A stretch of 35,349 bases of DNA from a virus, in the IMG/VR virus record IMGVR_UViG_3300045988_110070, positions 1 through 35,349 of that record; one strand, 5' to 3'. This document shows, piece by piece, positions 1-35,349 of the stretch. A program made the translations under genes and the position numbers. The notes beneath the pieces are model-generated. The model saw only the letters and a program-made list of their open reading frames with translations, was not told the origin of the DNA and did no database searches. How positions within the stretch are numbered: position 1 is the stretch's first letter; each line of letters opens with the position of its first letter.

Positions 1-55
1 GGACGCCCTTGAGACGACGGGGAAGGCGCTGTCCGGCATGTCCACGGACGACGCC
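1..55. repeat. Terminal direct repeat, copy 1 (identical to 35295..35349); assembly-style overlap indicating a circular or circularly permuted molecule
   Basis: Read directly: GGACGCCCTTGAGACGACGGGGAAGGCGCTGTCCGGCATGTCCACGGACGACGCC occurs at both window ends. The tape measure frame is continuous once the 55 bp are collapsed (codon starts 33574 and 56 are in phase). Confidence 0.9.
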
Positions 56-1594
56 GTAGCCCAGTTCAAGAAGTTGTCGTCCGAGATGACGAATGGCACG
101 AACAAGTCGATGATCGACTTGATCAACTCCATGCCCGATTTCAAGGCGCACCTTAATGAGGTCGCCAAGCAGATGGGGCTGACAGCGGACGACAACACGC
201 GTCTCGCTATTGCGCTGGGGCAGATCGACCCGAACGCCCAGCAGGCGGCCGGGGGCACGTCCCAGCTGGACGCCGCCATCCGCAAAGCGAAGGAGGGCAC
301 CGACCAGATCGTGCCGTCCATCGAGGAGGTCATCAAGGGAATCAAAACGTACGGCGATACCGTCATCGCGAACTCGAACGCGGATATCAAGTTCCAGGAA
401 GCGCTGAAGAACGTCAATGACGCCGTCAAAGAAAACGGTGCCACACTGGATATCACTACGGAGAGCGGCCGGAAGAATCAGTCCGCCCTGAACGACTTGG
501 CGTCTGCCACGTTCGCGCAGGTCCAGGCCGCGCAGGCCGCTGGTGCCGGCCAGGATGAGCTGCAGTCCAAAATGCAGACCGGTCGGGACGCGTTCATTGC
601 GGCGGCGGAGTCCATGGGGCTCACGGAGGACGAGGCGGTCGAGCTCGCCGATAAGTACGGGCTGATCCCCGAGAAGATCAATACCGAGGTTACAGCTGAC
701 ACGTCGCAGGCGACCGAGGCCGCTAATGGCGCGACGGCCGAGATCGACGGCATGACTGGGACCATCAGTATTTCCGGTGACGCCGCGAAAGCCGACTACA
801 CGCTGACCGTGACGGCCGACTCTATTAACGGCACGACTGGCGTGGTCGAAATCGACGCTGACAATGATCAGGGACTGGCCGGCCTGCAGGAGACTGTGCA
901 GACGATCGACAACTCAGATGGCACGGTGTCCATTCTGGGTGACGCTACCGGGGCCCGGTGGGAGAAGGACTCCGTCCACACTGAGATCGACAACACCACC
1001 GGGACGGTGACGATCTCGGGTAACGACCAGGCGTCCGGGAAGGTGCGCACTGTTAAGTACAACATCGACCAGCTCCACGACAAGGAGATCTCGATAACCA
1101 CCCGGATCAAGCAGATTTTCACGAGTGTCGGACATTGGATCGGCGATCACTGGCCGAAAGGCTCTTGGTTGCGGGCGGACGGCGGCCCCATCACCCCGAT
1201 CAAGGGGTACGCGAACGCCGGCGCTGTGCACGGCCCCGGCGGTGGACGCGACGACTGGATTCCGGCCTGGCTGTCCAACGGGGAGCACGTCCTCACCGCC
1301 GCGGAAGTTGCCGCGGCCGGCGGTCAGGATGCCGTGTACCGCCTGCGGAAGATGATCCGCGACGGCGACATACGCAACTACATGGAGGCGAGGCGCTTCG
1401 CTGACGGGGGCGCCCTGTCGGCGTCCTCGCCGTCCATCGCCGGTGGGGGCGGCGTGTCCGTGAAGCAGCTCCGCAAAGCCATGGACGGGATGAACCTGGA
1501 GCTGACCGTGGACGGGCAGACCACCCTGACCACTAGGATGAAGTCCGTCGCAGACGGGCGCATCGTCACCGCTAACAGGATGATGGGAAGATGA
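1..1594 (+). CDS. Tail tape measure protein, C-terminal part (continues 33574..35349 through the circular junction; joined product 1104 aa)
   Basis: The frame is open from the window start with no upstream stop; stop TGA at 1592..1594. Four copies of a TG(T/V)xxIxGD-like motif (TGTISISGD, TGVVEIDAD, DGTVSILGD, TGTVTISGN). GPGGGRDDWIPAWLSNGEHVLTA resembles a motif common near TMP C-termini. Sits between the chaperones and the tail tip genes. Confidence 0.9.
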   Translation, partial: DALETTGKALSGMSTDDAVAQFKKLSSEMTNGTNKSMIDLINSMPDFKAHLNEVAKQMGLTADDNTRLAIALGQIDPNAQQAAGGTSQLDAAIRKAKEGTDQIVPSIEEVIKGIKTYGDTVIANSNADIKFQEALKNVNDAVKENGATLDITTESGRKNQSALNDLASATFAQVQAAQAAGAGQDELQSKMQTGRDAFIAAAESMGLTEDEAVELADKYGLIPEKINTEVTADTSQATEAANGATAEIDGMTGTISISGDAAKADYTLTVTADSINGTTGVVEIDADNDQGLAGLQETVQTIDNSDGTVSILGDATGARWEKDSVHTEIDNTTGTVTISGNDQASGKVRTVKYNIDQLHDKEISITTRIKQIFTSVGHWIGDHWPKGSWLRADGGPITPIKGYANAGAVHGPGGGRDDWIPAWLSNGEHVLTAAEVAAAGGQDAVYRLRKMIRDGDIRNYMEARRFADGGALSASSPSIAGGGGVSVKQLRKAMDGMNLELTVDGQTTLTTRMKSVADGRIVTANRMMGR

Positions 1595-1598
1595 CCGC

Positions 1599-2882
1599 AT
1601 GGCAACGATGAAAGCTTTCACGGCCCGGCACACGGGAATGCTGTCTCTGCAGCCGAACCCGTCCCCCGAAGGGGCGGCCGCGCTGCCTGTGTACGTGAAG
1701 TCGGACGGCAACCGGGTGCTCATCTGGCATCCCACTGACTCCGAGTGCATCAGCGACCCGCTGGCGCCGATCGGCGAGGAGACCACGTACACGCAGGTCG
1801 GCGCGTCGAACACGACCGCGGTGCGCACGTCCATCGGGGCGGACATCATCTCCGACGAGACCGGCCACGTCGCCGTCAAAGGGCGCATCGTTGAGGCGAA
1901 TGAGGAGTCGTTCTCCGCCGGCCTGACGACCTTGTCCACGTCAGCCGGGACCCTTGACAGGTGGGGGCAGTCCGCGGAGCCGCTGTCGTACACGATCACC
2001 TACCGGACGAAGGGTCGCGCCGATTACGAGACGCTCCGCGCGCTCACGCAGCGCCCCGGCTACCTCGTGGTCGCTCACGATGGCGACGCCTGCCGGATTC
2101 CGTCGTGCACGATCCGCCCGATCCGGGTTGTGGCCGTGCAGAAAGCGACCGCGCAACAGACTGAATCGCGTCTGGCCGGCACCGTCCAGTGGGAGCTGTC
2201 CGTGACGGAACGACCCGCGGAGATGGTCCGCCACACGGAGCAGTGGCTCGGCATGTACGGCACTCGGATGGGTTCGTGGGCGCCGTGCGTCACCTGGGGT
2301 GAATGGCTGGACTGGGAGGCGAAGCTTGCCTCCGGCGACGTGAAACGGAGCATCACCTACCTGTGGGGCGGCGCCACGCATCCGGAGGACGACAAGCTGC
2401 TCGGCGGTGACATCTCGGAGAATTGGTCGCCGCATGGTCGGCCGACCCGCGGTGGCGGCGTTCGTACTGTCACTCCAACGGCAGGCGTGTCCAGCTTCCG
2501 GCAGGTGCCGGTCGGCCACACCGTAGAAGTGTCCGCCTATGTGCGACGCATCGGCAGTGACCCTGACCTGTCGAACGTGTCGCTTGGTCTGTGGCGGTCG
2601 GACGGCCTCGGAGCCAAGTCGACGAAACGCAGCTTCGACCATCCGGACAAGCAGACGTACGGGAACCCCGACGCGAACAGGTGGGTACTCATGAAAGCGA
2701 TAACCGTGATCCGGGCTGGCGCGGACTGGATCGCCCCGTGCTTGCTGCTCGACGGCGACCCGCTGCCGACAGTCGAGTTCGCCGAGGTCGGCGTTGCGGA
2801 CCTGTCTTTGTCGGACATTCCGGACATCACCTCGCGCACGTACGACGACGTGTGCCGCTTTGTGGCGGGGATGCCGTCATGA
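1599..2882 (+). CDS. Minor tail protein in the distal tail (Dit) position
   Basis: 427-aa ORF starting 4 nt after the TMP stop, with GGGAAG upstream. Function assigned by synteny only (first gene after the TMP in siphoviruses). Confidence 0.65.
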   Translation: MATMKAFTARHTGMLSLQPNPSPEGAAALPVYVKSDGNRVLIWHPTDSECISDPLAPIGEETTYTQVGASNTTAVRTSIGADIISDETGHVAVKGRIVEANEESFSAGLTTLSTSAGTLDRWGQSAEPLSYTITYRTKGRADYETLRALTQRPGYLVVAHDGDACRIPSCTIRPIRVVAVQKATAQQTESRLAGTVQWELSVTERPAEMVRHTEQWLGMYGTRMGSWAPCVTWGEWLDWEAKLASGDVKRSITYLWGGATHPEDDKLLGGDISENWSPHGRPTRGGGVRTVTPTAGVSSFRQVPVGHTVEVSAYVRRIGSDPDLSNVSLGLWRSDGLGAKSTKRSFDHPDKQTYGNPDANRWVLMKAITVIRAGADWIAPCLLLDGDPLPTVEFAEVGVADLSLSDIPDITSRTYDDVCRFVAGMPS

Positions 2883-4222
2883 GGCCCGGCCCTTCCTTGT
2901 TCGATATGGCCCGGCCGGCCCGGTGGCGCGTCCGCGTGGACGTCCGCTACGGCGGGAAGATCGAGTGGCGGGACCTGCCCGCGTACAACGTGCAACTGGA
3001 CTGGGGGAAGCTCGGCACGAAGGCGGACTCGAACCCGACCGCGCCGGCGCGGCTGACGTTGAACGCGCCCCGTCAGCTGGCGGCGAAGGACCCGACGGAT
3101 CCGTTGGCGAACTACGGGCAGGAGCTGTGCCCCGTTCTGGAGGTGCGTCCCCGCGAGGGCGACGGGTGGGATATCCCGTTCGGGCATTTCCGGATCACGG
3201 ACTCCCCGGCGAACCCGGAGGAGGCGACCGTGCAGGCCAAGGACATGTTGTTGGACTTGGAGGAGAACCCGCTGCCGTTTCCGCACTCGCCCTGGTTGGG
3301 GGGGACTCTGCTGTCGGAGATGCGCCGACTGAACCCGGTCCCGGAGCACACGTACATTTGGGTCGACCCGAAGGTGCGGAACGTCGCGCCGATGGCGTCC
3401 TTGCAGATGCCGCCGAACCGGCTGGCGTCAGTGATCATGCTGGCTGACTCGTGCGGCGCTGACGTGCGCATGGGTTACGGCGGGAAGATCGAGGCGTACG
3501 CGCGGCGGGAGAACTGGCAGGCCCCGGATGAGACGTATCCGCTGGCGTCCGGGCTGCTCGTGGACGCCCAGCGGACGGAAGACCCGTCGGGCCGGCTGCC
3601 GAACATGATCGAGATCAACGCGAAGGGGGACGGCACGAAGTCGTACTCCCTGTCCGGGAACAAGTCGTGGGCGGACGCGATCAAACGGTCCGACCATGAC
3701 ACTGAGGTCGACGAGGCCCTGAACCTGCTGTGGGAGAGTAAGCCCACGACGTCCGCGTGGGGGCAGAAGGACGAGCTGTACCAGAACGCGAAGAACACGG
3801 CTTGGCAGTGGCGGCACAACCTGTGGCCGGGTTGGGAGCGCGAGGTCGACGACAAGGGGAAGACGACCGGGTGGAAGTCGAACTACACGTACGACTTCCA
3901 TATCGGGATGCAGTACTTCGGCGCCCCGTACGACCCGAAGCACTACGGTCGGGTAACGAAGGTCACGGACTTGTCGTCTGATAAGTCGTGGTCGAAGATG
4001 GTGGAACAGGCCAACAACGACGCGTTCCATGCCCGCGACCGGCTGCCGTCCTGGAAAGTGGAGATGGCGTTCGACCCTCGCATCGAGATCGGCGACCTCC
4101 TCGCCTTCGAAATCCGGGAGGGCGAGTGGATTGCTATCATTGTCACGAGCTACTCGTGCTCGCTGTCTGACGTGTCTCGCACGATGACGGTGATCGGACG
4201 GGAGGCTCGCCGCCACCTGTGA
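2879..4222 (+). CDS. Minor tail protein in the Tal (tail-associated) position
   Basis: Start chosen at ATG 2879, which forms an ATGA overlap with the upstream stop (2880..2882); this trims the 2591 ORF-track start. 447 aa. Function by synteny. Confidence 0.65.
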   Translation: MRPGPSLFDMARPARWRVRVDVRYGGKIEWRDLPAYNVQLDWGKLGTKADSNPTAPARLTLNAPRQLAAKDPTDPLANYGQELCPVLEVRPREGDGWDIPFGHFRITDSPANPEEATVQAKDMLLDLEENPLPFPHSPWLGGTLLSEMRRLNPVPEHTYIWVDPKVRNVAPMASLQMPPNRLASVIMLADSCGADVRMGYGGKIEAYARRENWQAPDETYPLASGLLVDAQRTEDPSGRLPNMIEINAKGDGTKSYSLSGNKSWADAIKRSDHDTEVDEALNLLWESKPTTSAWGQKDELYQNAKNTAWQWRHNLWPGWEREVDDKGKTTGWKSNYTYDFHIGMQYFGAPYDPKHYGRVTKVTDLSSDKSWSKMVEQANNDAFHARDRLPSWKVEMAFDPRIEIGDLLAFEIREGEWIAIIVTSYSCSLSDVSRTMTVIGREARRHL

Positions 4223-4235
4223 AGGAGGAGACCGC

Positions 4236-7200
4236 ATGAGTGATAGCAGCCTGTACCTGGCGCTCCGTGAGGGCAGCCAGGCGTCTCAGAGGCGCGACGC
4301 GACGATCCGCTGGGTGAAGGGCCGCGTTGTTGACACGTCGAAAACCGACCCCACGCTGCCCGTCGGATGGGTGCGCGTCGGCATGCCGTATGACAAGCCC
4401 GAGACGTACGTGGCCGGCGAGACGCCCGGCCTGTACACGTGGCAAGGGGCCATGGTTACCGTCCGTCTGCACCCGGACGGGACGTTGCTGGCGATCACTG
4501 ACGGGCAGGACGAGCCCGGTGACGAGCGCACCCAGGTTGAGCGGCTGGGGCCGGCCGGCCGGGAGATCGCGGAGGCGATGGACAACGCCGTCGACGCGAA
4601 GAAAGCCGCCGCAGAGGTGAAGGAACGCGCGGACGCTGCGGCGAAGGATGCGGCTGCTGCTGCCCGTGACGCGACAACGGCGCGAGCGAAAGCCGAGGCC
4701 GCCGCCGCGAGCGTAGGCGCCGTGCAGGACAGCGTGAATGGTCTGGACGGGCGTATCACCGCCGCGGACAAGGCCGCGAAGGACGCGTCCTCGGCGGCGG
4801 ACGCCGCGAAGGCCACCGCTCAGCAAGCCGCCGAAACAGCGAAGCGTGCTGAGGATGCGATCAAGAACTCCGGCGATAACGCGAGGGCTGTGGCTCTCGC
4901 TGAGGAGGCGAAGTCTCTGGCGCAGGCCGCGCAGACTCTCGCCGGTCAGGCGAACGCGAAAGCGCGGGACGCCGCGGACGCCGCGCAGACCGCGACGCAG
5001 AAAGCCGCGGACGCTGACACGGCGGCGAAGAAAGCTGATGCTAACGCGTCGGCGGTGAAGGCGGCCGCGGACGGGGCGCAAGCCACCGCGAAGGCGGCCC
5101 AGGCCGACGCTCAGAAGGCGCAAGCCGACTACTCGGCGCTGAAAGCGAAGCAGGACGCGTCCGCGGCTGACATTCTGGCTGCGAAGCAGAAGGCTGATGG
5201 TGCTGCCGCCGCCGCGCAGGGGGCGGCTGAGAAGGCCGACAAGGCGGCAGCGGACGCTTTGGGGGCTCGCAACGCCGCCGACCAGGCGACCGCGAAAATG
5301 TCCTCCTTGGACGGGAAGGTGACGATCGGCGCCCGTGCCCCGCTGCCGGATGACGGCCGAGGCAAGGTCGCCGGGTCGCTGTGGTGGGTGCAGGGCGCTG
5401 ACGGGAAGCTCGGCCAGGCGTTCACGTGGAACGGCACCGTGTGGCGGCTCAGCCAGGCGGGCACGAACTTCATCGGCGACAAGGCGATCGGCTCGGCGCA
5501 GATCGGTGATGCTGCGATCGGGTCCGCGCAGATCGCCGACGCGTCTATCACTGACGCGAAGATCGGCGGGTTGTCGGTGTCGAAGCTGCTGGTGACCGGC
5601 GGGGCGAAGATGCCGCAGGCTGTGATCGATGTGATCACGTCTGATTCTGCGTTCCTGGGGGCGGTGGCTGCGCATTCCGTGTCGGTGGACCCGGAGAACA
5701 TGATGCGGGAGCCGCTGTTCGCGTCTTCGCCGTCGTCGGTGTGGACGGTGTCGGACGTGAACGCGGTGACGTTGGCGGCCGCCGTGTCCGGCGCCCCGGG
5801 CGGGTTGACGACCGGCGTCCGGTTCGTCAACCCGGCCGGTGCGAAGGTGTGGGCGCAGGCGACGCAGAAGATCACGTTCCCCGCGGGGAAGCGTTGGGTG
5901 TTCCGGATGACGTACCGGTACAACTCCGGCAACGCCGGCGCGCTTGTGGCGACTGCCGCGGCGAAGGAAATCTGCCGGCCCGTGTACAAGGCCAACGATT
6001 ACGGCTGGCGGACTGAGGAGTGGTCGTGGACGCCGGACGCCGGCGCCGCGTCGACCATGTTCCAACTGTCGGCTACGGCGGGCTGCCGCGCCGAGGTTGC
6101 TTTTGTGTCGTTGACGGAGGCTGTGGGTGCTACGAAGCTCGCACCGGGCAGTGTCACGTCGGATGCGGTCTACGCCTCCAAGGAGCTGTGGGCGAAGCTC
6201 GCCGCGTTCGCGTCCGTGACCACGGACATGCTGACCGCGGGCAAGGCGACCATTACCGGCTCGGCAGTGGTCGGCGAGCTGAAGGGCAACAAGATATGGG
6301 GGTCGCAGATCATCGGGGCGTCGCTGTCCACGTTCCTGGAGTCCGCCGAGGCGGTCAACAAGAAGAATCCCCGGTGGAACGCGTCCGACGGGGACACGGC
6401 CGAATACATCGACCAGTGGATAGACCTGTCGGCGACGTGGGTGGACCAGTACAGCACCGACAGTGATGGCAAGTGCACGATTGAATCCGCCAAGCCGCGG
6501 GAGGTGCACGGGAGGTTCAAGTCGGACTTGGATTTCTCGTACGGCGCTTGCTGGGAGATCAACTTCACCCTTCCGGACGGTAACGTGTTCGACCCGGTGC
6601 TTTCATTCAAGGCGTACCACTGGGACGAAGTTAATCGCAGGGACGGGAACACTGAGCTGCAGTTCAACTTGCTGCGCGACGGGAAGTTCATGGCCAGGGA
6701 CAGGTCGATCCACGGCTACCAGCACATCTGGCTCGGCCAGTGGCCGGCGGAGCGGACCGGGACCCGCGAGTACTTCCTCCGGATCTTCCCTTTGTACTCC
6801 CCGACGAACATGTACATCGAGAACATGAAGCTGTCGTACCGGCGGGGGTTCGACACCACGGCCGTGAACATGAGTAACGGCTCTTTGACTCTCCGGCGTG
6901 TGGACGTGGGCGCGAACCGGTCGAACCGGCTGACGATGGCTGTCGGAGGCCTGTACGCGTCTCAGACGGATTCGCTCGAGTACCAGAAGCCCTTGCGCAC
7001 ACTGGTTATGCCGCCGCACTTCATCGGCACTTCCGACCAGGTCCGTCACTTGTCGTGGAAAGGCGACAACTGGCAGTGGTGGCCGGGGAAGTTGAACAAT
7101 CCCAGGACGTGGCTGCAGATCGACGCTCAGGATTGGTGGACGGACGATCAGGGCATCCCATCCACCTACTACAACGGCCTGTATTGGGTCGCGGCGACAG

Positions 7201-7472
7201 CGTATGTCGACAACACGTACGCGTCCAAGTGGGTGACCGCGTCGTTGCAGCTGTCCCCGTCGTACAACTGGAACCTGGCGGTTGGTGGCACTGCCGTGGC
7301 GGAGCCGGGGGCGACAGGGATAGCCGTGTCCTGCGCGGGGATGATGCAGCTGCGAACGTCGAGCAAGCTGGCCTGGAGGTTCGCGATCAAGTCTCCTGGC
7401 GCGGACGACGGCGCTTTGGGGAACTTGATCTTCAGGCGCTTCCGCCTGTCAGCCATGTACGTCACGAACTGA
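4236..7472 (+). CDS. Large minor tail protein / tail fibre (1078 aa) with an Ala-rich coiled-coil stalk and a C-terminal globular region
   Basis: RBS AGGAGGAG upstream of ATG 4236. About 250 aa of A/K/D/Q heptad-like repeats (AAKDAAAAARDATTARAKAEAAAAS...). Then IGDKAIGSAQIGDAAIGSAQIADASITDAKIGGLSVSKL repeats, which resemble those seen in actinophage minor tail proteins. Confidence 0.8.
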   Translation: MSDSSLYLALREGSQASQRRDATIRWVKGRVVDTSKTDPTLPVGWVRVGMPYDKPETYVAGETPGLYTWQGAMVTVRLHPDGTLLAITDGQDEPGDERTQVERLGPAGREIAEAMDNAVDAKKAAAEVKERADAAAKDAAAAARDATTARAKAEAAAASVGAVQDSVNGLDGRITAADKAAKDASSAADAAKATAQQAAETAKRAEDAIKNSGDNARAVALAEEAKSLAQAAQTLAGQANAKARDAADAAQTATQKAADADTAAKKADANASAVKAAADGAQATAKAAQADAQKAQADYSALKAKQDASAADILAAKQKADGAAAAAQGAAEKADKAAADALGARNAADQATAKMSSLDGKVTIGARAPLPDDGRGKVAGSLWWVQGADGKLGQAFTWNGTVWRLSQAGTNFIGDKAIGSAQIGDAAIGSAQIADASITDAKIGGLSVSKLLVTGGAKMPQAVIDVITSDSAFLGAVAAHSVSVDPENMMREPLFASSPSSVWTVSDVNAVTLAAAVSGAPGGLTTGVRFVNPAGAKVWAQATQKITFPAGKRWVFRMTYRYNSGNAGALVATAAAKEICRPVYKANDYGWRTEEWSWTPDAGAASTMFQLSATAGCRAEVAFVSLTEAVGATKLAPGSVTSDAVYASKELWAKLAAFASVTTDMLTAGKATITGSAVVGELKGNKIWGSQIIGASLSTFLESAEAVNKKNPRWNASDGDTAEYIDQWIDLSATWVDQYSTDSDGKCTIESAKPREVHGRFKSDLDFSYGACWEINFTLPDGNVFDPVLSFKAYHWDEVNRRDGNTELQFNLLRDGKFMARDRSIHGYQHIWLGQWPAERTGTREYFLRIFPLYSPTNMYIENMKLSYRRGFDTTAVNMSNGSLTLRRVDVGANRSNRLTMAVGGLYASQTDSLEYQKPLRTLVMPPHFIGTSDQVRHLSWKGDNWQWWPGKLNNPRTWLQIDAQDWWTDDQGIPSTYYNGLYWVAATAYVDNTYASKWVTASLQLSPSYNWNLAVGGTAVAEPGATGIAVSCAGMMQLRTSSKLAWRFAIKSPGADDGALGNLIFRRFRLSAMYVTN

Positions 7473-7485
7473 GTAGGATGAGACT

Positions 7486-8175
7486 ATGAGTACTACGCGT
7501 TGGGATGGGGCGAAGGTCCCCACCGCATCCGATCCGATCCTGTCCGCGTGGGGCGACTACGCCGACTCGGTTGGCACGTTCATCCGGTGCGCGTCGCAGG
7601 CGGAGGCGCAGGCCCGCCTGTCGCAGGCGCCGGCCGGTGTCGTGTCCGCCGCGCACCCGGCCATGTTCCTGATCGCCGGCGTCCTGTACTCGGCGGACGG
7701 GACCAGGTCGGGCAACCAGTACGTGCTGCAGCCGGTGGCCGGGTTCTGCGATGTGCTGGTCGACAAGACTGACGCGTCCAATGGGCGCGGCCGGCCGACG
7801 TCCGACCATACGACGCGCAGGTGGGCGGAGACCGGTTTCAACCTTCCGATCCGCTCGCTGTTGGAGTTCAGCCTGGACGTGTGCGTCAGTATCGTCCACT
7901 CCGATTTCGCGTCGGAGGCCGACAAGGACAAGGCGAACGGAAGCTACTACTTCGGGTTCATCCTGGACAATGCGGGCCTGTGGCAGACGGAGATTCAGTA
8001 CAACCGGACGTTCATGACCCACCACCTGTCGTGGAAGCAAGAGGTGGCCGCTGGCACGCACACGGCCGCGTACTCGACGTGTGGGTCGTACGGGACTGAC
8101 CCGTTCTGGCACTACGACGGCGGCGTGTACCCGGGTACCCGGTTCCGGGTTATCAGTCTCGGCGCCGCCCGCTGA
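7486..8175 (+). CDS. Hypothetical structural (minor tail module) protein
   Basis: 229-aa ORF with AGGATGAG RBS-like sequence 5 nt upstream. Position is inside the tail module; no motif recognised. Confidence 0.6.
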   Translation: MSTTRWDGAKVPTASDPILSAWGDYADSVGTFIRCASQAEAQARLSQAPAGVVSAAHPAMFLIAGVLYSADGTRSGNQYVLQPVAGFCDVLVDKTDASNGRGRPTSDHTTRRWAETGFNLPIRSLLEFSLDVCVSIVHSDFASEADKDKANGSYYFGFILDNAGLWQTEIQYNRTFMTHHLSWKQEVAAGTHTAAYSTCGSYGTDPFWHYDGGVYPGTRFRVISLGAAR

Positions 8176-8185
8176 CAGTCGTCCC

Positions 8186-8227
8186 GTTACCTGCCGTGCC
8201 CGTGAGATCATGGGTGCGGCAGGTAAC
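8186..8227 (+). terminator. Stem-loop between the tail module and the glycoside hydrolase gene (terminator or attenuator-like; no U-tract)
   Basis: Perfect 11-bp arms GTTACCTGCCG (8186..8196) and CGGCAGGTAAC (8217..8227). The 20-nt loop can itself partly pair (CCCGTGA/TCATGGG). Confidence 0.35.
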
Positions 8228-8253
8228 TACTACCCCACAAAGGAGCGTTTCTT

Positions 8254-9564
8254 ATGGCCACTATGGGGCCGACAGCGGAGAGGAAGCGGCGCGCCGAGGC
8301 GCTGCGAGGGTGCGTGATCGCGTCTGCGAACGGGGCGCCGGACGGGAGACTATGGGCGCAGCGCGCCCGCCAGTTGGGTGTCACTCACATGCGGATCACA
8401 GACCTGTTTGGTGACAGCACCGCGCAGGCGCTGCGCAACGGCGGCGACAAGCTCGGCGAGCTGGACTCGAAGGTGCGGTGGGCTCGTGATGCAAACGTCC
8501 GGTTCTGGCTGGACTTGTCCTATGTGCGGAACCTGTTCATCAAGGAGAAAGTGAACCCCTACTTCCTGGGGTGGCAGGACTGGTGTCCTTACTTCCGTGA
8601 GGTCCTGTGGCGGAACTTCCCTGACACGGGCATCCCCTACCAGGACTACCCGACAATGGATTGCGTTGCCCTGGCCGGCGAGCCGATGGTCCTGTGGGGC
8701 AACGACAACCCTGCGCAGCAGGCCGGGTCGGCGGACCAGTACGTGTGGTCGCTGCTGCAGCAGGTGGAGGCTGTGCGCCGTCTCGGCTACGACGGCCCTG
8801 TCGCGGCCGGCGGGTTCATTCACCTGGGGGATGACGGTCGTGGACGGGACGCGCACGGCGACCTGTTCGACCAGGTGGCGCGCCTCCCCGAGGTGGACGT
8901 GTTCACTACCCACGGGTACGACAACCCGACTGGCGATGCGTTCCGGAATCTCGCTCGGATCGCGACGCAGGCGGGGAAGCCGTTCATCTTGGAGGAGGTC
9001 GGCTTTAACGACAAGATGGACGATGCGAAAGCCGCGAAGCTGGCCGCGTTCGCGCAAGTGGCGTTCACGTCTGGGCTGAACGGTGTCGGCCTGTGGAACA
9101 TTGGCCAGTACGGCGACTTTGATGTCCGTCCGGACGCCGGCCCGAAGTCTGCCGCCGCATGGCTGCAGGTGGTTGACGCGGTGAACGGACGTCGGCCGGC
9201 CGGGTCGGGTGGTGGTTCTCCCGCGCCGACGCCTGCCCCTGAGTGGACGTCGTTCTCCGGCGACATGACCCCCGGAGACACGTTCATCGCGGCCCTGGCC
9301 GGTCGCGCCCTTTGTGTGGGGCCTCGGTCGGAGTGGGGGACGGTGACTCTGCCGTCTGTTGGGCAGAAGCGTGTCGCGACTATCCCGGCCGCGGTTCTGG
9401 GCGATGCGAAACCGCAGCGCACCTGCTACCCGCTCCTGAAGACTGACGGGACGTCGGACGGGGCGACCGTTGAGGTGTGGCCGAACAAGACAGTGATCGC
9501 GAACATCCCCGCAGGCGGCGGCGGGAAGCGGGTCATGCCGATGATGTACGCCCCGTTGGCGTGA
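8254..9564 (+). CDS. Clan GH-A (GH5-like, TIM-barrel) glycoside hydrolase with a Gly/Pro linker and a C-terminal beta-rich domain; putative polysaccharide depolymerase
   Basis: RBS AAAGGAG 8 nt upstream of ATG 8254. The ordered motifs match the clan GH-A signature: ALAGEP (acid/base Glu, but GE instead of NE), TTHGYD, FILEEVGF (nucleophile Glu), GLWNIG. Linker is RRPAGSGGGSPAPTPAPEW. Motif reading only. Confidence 0.5.
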   Translation: MATMGPTAERKRRAEALRGCVIASANGAPDGRLWAQRARQLGVTHMRITDLFGDSTAQALRNGGDKLGELDSKVRWARDANVRFWLDLSYVRNLFIKEKVNPYFLGWQDWCPYFREVLWRNFPDTGIPYQDYPTMDCVALAGEPMVLWGNDNPAQQAGSADQYVWSLLQQVEAVRRLGYDGPVAAGGFIHLGDDGRGRDAHGDLFDQVARLPEVDVFTTHGYDNPTGDAFRNLARIATQAGKPFILEEVGFNDKMDDAKAAKLAAFAQVAFTSGLNGVGLWNIGQYGDFDVRPDAGPKSAAAWLQVVDAVNGRRPAGSGGGSPAPTPAPEWTSFSGDMTPGDTFIAALAGRALCVGPRSEWGTVTLPSVGQKRVATIPAAVLGDAKPQRTCYPLLKTDGTSDGATVEVWPNKTVIANIPAGGGGKRVMPMMYAPLA

Positions 9565-10073
9565 GTGTCGTCGCTCTGCTGGAGGCTCATACTGGCCTCA
9601 TGCATGACCTTGACCTCCCTCCGTTCCCAGCCGAGCTGTTCGGCGCCGCCGTCGCCGCTGTGGCGTCGTGGGTGGGTTGGTTGTTCGCGAGGTCGGAGAG
9701 GACATCCGACCGGCGGGTTGAGGCTTTGGAGCGGATGGCTGACTCTCTGAATAAGCGGGTGGAGATGTTGGAGCGGTCCAGGGATGCAGCTGAGGCGGAG
9801 CGCGACCTTGCGGAGAAGGACGCGCACCGCCTCAGGGTGCAGGTGTTCAAGTTGGAGGAGTATGCGGCCGCGTTGATCCAGTGGGGGGTTTCGCTGATCC
9901 GGATGATCGCCCCGCAGGCGCGGCCGCCGGCGCCGCCGTCACCTCCAGCCGGTTTCGAGGATGTGGGCGACCTGTGTGGCGGCAGCATGCCGGCCGGTTC
10001 CTTTCCAGTGGACGCCCCCGCCGGTCACATACCAGGTGATGCCGCGCCTGGTGAGGGTCACCCTGGTTCCTGA
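9561..10073 (+). CDS. Membrane-anchored coiled-coil protein (one predicted TM, then a coiled coil and a Pro-rich tail)
   Basis: GTG 9561 forms a GTGA overlap with the hydrolase stop. TM-like segment AELFGAAVAAVASWVGWLFA. Coiled-coil segment RRVEALERMADSLNKRVEMLERSRDAAEAERDLAEKDAHRLRVQVFKLEE. The last 135 nt overlap a convergent gene. Confidence 0.5.
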   Translation: MSVVALLEAHTGLMHDLDLPPFPAELFGAAVAAVASWVGWLFARSERTSDRRVEALERMADSLNKRVEMLERSRDAAEAERDLAEKDAHRLRVQVFKLEEYAAALIQWGVSLIRMIAPQARPPAPPSPPAGFEDVGDLCGGSMPAGSFPVDAPAGHIPGDAAPGEGHPGS

Positions 10074-10196
10074 CGGGCGTCGGCCTCTGCGGATGACAGC
10101 TTCGCGGGGGCCGGCCGCTACCTTCAGCTCGGTCCGATCGAGGCCGCACGCGTCGAGGATGGTGAGGGCCTCTGAGATGACTCCTGCGGGGGTCAT
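9939..10196 (-). CDS. Hypothetical protein (last gene of the leftward operon)
   Basis: 85-aa ORF whose ATG lies 1 nt after the upstream gene stop (tight coupling). No motif recognised. Confidence 0.55.
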   Translation of the reverse strand: MTPAGVISEALTILDACGLDRTELKVAAGPREAVIRRGRRPSGTRVTLTRRGITWYVTGGGVHWKGTGRHAAATQVAHILETGWR

Positions 10197-10197
10197 G

Positions 10198-10365
10198 TCA
10201 GTTCACCCCCAGCCACTGCCAGAGACCCCAGATGGCGAGGGCGGATCCGAGAGTGATGAGGCCGGTGGCGAGCCCGGCGATGGCGTAGGCGATGCCGGCG
10301 AAGATGAGTTGGCCGGCCCGGTTGAGCTTACGGTCGATGCCGGCGGTGGGGGCTGCGTGACGCAT
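10198..10365 (-). CDS. Small membrane protein (55 aa; below the ORF-track size cut-off)
   Basis: Hand translation: MRHAAPTAGIDRKLNRAGQLIFAGIAYAIAGLATGLITLGSALAIWGLWQWLGVN. RBS GAAAGGAA 5 nt upstream. Fills the gap between two genes exactly. Confidence 0.6.
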   Translation of the reverse strand: MRHAAPTAGIDRKLNRAGQLIFAGIAYAIAGLATGLITLGSALAIWGLWQWLGVN

Positions 10366-10376
10366 TTCGGTTCCTT

Positions 10377-10601
10377 TCAGGCGGTGCGGACGATGACGAT
10401 GGAGCCGGCGGGTGCGGTGGTGTAGGAGCCTTTCTGGGCGCCTGCTTGGCCGCCGCGGAGGGTGAGGGTCCGGTAGGCGGGCCGGCCGGGGGTCGGGCTG
10501 TTGGCTTCGACCCTCCAGGTGGCTCCTTCTCGGATGATGAGCGACCCGACGGAGATGTTCTCGATGGGGGTGGGCTTGGTCGGCTGGTGGGGGTACATCA
10601 T
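10377..10601 (-). CDS. Hypothetical protein
   Basis: 74-aa ORF with RBS AAAGGAAC upstream of ATGATG. Confidence 0.6.
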   Translation of the reverse strand: MMYPHQPTKPTPIENISVGSLIIREGATWRVEANSPTPGRPAYRTLTLRGGQAGAQKGSYTTAPAGSIVIVRTA

Positions 10602-10646
10602 TCGGTGTTCCTTTTCTGAGGTCGTAGGAGGCCTTCTGGCGGCCTG

Positions 10647-10865
10647 TCAGTGGGGGTCCTGGGTGATTGCCCGGGCGGCGCTCTTGAGGGCGTCGTAGAG
10701 GCTCTCAAGGGTGCTCTCGGGTCCGTAGGGGGTGCGGGTCGGCTGCCCGCCGCGGGGGCGGAGGCTGACCCAGCCGTCCTTGACGGTGACCTTGGTGCCG
10801 GCGGGAAGCTCGGCGTCGGCGATGACCTTCCAGGCGGCGATGCGGGCGATGGTTGCGGCGTTCAT
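10647..10865 (-). CDS. Hypothetical protein (72 aa)
   Basis: Start moved to the internal ATG 10865, preceded by AAAGGAG. The longer ORF-track start (10901) would run through a 12-bp GC hairpin. Confidence 0.55.
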   Translation of the reverse strand: MNAATIARIAAWKVIADAELPAGTKVTVKDGWVSLRPRGGQPTRTPYGPESTLESLYDALKSAARAITQDPH

Positions 10866-10882
10866 GGGGGGGCTCCTTTGGT

Positions 10883-10912
10883 GGCTCCGGGGGGCATCCA
10901 CCCCCCGGAGCC
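10883..10912 (-). terminator. Strong intercistronic GC hairpin (terminator, processing or attenuator-like)
   Basis: Perfect 12-bp arms GGCTCCGGGGGG and CCCCCCGGAGCC with a 6-nt loop. Lies between the stop at 10922 and the RBS of the next gene. No U-tract on the minus strand. Confidence 0.4.
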
Positions 10913-10921
10913 TTTGGGTGG

Positions 10922-11164
10922 TCAGAGGGTGTTGAGGGCGTCCGTGTCGAGGCGGCCCATGACGGTCAGCCAGTCACAGAGGTCGTCGTAGAGGTCGCTG
11001 TTGGGGGAGCCGTCGTAGGGAAGGCCCCACTGGTCGACGTCCTGGAAGACCTTCTGGTCGCCGAGGGTGAGGGTCCACCGGGTGAGGTTGTTGCCGGCCG
11101 CGTCGGTGCGGTGGGCGGCGTCCAGCTGGGCGCTCTGCATGGGGTGGGTGGTGTTGGCGGTCAT
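10922..11164 (-). CDS. Hypothetical protein
   Basis: 80-aa ORF with RBS GAAAGGAAA upstream of ATG 11164. Confidence 0.6.
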   Translation of the reverse strand: MTANTTHPMQSAQLDAAHRTDAAGNNLTRWTLTLGDQKVFQDVDQWGLPYDGSPNSDLYDDLCDWLTVMGRLDTDALNTL

Positions 11165-11411
11165 GTCCGTTTCCTTTCTGGTTGGTTGACTGATCGGACG
11201 CGGGCGACGTTCCCATTGAGCGGACTGGCTGTCAACCCGCCCTGGGTGTGACTTCAGCCATAGGATGGGGTGGTGTTGAAAAGACAGGGGATCCCACCCC
11301 GAGTGCCGAGACGGCGGAGGGGGAAGGGTCGGCCTGTGGGACGTCGCGGGGCCACATGCCGAGAAAGCGGCAACCCGTCAGACGATTAACGACACTCGGC
11401 CGTCATGGATG

Positions 11412-12566
11412 TCAGGACCAGAGGCGCCAACCGGACGAGGTGCCTCCCCCCAGTTCGAACGTCAGCAAGGACGGCGCGGACGAGTCACCGGAAGCGTTCT
11501 GGAACCAGCTGGACCCCGGGTCGACGGTCGGAGCGCAGATGATTTGCCGGCTGTCCCCGACGGTCTGCACTGAGAAGGAGTGCCAGTGACCATGAAGCAA
11601 CACGCGGGCATCCTGCATCCCGGCGACACAGCCGAACGCCTGCCCCCGGAACCAATCTGCGACCCGGTTCTTCGCCCCGGCAGCGTGCCCGTGGGTGACG
11701 CCCATGACTGTCCCGTCGGCGGCGCGCACGGTCAGTGACTCCAGCCGCTGCTCTGGCTTCTCGAACCGGACGTGCTCGTAGCCGGGGCGGCCGGCGATGA
11801 TCTGCTGGATGTTGTCGGCGATCAGTAGCCCGTAGTCGTCCCCGGGGAACGACGCCCTGTTGCTGCGCCCGATCCCTGTGCGGACCTGGCAGTGGTTCGA
11901 CGGGACCGCCACGTAGGTGACCTCAGGGGCGGCTGGTACCAGAGCCCGGAGCGTGTCGGCGAGCAGCGCCTGCGCCGTCCTGATCTGGTAGGTGAGCGGC
12001 ATGTCGTTGGTCTGCGCCTGGGCGACCGTGTTGTTGAACCCTTCGGTGGAGTCGCCGCAGTCCACGAGGATGACCCTCCGGTACCGGCCGGCCGCGTGGG
12101 CGGCGATTCGGGCGCCGGCGGCGCGGACCCGACGGACGGTTTCCTCGGTGCCGCCTCCCTGGTCGGTCTTCCCGATCTGCAGGTCGGACACCACGACCAC
12201 GACCGTCGACTGGGACTTCACGTCGGGGGCCGGCGGGACGGGCTCCGCGAAGATCGGAGCCAGGTCCTCGAACCGCTTCGCCTGCACCTCGCCGCGCTCG
12301 ATAACGCCCGGCTTGTACGTGATTTTCTCGTAGGACCCGTCGGCCAGTCGCACTGTCTTCCCGCGGGCTGTGATGGCTTCGACGGGCACGCCGAAGTAGG
12401 CGTCCACGCCGCCGCGGCTCATCTCGCTGCGACGTTTCAGGGCTTTCCTGTGCCGTCTGACGGCGGCCTCGGAGGTGCCGAACTCGTCGGCGATGGCTTG
12501 GTTGGTGCGCCGCTGGTGCTGCGGCAAAGCGTCGTTTTCGAGGATTGCTTCGTCCAGGGGTGTCAC
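11412..12566 (-). CDS. Metallophosphoesterase (calcineurin/Mre11-like fold) with an N-terminal HTH-like segment
   Basis: Start chosen at GTG 12566 (GTGA overlap with the nrdH-like stop). Motifs in order: VVVVSDLQIG, VDCGDSTEG, AVPSNHC, GVTHGH, LLHGHWH. The N-terminal segment NQAIADEFGTSEAAVRRHRKALKRR looks like an HTH. Confidence 0.75.
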   Translation of the reverse strand: MTPLDEAILENDALPQHQRRTNQAIADEFGTSEAAVRRHRKALKRRSEMSRGGVDAYFGVPVEAITARGKTVRLADGSYEKITYKPGVIERGEVQAKRFEDLAPIFAEPVPPAPDVKSQSTVVVVVSDLQIGKTDQGGGTEETVRRVRAAGARIAAHAAGRYRRVILVDCGDSTEGFNNTVAQAQTNDMPLTYQIRTAQALLADTLRALVPAAPEVTYVAVPSNHCQVRTGIGRSNRASFPGDDYGLLIADNIQQIIAGRPGYEHVRFEKPEQRLESLTVRAADGTVMGVTHGHAAGAKNRVADWFRGQAFGCVAGMQDARVLLHGHWHSFSVQTVGDSRQIICAPTVDPGSSWFQNASGDSSAPSLLTFELGGGTSSGWRLWS

Positions 12567-12841
12567 TTGCTGGCCTCTTCCTTGTAGTTGTTCACCCATT
12601 GGCGGAGCTTGAACATGTTGAACCCGGCCCAATGGGCGACCGTGTCACCGGTGCGCTTGTCGACCACGTAGCAGACGGGGGCGGCCGTGTAGTTGTTGGC
12701 GCCGGCGATCGCCTGCGCGGTGTCGTCGTTCTTGTACTTCGTTTCCAGGTACGGCGTGTTGTTCTTGGTCAGGTACCGCTTCGAGGAGCGGCACTGCTGG
12801 CAGGACGGCTGGGATGCGATCATGATCTCGAATGAAGCCAT
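12563..12841 (-). CDS. nrdH: NrdH-like glutaredoxin/thioredoxin-fold protein
   Basis: 92 aa with a CQQC redox motif near the N-terminus (IASQPSCQQCRSSKRYL). Size and layout are typical of phage NrdH-like redoxins. Confidence 0.7.
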   Translation of the reverse strand: MASFEIMIASQPSCQQCRSSKRYLTKNNTPYLETKYKNDDTAQAIAGANNYTAAPVCYVVDKRTGDTVAHWAGFNMFKLRQWVNNYKEEASK

Positions 12842-12885
12842 TGGTTTATGCCTTTCGTTTTATGAGGGTCTACGTGTAGTGAGGC

Positions 12886-12919
12886 GGGTGGGGGTACTCC
12901 CGGCGGTTTCCCCCCACCC
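12886..12919 (-). terminator. Stem-loop downstream of ssb (I-shaped terminator-like)
   Basis: 9-bp arms GGGTGGGGG and CCCCCACCC with a 16-nt loop, in the 88-bp gap between the ssb stop (12930) and the nrdH start (12841). Confidence 0.4.
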
Positions 12920-12929
12920 GTAGTGCCCG

Positions 12930-13328
12930 TCAGAACGGGGAGGTGAACGTGTTGGACGTGGTCGGTGCGAGCGCCTGCGCGCCGCCGGCCTTGTCGGACT
13001 TCTTGATGTAGCCGAGCAGCTTCGGGAACCGGACCTCCAGGGAGACGCCGGACTTGCTGCCGGACTCCCAGTTGCGGCGGACGAGCGCGCCGGTCACGGA
13101 CACCTGGTCGCCCTTGCGGAGAATGTCGCCGAGGTAGTTCTCCCGGTCGCCGAAGAACGTGACGTCGATGTACAGCGGGTCGCCGTCGTCTTCCCATTGC
13201 TTCGTGTTCCGGTTCTGGGTTCGTCTGGTGGCGGCCAGGGCGAGCTTCAGCATGGGAGTGCCGGTCTGCGCGTACCTGAGCTCCGGGTCTCTGGTGAGCG
13301 TCCCCGTGACGGTGATCTCAGCGGCCAT
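12930..13328 (-). CDS. ssb: Single-stranded DNA-binding protein
   Basis: 132 aa. OB-fold-like N-terminus (ITVTGTLTRDPELRYAQTGTPMLKLALA...YIDVTFFGDRENYLGDILRKGDQVSVTGALVRRNWE). Flexible tail ending in PF. RBS GGAAGGAA. Confidence 0.8.
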   Translation of the reverse strand: MAAEITVTGTLTRDPELRYAQTGTPMLKLALAATRRTQNRNTKQWEDDGDPLYIDVTFFGDRENYLGDILRKGDQVSVTGALVRRNWESGSKSGVSLEVRFPKLLGYIKKSDKAGGAQALAPTTSNTFTSPF

Positions 13329-13698
13329 TGGTGTTCCTTCCGTTGAACAGGTTGATGATGGTGACGAAGTCGGTGACGGTCATGGTCACCCACTGGTCTT
13401 CGGGTTTGCCGTTGCCGTGTCTTTTGTGGATGACAACGCCGGCGGCGCCTCCGATGTTGCCGGTTTCGGCGTGTGCTTCCCGCGTCCACTTCGGCAGGTC
13501 CATCCGGGTGGTGTTCTTGCATTCGATGGCGATGCGTTTGCCGGCGAGGTGGACTCCGGCGATGTCTCCGGAGTCGTGCGCCCCGGTCTTGACTTGCCGG
13601 TCGACGTGGAGGCCGTACAGCCGGTCGTCGAGGTGGTCCGCGATGAGCCGTTCGAACCGGGTGCCGGCGGCTTTCGCGGATTTCAGGTTGCGTCCCAT
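13318..13698 (-). CDS. PD-(D/E)XK nuclease, probable Holliday junction resolvase
   Basis: 126 aa. GDIAGV ... IAIECKN matches the D...E-x-K core. RBS GAGGAG. Sits next to SSB and RecT. Confidence 0.6.
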   Translation of the reverse strand: MGRNLKSAKAAGTRFERLIADHLDDRLYGLHVDRQVKTGAHDSGDIAGVHLAGKRIAIECKNTTRMDLPKWTREAHAETGNIGGAAGVVIHKRHGNGKPEDQWVTMTVTDFVTIINLFNGRNTNGR

Positions 13699-14063
13699 GC
13701 TTCGAGCAGCTCCTCTTCGACTTGGTTGTAGACGGCGTCCAGCTGGTCCTGCAGGTATTCGCGCATCTCGGTGGTGTCCTCTTGCCGGGCGGCGAGGTAG
13801 GCCCCCGTGTCGGCGAAGTGCTTCTGCAGGGCGTCGAGGCCGGCGCCCGGCCCGGGGCCGCAGGCGGCGATGTTGTCGATGTACCTGCGCGCGTACCAGC
13901 GGGCTTTCGCCATGTCCTCCTCGTACGAGCTGCCGGCCTTGGCGCCGGCGCGGAGCGCGTACTTCAGGATGTTGCCGATCAGGAAGGTCTTCCTCTCAGT
14001 CAGGTCGATGACTTCGACGGGCCACCGCGTGTAGTGGGCGGGGTGATTGACGTTGTCGTTCAT
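13683..14063 (-). CDS. DUF3310 (SaV-like) family protein
   Basis: N-terminal NHPAHY, then GNILKYALRAG and KARWYARRY. This order matches the DUF3310 signature as I recall it. Confidence 0.65.
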   Translation of the reverse strand: MNDNVNHPAHYTRWPVEVIDLTERKTFLIGNILKYALRAGAKAGSSYEEDMAKARWYARRYIDNIAACGPGPGAGLDALQKHFADTGAYLAARQEDTTEMREYLQDQLDAVYNQVEEELLEAWDAT

Positions 14064-14305
14064 GAGATCACCACCACGGCTTCGCCGTCGGGGGAGACGT
14101 GGAACAGGTCCCAGTCGTCGGGTACGGGCTCCCGCTCGGCGCGCAAGACGAACGGGACGGTCGTTTGCTCGTAGTCGGCGTCCGCCGCGGTGACGGTGAC
14201 GATGGGAATGTCCCCGTACCGGGAAGCGATCTTCCGCAGTTCGCGCATGAGGGCGTCGACAGTGAGGTGGGGTGTGGCGTCCATCTTCTCCTCCTTGTTG
14301 TTCAT
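14060..14305 (-). CDS. Hypothetical protein, paralog of the C-terminal extension of the upstream dUTPase
   Basis: 81 aa with ATGA overlaps at both ends. LTVDALMRELRKIASRYGDIPIV...AVVVIS aligns with LTVGRLMRQLQDTASRYGSDTPV...MAVIS in the 14302..14979 product. Confidence 0.65.
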   Translation of the reverse strand: MNNKEEKMDATPHLTVDALMRELRKIASRYGDIPIVTVTAADADYEQTTVPFVLRAEREPVPDDWDLFHVSPDGEAVVVIS

Positions 14306-14979
14306 GAGATCACCGCCATGGGAGTGCCGTTGCCGGCCGCCTGGTACTGGTCCCAGACGCCACGACGGCCGGTCTTGATGACGTTGATAACGGACAGGGA
14401 GTCTCCCCGCTCGTAGCCGATACCTCCGTCGGCGATAACGGCGACGGGCGTGTCGCTGCCGTACCGGGAGGCCGTGTCCTGCAGCTGCCGCATGAGCCGC
14501 CCGACGGTGAGGTTGTTGACGGCCTCCCCGCCGCCGTAGTCGCGGACCACGGCGGCGGGGCCGGTGGACCCGAATCCGCCCGCGCCGCGATCCGTGTTGT
14601 CGTCCACGACGCCGATCTCCGTGTCGACGTGCGGCAGCGGCAGGATGATCAGCTGGCAGATCCGCTCTCCGACGGGAACGAGGACCGGGTCGGCCAGGGT
14701 GGCGACCGCGACCTTCAGGTCGCCGCGGTACCCGGAGTCGATGATTCCCACACCATGGGGGATCGTCAGGCCTTTCGACCCGGCGGAGGACCGGAGGGTC
14801 AGCTGCCCGTAGTAGCCGTCGGGGATGGCGACCCGCACGCCCAGGTCGATCAAGTACACGGCGTCTCTGCGCACCAGGCAGCCCTGTCCTTCGGGGACGT
14901 GCAGGTCCAGGCCGGCGTCCGTGTCGTGCGCCCGGGTCGGGTCCTGCACGTTCATCGTTTTCTGGACGGTGATCTTCAT
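14302..14979 (-). CDS. dut: dUTPase fused to an approximately 85-aa C-terminal domain
   Basis: Start at ATG 14979 (RBS GAAAGGAAC; ATGA overlap with the upstream stop). dUTPase motifs AGLDL, GVGIIDSGYRG and RGAGGFGSTG. The frame continues about 85 aa beyond GFGSTG, where dUTPases normally end. Confidence 0.8.
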   Translation of the reverse strand: MKITVQKTMNVQDPTRAHDTDAGLDLHVPEGQGCLVRRDAVYLIDLGVRVAIPDGYYGQLTLRSSAGSKGLTIPHGVGIIDSGYRGDLKVAVATLADPVLVPVGERICQLIILPLPHVDTEIGVVDDNTDRGAGGFGSTGPAAVVRDYGGGEAVNNLTVGRLMRQLQDTASRYGSDTPVAVIADGGIGYERGDSLSVINVIKTGRRGVWDQYQAAGNGTPMAVIS

Positions 14980-15344
14980 GAGTGTTCCTTTCTGTTCCAC
15001 GGGGACCGGTCCCGGCCCCTCGTCAGGTCGTGCGGTTCCGCGTGGTAGCTGTCGATGTCGTCCTCGTCCCATGCTAGTGGGGAGTGCGCTCCGGCGTCGA
15101 CCGCGGTCTTGTGGGCGACCTGCGACGCGTAGTTCACGGGGGCCGGGTTGCATTGGTCGCGGGCCCAGGCGCATGCGATGAGGAGCCTGTCCTCTTCGGG
15201 CACGTACTCGCCCGCCCGGCCTTTCCGGATCGACTTCAGTTTCACGCCGGCCATGTCCGCGATCCGCTGCTCGGAGTGGCCGATCCACATGAGTGACAGG
15301 ATCCGCCGTTGCACGCCGATGGGGGTGACGGTCCGAAGTTTCAC
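14976..15344 (-). CDS. Helix-turn-helix DNA-binding protein
   Basis: Start at GTG 15344 (GTGA overlap with the recT stop). 122 aa. The segment ILSLMWIGHSEQRIADMAGVKLKSIRK is HTH-like. Confidence 0.55.
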   Translation of the reverse strand: MKLRTVTPIGVQRRILSLMWIGHSEQRIADMAGVKLKSIRKGRAGEYVPEEDRLLIACAWARDQCNPAPVNYASQVAHKTAVDAGAHSPLAWDEDDIDSYHAEPHDLTRGRDRSPWNRKEHS

Positions 15345-16039
15345 TGCTCCTCCTGCGGTTCCGGGTTGATGCCGGCCGCCCACTTGTCGATGACGGCGGA
15401 CAGGGAGTCCGGGTCGTCCATGGTCGCGCCGGCCGCCTGCGCCTGCTGCCACACCTCGTTGGCGTCCCGGCCGGTCTCGTGGCAGTAGTCCATGAGGATG
15501 GTGCGGGTCATGTCCCGCTGCGTGCGGTCCGACGGCTGCTGCGCGGGCTTCTGCGGGACGTTCTGCGGCGGCGCGGACTCCAGCTCCTCGGGCGTGTACA
15601 CGGTGCCTGCGAGGGCGTCTGACGCGCCCTGGCGGCACACCTCGGTGATGGCGCGGGCGCGGAGCATCTGCCTCGGGTACTGCTGCCAGGGGCCGCGGCT
15701 GCCCCACAGGCCGGCGGCCTGCGCCTTGCTCTTGTCCCAGGTGACAGTGAACTCGTAGTCGGGGTCGTCGGCGCGGATCAGTGTCGCAGTCACGGAGTCG
15801 CCGTCCTCGCGGAGACGCAGCTTGTGGCCGGCCCGCCTGACGACGGCGCCCATCAGGTCCGCGGACATCGTCATCTTGCCGCGGGCCACGACCATTGACT
15901 GCATCACCTGCGTGTACGGGACGCCCAGGGCGTCACCGATGTCCATGGCCCACACGATGTCGGCGGGCTTGCCCCGGTATTCGGCGGGGATCAGCGAGGA
16001 CTGAGCGACGATCTTCGCGTGCTCGATGCGGTCTGTCAT
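15341..16039 (-). CDS. recT: RecT-family single-strand annealing protein
   Basis: Start at ATG 16039 (RBS GGAAGGAA). 232 aa. AQSSLIPAEYRGKPADIVWAMDIGDALGVPYTQVMQSMVVARGKMTMSADLM resembles the RecT core. The acidic C-tail ends in PEPQEEQ. Confidence 0.7.
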   Translation of the reverse strand: MTDRIEHAKIVAQSSLIPAEYRGKPADIVWAMDIGDALGVPYTQVMQSMVVARGKMTMSADLMGAVVRRAGHKLRLREDGDSVTATLIRADDPDYEFTVTWDKSKAQAAGLWGSRGPWQQYPRQMLRARAITEVCRQGASDALAGTVYTPEELESAPPQNVPQKPAQQPSDRTQRDMTRTILMDYCHETGRDANEVWQQAQAAGATMDDPDSLSAVIDKWAAGINPEPQEEQ

Positions 16040-16338
16040 CGGAGTGTTCCTTCCATCATTGTGCCGAGGAGTTGGTTGGCCACGTCCGCGGGGTGCGCGT
16101 CGCATTGGTACGGCATGTCCACGGTTGATCGGCCGGCGCGCATGGTGACTCCGGCCCGGCCGACATGGACGGTCATGAGGTCTTGGTCGCCCCAGTAAAT
16201 GCGCAGGGTCGCGGCTTCGCTTTCCACCATGGGCTCTTCGATGAGGTGGTCGGGTCCGGGATGGTCGCGGAGGCAGACGTCGGCGATGACCCGGGCCATG
16301 GCGATCCGGTCCGCGACGCCGGCGTAGCGGCCGATCAT
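16036..16338 (-). CDS. Hypothetical protein (member of a tandem paralog set)
   Basis: ATG 16338 forms an ATGA overlap with the upstream stop, and its own stop overlaps the recT ATG. 100 aa. Confidence 0.6.
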   Translation of the reverse strand: MIGRYAGVADRIAMARVIADVCLRDHPGPDHLIEEPMVESEAATLRIYWGDQDLMTVHVGRAGVTMRAGRSTVDMPYQCDAHPADVANQLLGTMMEGTLR

Positions 16339-16619
16339 GCCCACTCCTCACGGGCGTCGTTGAGAGCCCGGCGGATCGCGTTGCAGATGGCGTCCTTCGT
16401 GCCGTTCGGGTCGCAGGCGTAGCGGCGGCCGGCCGCGTCGAGGGTGTACAGGCCGTTCTCGTCCAGCGCGGCGACCGCGTTGCCGCGCTCGGTGCGGGCC
16501 TCGATGTACGGGGATCCGTGGGTGGTGCGCCGGAAGGCGGCGTACTCGCCGTAGCCGAGGTGGCGGCGGATCGCCTCGAGGAGCGGCATGAGCAGGCGGG
16601 CCTGGAGTAGAGGTGACAT
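16335..16619 (-). CDS. Hypothetical protein (member of a tandem paralog set)
   Basis: 94 aa with RBS GAAAGGAAC upstream of ATG 16619. Confidence 0.65.
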   Translation of the reverse strand: MSPLLQARLLMPLLEAIRRHLGYGEYAAFRRTTHGSPYIEARTERGNAVAALDENGLYTLDAAGRRYACDPNGTKDAICNAIRRALNDAREEWA

Positions 16620-16644
16620 TGGCGGTTCCTTTCAGTCGGTCGGT

Positions 16645-17226
16645 TCAGCGGTTGCCGAAGTAGTAGTGCTCCGGGTCGAAGGCCGTGCGGGCCTCGACGA
16701 GCGCGAGGTCGAGGAGCTCCTCGATGCCGCTCGTCTTGTCCGCGTAGTGGTGGTACGCGGGGTCGTAGGGGCTGACGTAGTCGAGGAGGCCGTTGCGCCA
16801 GGAGATGGCGGAATGGCTGACGCCGGTCGAGATGACCAGCACGGGGTCTCCGCCGCGGTCCTCGTTGCCCGTCGACAGGGATTCGCCTTCCCGGAGCAGT
16901 GGTCGCAGGTGGGCGACCGCGTCGGCGAAAACCGCTTCGGGGTCCGGCGGGGGCTCCGGGGCGCCGTTGCGGCGGGCGTGCTCGAGGACGGCCTTGATCG
17001 TCCGATCGGCGTTGTCCGCCCCGGGGTGCCACACCTCGAGAGCGCCTTCCGTCTCGAGGGCGTACAGGCCTTCCGCCTCGATGGCGTACACCCACACGGC
17101 CAGTCCCGCGGTGGCGATGATGTACATGGTGTCGCCGAAGGCTCTGTGCTTGGTGGGCTCCTCGACCATGGTCTCCCCTTCGATGAGGTGGGAGCGGAGG
17201 AGTGCTTCGATGTCGGAGAGGCGCAT
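16645..17226 (-). CDS. Hypothetical protein with two internal copies of the paralog-set domain
   Basis: 193-aa ORF. Its N- and C-halves each resemble the 94-aa neighbour. Confidence 0.65.
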   Translation of the reverse strand: MRLSDIEALLRSHLIEGETMVEEPTKHRAFGDTMYIIATAGLAVWVYAIEAEGLYALETEGALEVWHPGADNADRTIKAVLEHARRNGAPEPPPDPEAVFADAVAHLRPLLREGESLSTGNEDRGGDPVLVISTGVSHSAISWRNGLLDYVSPYDPAYHHYADKTSGIEELLDLALVEARTAFDPEHYYFGNR

Positions 17227-17237
17227 TGGTTCTGCTT

Positions 17238-17384
17238 TCAGCTGTGGCGGATGTTGATCGTCCGGGTGCGGCCGGTGGCCGGGTCGGTGTAGGCGATGTG
17301 TTTCCAGTCGGCCATCTCGGCCCGTTCGACGCGCCTCCGGTATCGGGCTGCTGCCGCTTTCTCGGCCTCGGATCGGTTTCTCAT
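17238..17384 (-). CDS. Small basic protein (48 aa; below the ORF-track cut-off)
   Basis: Hand translation: MRNRSEAEKAAAARYRRRVERAEMADWKHIAYTDPATGRTRTINIRHS. Fills the gap between neighbouring genes. No clear SD sequence. Confidence 0.35.
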   Translation of the reverse strand: MRNRSEAEKAAAARYRRRVERAEMADWKHIAYTDPATGRTRTINIRHS

Positions 17385-17404
17385 TGCAGTGTTCTGGGGG
17401 ATAT

Positions 17405-17698
17405 TCATGGCAGTGGCAGGTTTCTCAGAATGTTTTCCGCGGCGGCTTCAGCATTCTTGTATTCGAATACCGGGGCTTGCGGGAGCGGCTTATTGGATGA
17501 AGCAACAATGATGTTGAGGTCGTTGCTCACGACTGCGACGCCGCGCCCTGGAATCACGATTGCGTGCTTCTGGACGGTCTCCAGCGCGGACCTCGCGGCG
17601 ACCGGCTTAGCTTCGGCGGGGAATCCTCGTCTGCCGATTTCCTTGGCAATGTCGTTGGTCATCGACCAGGGGGTCCTCTTCGAGCGGAGGCCGAACAT
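17405..17698 (-). CDS. Hypothetical protein (97 aa), paralog of the upstream 97-aa gene
   Basis: The ORF shares 1 nt (TGATG) with the upstream stop. Its 3' third lies in a visibly lower-GC patch. Confidence 0.6.
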   Translation of the reverse strand: MFGLRSKRTPWSMTNDIAKEIGRRGFPAEAKPVAARSALETVQKHAIVIPGRGVAVVSNDLNIIVASSNKPLPQAPVFEYKNAEAAAENILRNLPLP

Positions 17699-17991
17699 CA
17701 GTTCTCCTCGAGGGACAGGAGGCTTCTGACGATCCGGCCGGCGTCCTCGGGGGCGGTCGGGTAGGAGATGTGGGTGGCGGCCTTCGACACGTACACGATC
17801 CGGTTGTGGTGGACGGCGACCTTCGCGGTGCAGGCGGTGCTCCCGCTCCTGACGATGGCCGCGACCGCGGTGGCGCAGTAACCGGGCCGGTCGACCTTGG
17901 AGACGACGGCGCCGTAGCCGGTCATGTTCTCGCGGACCTGGTTCGCGATGAGGGTCGCGGTGTCGTTCTGGTCGGTGGTTGACAGGTACAT
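17698..17991 (-). CDS. Hypothetical protein (97 aa)
   Basis: Start at ATG 17991 with RBS GGAAGGAAC. This trims the 223-aa ORF-track extension. Confidence 0.6.
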   Translation of the reverse strand: MYLSTTDQNDTATLIANQVRENMTGYGAVVSKVDRPGYCATAVAAIVRSGSTACTAKVAVHHNRIVYVSKAATHISYPTAPEDAGRIVRSLLSLEEN

Positions 17992-18035
17992 GGGGTGTTC
18001 CTTCCTGAGGCCGTAGGAGCGTTTCTGAGCGGCGT

Positions 18036-18296
18036 TCAGCGGGGGGCCGGTGCCTGGTACTGGGCGGGGACCGTTCGTGCCGCAGCGTGGCGGAGAGTGG
18101 CCTTCCTGCGGTTGCTGGACCGGGTGGCTCGGATGGCGACCGGCGCGCCGACGATGAGGCCGAGGACGACGGTCGTCGTGACGCGGCCGGTGACCAGGGC
18201 GAAGGCGGAGGCCAGGGTCCAGACGATGCCGAGGGCGGCGACCCAGGTGATCAGGGCGGTGCCTGCGCGGCTGGGGAGCTGGGCGGTGGTGTTCAT
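18036..18296 (-). CDS. Membrane protein (two predicted TM segments); first gene of the leftward operon
   Basis: 86 aa with RBS GGGAGGAA. TM-like segments GTALITWVAALGIVWTLASAFALV and TTTVVLGLIVGAPVAI. Confidence 0.65.
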   Translation of the reverse strand: MNTTAQLPSRAGTALITWVAALGIVWTLASAFALVTGRVTTTVVLGLIVGAPVAIRATRSSNRRKATLRHAAARTVPAQYQAPAPR

Positions 18297-18340
18297 TCGG
18301 TTCCTCCCGGGTGGTGGGTGTTGATTGAGTTGACGGGACC

Positions 18341-18369
18341 AATCTACGGCGTGTCGACACGCCAGTCAA
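18341..18369 (-). promoter_or_regulatory. Leftward early promoter (sigma-70/SigA type)
   Basis: Minus strand reads TTGACT (18369..18364), a 17-nt spacer, then TAGATT (18346..18341). There are 44 nt from the -10 to ATG 18296, with GGGAGGAA in between. Confidence 0.7.
18348..18363. promoter_or_regulatory. Perfect 16-bp palindrome (candidate operator) filling the promoter spacer
   Basis: GGCGTGTCGACACGCC is its own reverse complement. It occupies 16 of the 17 spacer positions of the leftward promoter. Confidence 0.6.
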
Positions 18370-18413
18370 CCCACGTCACGGTGATATCGGTCACGGTCTA
18401 GGGAGGTGGGTGG

Positions 18414-18477
18414 GGGGTACCAAAGTGAGACGACAGGGGTATCAAAGTGAGACGACAGGGGGGTATCAAAGTGAGAC
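18414..18477 (+). repeat. Three tandem direct repeats (iterons or operator array)
   Basis: GGGGTACCAAAGTGAGACGACA (18414..18435), GGGGTATCAAAGTGAGACGACA (18436..18457) and GGGGTATCAAAGTGAGAC (18460..18477). Spacing is 22 and 24 bp. An AT-rich patch follows at 18479..18503. Confidence 0.85.
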
Positions 18478-18638
18478 CCAAACCTTATCCAAGAGAATAA
18501 ACACCCCCCTACCCCCCACTGCCGGCAGCCGGCCGGGACCACGACAGCCCGCCACCGGCGCCGCCGGCAGCGGACAGACGCGGCCCCGGCGGCAACCAAC
18601 CAGCCGACACCTGGTACGGTTGACCCGTTGGTTGAACA

Positions 18639-18717
18639 GCTGGCCTCATGGTTTTTGTGTTGTGTTCCCCAGAGGCCAGCCGGGGCCCGGGTCGAGCCAC
18701 GAAGCTCCCCGGGCCCC
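18639..18717 (+). other. Two consecutive stable stem-loops upstream of the rightward early operon
   Basis: Hairpin A: GCTGGCCTC (18639..18647) with GAGGCCAGC (18672..18680) and a T/G-rich 24-nt loop. Hairpin B: GGGGCCCGGG (18682..18691) with CCCGGGCCCC (18708..18717) and a 16-nt loop. Confidence 0.5.
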
Positions 18718-18766
18718 AACCAACAGGCCCACAGAACACAAAAACCAACACAACACGGAGAGAGGC

Positions 18767-19570
18767 ATGGAGTACTACAACACCCAGGTCATCGGCGCCA
18801 TAAACATCCGCCCCTACTGGAAACGCCACGACCTCACCGGCGGAGACATCGCCACCCTCACCGCACTCTGCACCTGGTGGAACTGCGAACACATCTACCC
18901 GTCATGGGCCGCCATCGAACAACGCTCGGGACAGTCGCGCCCCACAGTCGCCCGCGCACTCAAGCACCTCGCCGGACTCGGCATCATCGAAACCCGTCGC
19001 ACCGCCGGAAACACCAACGAATACGCCATCCACCTCGACGCTCTCCTCAACCACGACGGCCTCGTAGCCGCCGGCACCACCAGCCACGACCGACTCACTG
19101 AACAACCCCGCACCTACAAGCCGCTCACCCCCGTCGCCGACCGAGTCACCGAAAACGACATCGCCCGCGCACGAGCCAGACACGACAAGGCCGCAGCCAA
19201 GAAACAAGCACAGAAAGCACAGGAAGCCCAGGAACGGGCCGAATTCAACAAAACCTACCCGGGCACCAAAGCCACCATCCGGGACTGGCAGAAAGCCAGA
19301 CAGCACGCCACAGCCCGGGAAATCACCGACGGCGCACGCGCCTACGCGGACCAATGCCGCCGCCGTGAAACACCCGCCCGGTACATCCGGACCGCACGCC
19401 GCTGGCTCGAAGACCACGACTGGGAGAACTACCAGCCCCGGGAACCGGCCGACACGGACGACCTCCTCGGCAAACCCCGCATCAACGACGCGGACCTCGT
19501 CAACGCGGAAGCCGACCCGGAACTCATAGCCAGCATCACAGCGATGTGGGACAACGCGACCAACAACTGA
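18767..19570 (+). CDS. Winged-helix DNA-binding protein, probable replication initiator / replisome organizer (helicase loader)
   Basis: Start at ATG 18767 with RBS GGAGAGAGG. The wHTH-like segment is AAIEQRSGQSRPTVARALKHLAGLGIIETRR. The C-terminal ARYIRTARRWLEDHDWENY resembles the WL..W motif of replisome-organizer/DnaD-type proteins. Lies directly upstream of dnaB. Confidence 0.55.
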   Translation: MEYYNTQVIGAINIRPYWKRHDLTGGDIATLTALCTWWNCEHIYPSWAAIEQRSGQSRPTVARALKHLAGLGIIETRRTAGNTNEYAIHLDALLNHDGLVAAGTTSHDRLTEQPRTYKPLTPVADRVTENDIARARARHDKAAAKKQAQKAQEAQERAEFNKTYPGTKATIRDWQKARQHATAREITDGARAYADQCRRRETPARYIRTARRWLEDHDWENYQPREPADTDDLLGKPRINDADLVNAEADPELIASITAMWDNATNN

Positions 19571-19594
19571 ACCCACCGGGAAAGGAGCACACGA

Positions 19595-20848
19595 ATGGAA
19601 ACCACCACCATCGAACAGTGCCTCATCGGCTCCGCCCTCGCAGGCGGCGAAGCGCAAACCGACACCGCCTGGTCCACCACACCGGACATGATCGCCAACA
19701 CCAGATACGCCGTCCTCTGGGGAATCATCCGCGACCACTGGGCGATGGGCAGGACCCCCACACCCGCTTCCGTCCTCGCCGAAGTCCGCAAGCCGGCCAC
19801 CGGAGAGGACATCCTCGACTGCGTCCACGCGTCCGTGAACCCCGCCGACGCGGACCACTACGCCCTGCTCGTCCAGGAAGCCTCCGCCAAACGGGACGTC
19901 CACGACGTGCTCACCCGCGCCGGGCAGCTCCTCCGAGGAGACGCGACCGCCGCCGAAGTGGCGTCCTGGACGCAGTCCCACATCGGCAGCACCGCCCCCG
20001 ACAGCGGCACCGTCTCCATGCCGTCCCTCGTCGACCAGTGGTACACGGCCAGGAAAGCGACCGGCGTCCGCACCCCATGGGCCAGCGTCAATGACATCGT
20101 CGGCCTGCACCGCGACGGCGGACTCCACGTCATCGGCGCCCGCCCCGCAGTCGGCAAGACTCTCTACGGCCTGTACCTCGCAGCCTGTGCCGCACACAAC
20201 GGCCGGCACGTCCTCTACGTATCCATGGAAATGCCAGCCCGCGAGCTGTTCCCCAGGCTCCTGTCCCAGGCCACGGGCGCCGCACTCAAGTACACAACCC
20301 GAGCGGAGCCAACACCCCACGACCTCACTGACACCCTCAACCGGGCCGCCGCCCAGATCGCGGCCTTGCCAATCCACGTCAGCGACAAGGCCGGCATGTC
20401 CGTCGAACAGGTCGCCGCGCTCGCACGCACCCTCCACCACAAACGGAAGCTCGGAGCTGTCGTCATCGACCACATGCAGCTCCTTGCCCCGTCCCGTGGC
20501 ATGCCCGGCTCCTCACTCAGGGAGATGGTCACCTACCAGTCGAGGGCGCTGAAAGAACTGGCCCTCGAGCTCGACGTTCCCGTGTTCGCCCTGTCGCAGC
20601 TGTCCCGCGCCTCCGAGATGAGGGACGACCTCGCCCCGAAGCTCGCCGACCTCCGCGAGTCGGGCAGCATCGAGCAGGACGCGGACACCGTCGCCCTCCT
20701 GTCCTTGCCCGTCCGCAACGGAGTGCCCGACAAGTCGCGGCTCGTCGTGTCCGTGGCCAAGAACCGGCACGGCGCGACAGGCGACACCGAGCTCATCCGC
20801 CGGCCCGCCATGGCCGTCCTCGCAGAACCCGCCCCGCAAGGCCACTGA
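19595..20848 (+). CDS. dnaB: DnaB-family replicative helicase
   Basis: RBS AAAGGAG. Walker A GARPAVGKT, Walker B VVIDHMQLL, then ALSQLSR and DLRESGSIEQDAD. 417 aa. Confidence 0.85.
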   Translation: METTTIEQCLIGSALAGGEAQTDTAWSTTPDMIANTRYAVLWGIIRDHWAMGRTPTPASVLAEVRKPATGEDILDCVHASVNPADADHYALLVQEASAKRDVHDVLTRAGQLLRGDATAAEVASWTQSHIGSTAPDSGTVSMPSLVDQWYTARKATGVRTPWASVNDIVGLHRDGGLHVIGARPAVGKTLYGLYLAACAAHNGRHVLYVSMEMPARELFPRLLSQATGAALKYTTRAEPTPHDLTDTLNRAAAQIAALPIHVSDKAGMSVEQVAALARTLHHKRKLGAVVIDHMQLLAPSRGMPGSSLREMVTYQSRALKELALELDVPVFALSQLSRASEMRDDLAPKLADLRESGSIEQDADTVALLSLPVRNGVPDKSRLVVSVAKNRHGATGDTELIRRPAMAVLAEPAPQGH

Positions 20849-20868
20849 CAGCCACGCAGACGGCCGAA

Positions 20869-20900
20869 CCCCCCTCACCCGGTACTCGGGTGCAGGGGGG
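20869..20900 (+). terminator. Stem-loop after dnaB
   Basis: CCCCCCTCACCCG pairs with CGGGTGCAGGGGGG (one bulged C) around a 5-nt loop GTACT. Starts 21 nt after the dnaB stop. Confidence 0.5.
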
Positions 20901-20997
20901 TGTCCGTTAGGCCGTCAGCGTCGCTCTCACGGCCTCCGCGCACCCGGGCGGGACGGATACCATAAGAACACTGACACCAACCGATAAGGGAGACCGC

Positions 20998-21210
20998 ATG
21001 ACCCGCACCCTCTACGCCACCGCACTCACCGCCGGCATCCTCTCCGGCATCCACGCCGCGCTCCTCTGGTGCGCCGGCCTCACCGCCGGGGAGCTCGACA
21101 TCTCCACCGCCCTCCTCTGGACAGTCATCTCCGCCGTCTGCCTCGCCTCGCTGCGCCCCATCCGCTGGGCCCGCAAGCACGGCAACCATCCGGGCTTCCA
21201 CCGCCGCTGA
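20998..21210 (+). CDS. Small membrane protein (two predicted TM segments)
   Basis: 70 aa with RBS AAGGGAG. TM-like segments LYATALTAGILSGIHAALLWCAGL and ALLWTVISAVCLASL. Confidence 0.6.
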   Translation: MTRTLYATALTAGILSGIHAALLWCAGLTAGELDISTALLWTVISAVCLASLRPIRWARKHGNHPGFHRR

Positions 21211-21217
21211 CAACCCG

Positions 21218-21251
21218 GGATCCCCGACGTCGACACAGGCGCCGGGGATCC
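21218..21251 (+). terminator. Stem-loop after the small membrane gene
   Basis: 9-bp arms GGATCCCCG and CGGGGATCC with a 16-nt loop. Confidence 0.3.
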
Positions 21252-21365
21252 GTCCATCTCCATGCCCCCACCGCACCGCACAACACGGACCGGGACCTTG
21301 TACCCGGGGAAGGAGCGCACCCCACCCGCGCGCACGCACCCCGTTGGGGCTATAACACCGAACCA

Positions 21366-21395
21366 GAGATATACAGGTAGTAGATAGTAGGCACC
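21366..21395 (-). promoter_or_regulatory. AT-rich patch with TAG/CTA trinucleotide repeats (DnaA-trio-like) plus a GC spacer
   Basis: GAGATATACAGGTAGTAGATAGTAG followed by GCACC. The bottom strand reads GGTGC-CTACTATCTACTACC immediately 3' of two DnaA boxes. Confidence 0.5.
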
Positions 21396-21412
21396 TGTGG
21401 ATATGTGGATAA
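21396..21412 (-). promoter_or_regulatory. Two abutting DnaA boxes (minus orientation)
   Basis: The plus strand TGTGGATATGTGGATAA corresponds to ATATCCACA (21396..21404) and a perfect TTATCCACA (21404..21412) on the minus strand. Confidence 0.75.
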
Positions 21413-21505
21413 CCCCCGACACCGTTGCAATCCCAACCATCCCCCATCCACAACCACCTGTGGGCAACTCGGGGGGCGCAGTGGATCACTGGTATGCACA
21501 ACCAC

Positions 21506-21560
21506 TTATCCACAGGTTATCCACAACCGATCCACAGGGATACCCACAGGGATATCCACA
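21506..21560 (+). promoter_or_regulatory. Phased array of five DnaA boxes (plus orientation)
   Basis: TTATCCACA (21506), TTATCCACA (21517), CGATCCACA (21528), ATACCCACA (21540) and ATATCCACA (21552). Start-to-start spacing is 11, 11, 12 and 12 bp. Confidence 0.75.
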
Positions 21561-21626
21561 TGACCCAGCACACAGGGTAGGACTGAAGACCCGCCCCGGG
21601 AAGACTCGAACACCGGGAATCCACAA

Positions 21627-21659
21627 CCCGGACACCCACCACCCAGACACCCCCCACCC
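21627..21659 (-). other. G-quadruplex-type motif on the minus strand (C-run / i-motif on plus)
   Basis: Plus-strand C-runs at 21627-29, 21635-37, 21642-44, 21650-55 and 21657-59, with loops of 5, 4, 5 and 1 nt. This fits the (G3+ N1-7)x4 pattern on the minus strand. Confidence 0.45.
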
Positions 21660-21705
21660 GGACAGGAACCACTCACCCCCCCCGTGCACCCCCTAGGATG
21701 AACCC

Positions 21706-22149
21706 ATGGCATGGACCACCAGCACACGCAAACAACGACTCCCGAACAACTGGAACAAAATAAGACAACAAGTCCTACAAAGAAACAACAACAAATGCGC
21801 CGGACTCCCACGCCCCACGGGCACCCCCACCCAGATGGCCACGGGCACCACCACACCCACCGGGAGGTGGCACGCCGCCGGATGCAACCGGCACGCCACA
21901 GACGTCGACCACATCACACCCGGAGACAACCATTCAATAGACAACCTGCAGCCCCTATCCCGCGCCTGCCACCACGCCAAGACCACCGCCGAGACCCTCG
22001 CACGCACAGCCGCACGACACGCAATGACACAACACAAACACGCGCCGCACCCGAACACGCAACAAACACAAAACAAAAACAAAACAAAACGAAACGAAGA
22101 AAAACCAAACGAAACACGAAGCCGAAACCTGCGCGAACGCTTCACATGA
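21706..22149 (+). CDS. HNH endonuclease with an insertion and a low-complexity tail
   Basis: WNKIRQQVLQRNNNKC ... GCNRHATDVDHITPGDNHSIDNLQPLSRACHHAKT matches the phage HNH layout. About 25 aa of P/T/G-rich sequence lies between the Cys pairs. The C-terminal K/N/T/Q tail is encoded by A/C-only DNA. Confidence 0.75.
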   Translation: MAWTTSTRKQRLPNNWNKIRQQVLQRNNNKCAGLPRPTGTPTQMATGTTTPTGRWHAAGCNRHATDVDHITPGDNHSIDNLQPLSRACHHAKTTAETLARTAARHAMTQHKHAPHPNTQQTQNKNKTKRNEEKPNETRSRNLRERFT

Positions 22150-22355
22150 AAACAAAAAAAAATCCGCGACCGAAAACAAAAAAACACCCTGGCACCGCCT
22201 CCCCCCCCGCCCCCGGAAAGGACCGCCGGAGGTAGCAATCACCCAGTGCGATGCCCGATTTGCCGGGATTTCGAGTGACCGCGACCACAAGGTCGGGTCC
22301 GTTACCCTGGAAGTAACCGCCCCGACCCGACGGGGCACAACAGACAGGAGGGCAG

Positions 22356-23753
22356 ATGTCAGCATCACCCGCAACCGCCGCAGCCCAGATGGAGTACTGG
22401 GCCACCTGCGGCCCCGGGAAACCCCAAGGAGGTGACTACAGCGTCGGCTATTCACAGCCCGACCGGTGGATGGCGTACGAACGGTCCACCGACCTCGGCT
22501 GGCTCACCGCGGACGCCAACATGGACTGCTCCGCCGGTGTCGCCGCCGCCTGGAACTACGCGTTCCACGCCGACGGAGAGCCCTGGAACTCCAACGTCAT
22601 GTTCCCCAAGGACACGTACACCGGCAATATCCGCGGCTACGCCGTCTCCAGAGGCTTCGAAGACGTCCACTGGGACGACAACAGCCTCTACCCGGACGGC
22701 GGACTCCAGGCCGGCGACCTGATCCTCTCCGAGGCGGCCTCGGGCGGCGCCGGCCACGTCGCCATGGTCACCAGGAACGGCCTGTCCGAAGCGTGGATCG
22801 CGGAAGACGGCTCCATCGACGGGTACATCGGCGACCAGACCGGCTCCGAGTGCCGGTGCGTGTCCTACGAGGGCCACCTGTACACGCGGACGGCCCGGTG
22901 GACGCACTGCCTCCGCTACCTCGGCGGCACCGCGGCGCCTGTTCCACCGGCGCAGGAGCAGTCCCGCGCCGGCCACGACGGGTACGAGCTGTCGTACGTG
23001 CAGCAGGCCGTCCTCCGCGCCGCGGACAACGTCGGCTGCCCCTGGTGGGCGGCGCTCGCGGCCCTGTGGATGGAGACCGGCGAGTACGGGGCGAACATCT
23101 TCGGCCACGACGCGGGCGGCGCCTACTGCGGCGGCGGTGAAGTCACCGAGGAGAAGTTCCGGGACTTCTACGCGCAGATCAGTGCCGGGGCCACGTCCAA
23201 CGGCGTCGGGCCGCTGCAGGTCACGTACCCCGGCTACTTCTTCAACGACCCCGACCGGGCCTGGTGGGACCCTGAGAAGTCCGCCGAGGTCGGTTGCGGC
23301 ATCATCAGGGACCTCATCAACGCGGAAGGCGACTCGTATGAAGACCTGAGGCGTGTCGGGTCCCGCTACAATTCGGGCAGCGCTTACGGCGCCTACGAGG
23401 CGTACGGTGAGCCGTTCAGTGACCGGTGCAGGTCGTGGTACAACTACGGGCGCCCCAACGGCGCAGGACAGGAGGCATGGGAAATGGCTGAAGGTGTTGA
23501 CCTTCTCAGGGAGATCAGGGACCTGTTCAGGTCCGGTCAGGCCGGCGACCACTTCGCCGGCGACATGAACTGGTACGCGAAGGCGACCTACGAGGAGGCC
23601 CGGGCGGTCCACGCCTCGGTCGACAAGGTCCTCGACGCGCTCACCCCCGGCCAGGAGGGCGTCAAGTCCGCGGGTGCGATCTACGGCGCTGTCAACGACA
23701 TTCGCGTCGCCGTGAAGCCCGCCGACGGCGAGCGGCCCGACGCTGCGAAGTGA
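22356..23753 (+). CDS. Endolysin with an N-terminal Cys-His peptidase (NlpC/P60 or CHAP-like) and a central lytic transglycosylase/lysozyme-like domain
   Basis: RBS AGGAGGG. Candidate nucleophile in NMDCSAGVAAAWNY and candidate His in GGAGHVAMV. The central WMETGEYGAN ... SNGVGPLQVTYPGYF is SLT-like. Followed by holin-like genes. Confidence 0.7.
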   Translation: MSASPATAAAQMEYWATCGPGKPQGGDYSVGYSQPDRWMAYERSTDLGWLTADANMDCSAGVAAAWNYAFHADGEPWNSNVMFPKDTYTGNIRGYAVSRGFEDVHWDDNSLYPDGGLQAGDLILSEAASGGAGHVAMVTRNGLSEAWIAEDGSIDGYIGDQTGSECRCVSYEGHLYTRTARWTHCLRYLGGTAAPVPPAQEQSRAGHDGYELSYVQQAVLRAADNVGCPWWAALAALWMETGEYGANIFGHDAGGAYCGGGEVTEEKFRDFYAQISAGATSNGVGPLQVTYPGYFFNDPDRAWWDPEKSAEVGCGIIRDLINAEGDSYEDLRRVGSRYNSGSAYGAYEAYGEPFSDRCRSWYNYGRPNGAGQEAWEMAEGVDLLREIRDLFRSGQAGDHFAGDMNWYAKATYEEARAVHASVDKVLDALTPGQEGVKSAGAIYGAVNDIRVAVKPADGERPDAAK

Positions 23754-23878
23754 ACCCCCATATCGTCCCGTGCGCAGCCCATTGGTTCGCCGCAGCGGCG
23801 ATCCTGGGCGCGTACTGGGTCGGGCGGCTAGAAGGCCGTCAAGAAACAACGGAGGAGAAAGATGAACCTGACTGCTGA
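23750..23878 (+). CDS. Possible 42-aa single-TM protein between lysin and holin
   Basis: GTG 23750 forms a GTGA overlap with the lysin stop. Hand translation: VNPHIVPCAAHWFAAAAILGAYWVGRLEGRQETTEEKDEPDC. No SD sequence. Overlaps the holin start by 17 nt. Confidence 0.3.
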   Translation: MNPHIVPCAAHWFAAAAILGAYWVGRLEGRQETTEEKDEPDC

Positions 23879-24212
23879 GCAGAGCGCGACTCTGACCGCG
23901 GTGGCCGCCGTGGCGTGGCCTTTCGTTCAGGCGGCCCTGGACAGGCCGTACTGGACTGCGGGCAAGCGGCGCGCCCTGACCCTGGCTGCTGTTGTTCTGA
24001 TCGCTGCTGGCACGTGGTTCGTGGGCGCCTACCCGGCGACCGCCGAGGCCGCCGTGTCCCAGCTGCTGGCTGTTGCCGGCCTTGTTCTCGGGGCTTTCAA
24101 CATCCTGAAGAGCGTGAAGATCAACGGCATCTCGGTCCTCGACTGGGCGGGCATTGTCACTCCCGGTGGTGTCACCCTGCGTGACGCCGGCGCCGGGAAG
24201 CACAAGGCCTGA
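23862..24212 (+). CDS. Holin-like membrane protein
   Basis: 116 aa with RBS GGAGGAG. Two to three hydrophobic segments (LTLAAVVLIAAGTWFVGAY, LLAVAGLVLGAFNIL). Adjacent to the endolysin. Confidence 0.6.
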   Translation: MNLTAEQSATLTAVAAVAWPFVQAALDRPYWTAGKRRALTLAAVVLIAAGTWFVGAYPATAEAAVSQLLAVAGLVLGAFNILKSVKINGISVLDWAGIVTPGGVTLRDAGAGKHKA

Positions 24213-24223
24213 CCGGTCCTCAC

Positions 24224-24260
24224 GGGTACCCCGCCAGTTCGGCCGGCTGGCGGGGTACCC
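24224..24260 (+). terminator. Strong stem-loop terminator between the lysis cassette and the terminase genes
   Basis: Perfect 14-bp arms GGGTACCCCGCCAG and CTGGCGGGGTACCC with a 9-nt loop, followed by TTGTGCTCT. Confidence 0.65.
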
Positions 24261-24294
24261 TTGTGCTCTGACCGCAACTGTTAGGAGTTTTCTC

Positions 24295-24642
24295 GTGACA
24301 CGTCTGACATCTGCTAGGCGCCTGCGCAAGGAAGTGCTGGAGGAGTGGGATCTGTCGCCGGTTGAGGCGCGGATCCTGGACGACATGTGCCATGAAGCCG
24401 AGCTGATCTCCCGGATGGCGAAGGAGCTGGACGGCGGGGACCTGCTGACGGTCGGGTCGACCGGTCAAATGCGCCCCAATCCCCTGCTCGCGGAGATCCG
24501 GCAGCACCGGGCGGTGATGGCGTCCCTCGCGAAAGCTTTGCGGCTGCAGGATGACACCGACGAGGCCCGTCTGGCGCGGTCGGAGCACGCTGCGACCGCG
24601 GCGGCCGGCCGCTGGGGGCTGACGCATGGCACGTCGGCGTAA
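24295..24642 (+). CDS. terS: Terminase small subunit (P27-like)
   Basis: Start at GTG 24295 with AGGAG 8 nt upstream. 115 aa. GSTGQMRPNPLLAEIRQHRAVMASLAKALRL resembles the P27-family core. Overlaps terL. Confidence 0.65.
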   Translation: MTRLTSARRLRKEVLEEWDLSPVEARILDDMCHEAELISRMAKELDGGDLLTVGSTGQMRPNPLLAEIRQHRAVMASLAKALRLQDDTDEARLARSEHAATAAAGRWGLTHGTSA

Positions 24643-26380
24643 CAGCACGCCGGCCGCGGCCAGCGAATGGGATGAGGCCGAGTGGCCGGCGATCAAAGCC
24701 TGGTACAAGGAGCGTCTGTCCGCTCCGGCCGCCTTGCCCGACTGCGCGTGGCCGCCGGTCGCGCACGGCCCGGTCTGGACCATCGAGAACGGCCGGTGGC
24801 TGCTGCCCGACAGCACCATCGGGTGGGACGTGCTCGCGTGGGCGTCTTCCTCGCTGGTCGGACCGGGCGGCGGCGCATGGACATTCACGCCGGAACAGGC
24901 CAGGTTCATCCTCTGGTACTACGCGATAGACGATGACGGCATGTTCCTGGCGCCCACAGTCGTCCTGCAGCGATGCAAAGGCTGGGGGAAAGACCCGCTG
25001 GCCGGTGTGATCGCCCTGAACGCCCTCCTCGGCCCCTCCCTCCCGCAGTCCGCACCCCACGGCGTCCGAGGTCGACGCGAACAGACGCCATGGATCCGCC
25101 TGCTCGCCGTGTCGCAGCAGCAGACCGAGAACACGATGGGGGCGATCCGGGCGATCGCCCCCGCGCAGGCGCAGTCCGAGCTCGGCATACGCGTCATCTC
25201 CACGTACGTGCGTCCCACGGACGGCTCCCCGGGCTTCATCACCGCGATCACGTCGAACCCCGATGCTGCCGAAGGATCTCGCGCCACCCTGACGATCTGC
25301 AACGAGACCCAGAACTGGACGGCCTCCAATGCCGGCATCGCGATGATGGGGGTCGTGCGCGGCGACGCCGCGAAATCACCTCCGGACCGGCAGGCGCGCG
25401 TGCTGCACATCTGCAACGCCGCCCGCGTCGGCGTTGAATCCGTGGGCCTCGCGACCAGGGAGGCGTGGGAGCAGTCCCAGGCCGGGAAGATCCGCTCCTA
25501 CGGGCTTATGTACGACACTCTGGAAGCTCCTCCGCAGGCGCCGCTGACCGCGGAGGACGCCCCCGAAGTCGTGAAAGGCGTTCGAGGTGACGCCACCTGG
25601 CTGTCACCGGACCGGATCGTTCAGGACGTCCTCGACCCTGAAACCCCGCCGTCCGAGTCCAGGCGGAAGTGGTACAACCAGGTCACCGCCGCCGAGGACG
25701 CGTGGGTCACCAGGGAAGAGTGGGACGCATGCTGCGCCAAGGACCTGCCCGCACTCGACCCCGACGACGAGCTTGTTTTGTTTTTCGATGGCGGTAAGTC
25801 GGACGACGCGACCGCTTTCGTGGGCTGCCGGATCTCCGACGGCGCCGTGTTCCCCCTCGGGGTGTGGCAACGGCCGCCCGATGCCCGCGCCCACGGTTGG
25901 GTCGCTCCCCGCGAAGAGATCGACCAACGCGTCCGCGACATCCTCGACCACAACAACGTCGTCGCCCTATGGTGCGACCCGTCCCACGCCAAGGACGACG
26001 AAACAATGGTGGCTTTCTGGGACGGCATCATCGACGGCTGGCACCGCGACTACCGGCGGAAACTCCGCATGCCGGCCTCCAGGCAGCACGCCACCAGATG
26101 GGACATGTCCGACCCGTCCCACACGGCCCGGTTCGTCCGCGGCGTCAACCGCGTCTACGCGGACATCGAAGCCGGCGGCCTCCTCCACGACGGCGACGCC
26201 CGACTCCGCGCCCACGTGCTCCACGCCCGCCGCGTCCCCTCCAAATGGGGGCCGTCCATCGCGAAGAACCACCGCGAGTCCAGGAAGAAAATCGACCTGG
26301 CCGTCGCCATGGTCGGTGCCCGTATAATGCGTGAAGAGTACAGAAACAGTCGCCGCAGAGGACGCGGAAAGGTATGGTGA
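24626..26380 (+). CDS. terL: Terminase large subunit
   Basis: 584 aa, positioned between terS and the portal. Has an N-terminal ATPase-like region (RCKGWGKDPLAG) and a C-terminal nuclease-size region. Confidence 0.8.
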   Translation: MARRRNSTPAAASEWDEAEWPAIKAWYKERLSAPAALPDCAWPPVAHGPVWTIENGRWLLPDSTIGWDVLAWASSSLVGPGGGAWTFTPEQARFILWYYAIDDDGMFLAPTVVLQRCKGWGKDPLAGVIALNALLGPSLPQSAPHGVRGRREQTPWIRLLAVSQQQTENTMGAIRAIAPAQAQSELGIRVISTYVRPTDGSPGFITAITSNPDAAEGSRATLTICNETQNWTASNAGIAMMGVVRGDAAKSPPDRQARVLHICNAARVGVESVGLATREAWEQSQAGKIRSYGLMYDTLEAPPQAPLTAEDAPEVVKGVRGDATWLSPDRIVQDVLDPETPPSESRRKWYNQVTAAEDAWVTREEWDACCAKDLPALDPDDELVLFFDGGKSDDATAFVGCRISDGAVFPLGVWQRPPDARAHGWVAPREEIDQRVRDILDHNNVVALWCDPSHAKDDETMVAFWDGIIDGWHRDYRRKLRMPASRQHATRWDMSDPSHTARFVRGVNRVYADIEAGGLLHDGDARLRAHVLHARRVPSKWGPSIAKNHRESRKKIDLAVAMVGARIMREEYRNSRRRGRGKVW

Positions 26381-26386
26381 CCGCCC

Positions 26387-27727
26387 ATGAGTGACCGCCC
26401 CTGGGAGAAGCTCGCCGAGGACACCGCCGAGAAGCGGTGGGAAGCTCAGCAGCGCCAAGAGGACCTCGTCCCCGGGTCGACCACGCCCGGCCTCGGCGCG
26501 CCGCTCGCGACCGTGGACGGCGGCGGCAAAAGCGCCGACCAGAGACGCCTCCGCGCGCTCGCACTCGGCCCGACCCTCGCTCTTCTCGTGGACACGCTCG
26601 GCCGTCAGATCATCGCTGACGGCGTCACCCGCACCGCCGACCAGCAGGGCGACCTCGCCGCACTGTGGGCGCCATGGGAACGCGCCGGCATGCCAACACG
26701 CCAGACGGCCCTTTGGAAAGCCGCCCTGACCGACGGGGAGGCGTTCCTGCTGGTCGCGCCGAACGGCCCGACCGCGAAGCTCGAGGCCGCCTCGGTCGCC
26801 CGCGTCGGCGTGGACTGGGGCGACGACCCCACCGCGGACTGGCCCGCCCGCGCCGTGTTCCTCACGAAAGGCGGCCGCCCGACCCTGTACGTCACAAGCC
26901 AGGACCTGATCCGCATCGACCGGTCGGGCGACCCCTACGAGGTTGTCCACCACGGCATCGGGTACGCCCCCGTCTGCCGTTTCGCTCCTTATCTGTCCAT
27001 CGACGGCGACGCGGAGTCCCTCGTGGACCGGCTGCGGATCCCCGCCCGCCGGTACATCAAAACAGTCCACGACCGGCTCCTCATCCAGCACTCCAACTCA
27101 TGGCGAGTGAAGACTGTCACCGGCTTGGACGACCCCGGCAGCATCGAGGACGCCGAGCGGATGAAGGCGCACCTGTCGAACTCGTCGATCCTGACCGGCG
27201 GAGACGGCGTCCAGTTCGGGTCGCTGCCCGAGACCAGCATGCAGTCCGTCCTCGATGCGGAGCGCGCCGACCTCGGAACCCTTGCCGCGCTCGCGTCCGT
27301 CCCATCCTGGTCCCTGTCAGGGTCGCAGCTCGTCAACTTGTCCGCAGACGCTCTCGCTGAAGCGAAGTCGGCTGAACGGGCGCACATCACCTCGATCCAA
27401 CGCGCGCTCGGCCGACCGCTCCTGAACGCGCTCCGCGCTTCCGCTCAGATCGAACGCCGCATCTCCGACGCGAACGACTACACGCTCCGCGTCGACTGGC
27501 GCGACACGGAAGCCCGATCGCTGTCGCAGGCCGCGGACGCGCTCGGCAAGCTGTCCCAGTCGCTCGGAGTTCCCGCCCAGCTGCTGTGGCAGCGGATCCC
27601 CGGCGTGTCGCCCGCCGAAGCGCAGGAATGGCAGGAGTACGCGGACGCGCACCCGTCCGAGCTGGAAGCGTACGCCCGCGCCCTCACCGCCGACGGTGAA
27701 GGCACCCCGCCCGCCGAGGAGTCCTGA
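26387..27727 (+). CDS. Portal protein
   Basis: 446 aa, immediately after terL, with an acidic C-terminus. Call rests on synteny and size. Confidence 0.75.
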   Translation: MSDRPWEKLAEDTAEKRWEAQQRQEDLVPGSTTPGLGAPLATVDGGGKSADQRRLRALALGPTLALLVDTLGRQIIADGVTRTADQQGDLAALWAPWERAGMPTRQTALWKAALTDGEAFLLVAPNGPTAKLEAASVARVGVDWGDDPTADWPARAVFLTKGGRPTLYVTSQDLIRIDRSGDPYEVVHHGIGYAPVCRFAPYLSIDGDAESLVDRLRIPARRYIKTVHDRLLIQHSNSWRVKTVTGLDDPGSIEDAERMKAHLSNSSILTGGDGVQFGSLPETSMQSVLDAERADLGTLAALASVPSWSLSGSQLVNLSADALAEAKSAERAHITSIQRALGRPLLNALRASAQIERRISDANDYTLRVDWRDTEARSLSQAADALGKLSQSLGVPAQLLWQRIPGVSPAEAQEWQEYADAHPSELEAYARALTADGEGTPPAEES

Positions 27728-27730
27728 CCG

Positions 27731-28522
27731 GTGGCCCTCACCACCGTCGGGGCGGCCCTCACCGCCGGATACCAGCGGCACATCTCCGCGATGGCCGCCG
27801 CCACCGGACTGGCAGTAGCCGACGCCATGGACGACATCGACCCTGACGACATCGGCGGCGCCCACCAGTACGCGGTGAAGGAAGCCGCCGACGCCATCCA
27901 AGCCGGCACCCGCCAAGGCCGCGCTCTCACGGCCCAGTACCTCACCCGGTACGCCCGCGCCGAAGATATCGACCTGCCGTCCCTCCCCGCGGTCCGCCCT
28001 ATCGCCAGGCAGGACGCCGTCCGCACCGCGTTCTACTCCGGCCCCGTCCGCGCGAAAACCCTCATCCGCCGCGGCATCAGCGGAGAGCAGGCCGTCGCTG
28101 AAATGCGGGACTGGGCCGCCCAATGGGGCCGCACCCGCGTCGAGTCCGCGTCCCGCGACTACGTCATCCAATCCGCCAGGCGCACCCGGCTGAAGTGCAG
28201 GCGCGTCATCGTCGGCAAAACATGCGCGTTCTGCTCCATGCTCGCGGCCCGCGGCCCCGTCTACACCGAAGACACCGTCACGTTCCGCGCGCACCGCTGC
28301 TGCGACTGCACCTGGGAAATCTGCAAGGAAACCCCCAACGAATGGCTGAAACGGTCTGCGACGTCACGCGAGCTGCGCATCAACGCCGCCTACCAGGAAG
28401 CCGCCGCGAACATCCATGCGTCCGGCGAGGCCCTGTCCGGCCGGCCGGGCCGGCACAACATCACCATGGAAATGCGGCGCGTCGCCCCTGAGTTGTTCTC
28501 CGACGGGTGGAAGGCCCGTTGA
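27731..28522 (+). CDS. MuF-like minor capsid / head morphogenesis protein
   Basis: GTG start 3 nt after the portal stop. 263 aa. The Cys cluster CAFCSMLAARGPVY...FRAHRCCDC resembles those of MuF/SPP1 gp7-like proteins. Confidence 0.6.
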   Translation: MALTTVGAALTAGYQRHISAMAAATGLAVADAMDDIDPDDIGGAHQYAVKEAADAIQAGTRQGRALTAQYLTRYARAEDIDLPSLPAVRPIARQDAVRTAFYSGPVRAKTLIRRGISGEQAVAEMRDWAAQWGRTRVESASRDYVIQSARRTRLKCRRVIVGKTCAFCSMLAARGPVYTEDTVTFRAHRCCDCTWEICKETPNEWLKRSATSRELRINAAYQEAAANIHASGEALSGRPGRHNITMEMRRVAPELFSDGWKAR

Positions 28523-28558
28523 TATATACTGCACGCAGCGCACCAAAAGGAGGAGCTA

Positions 28559-29122
28559 ATGGCTGATTCGAAGCCCCGCCCGGACGCGTCCGCGTCCGCG
28601 GCATCCACCGACAGCGACGCCAAGGCCGACCCGAAGTCGGTGACGGGCGTCGAAGAGCCCGCCAGCGAGCCCGAGCAGTCCGCCCCCGCGGAGCCTGCCG
28701 CCGACGCTGACGAGCCCCGGCCCGAACAGTCCGCCGACAATGGGGACGCTTCATCGAAGCCCGCTGACAAGCCTGAGGCCGCGCCCGCTGACACGGGTGG
28801 CGCGGAGCCCGCCCCCCAGGTCCCCGCCGCGGACGCCGCCGCCGACCAGCCGCCGGCTGTCGACTACAAGGCTCTCGCCGAGGCCGCCCGCGCCGAACTG
28901 GACAACCTGAAGGCGAAGCTCGCCACCCAGGAGTCCCTTAAAGCCGCCGGCCTCGCCCCCGAGCTCGCCGACTACGTCACCCTCGACACTCCCGAGGATG
29001 CCCAGAAGCTCGCCGCGATCATCGCCCCCCAGCCGCAGGCGTCCCCGTTCGCCCCGGTCGGAGACGATGACGATGACGACAACATCACCACCATTGGCAA
29101 CCGGATCTTCGGTCGCCGCTGA
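28559..29122 (+). CDS. Scaffolding protein
   Basis: RBS AAAGGAGGAG. 187 aa, acidic and A/P/D/E-rich with a central coiled coil. Directly precedes the major capsid gene. Confidence 0.7.
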   Translation: MADSKPRPDASASAASTDSDAKADPKSVTGVEEPASEPEQSAPAEPAADADEPRPEQSADNGDASSKPADKPEAAPADTGGAEPAPQVPAADAAADQPPAVDYKALAEAARAELDNLKAKLATQESLKAAGLAPELADYVTLDTPEDAQKLAAIIAPQPQASPFAPVGDDDDDDNITTIGNRIFGRR

Positions 29123-29137
29123 TAGGAAGGAAGCCCC

Positions 29138-30067
29138 ATGGCTAACTTTGCAACCCCGGCGATGAAGGTCACCAAGAGCTCCGTCGCCGCTCTCCGTTAC
29201 CTGTCCGCTCTGCCCCGCACCATCAACCGTGACGCCGAGGTCGGTTACGAAGCCGGCTACGGCAGCACCGTCAATGTGCCCATGCCCGTCAAGGCGACCG
29301 CTGCGACCCGCACCAAGGCTCAGCGCGCCGCCCGCAACGCCATCGGCTACACCGACCTGACCCGCCAGTACGTGCCCGTCGAGCTCGCCGACCAGATCTA
29401 CTCCGCGGTCCGCCTGCCCTCCGACTGGTACACGTGGACCCTGCAGTCCTTCGAGGATGAGGTCGCCAAGCCGACCGCCGAGGCCGTCGTTGACGAGCTC
29501 CCCAAGAAGCTCGCCGGGCTCATGACCACGATCAAGGCCTCGCAGGCCGCTGACGCTTCCGCCGCCGCCGTTGATTACACCGACGCCAAGGCCCTGAAGC
29601 TGAAGAGCGACTCCTCGAACGTTCTCGAGGTCGTGGCCCGTCTCGCCCGCGTCCTCAACAGCCGCGAGGTCCCCACCTCGGACCGGACGGTCGCTGTCGG
29701 CCCCGGTGTCGCCGAGGTCATCCAGAAGAACCGCGACCTGGCGTCCGCCGCCTACCAGGCCGACGACGGTGGCAGCCTCCACGAGGCCATCATCAGCCGC
29801 CTGAAGGGCTTCACCATCATCGAGGATCCGCGCCTCCCGGAGAAGTTCGGCATCGCCTACCAGCGTGACGCGTTCACGATGGCTCTGCGTGCTGCGACTG
29901 TGCCGCTCGGCGCCTCCTACGGTGCGAACCACGCCGAGGACGGTTTCGCCCTGCGCCTGATCTGCGACTACGACCCGGACCAGGCCGAGGACCGCGCGGT
30001 TGTCGACGCGTTCTTCGGCGCTGCGGTCATGGACGCCCAGCGGGCTACCGCTTTCGGACTCGCCTGA
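29138..30067 (+). CDS. Major capsid protein
   Basis: RBS GGAAGGAAG. 309 aa. Position after the scaffold. Codon usage looks like that of a highly expressed gene (NNC-rich). Confidence 0.75.
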   Translation: MANFATPAMKVTKSSVAALRYLSALPRTINRDAEVGYEAGYGSTVNVPMPVKATAATRTKAQRAARNAIGYTDLTRQYVPVELADQIYSAVRLPSDWYTWTLQSFEDEVAKPTAEAVVDELPKKLAGLMTTIKASQAADASAAAVDYTDAKALKLKSDSSNVLEVVARLARVLNSREVPTSDRTVAVGPGVAEVIQKNRDLASAAYQADDGGSLHEAIISRLKGFTIIEDPRLPEKFGIAYQRDAFTMALRAATVPLGASYGANHAEDGFALRLICDYDPDQAEDRAVVDAFFGAAVMDAQRATAFGLA

Positions 30068-30072
30068 TCGCA

Positions 30073-30525
30073 ATGCCCACCACAGCGCTGGCGGACGTCA
30101 CTGACCTCGGGGACTGGCTCGGAGAGAGCATCACCGAGGACGGTGACGTCCGCCGCGCCAAGTGGGTGCTGCGGCGCGCCACCTCCCTTGTCCTTGAAAC
30201 CTGCGGGCGCGTCGCGCGCCCATGGACTCCGGCTGACGTCCCTGGCGGCGTGCAGGAAATCATCCTGTCCTGCGCGGCGCGAGCCTACGTCAACCCTGAA
30301 TCGTGGAGCTACGAACGACTCGACGACTGGATGGGCGGCGGGAAACCCGTCCCCGAGGACGGCCTGTACCTGACCCCTACCGAGAAGAAATCACTGCTCC
30401 TGTACATTGAGGACGCTCCCGCACGCGGCATGGGCGTGATGGGCACGTACCGTGAAGTGTGGCCGCCCGCGACGAACCGGTACGGCGACTCCGGGTGGAT
30501 CGACGCGATCAGGAGCAAGCCGTGA
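30073..30525 (+). CDS. Head-to-tail adaptor (connector) protein
   Basis: 150 aa; first gene after the capsid. Function by synteny. Confidence 0.6.
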   Translation: MPTTALADVTDLGDWLGESITEDGDVRRAKWVLRRATSLVLETCGRVARPWTPADVPGGVQEIILSCAARAYVNPESWSYERLDDWMGGGKPVPEDGLYLTPTEKKSLLLYIEDAPARGMGVMGTYREVWPPATNRYGDSGWIDAIRSKP

Positions 30526-30893
30526 GCCACCCGCACGCCCGCAGACGGCGGGCCGAGTGGCTGATGGTCGACTCGTGCGTGATCGACCGGCCCGAAAGGT
30601 CCATGAACTGGAACCCGCAGGCCGGCCACGACGAGCCGACAACGAGCCGCGTGTATGAAGGCAAGTGCCGGCTCCGGCAGCAGACGTCGTACGGCACCGC
30701 ACCGACCACCGGCGGGCACACGTACGAGCTGCAGCAGACTGAGCTGCACATTCCCCGCGGCGCATCGTATGAGCCGCGCATCGGCGACGTCGCCACCGTG
30801 ACCGGGTACGCGTACCCGTTCCGGATTCGCGGCCTGATCAACCAGACGCACCGGACCGCCACGAGAATGCTCGTTGATGCGGAGACCGACTGA
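30522..30893 (+). CDS. Head closure / stopper protein
   Basis: GTG 30522 forms a GTGA overlap, with AGGAG 6 nt upstream. 123 aa. Function by synteny. Confidence 0.55.
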   Translation: MSHPHARRRRAEWLMVDSCVIDRPERSMNWNPQAGHDEPTTSRVYEGKCRLRQQTSYGTAPTTGGHTYELQQTELHIPRGASYEPRIGDVATVTGYAYPFRIRGLINQTHRTATRMLVDAETD

Positions 30894-31270
30894 TGCCTGC
30901 CGACGTGACGCAGCTGCGCGCTCTTGCCGCCGACTTCGCTTCCGCCCAGGAGGCCGGGTCGGCGGTGCAGGTCGGCGTGCGCAACGCCTTGGACTCGGCG
31001 AAAGAACGGGCGCGGCAGGACTACCGGGCGTTCCCCAATAAGGGAATCGCCAAGGTGGGCGACACGTTCTCCTACGACACGAAGCCGTCCGGCGCTGTCG
31101 TGCAGGCCGAGTTCGGCCCGTCGAAGCCGAAAGGCGCGCTGGCCAACATCGCGATTTGGGGTACTCCTAAGGGCGGCGGCGGCATGCCGCACCCAGCCGA
31201 CTACATGGACGACAAAGTCACCGACGAGATCGCTTCCACCCTCGACGAGATACTGGACAAGCTGTCATGA
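30893..31270 (+). CDS. Neck / tail completion protein (HK97 gp10 position)
   Basis: 1-nt overlap (TGATG) with the upstream stop. 125 aa. Function by synteny. Confidence 0.55.
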   Translation: MPADVTQLRALAADFASAQEAGSAVQVGVRNALDSAKERARQDYRAFPNKGIAKVGDTFSYDTKPSGAVVQAEFGPSKPKGALANIAIWGTPKGGGGMPHPADYMDDKVTDEIASTLDEILDKLS

Positions 31271-31689
31271 TCAAGATCGGCCCGTTCGTGAAGGCCATGG
31301 AGAAAGCATGCCGGGACCGGTGCAGGTACGACGTGTACCTCGGCGAGGTCACGAAAGCCAGGCCGAATGTCCCGTACGTGCTCGTGAAGCTTCCTGCCGC
31401 GGGCGCCGGCAAAGCGGGCACGCTCGGTAACGCCGCCGATGAGATCAGCTTCTTGCAGCCGCTCACCGTGGTCGCTTCCACCGCGGACCGTCTCCTGACG
31501 GTGACGGACGACGTCCGCGGGGCACTAGACGGGTACGAGCTGAAAGTCGGCGGCTGCCACGTGGAGCCGCTGCGCCTGTCGTACTCGTCCGGACTGCTCC
31601 GCGACGACCAGACGGATATCCCCGCCTACGGGCACCTGTTCTACTCGGTGGACATGTGGCAGGTTACGGCGTTCAAAAGATACGCCTGA
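31267..31689 (+). CDS. Tail terminator protein
   Basis: ATGA overlap with the upstream stop. 140 aa. Last gene before the major tail protein. Confidence 0.55.
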   Translation: MIKIGPFVKAMEKACRDRCRYDVYLGEVTKARPNVPYVLVKLPAAGAGKAGTLGNAADEISFLQPLTVVASTADRLLTVTDDVRGALDGYELKVGGCHVEPLRLSYSSGLLRDDQTDIPAYGHLFYSVDMWQVTAFKRYA

Positions 31690-31756
31690 GTTAAACTGAC
31701 CTGGAAACGTACGTTGTCCGGCGCTGACGCGGCGTCGGAGAGAGGAGAAAGCCGAT

Positions 31757-32551
31757 ATGGCTTCGTCAATCCGGACGCTCGGCGACGGCCGCATCACGCT
31801 CGTCGCCCTGGGCACCGACTCCGCCCCGGTCGCGAACAGGAAAGCGCCGACCGCGGACGAGCTGAACAAGGGCATCCACTTCGAGATGTCTGTCATGAAG
31901 TCCGACTACAAGCTCGGCTCGAAGGGCTCCACGTCCGTCGAGGAGCCTGTCCTCGGCGCTGCCGGCAAGGGCACCGTCCCCGGACCGGCCGAGTACGAGG
32001 GCCAGGTCAGCGTGTACTGGTTCTTCGACGACAACGGCCAGAAGGTCCAGGGCGGCGACAACGCCGTCTGGGAGCTGCTGAAGCAGACCGGCCGTGAGTT
32101 CGAGCTGTACGAGCGCGAGGGCAAGAAGCCCGAGGAGCCGTTCACGAACGGCGATGACGTTGACTGGTACCACGTCGCCCCCGGCCAGCCGCAGAAGCCT
32201 GACGACAGGACCACGTACACGAAGCGCACCGTGTCCCTGTTCATTTCTGACGCCCTGGAGAACGAGATCACCGTCGGCGGCGGCAAGGTTCAGGCCGTCC
32301 CCACGATCACGTCGATCGACCCGTCCGGGAAGAAGGCCGGCGACACCGTCCTGATCACCGGCACGAACTTCATCGGCGTCACCGGCGTCACCTGCACGGT
32401 GGCCGGAAAGACCGCCCCGGTCGCCTCCTACCGTGTGCTGTCCCAGACCGCTATCAGCGCGGTGCTGCCCGTCGGCGTTCAGACCGGCAACTTCATTGTC
32501 ACGAACGCGGTCGGCGCGTCCGCTGGGAAGTCCTACACGGTCGGCGCCTGA
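31757..32551 (+). CDS. Major tail protein with a C-terminal Ig-like (IPT/TIG-type) domain
   Basis: RBS GGAGAGAGGAG. 264 aa. The C-terminus PTITSIDPSGKKAGDTVLITGTNFIGVTGVTCTVAGKTAPVASYRVLSQTAISAVLPVGVQTGNFIVTNAVG is IPT/TIG-like. Confidence 0.75.
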   Translation: MASSIRTLGDGRITLVALGTDSAPVANRKAPTADELNKGIHFEMSVMKSDYKLGSKGSTSVEEPVLGAAGKGTVPGPAEYEGQVSVYWFFDDNGQKVQGGDNAVWELLKQTGREFELYEREGKKPEEPFTNGDDVDWYHVAPGQPQKPDDRTTYTKRTVSLFISDALENEITVGGGKVQAVPTITSIDPSGKKAGDTVLITGTNFIGVTGVTCTVAGKTAPVASYRVLSQTAISAVLPVGVQTGNFIVTNAVGASAGKSYTVGA

Positions 32552-32579
32552 CGCGCGTCGCCCTGTACACTGGGCCTGT

Positions 32580-32618
32580 TGCCCCCGCTGCCATGTGCGG
32601 TCTCTGGCGGCGGGGGCA
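32580..32618 (+). terminator. Stem-loop after the major tail gene (partial terminator or attenuator)
   Basis: 13-bp arms TGCCCCCGCTGCC and GGCGGCGGGGGCA (one G-U pair) with a 13-nt loop. An alternative GTGCGGT/ACCGCAC pairing overlaps it. Confidence 0.4.
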
Positions 32619-32661
32619 GCACCGCACGTAGACCGCTTGGGACCGCAGACAGGGGACGCTG

Positions 32662-33195
32662 ATGAGCGACCGTGTTGATGTTGACGCTGACAACTTCGAG
32701 GACCGTACCGACGGTGCGGACACGCCGGAGAAGTTTGATTTCGCGGCGTGGATGGCGGGATTCCAGCCGACCAGGAAGTCATGCATGCTGTACGGGCGCA
32801 CCGACCTGCTCGCTGTGATCGACCGCCTGGACGAGGAGGCCCGCCTGCCCGGCCTGTCCGACGAGCGCAAGAAGGAGCTTCTCGACAAGGCCAACGCGAC
32901 GCTCGCCGACCTGAAGAACTCGGCGGTGGAGTTCGTTGTGCAGACGATGTCCGTGTACGCGCAGAAGGAACTCATGGAGTCACTCGGCCATCGCACGAAG
33001 GACGACCCTGTCACCCACGAGATGGAGTGCGCGTTCATCGCCGCGCACATCGTGGAGCCGACCGGCGTGACCGGCGAGGACATTGCCGGCCTGTACCAGG
33101 CGTCACCGCAGCAGGTCGAGAAGCTGTCCCGCTGCATTCGCGCCGTCGACACGGAGAGCCCGACTATCACCGCCCCTTTCTCGTCCAGGTCCTGA
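32662..33195 (+). CDS. Tail assembly chaperone (G-like, short form)
   Basis: 177 aa, acidic N-terminus, located between the major tail and tape measure genes. Confidence 0.75.
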   Translation: MSDRVDVDADNFEDRTDGADTPEKFDFAAWMAGFQPTRKSCMLYGRTDLLAVIDRLDEEARLPGLSDERKKELLDKANATLADLKNSAVEFVVQTMSVYAQKELMESLGHRTKDDPVTHEMECAFIAAHIVEPTGVTGEDIAGLYQASPQQVEKLSRCIRAVDTESPTITAPFSSRS

Positions 33196-33563
33196 CCGCC
33201 CCGACCGGGGCCTGGCTGCGGTCCATGGTGAAAGCCGCCATGGGCTGGGGGCGGCCGCCGACAGGGATTCTGCGTCGATCCGGCGAGTGGGTGGCCCAGG
33301 ACTACGACCTGGCGAATGCCTACTCCCTGTACGAGTCGTCGCTGTGCCCGTGCGGGTGTGGCTACCCGCGTGATGTGGCCTGGGACGAATTCATGGACGG
33401 CTGGTTCGAAGCCCGGGAAGTGGTCTGCTATGCGAAAGCCGCGCGTGAGCGGTGGGAGAAAGACCACTCCGAGCGGAACAGGCACGGCGACCTGATTTCC
33501 CCGCCGAAAGAAGGGTCGCTCCTGTACGTTGCGGACGCCAAGGTAGAATCCGAACAGGAGTGA
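32662..33563 (+). CDS. Tail assembly chaperone, -1 frameshift fusion (GT-like): 32662..33180 joined to 33180..33563
   Basis: The downstream ORF (to stop 33561..33563) lies in the -1 frame and lacks its own start/RBS near the junction. The slippery heptamer is at 33174..33180. Confidence 0.65.
33174..33180 (+). promoter_or_regulatory. Programmed -1 ribosomal frameshift slippery heptamer
   Basis: CCCTTTC reads as C CCT TTC in the zero frame (X XXY YYZ). It lies 13 nt before the G-form stop codon (33193..33195). Confidence 0.65.
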
Positions 33564-33573
33564 GGAGGGTCTT

Positions 33574-35349
33574 GTGGCCGATAGAACCGTAGTTGTCAAG
33601 CTGACCGCCGACGCGTCCGGAGTGAAGGCCGGCATGCAGGAGGCGTCGTCCGCGACCAAGGGCGCCGCGGACGCGATGTCGCAGGCCGGCCAGGCCGCGC
33701 AGGGCGCCGGCGACCAGATGGGCAACGCCGGCGAGCGGGGCAAGTCCGGACTCGCTGGTCTCGCTGACTCCGCACGCCAGAACGGGGCGGCTTGGACTAC
33801 GGTGGGTACGGCGGTCGCGGGCGTCGGGGCGGGCCTGCTCGGGTTCGCGGGCATGGCCGGGAAGATGTCCGCCGACTTCGATGCGTCCATGTCGTCCGTG
33901 CAGGCCGCCACCCACTCGTCTGCGGATGAGATGTCCCAGCTGCGTGAGGCTGCGATCCAGGCCGGCGCCGATACTGCGTTCTCCGCGACAGAGGCGGCCT
34001 CCGGTATCGAGGAGCTGGCTAAGGCCGGCGTATCCACGAAAGATATTCTCGCGGGGGGCCTTAGTGGTGCTCTCGACTTGGCTGCCGCGGGTGAGATCAG
34101 CGTGTCCGAGGCGGCCGAGACCGCGGCGACCGCAATGGTTCAGTTCAACCTGTCCGGCGATAAGGTGACGCACGTCGCCGACCTGCTGGCCGCTGGTGCC
34201 GGCAAAGCTCAGGGCGGCGTCCACGATATGGCGTACGCCTTGAAGCAGTCCGGCCTTGTGGCCTCTCAGGCCGGCTTGAGCATCGAGGAAACGACAGGTT
34301 CGATTGCTGCTTTCGCGTCCGCCGGTCTGATCGGTCAGGACGCGGGCACGTCGTTCAAGACGATGCTCCAGCGCCTGGAGAACCCCTCCAAGGGCGCCAA
34401 GAACGCTATGGACGACTTGGGCATTCACATCTACGACGCTCAAGGGCATTTCGTTGGGATCACCGCCGTCGCCGAGCAGCTGCGCAACGGGATGAAGGAC
34501 CTCGGCGAGGAGGAGCGCAACACGGCGATGAGCACGATCTTCGGGTCGGACGCCATCCGTGCTGCGAACGTCCTGTACAACGAGGGCGGCGAAGGTATCC
34601 AGGGCTGGATCGATAAGGTCAACGACGCCGGGTATGCCGCCGAGACTGCGCGTCTGAAGCAGGACAACTTGAAGGGCGACATTGAGAAGCTCGGCGGGTC
34701 TTGGGAGACCGCCATGATCAAGATCGGGTCGTCTTCCCAGGCTCCCGTGCGTTCTGTCGTGCAGCACATCACGTCCCTGGTTGACAAGCTCGGGGAGCTC
34801 GGCAGTGGCACTCAGTCCATGATCATGAACTTCGCCGCGTTCGGCGGCGCGGCCCTGACCGCGGTCGGCGGTCTCATGGTGATGGCGCCGAAGATCGTCG
34901 AGATCAAGGACGCCATGAACACACTGAACTGGACGGCCGCCGGCCTGAAGGGGAAACTCGGCGAGGTCGCCACCGGCATGACTGGTTTCGGGCGGGCGGG
35001 GCGGATGATGATCACCGCCGCCCTGATCGAAGGTGTTAAGCATTACGGCGACGAGGTGCGTCGTACGGGCGTGTCCGTGGACGAGATGTCCTCGGCGCTT
35101 TCCCATGGCGGGTCCGTCCTGAACAACCTGGATTTCGACCGGGGCAAGTATTCCCTGCAGGAGTATTCGCAGGCTCTGGCGGACATCAGCCGCCCGTCCG
35201 TGTGGTCGTCCGTGCAGCAGCACTTGGCTTCGTTCGCGGACGGCATCGCCGGCGCTTTCGGGGCGGACACTCGTTCTGACCTGCAGCGCACGAAGGACGC
35301 CCTTGAGACGACGGGGAAGGCGCTGTCCGGCATGTCCACGGACGACGCC
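33574..35349 (+). CDS. Tail tape measure protein, N-terminal part (runs off the window end and continues at 56..1594)
   Basis: GTG 33574 is preceded by GAGGAGGG. There is no stop before the window end. The core DFDASMSSVQAATHSSADEMSQLREAAIQAGADTAFSATEAASGIEELAKAGVS...LLAAGAGKAQGGVHDMAYALKQSG matches the TP901-type TMP core as I recall it. Confidence 0.9.
   Translation, partial: MADRTVVVKLTADASGVKAGMQEASSATKGAADAMSQAGQAAQGAGDQMGNAGERGKSGLAGLADSARQNGAAWTTVGTAVAGVGAGLLGFAGMAGKMSADFDASMSSVQAATHSSADEMSQLREAAIQAGADTAFSATEAASGIEELAKAGVSTKDILAGGLSGALDLAAAGEISVSEAAETAATAMVQFNLSGDKVTHVADLLAAGAGKAQGGVHDMAYALKQSGLVASQAGLSIEETTGSIAAFASAGLIGQDAGTSFKTMLQRLENPSKGAKNAMDDLGIHIYDAQGHFVGITAVAEQLRNGMKDLGEEERNTAMSTIFGSDAIRAANVLYNEGGEGIQGWIDKVNDAGYAAETARLKQDNLKGDIEKLGGSWETAMIKIGSSSQAPVRSVVQHITSLVDKLGELGSGTQSMIMNFAAFGGAALTAVGGLMVMAPKIVEIKDAMNTLNWTAAGLKGKLGEVATGMTGFGRAGRMMITAALIEGVKHYGDEVRRTGVSVDEMSSALSHGGSVLNNLDFDRGKYSLQEYSQALADISRPSVWSSVQQHLASFADGIAGAFGADTRSDLQRTKDALETTGKALSGMSTDDA
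35295..35349. repeat. Terminal direct repeat, copy 2 (identical to 1..55)
   Basis: Direct comparison of the two window ends. Confidence 0.9.

What the first reader, a model, noticed from the sequence alone, without database searches (positions are those of the whole stretch)
18414..18503. Three 22-24-bp iterons plus an AT-rich flank next to the initiator-like gene and dnaB: iteron-type origin or operator array
GGGGTA(C/T)CAAAGTGAGAC occurs three times head-to-tail (18414, 18436, 18460) at roughly two helical turns. It is followed immediately by CAAACCTTATCCAAGAGAATAAACA (18479..18503). That patch is one of the few AT-rich stretches in the genome and contains TTATCCAAG (18485..18493, 7/9 to a DnaA box). 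The array lies about 45 bp from the leftward promoter and 290 bp upstream of a wHTH replisome-organizer-like gene followed by DnaB. Direct repeats, an AT-rich DUE and an adjacent initiator gene form the textbook layout of iteron-controlled phage and plasmid origins. Alternatively the repeats are operators for a rightward early promoter that I could not identify confidently.
Basis: partly seen in the sequence, partly recalled or inferred. Interest (0 to 1): 0.65.

Follow-up and report, generated by a model that had tools for sequence, protein, structure and literature searches.

The report
Initiator-binding repeats of a phage origin
The three repeats are real and are almost certainly the binding sites of the neighbouring replication-initiator protein, because in about 40 related phages the repeat sequence and the protein's DNA-reading helix change together. 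With the adjacent AT-rich patch they look like a lambda-style replication origin, which is an ordinary kind of element seen here with unusually clear comparative evidence.

Summary
GGGGTAYCAAAGTGAGAC occurs three times (18414, 18436, 18460) and nowhere else in this circular 35.3-kb, 67%-GC actinophage-like genome.

Each copy is an imperfect 5-N5-5 palindrome (GTMTC-N5-GAGAC). The array abuts an invariant AT-rich block at 18480-18503, and sits between a leftward promoter and a candidate rightward one.

In 38 distinct relatives the units are hypervariable between near-invariant flanks. Their half-site maps one-to-one, without exception, onto residues 47/59/62/63 of the winged-helix domain encoded 290 bp downstream:
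- GAGAC with P/A59-A62-R63
- GGCAC with R59
- TGCAC with R59 plus N/G/H/S63
- GAGCC with K47 plus T62
- GACAC with S59
- TGCCC with S62 plus N63
- GTTCC with a different helix

The association vanishes in the variable DNA between the two spots.

I therefore take binding by the initiator-like protein as near certain (about 0.9). Origin function, meaning lambda-O-like dimers on tandem dyads melting the AT block and recruiting the phage DnaB, is the best reading (about 0.6) but is untested.

A real, conserved cluster of DnaA boxes with an oriC-like unwinding module lies 2.9 kb downstream (21349-21625) and is a rival or second origin.

Verdict: a new member of a known kind, of moderate interest.

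The parts
18412..18477 (.). Array of three tandem initiator-binding units. Each has a G-run followed by a 15-bp imperfect palindrome. Unit 1 is GTACCAAAGTGAGAC (18417-18431), unit 2 is GTATCAAAGTGAGAC (18439-18453) and unit 3 is the same sequence (18463-18477). Spacing is 22 and 24 bp.
   Evidence: Relatives carry 1-3 units at the same place, and the sequence class varies from genome to genome.
18480..18503 (.). AT-rich block AAACCTTATCCAAGAGAATAAACA, the candidate DNA-unwinding element. It directly abuts the last unit.
   Evidence: It is 68% AT against a genome mean of 33%, in the top 0.2% of 25-mers, and overlaps the 5th least stable 31-mer. It is nearly invariant in 30 aligned relatives while the units next to it vary.
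18504..18517 (.). Invariant CCCCCCTACCCCCC. With the G-runs of the array it brackets the AT block, and 18410-18419 / 18510-18519 form a perfect 10-nt inverted repeat. It is a possible GC clamp or a site for a conserved factor. Its function is unknown.
   Evidence: inverted repeat I14; conservation.
18518..18611 (.). Highly variable GC-rich spacer containing an imperfect 29-nt-arm palindrome (18532-18590). Its variation is not linked to the unit class.
   Evidence: inverted repeat I1. In one search the mean p-distance is 0.35-0.47 and the ANOSIM R is 0.05-0.12.
18341..18369 (-). Leftward early promoter candidate P_L, TTGACT-17-TAGATT. A near-invariant 18-bp palindrome, CGGCGTGTCGACACGCC(G/A) at 18347-18364, fills the spacer. 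A second conserved palindrome, GTGAYATCGGTCAC, lies at 18381-18394.
   Evidence: 1 found against 0.1 expected; conservation.
18612..18620 (+). Rightward promoter candidate P_R, an extended -10 TGgTACGGT. The TG, TA and final T are conserved while the N positions vary.
   Evidence: Per-column conservation and the sequences. This rests on consensus reasoning only.
18627..18724 (+). Structured leader of the initiator mRNA. An outer stem GUUGGU/ACCAAC encloses two hairpins (18639-18680 and 18682-17717 read as 18682-18717).
   Evidence: RNAalifold predicts 29 pairs, 9 of them with compensatory double changes, and G-U wobbles only on the + strand. There is no Rfam match.
18767..19570 (+). Initiator-like wHTH protein of 267 aa. 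The recognition helix H3, residues 58-70, is encoded at 18938-18976. H2, residues 47-54, is encoded at 18905-18928. Residues 47, 59, 62 and 63 covary with the unit half-site.
   Evidence: HTH_36; PHROG 270 at E 3.8e-17 over residues 18-229; AF2 model of a wHTH with pLDDT 80-89 over residues 50-70.
19595..20848 (+). Phage DnaB-type replicative helicase. It is the presumed client that the initiator loads at the melted AT block.
   Evidence: DnaB_C at E 5.7e-56; PHROG 19 at E 2e-72.

Best explanation
**What it is.** The array is the cognate binding site of the winged-helix replication-initiator-like protein encoded 290 bp downstream. Together with the abutting AT-rich block it forms a lambda-O-type, initiator-dependent replication origin. 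It sits between two divergent early promoters.

**Proposed mechanism.**
- Dimers of the initiator bind each 15-bp dyad. One recognition helix reads each 5-bp arm, the two arms lie one helical turn apart, and an A-tract lies between them.
- Two or three dimers on units spaced 22-24 bp apart bend or wrap the DNA.
- This strain, helped by the negative supercoiling that builds up behind RNA polymerases leaving P_L and P_R, melts the 24-bp AT block. The block is clamped on both sides by G/C runs.
- The conserved C-terminal part of the initiator then brings in the phage DnaB helicase encoded next door.
- Host primase and polymerase do the rest.

**Which steps are shown and which are inferred.** That the protein recognises the units is shown here by comparative evidence. 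Dimer binding, bending, melting, helicase loading and origin activity are all inferred.

**Confidence.** About 0.9 that the protein binds the units, and about 0.6 for the full origin model.
For: **1. The repeat is real and unique in the genome**.

**2. The units vary between conserved flanks.** In 38 distinct relatives the units are hypervariable while the flanks are near-invariant.

**3. Half-site and helix map one-to-one.** The right-arm 5-mer maps onto initiator residues 47/59/62/63 with no exception:

| Half-site | Residues 47/59/62/63 | Genomes |
|---|---|---|
| GAGAC | (W/L)(P/A)(A/G)R | 10 |
| GACAC | W S A R | 1 |
| GGCAC | W R A R | 4 |
| TGCAC / CGCAC | W R A (N/G/H/S) | 8 |
| TGCCC | R R S N | 1 |
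| GAGCC | K (A/P) T R | 9 |
| GTTCC | Q, with a different helix | 5 |

Single residues track single base positions: residue 62 tracks base 4, residue 59 tracks bases 2-3, and residue 63 tracks base 1.

**4. These residues sit where base contacts are expected.** They are at helix positions 2, 5 and 6 of the predicted recognition helix (residues 58-70) of a confident wHTH model.

**5. The link is not simple linkage.**
- ANOSIM R against unit class is 0.68-0.78 at 18897-18986.
- It falls to about 0 at 18683-18732 and to 0.05-0.12 in the very variable spacer 18516-18595.
- Over 12 kb no other region reaches these values.
- Leader hairpin variants are shared across classes.

**6. Extra relatives chosen by helix sequence fit the pattern.** Eight relatives were picked on their helix sequence before their DNA was seen. 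They gave either the site class of their helix type or a new site for a new helix.

**7. The recognition helix is evolving fast.** For residues 58-66, dN is 0.49 and dN/dS is 0.93. Elsewhere dN/dS is 0.12-0.5.

**8. Units are recognised as symmetric sites.** They can be inverted, AAAAT versus ATTTT, without losing their place, as expected for a symmetric dimer site.

**9. The protein looks like an initiator beyond its HTH.** It matches PHROG 270 'replication initiation protein' over residues 18-229 (E 3.8e-17), and DnaB follows it directly.

**10. The adjoining block is a plausible unwinding element.** It is among the least stable DNA in the genome.

**11. The usual layout equals the lambda minimal origin.** Two units plus the AT block is the commonest form in relatives. 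[quoted passage not shown]

**12. The units do not overlap a promoter.** They lie 45 bp from the P_L -35 and about 135 bp from the P_R -10. P_L has its own conserved palindromes.
Against: - No experiment or coverage data shows initiation here.
- A conserved cluster of at least 7 DnaA boxes lies 2.9 kb downstream. It has a tandem-box, GC-spacer, CTA-trio module next to the least stable 31-mer of the genome. It is an equally origin-like locus and could be the real or main origin.
- The AT block is nearly invariant in sequence. That is more than a mere easily melted element needs, and it hints at a sequence-specific partner I could not identify.
- One relative (L073) has a single unit, which is few for an origin built on cooperative binding.
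- The GC-skew switch at 18.4 kb coincides with the switch in gene orientation, so it is not independent evidence.
- The protein does not reach the Pfam HTH_36 gathering threshold (22.9 bits against 25). It has no Phage_rep_O or Rep_3 hit.
- The C-terminal two-thirds of the structural model are of low confidence.
Confidence: 0.6

Rival explanations
1. The units are regulatory sites, not an origin. The wHTH protein binds them to regulate early transcription from P_L and/or P_R, as an upstream activator site, by looping, or by autoregulation. Replication then starts elsewhere, most plausibly at the DnaA-box / trio-like module at 21349-21625 using host DnaA.
For: - The same covariation evidence for binding applies.
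- The array lies between two divergent promoters.
- wHTH proteins of this fold are mostly transcription factors. All Foldseek hits are CodY-, MarR- or SlyA-like.
- A conserved oriC-like DnaA module exists 2.9 kb away, next to the least stable DNA of the genome.
Against: - The units overlap neither promoter. They are 45 bp from the P_L -35 and about 135 bp from the P_R -10.
- P_L already carries two conserved palindromes of its own.
- No class-specific half-site lies near P_R. The apparent half-site after the C-run is a spacer variant shared across classes.
- The PHROG 270 match extends far beyond the HTH, and DnaB is the next gene.
- Diversification of specificity together with an abutting AT block is the signature of origin-initiator pairs.
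- No integrase or repressor was detected among the ORFs scanned.
Confidence: 0.25
2. The array is a centromere-like partition site or some other cis-recognition site, for example for packaging. It would be bound by the wHTH protein in the way TubR or ParR bind repeat arrays.
For: Tandem repeats bound by a small wHTH protein are typical of TubR/tubC. TubR appears among the Foldseek hits at ranks 19, 28 and 34. Genome-specific cis-recognition would also favour diversification.
Against: - No TubZ, ParA or ParM NTPase gene lies nearby. The partner gene is DnaB.
- The terminase and HNH genes are 3-6 kb away.
- The profile match is to replication initiators.
- The abutting AT block has no role in partition.
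Confidence: 0.05
3. The units act as RNA or single-stranded DNA hairpins, for example as terminators or a small RNA, rather than as protein-binding sites on duplex DNA.
For: In many relatives the arms change in a compensatory way and keep a 5-bp stem: GGCTC/GAGCC, GTGCC/GGCAC, GGAAC/GTTCC.
Against: - Units flip orientation freely, AAAAT versus ATTTT.
- The window's own units are mismatched stems (GTATC/GAGAC).
- There is no T-run, no upstream promoter and no Rfam match.
- A hairpin function cannot explain the exception-free mapping onto recognition-helix residues.
Confidence: 0.03

Closest known systems
Lambda ori and lambdoid O-protein / iteron origins
   Same: - Tandem sites that are each an imperfect inverted repeat, bound by a dimeric initiator through its N-terminal domain.
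- G-tracts and central A-tracts within the sites.
- An AT-rich region directly beside the array. In lambda, two proximal iterons plus the AT-rich region suffice for unwinding.
- Copy number differs between relatives, 4 against 6 in lambda and Stx phages, and 1-3 here (PMC7466680).
- Site specificity and the initiator N-terminus differ together among related phages (from my own knowledge of lambdoid phages).
- Weak PHROG matches to 'replication initiation O-like' families, with E 4e-6 to 1e-4.
   Different: - The site lies 290 bp upstream of the initiator gene, between divergent promoters, not inside the gene.
- The units are 15 bp with 5-bp arms, and only 2-3 copies are present.
- The protein has no Pfam Phage_rep_O hit.
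- The phage carries its own DnaB instead of a P-type loader for the host helicase.
- The host is a high-GC actinobacterium-like organism.
SPP1 G38P replisome organizer with oriL/oriR, and lactococcal or streptococcal phage Rep-ori modules (PHROG 270 / HTH_36-type initiators)
   Same: An N-terminal HTH origin-binding protein is encoded immediately upstream of the replicative helicase gene. It binds repeated boxes next to an AT-rich segment. This is from my own knowledge; PMC6316719 was found as the revisited SPP1 genome paper but I did not read it.
   Different: In SPP1 the boxes lie within gene 38 and at a second origin, and a separate loader (G39P) is present. Here only one array exists per genome, and no loader gene was recognised.
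Iteron plasmid origins (RepA, pi, TrfA; P1 oriR)
   Same: A winged-helix initiator, repeats spaced about 22 bp apart, and an adjacent AT-rich unwinding element. The host DnaA boxes seen here match the general scheme.
   Different: - Plasmid iterons are asymmetric and are bound by monomers. Their dyad sites serve autorepression at the promoter.
- Here every unit is a dyad and none overlaps a promoter.
- There is no Rep_3 hit.
- The DnaA boxes are 2.9 kb away rather than inside the origin.
Repressor/operator specificity series of heteroimmune temperate phages
   Same: Palindromic sites and the recognition helix of an HTH protein change together among otherwise similar phages.
   Different: The sites do not overlap a -35 or -10 element. 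The protein is a 267-aa initiator-like protein linked to DnaB. No integrase or CI-like repressor was detected in the ORFs scanned.

Membership tests
Lambda-O-type phage origin | Two or more tandem repeats, each with internal dyad symmetry | tested here: met
   The window has three units GTMYC-N5-GAGAC. Perfect palindromes occur in relatives, for example GTCTCAAAATGAGAC and GGCTCAAAATGAGCC.
Lambda-O-type phage origin | AT-rich, easily melted region directly adjoining the repeat array | tested here: met
   18480-18504 is 68% AT, in the top 0.2% of 25-mers, and overlaps the 5th least stable 31-mer. Actual unwinding cannot be tested here.
Lambda-O-type phage origin | A cognate initiator whose DNA-binding domain matches the repeats | tested here: met
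   Half-site class maps onto residues 47/59/62/63 without exception in 38 variants. The association is localised. This is comparative evidence, not biochemical.
Lambda-O-type phage origin | Origin located inside the initiator gene | tested here: not met
   The array lies 290 bp upstream of the ATG at 18767. No unit-like sites occur inside the gene.
Lambda-O-type phage origin | Initiator belongs to the Phage_rep_O family | tested here: not met
   The Pfam scan lists only generic HTH families. There are only weak PHROG 'O-like' matches, E 4e-6 to 1e-4.
Lambda-O-type phage origin | The fragment supports initiator-dependent replication | not testable with these tools
   This needs a plasmid ori assay, or marker-frequency or 2D-gel mapping.
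Plasmid iteron origin (Rep_3 / RepA type) | Asymmetric iterons bound by monomers, and a Rep_3-family initiator | tested here: not met
   The units are dyad-symmetric and can be inverted. There is no Rep_3 hit.
Plasmid iteron origin (Rep_3 / RepA type) | DnaA box or boxes within or abutting the origin | tested here: not met
   TTATCCAAG is a 2-mismatch match, with 40 found against 31.6 expected. Relatives have TTATCT, TTGTCT or TTTTCT at this place. The true boxes cluster at 21396-21625.
Phage replication initiator / replisome-organizer proteins (PHROG 270, Pfam HTH_36) | Profile match beyond the HTH | tested here: met
   PHROG 270 matches at E 3.8e-17 over residues 18-229. Pfam HTH_36 scores 22.9 bits, just under the 25-bit cut-off for the window protein, but is recorded for most close homologues.
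Phage replication initiator / replisome-organizer proteins (PHROG 270, Pfam HTH_36) | N-terminal winged helix, and a gene adjacent to a replicative helicase gene | tested here: met
   The AF2 model has H1 25-35, H2 47-54, H3 58-70 and a wing at 74-88. DnaB starts 25 nt after the stop codon.
Immunity-type operator array | Sites overlap promoter hexamers, and a repressor and integrase are present | tested here: not met
   The units are 45 bp from the P_L -35 and about 135 bp from the P_R -10. No integrase or repressor family turned up in the ORFs scanned. Not every small ORF was scanned.

The most novel reading that the evidence does not exclude
This phage lineage may run a two-part replication control region. 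On one side of the initiator-DnaB cassette sits a fast-diversifying private origin: at least 7 initiator/site specificity alleles among phages whose initiators are otherwise 82-91% identical, with a residue-to-base code that can be read off directly. On the other side sits a conserved, host-type oriC unwinding module made of tandem DnaA boxes, a GC spacer, CTA (3'-GAT-5') trios and an AT-rich DNA-unwinding element. Under this reading the phage combines host DnaA-driven opening with a self-specific initiator. The diversification would then reflect conflict with co-infecting relatives, satellites or origin-decoy defences.
Probability: 0.2. Interest if true: 0.65.

Novelty: new member of a known kind. 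Interest (0 to 1): 0.45.

Why it matters
**Annotation.** If correct, this pins down the origin and its initiator for a widespread, uncultivated group of 34-35-kb high-GC phages. The protein search returned 297 related initiator proteins at E <= 0.001, and no relative turned up among isolated phages.

**A natural specificity series.** The relatives provide a ready-made series of swaps for a winged-helix protein: residue 59 tracks bases 2-3, residue 62 tracks base 4, and residue 63 tracks base 1. This can be tested directly by EMSA and could be used to design orthogonal origin-initiator pairs for actinobacterial vectors.

**An open question.** The co-occurring DnaA-box module raises a testable question about how phage-encoded and host initiators share the work.

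Tried and rejected
**Searches that found nothing useful.**
- DNA (megablast and blastn) and protein (tblastn) searches of the INPHARED phage collection with the region and the initiator found nothing. TerL has only matches below 47% identity, to Microbacterium, Bifidobacterium and Mycobacterium phages.
- Two GTDB genome scans, with the initiator alignment and with the 465-aa protein, found no prophage or host. The host remains unknown.
- Rfam found nothing meaningful in 18200-18850. No tRNAs were found.
- The PDB sequence search and the Foldseek search of the AF2 model gave only generic winged-helix regulators. They did not help with family membership.

**Ideas considered and rejected.**
- *A third half-site after the C-run* (GTGCC, GCTGCAC, GTTCCGG). 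It looked class-specific at first. It also occurs in genomes of other classes (L080, L041, L076), so it is a spacer variant.
- *A second association peak at 12160-12279, in the exonuclease gene.* It is a two-haplotype linker that does not separate class A from D or B from C2.
- *The long ORF 18410-19570 as an N-terminally extended initiator.* Rejected: the distance from the AT block to the conserved LCTWWNCE motif takes all three phases among relatives, and the stretch contains a covarying RNA structure.
- *A minus-strand promoter in the AT block* (TATTCT). Its key A is lost in two relatives.
- *Extra unit copies elsewhere in each genome.* Only scattered single chance matches were found.
- *The GC-skew maximum at 18.4 kb.* It is confounded with the switch in gene orientation.
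Full report
**1. The observation**

The window is a circularly assembled genome of about 35.3 kb. Its last ~56 nt repeat its first, and it is 66.6% GC.

GGGGTAYCAAAGTGAGAC occurs at 18414, 18436 and 18460 on the + strand and nowhere else, even with 3 mismatches allowed. The expected count is 0.02, and 0 of 100 shuffles reached 3. TRF gives this array the highest score in the window. The 11-mer core has no other copy with up to 1 mismatch. Spacing is 22 and 24 bp.

The flank 18480-18504 is 68% AT against a genome mean of 33%, in the top 0.2% of all 25-mers. The overlapping 31-mer is the fifth least stable in the genome.

The one detail that fails is the "DnaA box". TTATCCAAG is a two-mismatch match, of which the window holds 40 against 31.6 expected. 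Relatives have TTATCT, TTGTCT or TTTTCT at that spot.

**2. Setting**

The array lies in a 470-bp intergenic region (18297-18766) where gene orientation switches.

- *To the left, on the minus strand:* a small membrane ORF, unknown small ORFs, RecT, dUTPase, a RusA-like resolvase, SSB, an NrdH-like glutaredoxin and an exonuclease.
- *To the right, on the plus strand:* a 267-aa protein (18767-19570) followed by DnaB (19595-20848). The 267-aa protein has an N-terminal winged helix. It matches HTH_36 at 22.9 bits and PHROG 270 "replication initiation protein" at E 3.8e-17 over residues 18-229. It also has weak matches to "O-like" PHROGs.
- No integrase or repressor family turned up in the ORFs scanned.
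- *Leftward promoter:* TTGACT-17-TAGATT sits at 18369-18341. A near-invariant 18-bp palindrome fills its spacer.
- *Rightward promoter candidate:* 18612-18620 shows exactly the conservation pattern of an extended -10, TGnTAnnnT.
- *Leader RNA:* just downstream of that candidate promoter lies a leader of about 100 nt with an outer stem and two hairpins. Nine of its pairs are supported by compensatory changes, and G-U wobbles occur only on the + strand.

The units and the AT block therefore lie wholly between two diverging transcription start regions, and they overlap neither promoter.

**3. Relatives**

No isolated phage in INPHARED resembles the region or the protein. IMG/VR and metagenome scans gave 51 loci, and look-ups of chosen homologues gave eight more. 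Together they yield 38 distinct variants in which both the site region and the helix could be read.

In every one the flanks are conserved. These include the P_L region, the palindrome GTGAYATCGGTCAC, and above all CCAAACCTTATCYAAGAGAATAAACACCCCCCTACCCCCC. The units between the flanks are hypervariable.

Features of the units across relatives:
- Most genomes have two units, one has a single unit, and three (including the window) have three.
- Each unit is a G-run followed by a 5-N5-5 palindrome. In one class it is 5-N3-5.
- Examples are GTCTCAAAATGAGAC, GGCTCAAAATGAGCC, GTGCCAAAGTGGCAC, GTGCAAAAACTGCAC, GTGTCAAAATGACAC, GGGCAAGAACTGCCC and GGAACAAAGTTCC.
- The window's GTATC/GTACC left arms are degenerate versions of GTCTC.
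- Units can be inverted in place, AAAAT versus ATTTT, sometimes within one genome.

**4. Who reads the units**

I aligned the initiator proteins sorted by unit type. Their variation concentrates in residues about 45-70 and follows the unit class.

Across the 38 variants, the right-arm 5-mer of the unit nearest the AT block maps onto residues 47/59/62/63 with no exception:

| Half-site | Residues 47/59/62/63 | Genomes |
|---|---|---|
| GAGAC | (W/L)(P/A)(A/G)R | 10 |
| GACAC | W S A R | 1 |
| GGCAC | W R A R | 4 |
| TGCAC / CGCAC | W R A (N/G/H/S) | 8 |
| TGCCC | R R S N | 1 |
| GAGCC | K (A/P) T R | 9 |
| GTTCC | Q, with a different helix (DLTDRGVRK/E) | 5 |

Single residues track single base positions. 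A62 changing to T or S goes with base 4 changing from A to C. P/A59 changing to R goes with bases 2-3 changing from AG to GC. R63 changing to N, G, H or S goes with base 1 changing from G to T.

An AlphaFold model built on 32 homologues gives a confident winged helix: H1 25-35, H2 47-54, H3 58-70 and a wing at 74-88, with pLDDT 80-89 over residues 50-70. In this model residues 59, 62 and 63 are positions 2, 5 and 6 of the recognition helix, the classical base-contacting positions.

This is not mere linkage:
- A sliding ANOSIM against unit class peaks at the units themselves, which is by construction. It peaks again at 18897-18986 with R 0.68-0.78.
- It drops to about 0 at 18683-18732. It is only 0.05-0.12 in the spacer 18516-18595, even though that spacer is the most variable DNA of the region.
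- Over a 12-kb alignment of 16 genomes no other segment comes close. The runner-up at 12.2 kb is a two-haplotype linker that does not resolve the classes.
- Leader-hairpin variants are shared between classes.

In residues 58-66, dN is 0.49 and dN/dS is 0.93, against dN/dS of 0.12-0.5 elsewhere.

I conclude with about 0.9 confidence that this protein binds the units. Given the dyad symmetry and the free inversion of units, it most likely binds as a dimer.

**5. What the site does**

The best-supported reading is an initiator-dependent origin of the lambda-O type. Tandem dyads are bound by initiator dimers, next to an AT-rich block that melts. The initiator's conserved C-terminal part then recruits the phage DnaB encoded next door.

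The commonest architecture in relatives, two units plus the AT block, equals the minimal unwinding-competent fragment of lambda ori. Lambda iterons are likewise imperfect inverted repeats bound by O dimers, contain G-tracts and central A-tracts, and vary in number between related phages (PMC7466680).

The position between divergent promoters suggests, by inference from the twin-domain model of supercoiling, that early transcription helps opening. The G-runs on one side and CCCCCCTACCCCCC on the other would confine the bubble.

None of these steps after binding is shown here.

**6. What argues against it, and the rivals**

The main complication emerged while I was checking the DnaA-box claim. 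The 500-bp non-coding stretch between 21211 and 21705 holds three perfect TTATCCACA boxes, three one-mismatch boxes, and about twelve boxes with up to two mismatches. Five of them are in tandem at 11-12-bp spacing.

The cluster is conserved at the same offsets in every relative whose locus reaches that far. Read on the minus strand, its left end is TTATCCACA-TATCCACA-GGTGC-CTA-CTA-T-CTA-CTA followed by the least stable 31-mer of the whole genome.

That arrangement resembles the box / GC-spacer / DnaA-trio / AT-rich "basal unwinding system" of bacterial oriC. The 13-bp spacing from the better box to the first trio matches the commonest spacing reported for that system (PMC8287927, PMC8235120). 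I could not verify the relative orientation of the boxes against the published examples.

This locus could be the main origin, a second origin, or a DnaA-dependent regulatory or titration site. I therefore keep a 0.25 rival in which the units are regulatory sites for the wHTH protein and initiation occurs at 21.4 kb.

Points against that rival:
- The units overlap no promoter.
- P_L has its own conserved palindromes.
- There is no class-specific site near P_R.
- The profile match to initiators extends well beyond the HTH.
- Diversifying specificity next to an AT block is typical of origin-initiator pairs.

A centromere or packaging-site reading (0.05) lacks any partner NTPase. An RNA or single-stranded DNA hairpin reading (0.03) is contradicted by unit inversion, by mismatched stems in the window, and by the mapping onto the protein.

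Other caveats:
- The AT block is more strictly conserved than an unwinding element needs to be.
- One relative has a single unit.
- The GC-skew maximum at 18.4 kb coincides with the change in gene orientation and carries no independent weight.

**7. Comparison with known systems**

It works like lambda ori and its O protein. It is not a member of that family in the strict sense, for three reasons. The site is upstream of the initiator gene rather than inside it. The protein has no Phage_rep_O match. The phage brings its own DnaB rather than a loader for the host helicase.

It also differs from plasmid iteron origins. Its units are dyads rather than asymmetric monomer sites, the protein has no Rep_3 match, and there are no DnaA boxes in the origin.

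The protein fits the loose class of phage HTH "replication initiation / replisome organizer" proteins (PHROG 270).

**8. Verdict**

The finding is real and its interpretation is largely right. It is a new member of a known kind.

Its value lies in two things. The comparative proof of cognate recognition is unusually clean, with a residue-to-base code across at least seven specificity classes. And an oriC-like DnaA module sits on the other side of the replication cassette.

Interest is 0.45.

Noticed in passing
window 21349-21625 (non-coding stretch 21211-21705): Dense, conserved cluster of DnaA boxes. There are 3 perfect TTATCCACA boxes (21404 on the - strand, 21506 and 21517 on the + strand), 3 with one mismatch and about 12 with up to 2 mismatches. 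Five are tandem at 11-12-bp spacing. On the minus strand the left end reads TTATCCACA-TATCCACA-GGTGC-CTA-CTA-T-CTA-CTA, followed by the least stable 31-mer of the genome (21360-21390). This resembles the oriC basal unwinding system. It is conserved at identical offsets in all relatives that reach it. It could be a second or alternative origin, or a DnaA sink.
   Followed up: partly
window 18627-18724 (+): Conserved structured leader of the initiator mRNA. An outer stem GUUGGU/ACCAAC encloses two hairpins. There are 29 predicted pairs, 9 with compensatory double changes, and G-U wobbles only on the + strand. There is no Rfam family. It may be a translational or attenuation control element.
   Followed up: partly
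window 18341-18394 (-): Strong sigma-70-like leftward promoter TTGACT-17-TAGATT. Its 17-bp spacer is filled by a near-invariant 18-bp palindrome, CGGCGTGTCGACACGCC(G/A). A second conserved palindrome, GTGAYATCGGTCAC, lies just upstream at 18381-18394. These are probably operators for a conserved regulator that I did not identify.
   Followed up: partly
window 1-56 and 35294-35349: The end of the window repeats its start by about 56 nt, so the record is a circular or terminally redundant assembly of a complete genome of about 35.29 kb. Relatives are 34-35.6 kb.
   Followed up: no
window 22061-22197: The most AT-rich part of the genome, 75-80% AT. It holds A-rich short repeats: AACAA about 11 times, and a 24-nt unit GAAAACAAAAAAAAACCCGCCACC twice. 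It spans the 3' end of the HNH gene and the DNA just after it, upstream of the 465-aa gene. Its function is unknown. It could be related to cos or packaging, given the HNH-terminase context.
   Followed up: no
window 12160-12279 (inside exonuclease gene 11412-12632, - strand): A variable linker in the PHROG 284 exonuclease exists as two haplotypes..PEVKSQST.. and ..PDGQATL... They correlate partly with origin class: classes A and D against classes B and C2. This probably reflects mosaic ancestry rather than function.
   Followed up: partly
window 18518-18611 and relatives: The GC-rich spacer between the C-run and the candidate rightward promoter is the most variable DNA of the region, yet it keeps an imperfect long palindrome and a conserved CGCCGGnGGCGG core. 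Lambda ori also has a palindrome beyond its AT-rich region, which I recall from memory and have not checked.
   Followed up: no

What the first reader, a model, noticed from the sequence alone, without database searches (positions are those of the whole stretch)
21366..21625. Bacterial oriC-like module in a phage: phased DnaA-box array plus DnaA-trio-like repeat in a 495-bp noncoding gap
Seen in the sequence. The gap 21211..21705 has no credible ORF. It contains:
- three perfect TTATCCACA boxes: 21506-21514 and 21517-21525 on the plus strand, 21404-21412 on the minus strand
- two ATATCCACA boxes: 21552-21560 plus, 21396-21404 minus
- 7/9 relatives on the plus strand: CGATCCACA 21528-36, ATACCCACA 21540-48, CCATCCACA 21444-52, GAATCCACA 21617-25
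- 7/9 relatives on the minus strand: TTGCCCACA 21459-67, TGATCCACT 21480-88
Five plus-oriented boxes start at 21506, 21517, 21528, 21540 and 21552, about one helical turn apart. The oppositely oriented left pair abuts GCACC and then TAGTAGATAGTAG, inside one of the most AT-rich stretches of the genome. On the bottom strand this reads 5'-TTATCCACA-TATCCACA-GGTGC-CTACTATCTACTACC-3'.

Established knowledge. TTATCCACA is the consensus DnaA box. As I recall it, the core unwinding module of bacterial oriC is tandem DnaA boxes, a short GC spacer, DnaA-trios (3'-GAT-5' repeats) and an AT-rich DUE, in that order. Arrays of same-orientation boxes support DnaA filament formation.

Inference. The phage encodes DnaB, a putative loader, SSB and RecT, but no polymerase or primase that I could recognise. 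It may recruit host DnaA to fire a chromosome-type origin. Alternatively the cluster acts as a datA-like DnaA sink that disturbs host initiation, or as a DnaA-dependent switch for the downstream HNH and late genes. I am not aware of this layout being described for actinophages, but I could not search.
Basis: partly seen in the sequence, partly recalled or inferred. Interest (0 to 1): 0.85.

Follow-up and report, generated by a model that had tools for sequence, protein, structure and literature searches.

The report
Phage mini-oriC of DnaA boxes
A family of uncultured high-GC phages from the human mouth carries, right after its own replication genes, a conserved non-coding array of binding sites for the host replication initiator DnaA, laid out like a miniature bacterial chromosome origin, and this is most likely the phage's replication origin.

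Summary
The gap 21211-21705 is non-coding and holds 12 of the window's 40 DnaA-box matches (≤2 mismatches). Composition-matched shuffles give about 1.

About 20 close relatives keep every box position. A sibling phage group (Rep ~36%, DnaB ~47% identical) has the same array directly after its DnaB. Its geometry is identical: an overlapping minus-strand pair, +55 bp, +47 bp, then ~11-bp phased plus-strand boxes. The spacers between boxes have diverged to random (boxes 0.77 versus spacers 0.31 identity).

The TAG repeat next to the box pair is also conserved, with a 5-bp G/C spacer and the orientation of the bacterial unwinding module (BUS). It narrowly fails the published trio rule: 2+2 GAT trios with a 1-nt phase break, not three in phase.

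The array travels with Rep-DnaB, not with the HNH/terminase module. The box motif does not co-vary with Rep.

Best reading (~0.55): a DnaA-dependent, oriC-like phage origin feeding the phage DnaB. Rivals are a DnaA sink, a DnaA-controlled transcription element, or a genome-end function.

DnaA-box arrays also occur in many unrelated phages, including terminal repeats of cultured T7-like phages, so boxes alone do not prove an origin. The host is unidentified and nothing was tested biochemically.

The parts
18767..19570 (+). Rep: O-like replication initiation protein. It has an N-terminal winged-HTH and a conserved C-terminal domain.
   Evidence: phrog_270 at 3.4e-17, with phrog_391/678 'O-like' hits. 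Pfam HTH_36 is weak. Gene called at 18767-19570. The family is sparse, with 60 representatives at E<1e-3.
19595..20848 (+). Phage DnaB-family replicative helicase
   Evidence: Pfam DnaB_C at 5.7e-56. phrog_19 at 2e-72. TIGR03600 phage_DnaB.
20998..21210 (+). Small hydrophobic protein gp70. It is dispensable for the module, being absent in L085, L090 and L095.
   Evidence: GC3 is 0.94. tblastn shows presence or absence across relatives.
21218..21251 (+). Stable hairpin (GGATCCCCG...CGGGGATCC), probably the terminator of the Rep-DnaB-gp70 operon
   Evidence: Inverted repeat I13. It appears in both the MFE and centroid folds. An analogous hairpin follows DnaB in the sibling locus L361 at 7238-7268.
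21339..21349 (.). Short GC palindrome CCCCGTTGGGG
   Evidence: Invariant in the family. The sibling group has a different palindrome (GGGGCTTCGCCCC) at the same place.
21350..21390 (.). Locally A/T-rich stretch, the candidate unwinding region. It includes AGATAT(CT) at 21367-21374.
   Evidence: 37.5% GC, the 6th lowest 40-bp window in the genome. AGATATCT cross-group identity is 0.70.
21378..21390 (+). TAGTAGATAGTAG: a DnaA-trio-like element. Read 3'->5' away from the boxes it is GAT GAT a GAT GAT.
   Evidence: Invariant in 18/18 family members. The sibling has TAGTGGGTAGTAG, and the two box-proximal GAT trios are invariant. Cross-group identity is 0.83. Only 2 trios are in phase.
21391..21395 (.). 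5-bp G/C spacer (GCACC) between the trios and box L1. It lies 13 bp from the better box L2.
   Evidence: It is always G/C-rich but variable in sequence (GCACC, GGGCC, GTGCC, GGGGC) and constant in length. 13 bp is the commonest BUS spacer in PMC8287927.
21396..21412 (-). Co-oriented box pair L1 (ATATCCACA, 21396-21404) and L2 (TTATCCACA, 21404-21412). They overlap by 1 nt and point toward the trios.
   Evidence: ≤1 mismatch in 17/18 relatives each. Cross-group identity is 0.87.
21444..21452 (+). Weak box x1 (CCATCCACA), head-to-head with L3
   Evidence: The CCACA core is kept in both groups, with cross-group identity 0.64.
21459..21467 (-). Box L3. It is TTGCCCACA here but TTATCCACA or TTGTCCACA in most relatives. 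It always lies 55 bp from L2.
   Evidence: Cross-group identity is 0.89, and the 55-bp distance is identical in the sibling group.
21480..21488 (-). Weak box L4 (TGATCCACT)
   Evidence: It is CAATCCACA in the sibling group.
21489..21505 (.). Central spacer, including GTATGCACA. It is invariant within each group but unrelated between groups. It is a speculative group-specific site, possibly for Rep.
   Evidence: Within-family identity is 0.97-1.0. Cross-group identity is 0.19.
21506..21560 (+). Phased co-oriented array R1-R5 (starts 21506, 21517, 21528, 21540, 21552), with spacers of 2, 2, 3 and 3 bp
   Evidence: R1 always lies 47 bp from L3. Every weak site is a near-perfect box in some relative, for example L377. 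Indels come in whole ~11-12-bp units. DnaA prefers pairs with 2-3 bp spacing (PMC11317965).
21617..21625 (+). Outlying weak box R6 (GAATCCACA)
   Evidence: A perfect TTATCCACA sits at a similar position in L377.

Best explanation
The interval about 21339-21625 is the cis-acting replication origin of this phage's Rep-DnaB module. It is built almost entirely from binding sites for the host initiator DnaA, so it works like a miniature oriC.

Proposed sequence of events (all steps inferred):
1. Host DnaA occupies the high-affinity boxes L2, L3, R1, R2 and R5.
2. ATP-DnaA fills the weaker, helically phased sites R3 and R4 cooperatively.
3. The co-oriented pair L2/L1 directs a DnaA oligomer across the 5-bp G/C spacer onto the GAT trios of the plus strand. 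This opens the adjacent A/T-rich stretch at about 21350-21390.
4. The distal boxes help by looping, at fixed distances of 55 and 47 bp.
5. The phage Rep (winged-HTH plus C-terminal domain) acts as co-initiator or adaptor. It delivers the phage DnaB helicase to the opened DNA.
6. Host primase and polymerase do the rest, since the phage encodes neither.

What is shown: the sites exist, are far beyond chance, are non-coding, are conserved as boxes with fixed geometry, and are coupled to Rep-DnaB.

What is inferred: DnaA binding, unwinding, the role of Rep, and origin activity.
For: - Box cluster far beyond chance, even against composition-matched shuffles.
- Non-coding. No Rfam family matches.
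- Family-wide conservation. The CCACA core is 98.5% identical and variation is confined to box positions 1-4. Weak sites in the window are perfect boxes in relatives.
- Phylogenetic footprint against a sibling group (Rep 35-37%, DnaB 47% identical). Identity is 0.77 in boxes versus 0.31 in spacers. The 8/55/47/11n-bp geometry and the 5-bp spacer are identical.
- In the sibling group the array again directly follows DnaB, but is followed by unrelated small genes, about 9.5 kb from HNH. Phages sharing only the HNH/ELLD late module, and 54 loci with more distant DnaB (≤41%), have no cluster.
- The motif stays at the universal DnaA consensus while the Rep DNA-binding domain diverges to 36% identity. 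This points to a conserved host binder.
- 2-3-bp spacers match the spacing DnaA prefers (PMC11317965).
- The order of pair, G/C spacer (13 bp from the better box), GAT trios and A/T-rich element matches the BUS. Distal boxes acting at a distance are known from B. subtilis incC (PMC8287927; PMC6669920).
- No iteron array lies in or near the rep gene. The only other non-coding repeats are operator-like.
- No primase or polymerase gene was detected.
- In unrelated viral contigs, DnaA-box clusters also lie next to Rep-initiator genes (phrog_270/428/678). In L219 an O-like Rep is followed immediately by 6 boxes.
Against: - The trio element has only two in-phase NAN trios before a conserved 1-nt break. 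The published minimum is three.
- L1 and L2 overlap by 1 nt (8-bp offset), which is not the usual BUS pair spacing.
- The A/T-rich stretch is short, and in the sibling group it is only about 10 bp.
- The phage has its own O-like initiator, and its binding site is unknown.
- Unrelated phages that encode a full replisome (T7-like) also carry DnaA-box arrays. Arrays can therefore serve non-origin roles.
- Cumulative GC skew has its extremes near 18-19 kb and 30-31 kb, not at the array. Skew in small phages is dominated by transcription, so this is weak evidence.
- The host and its DnaA-box preference are unknown.
- There are no experimental data.
Confidence: 0.55

Rival explanations
1. DnaA sink for host takeover. 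The array titrates host DnaA, as datA or chromosomal box clusters do. As phage copies accumulate, host initiation is blocked or DnaA-regulated genes are re-programmed. The array is not itself an origin.
For: - The array has many high- and medium-affinity boxes at the spacing DnaA prefers.
- DnaA titration by chromosomal boxes is an established control principle (PMC12371093, listed).
- DnaA-box arrays occur in more than 120 unrelated viral contigs and in T7-like phages that do not need DnaA for replication.
Against: - A sink does not need the strictly conserved bipartite geometry or the conserved non-box TAG/G-C-spacer/AGATATCT element.
- A sink does not need constant linkage to the 3' end of dnaB in two groups whose genomes are otherwise rearranged.
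Confidence: 0.15
2. DnaA-controlled transcription element. DnaA bound to the array acts as a roadblock or regulator between the terminated Rep-DnaB operon and the downstream genes (HNH and late genes here). This would couple downstream expression to host DnaA-ATP status.
For: - The array lies between a terminator-like hairpin and the next rightward genes in both groups.
- A plausible -35/-10 (TTGCGT-18-TACGAT) lies just right of the array in the sibling locus. This was read by eye.
- DnaA is a known transcription factor (PMC11317965; PMC13438810, listed).
Against: - The downstream genes differ completely between the two groups.
- The late module exists without any array in related phages.
- No promoter-like site was found in the window's gap by the consensus scan.
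- This reading does not explain the trio-like element and the oriented box pair.
Confidence: 0.12
3. The repeats are bound by a phage protein (Rep or another) rather than by DnaA. The match to the DnaA box would then be mimicry or coincidence, making this a classical iteron origin.
For: - An O-like Rep with a winged-HTH is encoded 1.8 kb upstream, and its target is unknown.
- ~11-bp phased direct repeats resemble iterons.
Against: - The motif equals the universal DnaA consensus 9/9 several times.
- It is unchanged between groups whose Rep N-terminal domains are only ~36% identical.
- The same motif arrays occur in unrelated phages of Proteobacteria that lack this Rep.
- The substitution spectrum has variable positions 1-4 and a fixed CCACA, which is the shape of the DnaA-box logo.
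Confidence: 0.08
4. Genome-end function. The array lies next to the physical terminus (cos). It would act in packaging, or in entry or protection of the first-injected DNA end, by binding membrane-associated DnaA, as proposed for the T5 injection-stop region.
For: - 9 of 19 relatives' contigs end within about 500 bp of the array.
- An HNH gene, then TerS and TerL, follow downstream.
- T5 and T7-like phages have DnaA boxes in or near their terminal repeats.
Against: - Contig ends scatter over about 50 bp of a C-rich tract with G-quadruplex potential, and over a second A-rich tract after HNH.
- Some near-full-length contigs simply lack the biallelic HNH segment. This points to assembly breaks, not termini.
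- In the sibling group the array is about 9.5 kb from HNH and the late genes.
- Related phages with the same late module lack the array.
Confidence: 0.05

Closest known systems
Basal unwinding system (BUS) of bacterial oriC: DnaA-box pair, G/C spacer, DnaA-trios, A/T-rich DNA (B. subtilis incC; PMC6669920, PMC8287927)
   Same: - A co-oriented box pair, with the better box distal.
- A G/C spacer, 13 bp from the better box.
- Two perfect 3'-GAT-5' trios next to it, followed by A/T-rich DNA.
- Additional distal boxes at fixed distances.
   Different: - It lies on a phage, not next to dnaA.
- Only two trios are in phase, because of a conserved 1-nt break.
- The two boxes overlap by 1 nt.
- The A/T-rich part is very short.
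- It is coupled to a phage Rep and a phage DnaB.
E. coli oriC DnaA-oligomerisation regions: oppositely oriented half-arrays of boxes with 2-bp spacers (recalled knowledge; spacing preference in PMC11317965)
   Same: - Two oppositely oriented sets of boxes span about 230 bp.
- The right set is co-oriented with 2-3-bp spacers.
- It mixes strong and weak sites.
   Different: - No 13-mer DUE or IHF/Fis sites are recognisable.
- The host is a high-GC actinobacterium, whose own oriC is expected to look different.
Iteron origins with auxiliary DnaA boxes: P1 oriR, pSC101, F, RK2 (recalled knowledge)
   Same: - A mobile-element origin next to its rep gene.
- It depends on host DnaA through DnaA boxes near an A/T-rich region.
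   Different: - No Rep iterons were found in or beside the array.
- DnaA boxes are the dominant element (8-12 of them), not an accessory 1-5.
Lambda-type ori within the O gene, with the O-P helicase delivery system (recalled knowledge)
   Same: An O-like initiator gene lies directly upstream of the helicase-related gene. The phage relies on the host primase and polymerase.
   Different: - There are no iterons inside rep.
- The phage encodes DnaB itself.
- The candidate origin lies downstream of dnaB and is made of DnaA boxes.
T5 injection-stop (iss) region with 8 organised DnaA boxes (bioRxiv 10.1101/866236)
   Same: A conserved, organised DnaA-box cluster in a large non-coding phage region, compared by its authors to oriC.
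   Different: - In T5 it lies in the terminal repeat, away from the replication genes and the known origins.
- It was proposed to arrest DNA entry.
- Its boxes are pairs inside inverted repeats.
Co-oriented DnaA-box arrays in T7-like phages (Shigella phage A7 terminal repeat; Klebsiella phage FBKp16), seen here
   Same: Runs of 8-9 co-oriented TTATCCACA-type boxes at 11-12 bp or multiples, resembling R1-R5.
   Different: - They have no opposed box pair and no trio-like element.
- They lie at genome ends or in early regions of phages with their own replisome.
- Their function is unknown, and no paper in the searchable library linked DnaA boxes to T7-like terminal repeats.
datA and chromosomal DnaA-box clusters (PMC4585315, PMC12371093)
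   Same: A cluster of high-affinity boxes able to bind many DnaA molecules.
   Different: datA-type loci are not linked to helicase or initiator genes and have no trio-like unwinding element.

Membership tests
DnaA-box cluster (DnaA-binding cis element) | Multiple matches to TTATCCACA, well beyond chance | tested here: met
   3 perfect, 5 with ≤1 mismatch and 12 with ≤2 mismatches in 495 bp. Gap-matched shuffles give means of 0.003, 0.095 and 1.19.
DnaA-box cluster (DnaA-binding cis element) | Sites conserved as boxes in relatives (footprint) | tested here: met
   The CCACA core is 98.5% identical in the family. Cross-group identity is 0.77 in boxes versus 0.31 in spacers.
DnaA-box cluster (DnaA-binding cis element) | Co-oriented sites spaced 2-3 bp apart, the spacing DnaA binds cooperatively | tested here: met
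   R1-R5 have spacers of 2, 2, 3 and 3 bp. The rule comes from PMC11317965.
DnaA-box cluster (DnaA-binding cis element) | Bound by the host's DnaA | not testable with these tools
   The host is unidentified and no binding data exist.
Bacterial BUS (box / spacer / DnaA-trios) | A DnaA box with ≤2 mismatches, preferably a co-oriented tandem with the better box upstream | tested here: met
   L2 is 9/9 and distal. L1 is 8/9 and proximal. They are co-oriented. They overlap by 1 nt, whereas the published rule allows 0-3 bp between boxes.
Bacterial BUS (box / spacer / DnaA-trios) | Spacer of ≤16 bp between box and first trio, G/C-rich, most often ~13 bp from the better box | tested here: met
   5 bp (GCACC) from L1 and 13 bp from L2. 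It is G/C-rich and length-invariant in both groups.
Bacterial BUS (box / spacer / DnaA-trios) | At least three consecutive in-phase NAN trios, with 3'-GAT-5' preferred nearest the box | tested here: not met
   The best frame gives 2 consecutive trios (GAT GAT), then a 1-nt shift, then GAT GAT. The break is conserved, and the sibling has GAT GAT g GGT GAT.
Bacterial BUS (box / spacer / DnaA-trios) | A/T-rich unwinding region beyond the trios | tested here: inconclusive
   37.5% GC over 40 bp in the window, ranked 6th lowest. Only about 10 bp (TAGATATCTCT) is A/T-rich in the sibling group.
Bacterial BUS (box / spacer / DnaA-trios) | DnaA- and ATP-dependent strand separation | not testable with these tools
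   This needs a BHQ-SSA, P1 or KMnO4 assay with host DnaA.
Iteron-type phage or plasmid origin with auxiliary DnaA boxes | Array of Rep-specific direct repeats (iterons) in the origin | tested here: not met
   There is no such array in or next to the box region or inside rep. The 22-bp repeats at 18412-18477 are palindromic and hypervariable while Rep is conserved.
Iteron-type phage or plasmid origin with auxiliary DnaA boxes | rep gene adjacent to the origin | tested here: met
   The order Rep-DnaB-(gp70)-array is found in both groups.
Terminal or packaging element (cos/pac, T5 iss-like) | Located at the physical genome end or obligatorily linked to the terminase module | tested here: not met
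   The array is absent from relatives that share the HNH/ELLD/terminase module. It is about 9.5 kb from HNH in the sibling group. Contig ends are scattered and look like assembly breaks. True termini were not mapped.

The most novel reading that the evidence does not exclude
The array is a portable, self-contained mini-oriC. It would be a phage origin written entirely in the host initiator's own code: phased DnaA boxes plus a degenerate BUS whose trio phase is deliberately broken. Host DnaA opens it, and a phage Rep adaptor then hands the opened DNA to a phage DnaB.

This would be one instance of a much wider and essentially undescribed use of organised DnaA-box arrays by unrelated phages: T5-like, T7-like terminal repeats, and many uncultured lineages.
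Probability: 0.35. Interest if true: 0.8.

Novelty: new variant of a known kind. Interest (0 to 1): 0.62.

Why it matters
DnaA-dependent replication of mobile elements is known from iteron plasmids and P1. There, DnaA boxes are accessories to Rep iterons. Here the boxes are the whole recognisable origin. They come with a BUS-like unwinding module and a geometry conserved across deep divergence.

If this is confirmed, it would have three consequences:
- **A portable unwinding module.** It would show that the bacterial chromosomal unwinding module can be carried and used by a virus.
- **A natural minimal substrate.** It would offer a roughly 230-bp natural substrate for studying DnaA oligomerisation and unwinding in Actinobacteria. 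It includes a conserved variant with a broken trio phase.
- **A helicase-loading question.** It would raise the testable question of how a phage helicase is loaded at a DnaA-opened site.

The side observation matters too. Organised DnaA-box arrays are common in unrelated phages, including cultured T7-like phages where they cannot be conventional origins. This suggests that host DnaA is a broadly exploited phage target.

Tried and rejected
- **Coding ORF in the gap.** Rejected on GC3, lack of codon periodicity, frame-breaking indels and absence of any family hit.
- **Structured RNA.** No Rfam match at E≤1 in 18200-22400. The fold of 21205-21420 is no better than shuffles, apart from the terminator hairpin.
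- **The 22-bp repeats at 18412-18477 as the Rep-iteron origin.** In relatives they are 15-bp palindromes that differ between phages whose Rep is 82-90% identical. They precede an invariant promoter-like block. They are more likely operators.
- **A cos site beside the array.** Contig ends cluster there, but they are scattered. They coincide with C-rich and A-rich low-complexity DNA and a biallelic HNH segment. Two ends carry sequence resembling Nextera adapters. This was not accepted as evidence of termini.
- **Link to the late/packaging module.** Rejected.
- **Host identification.** This failed:
  - The genome-collection scan returned only distant DnaB genes.
  - No phage record is close: TerL ≤47% and DnaB ≤36% identity.
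  - Cluster members are all metagenomic 'Caudoviricetes sp.'.
  - The xhp1 paper is not held.
- **Similar DNA in plasmids.** None found.
- **Searching viral contigs with a divergent Rep alignment.** The alignment was too divergent for the tool, so single proteins were used instead.
- **Solved-structure homologs of Rep by sequence.** None were informative. Structure prediction was not attempted because only a shallow alignment was admissible.
Full report
**Source and context.** The window is a 35,349-bp metagenomic scaffold (ENA ZHAN15-1_SAMEA2737966 scaffold_303) with 66.6% GC. It is a circularly permuted genome of an uncultured tailed phage.

Around the finding the gene order on the plus strand is as follows:

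| Feature | Coordinates | Evidence |
|---|---|---|
| O-like replication initiator 'Rep' | 18767-19570 | phrog_270, weak HTH_36 |
| DnaB-family helicase | 19595-20848 | |
| 70-aa hydrophobic protein | 20998-21210 | |
| Gap | 21211-21705 | |
| HNH endonuclease | 21706-22149 | |
| Endolysin-like-domain (ELLD) protein | 22356-23753 | |
| TerS | 24295-24642 | |
| TerL | 24626-26380 | |
| Portal | follows TerL | |

The leftward early genes include exonuclease, SSB, RusA, dUTPase/dCTP deaminase and RecT. No primase, polymerase, helicase loader or integrase was recognised. The host is unknown. An oral high-GC actinobacterium is only inferred.

**Observation.** Twelve of the window's 40 sites with ≤2 mismatches lie in 21396-21625. 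So do 5 of its 6 sites with ≤1 mismatch.

The gap is C/A-rich, so I shuffled the gap itself while preserving dinucleotides. In 2000 shuffles, perfect boxes averaged 0.003 (observed 3). Sites with ≤1 mismatch averaged 0.095 with a maximum of 2 (observed 5). Sites with ≤2 mismatches averaged 1.19 with a maximum of 7 (observed 12).

Gene callers place a 97-99-aa ORF at 21397-21696. It is an artefact of T-poor DNA. Its GC3 is 0.63 against 0.79-0.94 in neighbouring genes. Substitutions show no codon periodicity, relatives carry 1-nt indels, and there is no family hit. No Rfam family matches. A stable hairpin at 21218-21251, just after the gp70 stop, looks like the operon terminator.

**Anatomy.** From left to right:
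- a short GC palindrome (21339-21349)
- an A/T-rich stretch containing AGATAT (21350-21390; 37.5% GC, the 6th lowest 40-bp window)
- TAGTAGATAGTAG (21378-21390)
- a 5-bp G/C spacer (21391-21395)
- two minus-strand boxes overlapping by 1 nt (L1 21396, L2 21404)
- a weak plus-strand box (x1, 21444), head-to-head with minus-strand box L3 (21459)
- a weak minus-strand box (L4, 21480)
- a 17-bp central spacer
- five plus-strand boxes R1-R5 (21506-21560) with spacers of 2, 2, 3 and 3 bp
- an outlying weak box (R6, 21617)

**Close relatives.** About 20 IMG/VR contigs with DnaB 88-92% identical carry the array at the same place. Substitutions stay within box variants: TTATCCACA, TTGTCCACA, TTACCCACA and ATATCCACA. 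The CCACA core is 98.5% identical and variation sits at positions 1-4.

Sites that are weak in the window are perfect in relatives. L3 is TTATCCACA in 10 of 18. R3, R4 and an R6-like site are perfect in L377.

Most indels come in roughly whole box units. L099 has a 12-nt loss of R3, and L087 has insertions of 2, 11 and 3 nt and a 4-nt deletion. The module persists whether or not gp70 is present. It also persists with either of two HNH alleles (~88% versus ~46% identity). This family is shallow, however. Non-box columns are 90.6% identical.

**Sibling group: the decisive comparison.** The nearest distinct Rep homolog (40% identity) led to a second phage group, L360-L362 and L365-L369. Its Rep is 35-37% identical and its DnaB 47% identical to the window's.

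All five distinct contigs of this group have a DnaA-box array directly after DnaB with the same geometry. There is a pair at 8-bp offset, then +55 bp to the next minus box, then +47 bp to the first plus box. Further plus boxes follow at multiples of 11 bp. The same 5-bp G/C spacer leads to TAGTGGGTAGTAG.

Cross-group identity by element:

| Element | Cross-group identity |
|---|---|
| All boxes | 0.77 |
| Inter-box spacers | 0.31 (about random) |
| L1/L2 | 0.87 |
| L3 | 0.89 |
| R1 | 0.87 |
| TAG element | 0.83 |
| AGATATCT | 0.70 |

In this group the array is followed by unrelated small rightward genes. It lies about 9.5 kb from HNH and the late genes.

Conversely, the region upstream of HNH in this same group has no box cluster. 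Neither do 43-kb phages that share the ELLD late gene. None of 54 loci with more distant DnaB (≤41% identical) has a cluster.

The array is therefore a cis element of this Rep-DnaB module, not of the packaging or late module. The box motif is unchanged while the Rep DNA-binding domain has diverged to ~36% identity. The binder is therefore most likely a conserved host protein, namely DnaA.

**Alternative origin candidate.** The only other non-coding repeat arrays in the genome are these:
- three ~22-bp repeats at 18412-18477, upstream of rep
- a C-rich 15-bp x3 repeat at 21621-21664
- A-rich repeats after HNH

In relatives the 18.4-kb repeats are 15-bp palindromes, for example GGCTCA-N3-TGAGCC and GTGCCA-N3-TGGCAC. 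They differ between phages whose Rep is 82-90% identical, and they precede an invariant promoter-like block. They look like operators of a variable regulator rather than Rep iterons. No iterons occur inside rep.

**BUS membership.** The published search rule (PMC8287927) requires a box with ≤2 mismatches, a spacer of ≤16 bp (most commonly 13 bp from the better box), and at least three in-phase NAN trios with 3'-GAT-5' favoured nearest the box.

Here the pair is co-oriented and the better box is distal. The spacer is 5 bp from L1 and 13 bp from L2, and it is G/C-rich. The two proximal trios are perfect GAT. A conserved extra nucleotide then breaks the phase (GAT GAT a GAT GAT), so no frame has three.

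The element therefore works like a BUS on most counts but fails one defining criterion. I do not file it as a canonical BUS.

The box-to-trio orientation agrees with my recollection of the B. subtilis and E. coli R1-DUE arrangement. The papers I could read give the consensus and require co-orientation of the pair but do not print the sequences. Distal boxes acting at 132-462 bp with helical phasing are documented for B. subtilis incC. The 2-3-bp spacing preference of DnaA is documented for E. coli.

**Wider survey.** Of the 80 loci fetched, 22 have at least 5 boxes per 300 bp, across 30-65% GC. None shares Rep or DnaB with this phage.

ORFs within 2 kb of these clusters are enriched for TerL and TerS, and also for replication-initiator families (phrog_270 x3, phrog_428 x3, phrog_678 x2). 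ORFs at least 3 kb away are not. In L219 an O-like Rep gene is followed immediately by six boxes.

A sensitive DNA search then showed that cultured T7-like phages carry such arrays. Shigella phage A7 has nine co-oriented boxes at nt 22-147. The match occurs at two places in the record, which suggests the terminal repeat. It lies about 0.7 kb from the DNA-packaging gene. Klebsiella phage FBKp16 has eight boxes. This explains the class of clusters next to terminase genes or contig ends.

T5-like phages have organised DnaA boxes in their injection-stop region (bioRxiv 10.1101/866236). In the searchable library, no listed paper linked DnaA boxes to T7-like terminal repeats or to actinophages.

Organised DnaA-box arrays are therefore widespread in phages and need not be origins. 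What distinguishes the present element is its opposed bipartite layout, the conserved trio-like element with its spacer, and its fixed coupling to Rep-DnaB.

**Mechanism and rivals.** The best-supported reading (~0.55) is a DnaA-dependent, oriC-like origin that supplies opened DNA to the phage Rep/DnaB pair.

| Rival | Confidence | Main evidence against |
|---|---|---|
| DnaA sink | ~0.15 | Conserved geometry, non-box elements and linkage to dnaB |
| DnaA-controlled transcription element | ~0.12 | Downstream genes differ between the groups |
| Binding by a phage protein rather than DnaA | ~0.08 | The motif does not co-vary with Rep |
| Genome-end function | ~0.05 | Sibling-group context |

On the genome-end rival: contig ends near the array scatter over a C-rich tract with G-quadruplex potential and over an A-rich tract. 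Some contigs lack only the biallelic HNH segment. This looks like assembly breakage.

**Limits.**
- The host is unidentified.
- Only two phage groups provide the footprint.
- The orientation argument is partly recalled from memory.
- The role of Rep is unknown.
- No binding, unwinding or replication data exist.

Noticed in passing
window 18412-18510 (alignment A2 of L082-L099): The divergent early control region has 2-3 copies of a ~15-bp palindrome spaced 22-24 bp apart. The palindromes differ completely between phages that are otherwise ~90% identical. They precede an invariant block, CCAAACCTTATCCAAGAGAATAAACACCCCCCTACCCCCC. This looks like hypervariable immunity-type operators in front of the rightward rep promoter. 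No repressor or integrase was identified.
   Followed up: partly
MK685668.1 nt 22-147 (L363); MW394389.1 (L364, locus 2511-2670): Cultured T7-like phages carry arrays of 8-9 co-oriented, mostly perfect DnaA boxes. In Shigella phage A7 the array is at the start of the record and is matched at two places, suggesting the terminal repeat. It lies about 0.7 kb from the DNA packaging gene. Klebsiella phage FBKp16 has a similar array. These phages encode their own replisome, so the function is unexplained. No listed paper linked DnaA boxes to T7-like terminal repeats.
   Followed up: partly
L161-L240 (IMG/VR contigs): More than 120 unrelated viral contigs contain two perfect DnaA boxes 2-3 bp apart. 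Of the 80 fetched, 22 have at least 5 boxes per 300 bp. The clusters sit next to TerS/TerL or contig ends, next to Rep-initiator genes (for example L219, where an O-like Rep is followed by six boxes), or between head genes.
   Followed up: partly
window 21621-21690: A C-rich tract with three 15-bp direct repeats (CCACNACCCRGACAC). The minus strand has a canonical G-quadruplex motif (GGGTGGGGGGTGTCTGGGTGGTGGG, about 21635-21659), one of only 5 such motifs in the genome. Many relatives' contigs end here.
   Followed up: partly
window 21706-22250; L281-L302: The HNH gene is compositionally atypical (GC3 0.64) and exists as two alleles in the family (~88% versus ~46% identity). It is followed by an extremely A-rich low-complexity tract (22061-22197, 25-30% GC). 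Contigs often break on both sides of it, so it behaves like a mobile or mosaic cassette.
   Followed up: partly
L096 about 8085-8149; L085 about 7775-7799: Two IMG/VR contigs continue past the C-rich tract into sequence that resembles error-laden Nextera adapter (CTGTCTCTTATACACATCT...). L085's contig is 70.3 kb, about twice the genome length. These are probably assembly artefacts.
   Followed up: no
window 19000-23000: Strong strand compositional asymmetry: GC skew from -0.13 to -0.30 and AT skew from +0.16 to +0.49. The plus strand is C/A-rich across rep, dnaB, the gap and HNH. The whole genome shows a two-domain skew pattern that switches near 18-19 kb and 30-31 kb.
   Followed up: no
window 20998-21210: The 70-aa hydrophobic protein between DnaB and the array is missing in L085, L090 and L095. 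In those relatives the array lies about 255-330 bp after DnaB.
   Followed up: partly
window 21489-21505; L361 7490-7512: The spacer between the minus and plus box sets is nearly invariant within each phage group but unrelated between groups (cross-group identity 0.19). It is a candidate group-specific protein site, possibly for Rep.
   Followed up: no
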